NCBI GenBank assembly: GCA_036479435.1
Contig: JAZGFI010000069.1
Span: 1-13,123 of the forward strand
Direction of reading: 5' to 3'
Length of the DNA stretch: 13,123 nt
DNA from: Planctomycetota bacterium
Lineage (GTDB): Bacteria; Planctomycetota; GCA-002687715; DRQF01
Part shown: piece after piece, positions 1 through 13,123 of the stretch
How the letters are laid out: each line of letters opens with the position of its first letter
Position numbering within the stretch: position 1 is the stretch's first letter
The notes under the pieces: model-generated
What the model saw: the letters and a program-made list of their open reading frames with translations, nothing else
The model's database searches: none
Told to the model about the DNA's origin: nothing
Translations under genes and position numbers: made by a program

Positions 1-1139
1 GCGTCATTGCGGTGCGCGGCAACGTCTAGGCCCATAGCGCCGCGCGCGTTGCCCTTGTCGTCAAAAGCCACGCCAATTTCGGCCCCCACCTCAGTGAAGT
101 GACCCGCACCGTCGTTCAAAAAGGCGAAGTTCTGCACGGTGTCATTCGAAATGATGAGGTCGGGGTGCCCGTCTCGGTTCCAATCGCAGACCGCAAGGCC
201 CAAGGACTTGGCCATGGGCTCCCCGGTTGCGGGATTCTTGACGTCGACGCCGGCAGTTCCCGTGACATCTTCGAACTTGCCATCACCGAGGTTGCGCAGA
301 AGTTGGCAGGTCTCGCCGCGAAAGCTCCTCGGCGGGCCGTAGGAGCGCGTCGTACCGTCAATCTTGAATCCCTGTTTCAGATCAATCTCGGACGACCACA
401 CCACGTAGTTGCACACAAACAAATCTAAGTGACCGTCGCCGTCGAAATCCAAGAACGCCGCGCCTGTCGACCAGCGATTTCCGCCTCCGCAGCCCGAAAC
501 CTGGGTGACCTCGGCAAAACCCTTGCCGCCGTCGTTTCGAAACAGATGGTTTTGCCCCACCGCAGTCACAAACAGATCTGGGTCACCGTCTTCGTCATAG
601 TCGGCCGCGGCAACTCCCATCCCGTAGAAGCTCGTCGTGAAGCCCTGCTCCTCCGACACATCGACGAAAGTCCCGCCGTCGTTTCGATACAATGCGGGCC
701 TAGATGATTGGTCGTCCAGGGAGGGATTCCAATGAGCGGAGTTGACGAGGAACAAGTCGGGATCGCCGTCGCCGTCGTAGTCAAAAAACGCGGCACCCGC
801 TCCCATCGTTTCGGGCAGGAGCTTTCGCCCCTGAGCACCGTTTTGGTGCTTGAACTTCAAGCCGCGCTCAACGCTTACGTCGCGAAACAGCACCTTGGGC
901 AACTCAATCGATGATGGAGCGACCCTGCTCGGTGCAACTTCGTCCGGTACTTCTTCGGTCTGTTTTTTGTCATCCGGCCAATAAAGGAGAGTCAAGGAGA
1001 TAGCGATGGCGACGACGAACACCGCCGCTAGAACCAGTAGGATTCTCGTCCCCCGCTTGGCGCGCGCCAGCGTCTCCTCATCGAGTTCGTCTGCACCAAG
1101 GTCGAGGCCCTGATCATCTTGTGGCTGAGATTCGCTCAC
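1..1139 (-). CDS. CRTAC1 / ASPIC-UnbV family FG-GAP (VCBS-like) repeat protein with N-terminal membrane anchor; 3' end runs off the window
   Basis: Absent from the ORF track because no stop lies in the window. Manual translation from GTG at 1139 (GGAGG at 1152-1148, 8 nt upstream): MSESQPQDDQG...RGTRILLVLAAVFVVAIAISLTLLYW (TM)...LFRDVSVERGLKFKHQNGAQGRKLLPETMGAGAAFFDYDGDGDPDLFLVNS...LYRNDGG...YGMGVAAADYDEDGDPDLFVT...WSTGAAFLDFDGDGHLDLFVCNYV...DWNRDGHPDLIISNDT. The frame is open to base 1. Confidence 0.92.
   Translation of the reverse strand, partial: MSESQPQDDQGLDLGADELDEETLARAKRGTRILLVLAAVFVVAIAISLTLLYWPDDKKQTEEVPDEVAPSRVAPSSIELPKVLFRDVSVERGLKFKHQNGAQGRKLLPETMGAGAAFFDYDGDGDPDLFLVNSAHWNPSLDDQSSRPALYRNDGGTFVDVSEEQGFTTSFYGMGVAAADYDEDGDPDLFVTAVGQNHLFRNDGGKGFAEVTQVSGCGGGNRWSTGAAFLDFDGDGHLDLFVCNYVVWSSEIDLKQGFKIDGTTRSYGPPRSFRGETCQLLRNLGDGKFEDVTGTAGVDVKNPATGEPMAKSLGLAVCDWNRDGHPDLIISNDTVQNFAFLNDGAGHFTEVGAEIGVAFDDKGNARGAMGLDVAAHRND
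156..782 (-). repeat. Four protein-level FG-GAP-type Ca-binding repeats (DxDxDGxxDL)
   Basis: DYDGDGDPDL (782-753), DYDEDGDPDL (602-573), DFDGDGHLDL (449-420) and DWNRDGHPDL (185-156), each followed by a [LF]x[RL]NxGxG-like motif. Confidence 0.85.
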
Positions 1140-1161
1140 GCAAACGGCCTCCGCTGAGAAG

Positions 1162-3879
1162 TTAGAGTTTCAAATCGTAAATAACGATGGCATTGGCGGC
1201 GTGGTCGGCAGCCGGGTTTTTACTGCGATGAAGCTGGACCGCCTGATCACGCGCGTTGTCATCGGGTTTGTACTTGGCATGCAGTTTTCTGTGCACCTCG
1301 GCTTGTTCGCGATTGCCGAGAGCGCGGTGGCACTGCATCAGGTTGAAGTGAGCCGAGAGGTTTTCGCTGTCCAATGCCAAGACCTTGGAGAAGGTCTCGA
1401 CCGCACGCAAGTAGTAGCCCCGGCGCTCGGCCTTGTCACGCGCTTTGCGGGCCCTCAAGAGCAGGGTGCGACCGAGCTCGTTCTGAACTTGGTAATCACG
1501 CGAAAAGTCAAAGCCACGTTTAGGAATGCGAGTGGCAAGCACTTTCTCGAAACTAGATATCGCGCGATCGAGGTAGCCGTTTTGGCGATCGATGAGACCG
1601 GTGAGCCAGTTGACGACCCAAGGCGTCTTCGTTCCTGCTGCGACTGCTTTCGCCAGCGCGGCACGAGCGTCTTCGATTCGTCCCTCTTTCTCGAACACTC
1701 GGGCCAGATCCAACCAGCCCTCTGATCGTCCCAATCCGACGACCTCGTGGAAGGCCTCGGAGGCTTGCCGCAACTCACCCTTACTGGCCCCGGAATTGCC
1801 TTTGCGAAACAGCCCGATGCCGTAGTCGCGCCAGCGTTGCCATGTCGGCTTCGCTGACGGCGTGCCGGCGGCGGCCGCCGTGACGTTCAGCACGACCTCA
1901 GATTCTGCCATCGTGGTCACCGGCATCTGGGGGACCGGGCCATCGTGGAGACCGCGCGCAGCGAGGTCATTATAGACATGCCCCATGTAGGTCTGGTCGA
2001 ACTTTCGGTAGCGGAGTTTGACCTTGGCCGTCACTCTTCCCGCAAGGTCTTTCGGCGCCGTGAATCGGTAGTGAACAACCTGGCCCGTACCTGGGGGTTG
2101 TTGATTGGAGTAGAGCGGCACGAAGATGTCCTGAGCGTTGCGGCGATCAACACGTTTGCCGCGGCGATCCAAAACGTAGCTGTTTAGAAAGTGCGACCAT
2201 GGATCGACGAACCCGTTCTCATCCGTCTGTCCCGAGCGTGCGAATTCCTGACCATTCGCCGCCATGCTGACCTCAAGCCACAGCTGATTACTATCCGAGG
2301 TCCCTTGCGTAAAGACGTGCCCGACCTTTTGCGTGCGCACCACGACTTCGAGCAGATAGCTCTTCCCCGCTTCCAGCATGACCGGGACATCGCCGAGGGG
2401 CGCGATCAGGTCGCCCGTAATCGTGCCGCCTTTGCGCAAGGCAAAGATGTCGACGCTGACTTGGCCGTCCTTCAGGAAGTCCGACTGAAGTTTCTGCTGA
2501 TCAAAAAGCCCCTTCATGAAGGGAATCGCCGTATTAGAACCCGGAAAGCGGTGGTCGTGAATCTTCCCCTCCACGGCCCCGAAATCTTCGCTGGCGATGC
2601 GCGGCATGTGGCATTCGTTGCAGTTCGGCTCGGCGAGATCGGGGTAATAGAAGCTTCGTGATCCATTCCCCGACACACCCGACAACAAAAAATTGTCCCA
2701 GTGGTTCTGGCCCCGGAGCCACTCTTTGTAGTGATTAAGTTCGTAGGGAAGGCTCACCTTGTGGCAAGTCGCACAGAACTCTCCTGTTTTGTGGAGCGGT
2801 TTCAGAAAGGTCTTTTTGTGAAAGGCGGGCTTGGCCTTTACGAGCTGATGATTCACCCACTTCAAGAACGGATTATCGGAGTAGGCGAAGGGGTAGTGAA
2901 GCGGCTCCTCAATGGTGTAATTGCCATTGCCGATGGTGCCGTGGACGTCGACGATCGCGTGGCACACGGTGCAGGTGATTCCCTCGTTCGCCGTGGGGTC
3001 GTTGACGTCGTCGAAGTTCGGATCGTCAAAAGCGCCGCTGAAGAAGGGGACGGGATCGTGGCAACCGGCGCAAAAACGTGCACCCTGCACGTTGCCATCG
3101 CGTTTCATCAGTTCCGCTCGGGTTTCTCGCACACTGAATAGATACGGCGGATTGTTGAAGGAGCTGAGGTGATGAACGGATTGATAGTGCTGATCAAAAG
3201 CGTCGGGATGGCACTCTTGGCAGTAGCGGTCCATCATCAGAGATTCGCGCGGGATGAATCCCAAGGTCGAGGTGCGAGACTCCGAAGGGTAAAAGTAGGC
3301 CTCGCCTCCCCCGCGCACGTTCCACAGCCGCGGATCTTGGCCGTGGAATGCCACCATCCCCCCGGACACCAAGGCGACGCTTACGCCGTAGCAAATCCCC
3401 CATTTCCACTTGATACGAGGTCCGTAGAGCCGGTGAGCGACGTAGGCAAAGATTGCCACCACCGGCAGCAAGACGTGAAGCCAGTAGCTGAGGCGGCCAC
3501 CCAAGGAATCGAGAGGTACAACGCGCACCGTCATGACGATGCCGGTCAAGATCACACCGACACAGGCGGCAAACAATCCGTGGCCGAGGTTAACGGCCTT
3601 GCGGTTCCTTCGACGCCAAGTGTTGCGCATGTGAAACGCAGCGAACGCCAAAAAAGGCAAGGTCAACAACAGCCCCAGCGCCAGATGGAACAAGAACATG
3701 AAGAGATAGAATTGGTTTTCGAAGTTCGCGTCTCGAAGGAAGCCAAGAAGAGAGATGCCACCGAGATAAACAGAGTTAGCACCGAGCAGAGCAATCCCCG
3801 CCGCCAAGGCGTAAAAGAGCTTCCTAAGACCTGGAGTTAGGGCAGGCCGTGCTTTTCTCTTGACTCCCTCAATCGACAT
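1162..3879 (-). CDS. Membrane-bound multiheme c-type cytochrome (5 CxxCH) with N-terminal 5-TM domain and C-terminal TPR region, 905 aa
   Basis: CxxCH at aa 220 (CQECH), 270 (CAGCH), 303 (CTVCH), 369 (CATCH) and 420 (CNECH, followed by MP...HDHRFPG). Five hydrophobic segments in aa 21-179. TPR-like helical repeats at the C-terminus (WLDLARVFEKEGRIEDARAAL, LTGLIDRQNGYLDRAISSFEKVL, AHFNLMQCHRALGNREQA). Lies 22 bp upstream of the CRTAC1-like gene. Confidence 0.9.
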   Translation of the reverse strand: MSIEGVKRKARPALTPGLRKLFYALAAGIALLGANSVYLGGISLLGFLRDANFENQFYLFMFLFHLALGLLLTLPFLAFAAFHMRNTWRRRNRKAVNLGHGLFAACVGVILTGIVMTVRVVPLDSLGGRLSYWLHVLLPVVAIFAYVAHRLYGPRIKWKWGICYGVSVALVSGGMVAFHGQDPRLWNVRGGGEAYFYPSESRTSTLGFIPRESLMMDRYCQECHPDAFDQHYQSVHHLSSFNNPPYLFSVRETRAELMKRDGNVQGARFCAGCHDPVPFFSGAFDDPNFDDVNDPTANEGITCTVCHAIVDVHGTIGNGNYTIEEPLHYPFAYSDNPFLKWVNHQLVKAKPAFHKKTFLKPLHKTGEFCATCHKVSLPYELNHYKEWLRGQNHWDNFLLSGVSGNGSRSFYYPDLAEPNCNECHMPRIASEDFGAVEGKIHDHRFPGSNTAIPFMKGLFDQQKLQSDFLKDGQVSVDIFALRKGGTITGDLIAPLGDVPVMLEAGKSYLLEVVVRTQKVGHVFTQGTSDSNQLWLEVSMAANGQEFARSGQTDENGFVDPWSHFLNSYVLDRRGKRVDRRNAQDIFVPLYSNQQPPGTGQVVHYRFTAPKDLAGRVTAKVKLRYRKFDQTYMGHVYNDLAARGLHDGPVPQMPVTTMAESEVVLNVTAAAAGTPSAKPTWQRWRDYGIGLFRKGNSGASKGELRQASEAFHEVVGLGRSEGWLDLARVFEKEGRIEDARAALAKAVAAGTKTPWVVNWLTGLIDRQNGYLDRAISSFEKVLATRIPKRGFDFSRDYQVQNELGRTLLLRARKARDKAERRGYYLRAVETFSKVLALDSENLSAHFNLMQCHRALGNREQAEVHRKLHAKYKPDDNARDQAVQLHRSKNPAADHAANAIVIYDLKL

Positions 3880-3897
3880 TTCGGCAATCCCAACAAT

Positions 3898-3903
3898 ATC
3901 TTA
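3898..3903 (-). promoter_or_regulatory. Possible -10 element (TAAGAT) upstream of the cytochrome gene
   Basis: TAnnnT hexamer in a locally AT-rich patch, 18 nt upstream of ATG 3879. No clear -35 element. Confidence 0.25.
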
Positions 3904-3993
3904 GAACGGGGCACAGCGCCCTCAAGCATCGTCGTCCTTGACCACCAGCTCGGTGGAGCCCTAAGCAGGGAATCGTCGGGATTCCGTGGAGCC

Positions 3994-4734
3994 CTATGAA
4001 AGCTTGTGAGCGTCGATCTGCTTCAGCACTTCCTTGGTAGGAAGGCGTTCATTCAGATTCTCGCCACGGTACATCCACAAGACTATGCCCTCGCGGTTCA
4101 AGAGAATCATACCTGGCGCGAGAATCTCATGTTCAACCTGCCGTGGTGAGTCTTCATGGACAAAACCGAAAGCCCTCCCCAGTGATAGTTTGGGGTCGGA
4201 GATGGCCTTTAGAAAAGGAAACTTCTCACTGGTGGCCTTGGTCGTCTGCACTCGATCAGCCGAGACTGCAACGATCTTGACACCGCGCTTTTCAAACTCT
4301 GACTTATTGGCTTCGAACTCACCGAGTTCGATCAAACAGTAAGTTCACCATGAGCCGCGGAAAAGCACCAGAAGCGTTGTTTCATTGGTCGCAAGTTGGG
4401 CGAGACCAAAGGGCTTCCCGTCCGCATCCAAGGAACTGAACTTTGGCAAGGTCTCCCCGACTTTCACCGGACCGTCGTACTCGGGAAGATTCATGCCAAA
4501 GAGCAGCATGATGCAAACGGCGATCGGGATCAGCGCCGCGCCGAAGCCAAAAAACTTCCACATGGAAAAGCGGCGAGCCATTGAAGCCAAGGCGAGGATT
4601 GGTGGGCCGAAGGCCAACCAGCCCAGATAGGACGGCGTGCTGAGGTCGTGTTGGCTTACCCGCCAGGAGTAGTAGCCTAGAGCCAGCCAAGGTGACAGAA
4701 TACCGATGGCAAAGATGATTCGATCGAGTTTCAT
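3994..4734 (-). CDS. Selenocysteine-containing peroxiredoxin-like / AhpC-TSA family redoxin (U-T-Y-C motif, Sec130) with 3 N-terminal TM helices, 246 aa
   Basis: ORF-track ORFs 4345..4734 and 3994..4335 share one frame (741 nt in total). The junction reads TTC CGC GGC TCA TGG TGA ACT TAC TGT TTG = F-R-G-S-W-*-T-Y-C-L, matching the redoxin F-x-RG-x-W-C-x-x-C motif with UGA (4345-4347) at the first Cys. The upstream half has the redoxin start (KVGETLPKFSSLDADGKPF); the downstream half has the rest of the fold (GVKIVAVSAD, SDPKLSLGRAFG, PGMILLNREGIVLW). A SECIS-like hairpin follows the UGA. Confidence 0.88.
4302..4344 (-). promoter_or_regulatory. Putative bacterial SECIS element
   Basis: mRNA after the UGA: ACUUACUGUUUGA-UCGAACUC-GGU-GAGUUCGA-AGCCAAUAAGU. 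Perfect 8-bp inverted repeat (4324-4331 / 4313-4320) around a G-first GGU loop that begins 21 nt after the UGA, with a possible lower stem ACUUA/UAAGU. Confidence 0.75.
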
Positions 4735-4739
4735 CCTCA

Positions 4740-4748
4740 GTTATAGCA
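4740..4748 (-). promoter_or_regulatory. Possible extended -10 (TG-C-TATAAC) for a leaderless redoxin mRNA
   Basis: Minus strand reads TGC TATAAC TGAGG ATG, so the hexamer is 5 nt from the ATG. GAGG abuts the ATG and is too close to serve as a Shine-Dalgarno. Confidence 0.35.
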
Positions 4749-4768
4749 AGCACAGCCCGGAGGAAAGA

Positions 4769-6316
4769 ATGCACTCTGAGACACTTGGATTCGATGCAAA
4801 GGGGCTTTTCGTTCCCAGATCCCGCGGTCACGCCCACCGAGCCACAATCCACCTCTTCAGCCGCCTCGCCTTCATTTCTGTGATCCTGCTGTCTAGCGCT
4901 CTCCCCGGCCAAGCCCAGGGGCCTTGGCGGCCCGAAGTTGAGGCCCTTCTCAATTCGATGACCCCCGAGCCGCGGGGAGAACAACCTGGGTTTCCCGGCT
5001 TTGCCGCTGCCGTCATCCACCGCGGAAAACTTTCCTTTGTCGGCACTAAAGGGATGGCGAACCTCGAGCACCAAGTTCCAATCGGATCGACAACCTCTTT
5101 TCGGATTGGCTCGACTTCGAAACAATTCACGGCCACCGCCATAGCCCTACTTCACCTCGATGGCGACATTAAACTCGACGACCTACTCACCAACCACTTC
5201 CCCAAACTCGCACAAGCCGCGCCAGGGGTCTTGATCAGCGATCTCGTTCACCACACCAGCGGTATCACCGACTATCTCGTGTTGGCGTTCCTGAACGGGA
5301 ATTCCGATCAGGACATCTACAGCGTCGAAGACAGCTTTTCTCAACTCTGCCAGCAACGCGACTTGATGTTTGAACCGGGCACGAAGTTCTACTACTCCAA
5401 CTCCAACTATTTCCTGCTATCCCTGCTGGTTCAACGAATCTCGGGGCAATCGTTGGCTGACTTTGCCGCGAAGCGAATCTTCAAGCCGTTGGGCATGAAG
5501 AACTCCCGTTATCGCAAAGCCTACGACGAGATCATTCCGAACCGAGCCCACGGCTATCGACAAACTAAGGCCGCGTGGCGCATTGCCAATACGCAGCTCG
5601 ACCATACGGGCGATGGCGGAGTCTTCACGACGATCGAAGACCTCGCCAAATGGGACGCCAACTTCTACGACAACAAACTCGGCCACGGCAAAGCCCTCAT
5701 CGACCTTTTGCAGCGCCGCGGGTGCTTGCGAAACGGCGACCCACTGGACTATGCCTTCGGGTTAGTCGTCGATCGGCATCGTGGAAGACAGCGCGTCGCG
5801 CACGGTGGGGCCTTCGTGGGTTTTCGCGCCGACTACGTTCGGTTTCCCGAGCTTGAGACATCCGTGGTCTGCTTGGGCAACTATGCCCGCAGCCGCGCGA
5901 GTATCATCTGTTCGTCCATCGTCGATATTGTCTTGCGAGACAGTTGGGAACCACTCGAGAAGCGTAAGCAACCTTCGCAGCCGTTTCGCTCTCACACCAA
6001 AGCCCCGCCGCTGCCAGATCCTAAACCCCAGCCGCGGACAGCTAGCCCCATGGCGAGCTACAACGGCGAATACGTTTGCGAAGCATTGCGTGTTCCCTGG
6101 ACAATTGAGGCAATCTCCGACACGCCCCTTCCAGGTCTACGGTTTGTCATCGGTCACAACCGCATCCAACTCTCACGGGCGCGGGGAGACCATTTCGGCC
6201 CCGAAGCATTCCGTTGCCTATTCCGTCGCAATCAACACGGTGACGTAACGGGATTCGGCCTTTATTCGGGCCTCGGATTCCCCTTCGAGTTCAAGCGAAA
6301 GGACAAGACCTCATGA
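4769..6316 (+). CDS. Secreted serine hydrolase, beta-lactamase class C / D-aminopeptidase-like (peptidase S12) family, with Pro-rich linker and small C-terminal beta domain
   Basis: SxxK (FRIGSTSKQFT), LVHHTSG, YxN (FEPGTKFYYSNSNY), IFKPLGMKNS, GDGGVFTTIEDLAKW and HGGAFVGF motifs; signal-like segment LAFISVILLSSALPGQAQ. Start moved from 4706 (which overlaps the divergent gene) to ATG 4769, preceded by GGAGG. Confidence 0.9.
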   Translation: MHSETLGFDAKGLFVPRSRGHAHRATIHLFSRLAFISVILLSSALPGQAQGPWRPEVEALLNSMTPEPRGEQPGFPGFAAAVIHRGKLSFVGTKGMANLEHQVPIGSTTSFRIGSTSKQFTATAIALLHLDGDIKLDDLLTNHFPKLAQAAPGVLISDLVHHTSGITDYLVLAFLNGNSDQDIYSVEDSFSQLCQQRDLMFEPGTKFYYSNSNYFLLSLLVQRISGQSLADFAAKRIFKPLGMKNSRYRKAYDEIIPNRAHGYRQTKAAWRIANTQLDHTGDGGVFTTIEDLAKWDANFYDNKLGHGKALIDLLQRRGCLRNGDPLDYAFGLVVDRHRGRQRVAHGGAFVGFRADYVRFPELETSVVCLGNYARSRASIICSSIVDIVLRDSWEPLEKRKQPSQPFRSHTKAPPLPDPKPQPRTASPMASYNGEYVCEALRVPWTIEAISDTPLPGLRFVIGHNRIQLSRARGDHFGPEAFRCLFRRNQHGDVTGFGLYSGLGFPFEFKRKDKTS

Positions 6317-7146
6317 AAGGCAAGAAGCTCATTTGGGTTCTCGTCGGCGCCATCCTGATCATCTCGATCGGTTGCGCCTTCTTCGCCGAAGATCTCATGA
6401 TCAAGTTTTTTGGCCCACCGGAGGTCGAACTCAAAGAAGCCTACGCCAGTAACCGCGGCGACCTGGTTTTTGATCACGGCACTTTCGATGATCTGCTCAA
6501 AGAGTTCGTTCGCCCGACCGGCGAAGTGGACTACGACGGGCTACAAGCCGCCGAAGTGGACCTCGCGAACTATCTCGACCAGATCGCCAACGTCCATTTC
6601 GCGAACTTGCCACGCGACGGCAAACTCGCGCTCATGCTGAACGCCTACAACGCTTTCACCCTAAGACTAATCCTTGAGTATCGACCCGGCCAGTCGATCC
6701 GCCAGATTCCCGAGGACAAGCGTTGGAAAGACAAGCGTTGGATCATCGGCGGCCGCACTTTCAGCCTCGAGCAACTCGAACACGAAGAGCTACGCGCAAA
6801 GTTCATCGAGCCGCGCATCCACTTCGCGATCAACTGCGCCAGCAAGAGCTGCCCGAAACTCCGCAACGAGGCCTACATTCCAGCGCGCGTCAACCAGCAA
6901 CTTGAAGACCAGGCGCGAGCCTTTCACGACTGGGATTTAGGATTTGAGTACAAAAAGGGCAGCGACACGGTACTGCTGAGTCGCATCTACCTTTGGTACC
7001 GGAACGACTTTGAGCAGGCCAAAGGCAGCCTGCTTGAGTTTGTTGCCCAGTGGTCGCCAGACCTTAAGGCCAAGATCGGCAGCGGCGACGAGCCTTCGAT
7101 TGAGTGGATCAGTTACGATTGGTCCTTAAACCGAATCTTGGAGTAG
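6313..7146 (+). CDS. DUF547 domain-containing protein with N-terminal anchor or signal
   Basis: Motifs GEVDYDGL, KLALMLNAYNAFTLRLIL, FSLEQLEHEELR, EPRIHFAINCASKSCPKLRNEAY, LSRIYLWYRNDF and YDWSLN. ATGA overlap with the upstream gene. Confidence 0.9.
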   Translation: MKGKKLIWVLVGAILIISIGCAFFAEDLMIKFFGPPEVELKEAYASNRGDLVFDHGTFDDLLKEFVRPTGEVDYDGLQAAEVDLANYLDQIANVHFANLPRDGKLALMLNAYNAFTLRLILEYRPGQSIRQIPEDKRWKDKRWIIGGRTFSLEQLEHEELRAKFIEPRIHFAINCASKSCPKLRNEAYIPARVNQQLEDQARAFHDWDLGFEYKKGSDTVLLSRIYLWYRNDFEQAKGSLLEFVAQWSPDLKAKIGSGDEPSIEWISYDWSLNRILE

Positions 7147-7197
7147 ATTTGGGGCGACCCTCCCTGGGCTTGGTGAGCAAAGCGTGGTGACTTTGGT

Positions 7198-7214
7198 CTG
7201 ACCCAAGTGGTCAG
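7198..7214. terminator. Small hairpin between convergent genes, possible weak terminator
   Basis: CTGACC-CAAGT-GGTCAG (6-bp stem) in the 81-bp convergent gap, with no good U-tract. Confidence 0.2.
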
Positions 7215-7227
7215 GGTTTGGGTGGAA

Positions 7228-9231
7228 TTAGCGGGTTAGCCAACGCATGAGGAATTCTAGGGGGCCGAGACGGAAAAAGGCGCGCCAGGCGACGGCGCCG
7301 GCGGTGCCGACGAAGGCGCAGCTGATGACGGCGACGGCGATGAACTTCAGGCTGGCGCCGTTTAGCATTTCCATCCACTCGATGGCGGCAAAGCCAATTA
7401 GGATGTGAGCGAGATAGAGGGTGAGCGCCATGCGGCCCGCGGTGGCGAAGGGATAGAGCAGTTTTTTGAGCCAGAGCCACTCCCGCGATACCAAGGCCAA
7501 CATCGTAGCGATGATCAACAAGGCCACTCCGATCGCATCGATCACGAAGAACAAACCCGGGTTGGGCCAGCAGCCGAGCCCCATTTGGCGGCGCGCATCG
7601 AGATAGGTGGTGTCGACGCCTTGAGCCTGATCTTGGACCAAAGTCACGGTTCGATCCACGACCAACGCCACCTCGCCATTCGCGCGGGTTACCGGCACGA
7701 GACGACGCAGCTCGACACGCTTCAGTGACTTGGGCCAACGACCCGATAGGCCGAGAATCCCCGCTTCTTCGTTTTGCCACAGTCCGCGGCGGCGGCCCCC
7801 CATCCACGACGCCAAACGGTAGGCCGTGTCCTGAAAAGTCTCGTTGCGATGCTCGGGCAGAATTTTTGCGGTGTCGTGCGCGAGATCGACTCGAAGCAAT
7901 GCTCCCCCCTCCGCTTCAGCTCGGTCCAGAGCCATCCGAATCTCAGCGTAGGGCCCGGCATCCCTGGAGCTGCGCAGAATTCGGCGGAGCCGCCGCGCAT
8001 CGGCTTCGGGTTTTATATTCGCCTCGCGATCCAACTCGCTGTCAATCAAGAGCGGAATGCGGGCGCGAGCCACGCGAGGACTCCCGTTTTCGTTTTTGAC
8101 CGCAGCCAGAATCGGGCTGCCATCGGCGATTGTCACCGGCGCGACCGAAAAAGCCTCAAGCACGAGCTCGCGGTCTTTGTCCGCGAGATAATCTTGGACT
8201 CTGGGCGAAGCAAAGCGCGCCGATGTGATCAAGATCACGCCGCCGAGAAAAAGCGCCAGTCTCGACTTCCAGTTGCCACCACCGAGACGACCGACCAAAA
8301 GGCCAGCGAGGAAAAAAGCCAACCAAGGAAAGATCGGATGCCAACCGTTAAAAAACAAACTCCGCCCGACACCCGCGAGCGTCCAGGGGTTTTTGTACTC
8401 CAAGACCAAAAGTGACCAGTCGGTCAAAAACTCGTACTCCAGTTGCCACCAAATCCCCAGGCCAACGCAGACCGCGAGCAAAAGGCCGATCATCCACGAG
8501 CGCCAACCCACGGCAACGGCACCGACCAGCAAGAACACGCCATAAAAGTGAAGAATGTCGCCCGTCCACAGCGGCATCCAGGCATAGCCGAGGGCAAAAA
8601 GAAAGAACGCGCGTTTCGCCAACACCGCGCGAGGGTGACCCAGGCGTTTGCCCAGAGCGACAAATACTAGAGCCAACGTTGCCAGTCCCGCCGCAAGGCC
8701 GATCAAAAAGCCGCGCATGCCGCCGCTTTGAAGATGCTCGAAGTAGGCATCGATTTGAGCGTCGACGTCTTGAGCTTCGACGACTTGGCCGACCGACAGT
8801 GTGCCGAAGATATGAAAGCCCACGGTCAAACCGCAGGCGGCGAGAAAGAGAAGAAATAGGGTATGGCGAAAGGCCGTGTACGCGGGCTGCCGAACCGGAG
8901 CTGTCGTGGCACGACTCATCAGCGTGACGCCGACGCCAGCCAACAGCACAAAGAGCGCCGCGGCGCGACCGGGCAAGAATCCGAAAGCGTTCTCCAACCA
9001 CTCCGGTCCCGTCGCCACAAAACTCGTATCCATGACGACGCGATAATTGACCGCGATCATGCCCACGAAGGCGAGGAAGCGAGCGATGTCATAGCCGAGC
9101 AAACGACGCCTGGGTGTCATCACGACGGGTGAATCCCCAGTTCCGGCCGGGCCAAGCTCGTTTTGTACCGCACCAAGTTCGAGCATCTCAGTCGGAGCCA
9201 CGATGGGTCCGTCGGTCGAATCTGAAGTCAT
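7228..9231 (-). CDS. DUF418 / DUF1624 (YeiB-like, HGSNAT-catalytic-domain-like) polytopic membrane protein with two large insertions, 667 aa
   Basis: Motifs RLLGYDIARFLAFVGMIAVNY, GRAAALFVLLAGVG, GDILHFYG, GWHPIFPWLAFFLAGLLVGR, GRMALTLYLAH and the terminal FRLGPLEFLMRWLT. ATGA overlap with the sirtuin stop. Confidence 0.85.
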   Translation of the reverse strand: MTSDSTDGPIVAPTEMLELGAVQNELGPAGTGDSPVVMTPRRRLLGYDIARFLAFVGMIAVNYRVVMDTSFVATGPEWLENAFGFLPGRAAALFVLLAGVGVTLMSRATTAPVRQPAYTAFRHTLFLLFLAACGLTVGFHIFGTLSVGQVVEAQDVDAQIDAYFEHLQSGGMRGFLIGLAAGLATLALVFVALGKRLGHPRAVLAKRAFFLFALGYAWMPLWTGDILHFYGVFLLVGAVAVGWRSWMIGLLLAVCVGLGIWWQLEYEFLTDWSLLVLEYKNPWTLAGVGRSLFFNGWHPIFPWLAFFLAGLLVGRLGGGNWKSRLALFLGGVILITSARFASPRVQDYLADKDRELVLEAFSVAPVTIADGSPILAAVKNENGSPRVARARIPLLIDSELDREANIKPEADARRLRRILRSSRDAGPYAEIRMALDRAEAEGGALLRVDLAHDTAKILPEHRNETFQDTAYRLASWMGGRRRGLWQNEEAGILGLSGRWPKSLKRVELRRLVPVTRANGEVALVVDRTVTLVQDQAQGVDTTYLDARRQMGLGCWPNPGLFFVIDAIGVALLIIATMLALVSREWLWLKKLLYPFATAGRMALTLYLAHILIGFAAIEWMEMLNGASLKFIAVAVISCAFVGTAGAVAWRAFFRLGPLEFLMRWLTR

Positions 9232-10004
9232 CGTTTCAAGGCCTCGGCAATCAAAGGAAGAAAGTGGCCGGCTTCGCCGCGCAGAGAAAAATCGACATAG
9301 TTGCTCAGACTGGTTTCCGCGGGATCAATTTCGATCGTCAAGCGGCCTTCTCTGTGCGCGACAATGACCGGTTCGGTGACATAAGGAAAAATCGCCGACG
9401 TACCGGTGATAATCGTGAGATCAGCGATCTGGCGATAAAACTCTTCGTGGATGCGCTCGACTTTCTCCATGGACAGCATCTCCCCGAACAGGACGACCTG
9501 GGGGCGCAGTCGCTCCCCACAATCTTCACATCGGGGCGCACGCCGAATATTCTTGAGGCGACTGCGATCGAGGACGCCCTCGCATCCGCATCCAGTACAC
9601 AAAGTGTCGAAAACATGGCCATGGATATCGATAACGTTGCGACTGCCCGCGGCCTCGTGCAGACCGTCGACGTTTTGGGTCAGCAAGGCGAAAGACTCGA
9701 CCGAGTTTTCGATCGCCACCAAGGCTCGATGGCCCAAACCGGGTTCAGTACCTGCGGCGAGACGAGCCAGATCGCCGAGCACACTCCAAGTTCGGTCTGG
9801 ATCGCGCTGAAGGGTTTCGGCACTTAGCGCGGCAACGGTCGCATCACCGACTTCAGGATCGTCGTAGAGCCCGCCCGGGCCGCGGTAAGTGGGGATGCCA
9901 CACTCGCGCGATATTCCCGCTCCGGTGATCGCCGCCACCCGCTGAACCCCCTGCAAACGATCCAATAATTCTCTATTCAAGTGCTCGCCCATGACCTTGT
10001 CCAT
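9228..10004 (-). CDS. cobB: NAD-dependent protein deacylase (Sir2/sirtuin family)
   Basis: ITGAGISRECGIPTYRG, TQNVDGLHEAAGS, catalytic HG, Zn site CTGC...CEDC, LRPQVVLFGE and GTS motifs. The start may instead be ATG 9992. Confidence 0.93.
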   Translation of the reverse strand: MDKVMGEHLNRELLDRLQGVQRVAAITGAGISRECGIPTYRGPGGLYDDPEVGDATVAALSAETLQRDPDRTWSVLGDLARLAAGTEPGLGHRALVAIENSVESFALLTQNVDGLHEAAGSRNVIDIHGHVFDTLCTGCGCEGVLDRSRLKNIRRAPRCEDCGERLRPQVVLFGEMLSMEKVERIHEEFYRQIADLTIITGTSAIFPYVTEPVIVAHREGRLTIEIDPAETSLSNYVDFSLRGEAGHFLPLIAEALKR

Positions 10005-10060
10005 TCCCCAGAAGGCGCTTTTATTCCGACCTAGCCAGCCATCAACGAGCCGGGTCCGGG

Positions 10061-10996
10061 CTAATCTGTATCGCGTAGCCGATCCAAAAGATCGTAAATC
10101 ACACCTTCGCGCATGGCACCGGCTGAAATCTTTAGGCGCTTCAAATGCAGGCTGTCAAACAGACCAAGCAATACGCTGAGGCCGCCGGCAAAAACTGGGG
10201 CACGCGATGAGCCCAAGCCCGAGATCTTTGCCAACTCATCAGCGTCCTCGCAGGCCAAGACTTGCTCGCAGGCGAACTCAAGGCCTTCACGATCTAAAAC
10301 CTCAGCCCCGACCTCGCCGCCGCCCGCAACGCGAGCCGCGGCGCGGATCGTACCGGAAGCGCCAATGACCTCCTCCCAACTCGCCTTGCGAAGTTGGCGT
10401 ACCACGGGCTTGAGTTCATGACTGGCGGCTTTGACGGCGCGCTCGAACCTCTTAGCCTTGATCTTTCCCTTCGGAAAAAACTGCTTGGACCAGCGCACGC
10501 AACCCAGAGGAATCGAGGCGGTAAGGTCAGCCGAAAAGCCTTCCCCGACGATGACTTCGGTGCTGCCTCCGCCGATGTCGATGACCAGGCGCGGACCCTT
10601 CCCGCGGCCCATCGTGTGAGCCACGCCGAGATAAATCAGGCGCGCTTCTTCGTCACCCGTGACGATCTCGATGGGATGCCCCAACCTCGCCTCGGCTTTG
10701 GCTCGAAACTTCTTTCCGCGCCGAGCACTGCGCATCGCACTGGTGCCCACGGCCCGCATGGAAAGATTGGGAATATCACGAACTCGTTCGCCAAAACGAT
10801 CGAGCGCATCGAAGGCGCGGGCCTTGGCCGCGTCGTCCAACTCGCCAGCGTCATTCAGTCCCGCTGCCAGCCGCACGGGCTCTTTCAAGCGATCGATGAT
10901 CTCAAGTCCCCCCGAGACGCGGCGGGCGACAACCATGTGAAAACTATTCGAGCCCAAGTCAGCGGCGGCGATGGTTTGGCGTGAGTCTTTAGTCAT
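10061..10996 (-). CDS. ppx: Ppx/GppA family exopolyphosphatase, short form (ASKHA domains only), 311 aa
   Basis: AAADLGSNSFHMVV, VRLAAGL, VGTSAMR, IEIVTGDEEARLIYLGV, VIDIGGGSTE and GAMREGVIYDL motifs. 8-nt overlap with the upstream gene. Confidence 0.93.
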   Translation of the reverse strand: MTKDSRQTIAAADLGSNSFHMVVARRVSGGLEIIDRLKEPVRLAAGLNDAGELDDAAKARAFDALDRFGERVRDIPNLSMRAVGTSAMRSARRGKKFRAKAEARLGHPIEIVTGDEEARLIYLGVAHTMGRGKGPRLVIDIGGGSTEVIVGEGFSADLTASIPLGCVRWSKQFFPKGKIKAKRFERAVKAASHELKPVVRQLRKASWEEVIGASGTIRAAARVAGGGEVGAEVLDREGLEFACEQVLACEDADELAKISGLGSSRAPVFAGGLSVLLGLFDSLHLKRLKISAGAMREGVIYDLLDRLRDTD

Positions 10997-12176
10997 CGGG
11001 GTTCATGTTATCGGAAGTGAATGACCAAGAGATCCTCAGCGTCGCGTCGCCTTGAGCTCGCCGCACGACAACGAGGTCGCCCTCTTCGGCGGGCCCTCCC
11101 AAACAAAACACTGGGCGTTCGCGTGCCCTAAGAGCTGAAGGCCCCTGGAAGAGCTCAGAGGATTCAAAGCGAGCTACCCAGGCCGCCGCAAGGTGCCCCA
11201 TCGTCCAACGAAGATTGCGCTCGGCGGGAGCCCGAAAATGAAGGCCCCCATCGGAGCTTCGCCAGCGCCAAGCATCAATGCCGAAGGGTCCCACATAGCC
11301 CGTTTGGCGTAGGCGTTCACCTTCGTTGTCGAAGGCCCGGACGAGAAGTTGGTGCTCCGAGGTTGTCATGGCTCTCGAGCCAGCCGCCGGAGCCTTGACT
11401 CCCAATAGCTGAAGAGCCGCCGGAGCCGCGCCACCGCGAGTCGAGCTTTTGTGAAGAGAACTGAGGATGACTTCGCCCTTACGAACTTCACCGACCGCAC
11501 CGAACTCGGCTTCGACGTTCACCCAGGGCTCAAGAATCAAGCGCCCCGAAAGCTCCAAGAGGCGATGTAGGCGAAGCTTATCGGCTTCCCCAAGATCTTG
11601 CCCTCGGCCGCGCTGCCGCAGTCTTCCGGCTCCACTCCAACGGGCTTTGGCGACCCAGGACTGGGCTGGATTCTGTTCGCACAAAGCAACGAGCCCTGAT
11701 CTTAACTCCAACAGAGTCTCGACGGCGGCGAGGCTGGTTTCGAGATCACCGAGTTCAATAGCATCGCGGGCGCTAAGTTTTCTGATGGCGGCGAGGCGTT
11801 CGCGGTCTTCTTCGCCCAAACTCGCTCCTGAAAGTCGTGTCGCGGCAAGAGTCTGCGCCCAACTCAAAGTTGCGGTCGCCTTCGCGGCCGGTCGATAGCC
11901 ACTCACCACTTGGATGTCTAAGGACTCGAAGGCAGGCCCAAAGATCAGGTCACGACCACCACCCGGCAGCCAAATCTCATCACCGGCTTGGCCGAGAATC
12001 GCCATCGCGGCCCCGTAGAAATCGAGAATCTCCGGCGAAGGGCGCCGCAAGCCACGCGGCGGCGCAGCATGCCCATTTGACTCAAGACACCACTCGAGCT
12101 CGGCTTCTAAGTTCGCAACAAGTCGCACCCGCTCGCCGACTGGGGCTGAACTCCGGGCGACTAAAAACCTGTTCAT
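10989..12176 (-). CDS. Hypothetical protein with probable ATP-grasp fold
   Basis: ATP-grasp-like elements in the correct order: WVAKARWSGAGR (Lys plus Gly loop), LILEPWV, GYVGPFGIDAW and ERNLRWTMG (E-x-N-x-R). Overlaps both neighbours. Confidence 0.7.
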   Translation of the reverse strand: MNRFLVARSSAPVGERVRLVANLEAELEWCLESNGHAAPPRGLRRPSPEILDFYGAAMAILGQAGDEIWLPGGGRDLIFGPAFESLDIQVVSGYRPAAKATATLSWAQTLAATRLSGASLGEEDRERLAAIRKLSARDAIELGDLETSLAAVETLLELRSGLVALCEQNPAQSWVAKARWSGAGRLRQRGRGQDLGEADKLRLHRLLELSGRLILEPWVNVEAEFGAVGEVRKGEVILSSLHKSSTRGGAAPAALQLLGVKAPAAGSRAMTTSEHQLLVRAFDNEGERLRQTGYVGPFGIDAWRWRSSDGGLHFRAPAERNLRWTMGHLAAAWVARFESSELFQGPSALRARERPVFCLGGPAEEGDLVVVRRAQGDATLRISWSFTSDNMNPDD

Positions 12177-12979
12177 CGCGCGTGCCCGCCCGGCGTGCGC
12201 GGCGCAATCGCCTCAAGGCGAGCGAGAAACTCCGGGGCAACTCCCGCGCGAAGACGACCCTTGCGATCGAAAAGTTTCCCGCGCGCCCGCGCCGCCACCG
12301 CGGGATCTCCGAGAGCCTCGGAGTAGGCGTCCCAGTCATTTTGAGACTGATCCTTGAAAGCACGAAACCAAGTCCAGGCGAAGGCGACGTGCTGCACTTC
12401 ATCGCGGTGAACGATCTTCAAGATTCGCGAGGTCTCAAGGTCGCCGCAGTGTTCGGCCACGGCAAGGTGCTCGAGACCAAGATCGAGATTCGCCGATTCA
12501 AAAACCAACCCCATCCGCACCACAAACTTCAACGCTGTCCCAAAAAGAGGACGCTGTCGCCAAAAGTGGCCACTGACCGGAAGATCGCCAAAGGAGACTC
12601 CCAACTCCTCAAGACGCTCACAGTAAAGTCTCGCGTGGCTTTGTTCGTCCGCAACCAATCGCAACAGGCCGCGTCGAAATGCGGGAGGACTCTTCGGGAA
12701 TCGCAAAAGAGCCCAAGAAAAAAGTTCGGCGGCTTGGAGTTCGTGGTTCACAAATGCGTGAAGGATGCGTGATCGTTGGGCCGGGTCGGCCAGACCACTC
12801 GCTGGAGGGACGCGAACCGCCCTTCCGGCGCGGATTTCCAGCCCTGGGGGCCGAACGGGCCCCTCGGGGGCTAAGCCGTCTCCGGGCTCCGCATCGCTCA
12901 GATCCGGGGGTGGAGGCTCAAGTTTTTTGGCGAGACTGGTGGCGGTCAAGACGCCTTCGGCAAAGGATCGGATCTCCAT
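12173..12979 (-). CDS. DUF455 family ferritin-like diiron protein
   Basis: PVRPPGL, RILHAFVNHELQAAELFSWALLRFP, DEQSH (ExxH), FESANLD, DEVQHVAFAWTWF (ExxH) and RLRAG motifs give a four-helix-bundle carboxylate/His ligand pattern. Confidence 0.88.
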   Translation of the reverse strand: MEIRSFAEGVLTATSLAKKLEPPPPDLSDAEPGDGLAPEGPVRPPGLEIRAGRAVRVPPASGLADPAQRSRILHAFVNHELQAAELFSWALLRFPKSPPAFRRGLLRLVADEQSHARLYCERLEELGVSFGDLPVSGHFWRQRPLFGTALKFVVRMGLVFESANLDLGLEHLAVAEHCGDLETSRILKIVHRDEVQHVAFAWTWFRAFKDQSQNDWDAYSEALGDPAVAARARGKLFDRKGRLRAGVAPEFLARLEAIAPRTPGGHAR

Positions 12980-12985
12980 GGCAAC

Positions 12986-12991
12986 ACTCTA
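12986..12991 (-). promoter_or_regulatory. Possible -10 (TAGAGT) for a leaderless DUF455 operon transcript
   Basis: Minus strand reads TAGAGT-GTTGCC-ATG: a TAnnnT hexamer 6 nt before the ATG with no Shine-Dalgarno in between. Confidence 0.35.
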
Positions 12992-13025
12992 ACCATTCCC
13001 GCTTGCCCATCGTGCAGGAGGGGAC

Positions 13026-13034
13026 TGTTATAGT
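13026..13034 (+). promoter_or_regulatory. Possible extended -10 promoter (TG-T-TATAGT)
   Basis: TGn plus a 5/6 match to TATAAT, 28 nt upstream of ATG 13063. Confidence 0.4.
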
Positions 13035-13062
13035 GCGCCGAAGGTCCAGACAGTGAGGGGTC

Positions 13063-13123
13063 ATGTCGCTCAGACTTGAACAGATCGATCGCAACTACGG
13101 TCGACAAAAAGCGCTCGACGGAG
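13063..13123 (+). CDS. Probable ABC transporter ATP-binding protein, N-terminal fragment (runs off the window)
   Basis: GAGGGG precedes the ATG. Translation MSLRLEQIDRNYGRQKALDG resembles the pre-Walker-A start of ABC ATPases (xxLxxxxKxYGxxxALxxvs). Only 20 codons are visible. Confidence 0.65.
   Translation, partial: MSLRLEQIDRNYGRQKALDG

Follow-up and report, generated by a model that had tools for sequence, protein, structure and literature searches.

A probable UxxC selenoprotein redoxin with a predicted three-helix membrane anchor, annotated as two fragments in a Planctomycetota genome

The window analyzed here, a 13,123-nucleotide stretch of DNA from a Planctomycetota bacterium (contig JAZGFI010000069.1 of assembly GCA_036479435.1), carries at positions 3994–4734 on the minus strand a single gene that annotation has mis-split into two open reading frames (ORFs). 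The overall explanation that we consider very likely is a redoxin with selenocysteine (Sec) in a UxxC motif, produced by decoding of an in-frame UGA and held in the membrane by three N-terminal helices. The 246 codons would then be translated as one chain, the UGA at 4345–4347 being decoded as Sec by the organism's own SelA, SelB, SelD, and tRNA-Sec with the help of a hairpin 14 nt downstream. The product would be a three-helix membrane-anchored protein with a thioredoxin fold, belonging to the AhpC-TSA/Redoxin superfamily and having a U130-x-x-C133 redox center. If selenium were short, ribosomes would stop at the UGA, and a 129-residue stub in the membrane would be the product. A single 246-residue Sec130 enzyme had been proposed in an initial annotation of this DNA, and the reading frame, the domain, the decoding machinery, the conserved UGA column, and the conservation downstream of it all speak for that proposal.

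The gene runs from an ATG at 4732–4734 through 246 codons to a TAG stop at 3994–3996, and an in-frame TAA lies three codons 5′ of the ATG. Within this minus-strand frame (4734 to 3994), there is exactly one stop, a TGA (4345–4347 on the minus strand, TCA on the plus strand), which stands at codon 130 in the motif F-R-G-S-W-[TGA]-T-Y-C and, read as Sec, occupies the first position of a U-T-Y-C redox motif. A table-11 ORF list accordingly contains two pieces, 4345–4734 (129 residues) and 3994–4335 (113 residues, from an internal TTG start). That the two share one frame, with a UGA at the first-Cys position as their sole break, had been stated in the initial annotation, and we re-derived it from the sequence. 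When the frame is translated through the UGA, the Pfam families AhpC-TSA (PF00578; 66.4 bits, 2.9e-18, residues 92–220, against a gathering cut-off of 26) and Redoxin (65.4 bits, 6.5e-18, residues 91–229) both match across codon 130. Neither ORF piece is therefore the whole domain, which bears out the earlier view of each as an incomplete thioredoxin fold. Among the eight other long ORFs of the window, TGA serves as the normal terminator in three and is internal in none, so genome-wide reassignment of TGA, which we considered and ruled out, is not the explanation.

The immediate surroundings of the gene are as follows. Directly adjacent to its ATG, with zero spacing, is a GAGG. The listed ATG of a divergent β-lactamase-family gene (PF00144; 4706–6316, plus strand), at 4706, would give a 29-nt overlap with the selenoprotein start. 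A second in-frame ATG, at 4769, follows 5 nt after a GGAGG and seems the more plausible start; with it, 34 nt would remain between the start codons of the two divergent genes. Downstream of the selenoprotein gene and on its strand, after a gap of 114 nt from its stop to the next start, come a 905-residue TPR-repeat protein (1162–3879, minus) and an FG-GAP/VCBS-repeat protein (3–1139, minus). The neighbors in the window are thus the TPR protein and the divergent β-lactamase-family gene, then a DUF547 gene and others, with no cytochrome-maturation gene among them. When the larger flanking ORFs (52 of 80) of nine ortholog loci were compared by Pfam, no neighbor conserved across families was found that would point to a substrate or partner; shared neighbors (DUF2058, pnp, and smpB) occur only in three genomes of one family (L021, L023, and L024). 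In those three, the ortholog adjoins a same-strand DUF2058 gene and lies near pnp (polynucleotide phosphorylase) and smpB, an arrangement seen neither in the window nor in the other families. A scan of 3700–5000 picked up three promoter-like sites, all weak and none usable, and nothing resembling a terminator, and a search for RNA runs containing the stretch found none.

The column of the UGA was compared across relatives. The read-through protein was searched in 61 genomes, namely the window's own and 60 relatives, and each of the six best non-self matches (E values from 2.6e-42 to 1.9e-17) contains exactly one TGA. We translated 24 loci and counted the 19 that have a W-[U/C]-x-x-C motif; the five motif-less loci (L033, L036, L037, L038, and L041), two of which (L037 and L041) have Sec at another, peroxidatic-type position, were excluded from later counts. 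Of these, 16 have TGA as the motif codon and 3 have a Cys codon, and the 16 TGA-bearing loci come from different genera and families. Within the window's order, full-length matches were found in 7 of 23 genomes, including the window's own, and all 7, which are also rows of the query profile, have TGA; no full-length Cys form was found among the 23 genomes searched. As a side observation, the same 23 genomes hold 37 redoxin matches at E ≤ 1e-12, and 22 of these have an in-frame TGA, comprising the 7 full-length orthologs and 15 other paralogs. Sec-containing redoxins seem to be abundant throughout this order.

Cys forms are found when the search is widened. A genome scan with a pattern ending in RGxWC gave 291 confirmed loci, and the 80 that were retained have TGC or TGT in every case, under a pattern that admitted Cys only. 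A profile search of 1.84 billion representatives returned 272 proteins at E ≤ 1e-30; among the matches listed, 124 of 148 new database representatives have C..C at the motif. Of these 148 listed representatives, 80 are 200–310 residues long with at least 95 residues N-terminal of the motif, and a crude hydropathy count places three or four hydrophobic segments before the motif in 62 of the 80. The anchored architecture would thus be that of a sizeable Cys-form family, with the window gene as its Sec form. The alternation of Cys and TGA in one column, which had been suggested as a check on the initial annotation, is what these comparisons give, and on the strength of the sequences the TGA at 4345–4347 almost certainly marks a Sec-decoding gene. 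Fragments ending or beginning at the motif also appear in the profile search (P0002, P0004, P0108, and P0134) and look like further Sec forms cut by gene callers. Separately, two long proteins from the search, P0006 (1430 residues) and P0129 (1280 residues), have five separate redoxin-profile matches each and are apparently tandem multi-redoxin proteins.

The UGA is followed by a SECIS-like hairpin, UCGAACUC-GGU-GAGUUCGA (4313–4331, minus strand). Its 8-bp stem begins 14 nt from the UGA and its GGU loop 22 nt from it. The 60 nt after the UGA have a fold z score of −1.29, and 23 of 200 shuffles are equally or more stable. Because this fold is not significant alone, the case for the hairpin rests on comparison across homologs. 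A hairpin of 6–8 bp lies at the same place in all 16 Sec forms and in none of the 3 Cys forms found alongside them. We then set fixed criteria: a stem of 6 bp or more, G as the first loop nucleotide, and a loop start 15–28 nt from the codon. A hairpin of this description occurs in 14 of 16 Sec forms and in 0 of 83 Cys forms; most of the latter come from a single related subclade, so they do not count as independent controls. The hairpins of the other two Sec forms (G017 and G007) have loops of 4–5 nt. When one stem register is imposed on all 16 Sec forms, about six of which use a register shifted by 1–3 nt, 73% of cells are paired, compared with 23–49% for slid partners. None of 500 shuffles reaches the covariation score of 0.281, slid partners giving at most 0.136, and both-sided changes occur in four of seven stem pairs.

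Two further points affect how this hairpin is viewed. The stem sequence coincides with the codons of a conserved E-L-x-x-L peptide, and since GAG CUC is self-complementary, part of the stem complementarity could be due to that peptide. In addition, Rfam at gathering score gave no matches over the whole window, SECIS families included, so that no curated SECIS family applies. In bacteria, the SECIS stem-loop sits within a characteristic distance window from the UGA. The element here has the form expected of a bacterial SECIS, that is, a stem-loop after the UGA with a G in its apical loop, the conserved G being described in a figure legend of PMC1794560.

A gene of this kind implies the means to decode it, and the initial annotation had predicted that the genome would encode selA, selB, selC, and selD. 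The assembly, which comprises 299 contigs and is 92% complete, contains selA (526 bits), selB (323 bits; cut-off 242), selD (372 bits), and a tRNA-Sec (67 bits; anticodon TCA by ARAGORN), all over their curated cut-offs, and the prediction was correct in full. The selA, selD, and tRNA-Sec(TCA) genes are clustered on one strand of a single contig (C117:33648–36236; loci L009, L010, and L012), and selB lies apart from selA and selD, on C237. The selD gene has one in-frame TGA; with TGA read as U, SelD has the sequence S-S-G-G-U-A-A-K near its N terminus and is a selenoprotein itself, which argues that the Sec system is in use. The same genome has a second hidden selenoprotein, a Bcp/PrxQ-like redoxin (C185:14319–14729, plus strand; locus L130:560–1090). 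Its motif, Y-F-Y-P-R-D-D-T-P-G-U, places the TGA at the peroxidatic Cys position, and its T-P-G-U stands where the peroxidatic Cys of PrxQ proteins typically lies; the TGA that follows is probably a true stop. SelD and this PrxQ-like gene are the selenoproteins confirmed here beyond the window gene.

If the UGA is read through, the codons beyond it should be under constraint, and the possible decay of the downstream half had been raised in the initial annotation. In 10 anchored Sec forms, Arg126, Gly127, Trp129, Sec130, Cys133, Leu137, Asp180, and Arg230 are invariant, and Pro97, Leu121, Val123, Phe124, Ser158, Asp160, Asp180, Pro207, Gly216, and Arg230 are at least 90% conserved in 58 sequences. 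Strain variation tells a similar story: all four differences upstream of the TGA in one strain are synonymous, and of nine coding differences downstream of it in a minor strain variant, seven are synonymous and two non-synonymous. Small as these numbers are, they point to purifying selection on both halves; with Asp180 and Arg230 invariant, there is no sign of downstream decay. The TGA is also supported by reads, a second concern of the initial annotation, in that contigs from runs of three studies (X1, X4, and X2), one of them possibly the source of the assembly, carry it without a change. Run X8 covers 4572–4850, a stretch outside the TGA. The record of a co-occurring minor strain variant in run X2 (record 5; window 3900–4159, depth 17.6 of 59) shows 21 differences together with an insertion of 1 nt at 3989, which lies in the 3′ untranslated region shortly after the stop codon.

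Two explanations that dispense with Sec have to be weighed against these observations. The locus could be a pseudogene whose TGA arose by a recent nonsense mutation (TGC or TGT to TGA) or reflects a sequencing error. A Cys codon is indeed one substitution away from TGA, and public protein collections hold the gene as two unnamed fragments, with no full form of near length; a homolog search at near length gave 914 candidates, none at E ≤ 0.001. The initial annotation had stated that selenoproteins of this class are often mis-annotated as split genes or pseudogenes. Neither a new mutation nor an error accounts for a TGA shared by the 16 loci of different genera and families, for a hairpin confined to the TGA forms, for invariant residues and mostly synonymous strain variation downstream, for the same TGA in contigs of three studies, or for the complete Sec machinery in the genome. 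We regard a pseudogene as highly improbable. Alternatively, the gene callers could be right in recording two genes, one for a 129-residue membrane protein that the TGA terminates and another for a 113-residue protein that starts from the TTG at 4335. However, a single Pfam domain crosses the junction, as does one compact thioredoxin fold modeled with high confidence; the 113-residue piece would have neither the active site nor the first strands, and the Cys-form homologs are single uninterrupted proteins with the same length and layout. Two separate genes thus have, in our judgment, a very small probability, and the discussion below takes the locus as one Sec-decoding gene.

The redox domain (residues 91–229; 4048–4464, minus strand) has, by Pfam and by an AlphaFold2 (AF2) model, a thioredoxin fold of the AhpC-TSA/Redoxin type. 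The model, built from a 58-sequence alignment, has a mean pLDDT of 86 and a pTM of 0.78, with pLDDT mostly 90–98 across this domain, and it places Sec130 just before or at the N terminus of a helix spanning residues 131–142. Among solved structures, the family profile matches Bcp (2cx3, 3.2e-24), ResA (4nmu, 8.9e-19), and TlpA (1jfu, 2.8e-10), and Foldseek with the AF2 model ranks peroxiredoxins best, with a target-normalised TM-score of up to 0.87 (for Bcp4, 3hjp) and further hits to AhpE and Prx1. In the alignments, Sec130 occupies the column of the first CxxC cysteine of ResA and of the Ser in the Bcp S/TxxC. The resolving partner in the UxxC motif is Cys133 (TGT; 4336–4338, minus strand), whose counterpart is the peroxidatic Cys in Bcp and the second Cys of CxxC in ResA. 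Pro207 (CCA; 4114–4116, minus strand) stands at the thioredoxin-type cis-Pro position and aligns with the corresponding Pro of ResA; in the alignment to 2cx3, it falls in the column of what we take to be the catalytic Arg of Bcp, and Arg126 falls at the position of the Bcp Pro. These assignments presume the catalytic roles of the aligned Bcp and ResA residues.

From these alignments, the protein is peroxiredoxin-like by fold and Pfam family, with a redox center of the thioredoxin type, UxxC plus cis-Pro. The term “peroxiredoxin-like” in the initial annotation therefore stands for the fold and the family, but not for the catalytic layout, which is that of thioredoxin and ResA. By analogy with ResA/TlpA-type oxidoreductases, it is quite likely that Sec130 would act as the attacking nucleophile, in the manner of the first Cys of CxxC, and would form a selenenylsulfide with Cys133. 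That the product reduces oxidized thiols or peroxides in the envelope and is recycled by a DsbD/CcdA-type transporter is a proposal to which we would give about even chances. A DsbD_TM-family protein is encoded in the genome and could be the electron supplier for the redox domain.

N-terminal of the redox domain, the AF2 secondary structure has three helices within residues 3–79 (3–27, 34–53, and 59–79; 4498–4728, minus strand), which are predicted to form a membrane anchor and which we read as three-pass. The initial annotation had made no mention of this anchor. The loop between helices 2 and 3 (RRFSMWK) is positively charged, and it is K/R-rich in all 10 aligned Sec forms; under the positive-inside rule, a K/R-rich loop before helix 3 would put the redox domain outside. 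In most related Cys forms and in two Sec forms (L031 and L032), the anchor is replaced by a signal peptide, in many cases with a lipobox Cys. The redox domain thus probably faces the periplasm or the exterior. In a Kyte-Doolittle profile (window 19, threshold 1.6), helix 3 alone is clearly detected in the window protein and two to four helices in several relatives, and the pLDDT is 55–69 over residues 21–60; helices 1 and 2 are accordingly supported by the AF2 model and by relatives with the same arrangement, and the three-pass topology and the outward orientation are features that we infer.

Even for a genuine selenoprotein, function and orientation could differ from those we prefer. The enzyme could be mainly a peroxidase rather than a protein-disulfide reductase, with Sec130 oxidized to selenenic acid and resolved by Cys133 in the manner of GPx or a peroxiredoxin. 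In favor of this, the reaction of Sec with peroxides is fast, peroxiredoxins (Bcp, Bcp4, AhpE, and Prx1) give the strongest matches by sequence and by structure, and Cys133 aligns with the peroxidatic Cys of Bcp; because the nearest solved structures of the fold are peroxiredoxins, such chemistry has to be kept in mind. Yet the residues of the peroxiredoxin active site are replaced, Arg126 standing for the Pro, Sec130 for the Thr/Ser, and Pro207 for the Arg, and UxxC with a cis-Pro is the layout of thioredoxin and ResA, so that we think a mainly peroxidatic function rather unlikely. As to orientation, the redox domain could be cytoplasmic if the N terminus were outside or if one helix spanned the membrane and the other two were peripheral. 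The strict hydropathy threshold passed by only one helix and the low model confidence over residues 21–60 would fit such a topology, as would three UxxC relatives (L034, L040, and L045) that have a soluble N-terminal helical extension and no signal peptide. The K/R-rich loop of the aligned Sec forms and the signal peptides, many with a lipobox Cys, of the related Cys forms and of L031 and L032 point the other way, and we consider a cytoplasmic domain unlikely. We prefer an anchored thiol oxidoreductase with an outward-facing redox domain.

How does this protein relate to known systems? UxxC selenoproteins of the AhpC-TSA family are, as the initial annotation stated, a recognized class: the main texts of PMC13188914 and PMC9312934 catalogue them as Prx-like thiol:disulfide oxidoreductases (PF00578, UxxC/UxxU), predicted with high confidence and of unclear function. 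Table 2 of PMC2398784 lists 225 Sec and 2,740 Cys sequences of “Prx-like 1” in GOS data, and the main text of PMC1794560 gives the Prx-like thiol:disulfide oxidoreductase class in 8 genomes. The window protein shares with this class the Pfam domain and the UxxC Sec motif; going by its sequence, with PF00578 over the gathering score and Sec in UxxC, the gene is a member under the operational definition of the class. It differs in having an additional N-terminal anchor of three helices and ~80 residues. A term search of the main texts of the four papers (PMC13188914, PMC9312934, PMC2398784, and PMC1794560), whose supplements may list such forms, gave no mention of a membrane anchor in the Prx-like class.

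Comparison with individual families places the protein between several of them. With ResA, TlpA, and CcmG it has in common a thioredoxin fold behind a membrane anchor, in its case a predicted one. The W-C-x-x-C of ResA and TlpA aligns with W-U-x-x-C, as does the cis-Pro, the difference being Sec for the first Cys, and the ResA anchor is single-pass, in contrast to the three predicted helices here. The scores fall under the curated cut-offs for both ResA (NF002854, 35.8 versus 170) and TlpA (NF047696, 24.9 versus 230). Bcp/PrxQ and AhpE (2cx3, 3hjp, and 1xxu) are the best matches in sequence and structure, and their peroxidatic Cys aligns with Cys133, but their active-site Pro, Thr/Ser, and Arg are Arg126, Sec130, and Pro207 in the window protein, and they are soluble, whereas it is predicted to be anchored. 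The active site of peroxiredoxins proper (P-x-x-x-T/S-x-x-C plus a distal Arg) is absent, and NCBIfam peroxiredoxin models give 18–26 bits against cut-offs of 140–301.

No NCBIfam model reaches its cut-off for the window protein. The best match is the SelL-related redox protein NF040769, with 55.5 bits over residues 95–191, the N-terminal part of the redox domain; with a cut-off of 120 bits and 100 of 173 profile positions matched, the protein is not a member by the NCBI threshold, and the Cys-form relatives likewise match this model below its cut-off. Eukaryotic SelL is a UxxU protein, in distinction to the UxxC found here. SelL is termed “a Prx-like protein” in the text of PMC2398784.

By these comparisons, the gene is an ordinary new member of a known bacterial selenoprotein class. 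What is modestly new is probably its combination of a membrane-anchored, probably envelope-facing architecture with a thioredoxin-like active-site layout. Knowledge of Sec decoding itself is left unchanged by the gene. Its analysis corrects the annotation of a locus that public collections hold as two unnamed fragments, with no full form of near length. It also extends the catalogued UxxC Prx-like selenoproteins by a predicted membrane-anchored member whose redox domain probably faces the envelope. A more far-reaching idea, which we offer as a distinctly long shot, is that the three-helix module would be, instead of a passive anchor, a conserved functional partner of the redox domain, for example by docking a quinone or a DsbD-like donor, so that the protein would form a self-contained membrane redox module that has been upgraded with Sec in this lineage. 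If true, these polytopic envelope redoxins would make up an uncharacterised family whose Cys form is widespread and which offers natural Sec/Cys pairs. More generally, because many Cys-form relatives have the same architecture, the family may provide natural Sec/Cys pairs for asking what selenium gives to envelope thiol oxidoreductases.
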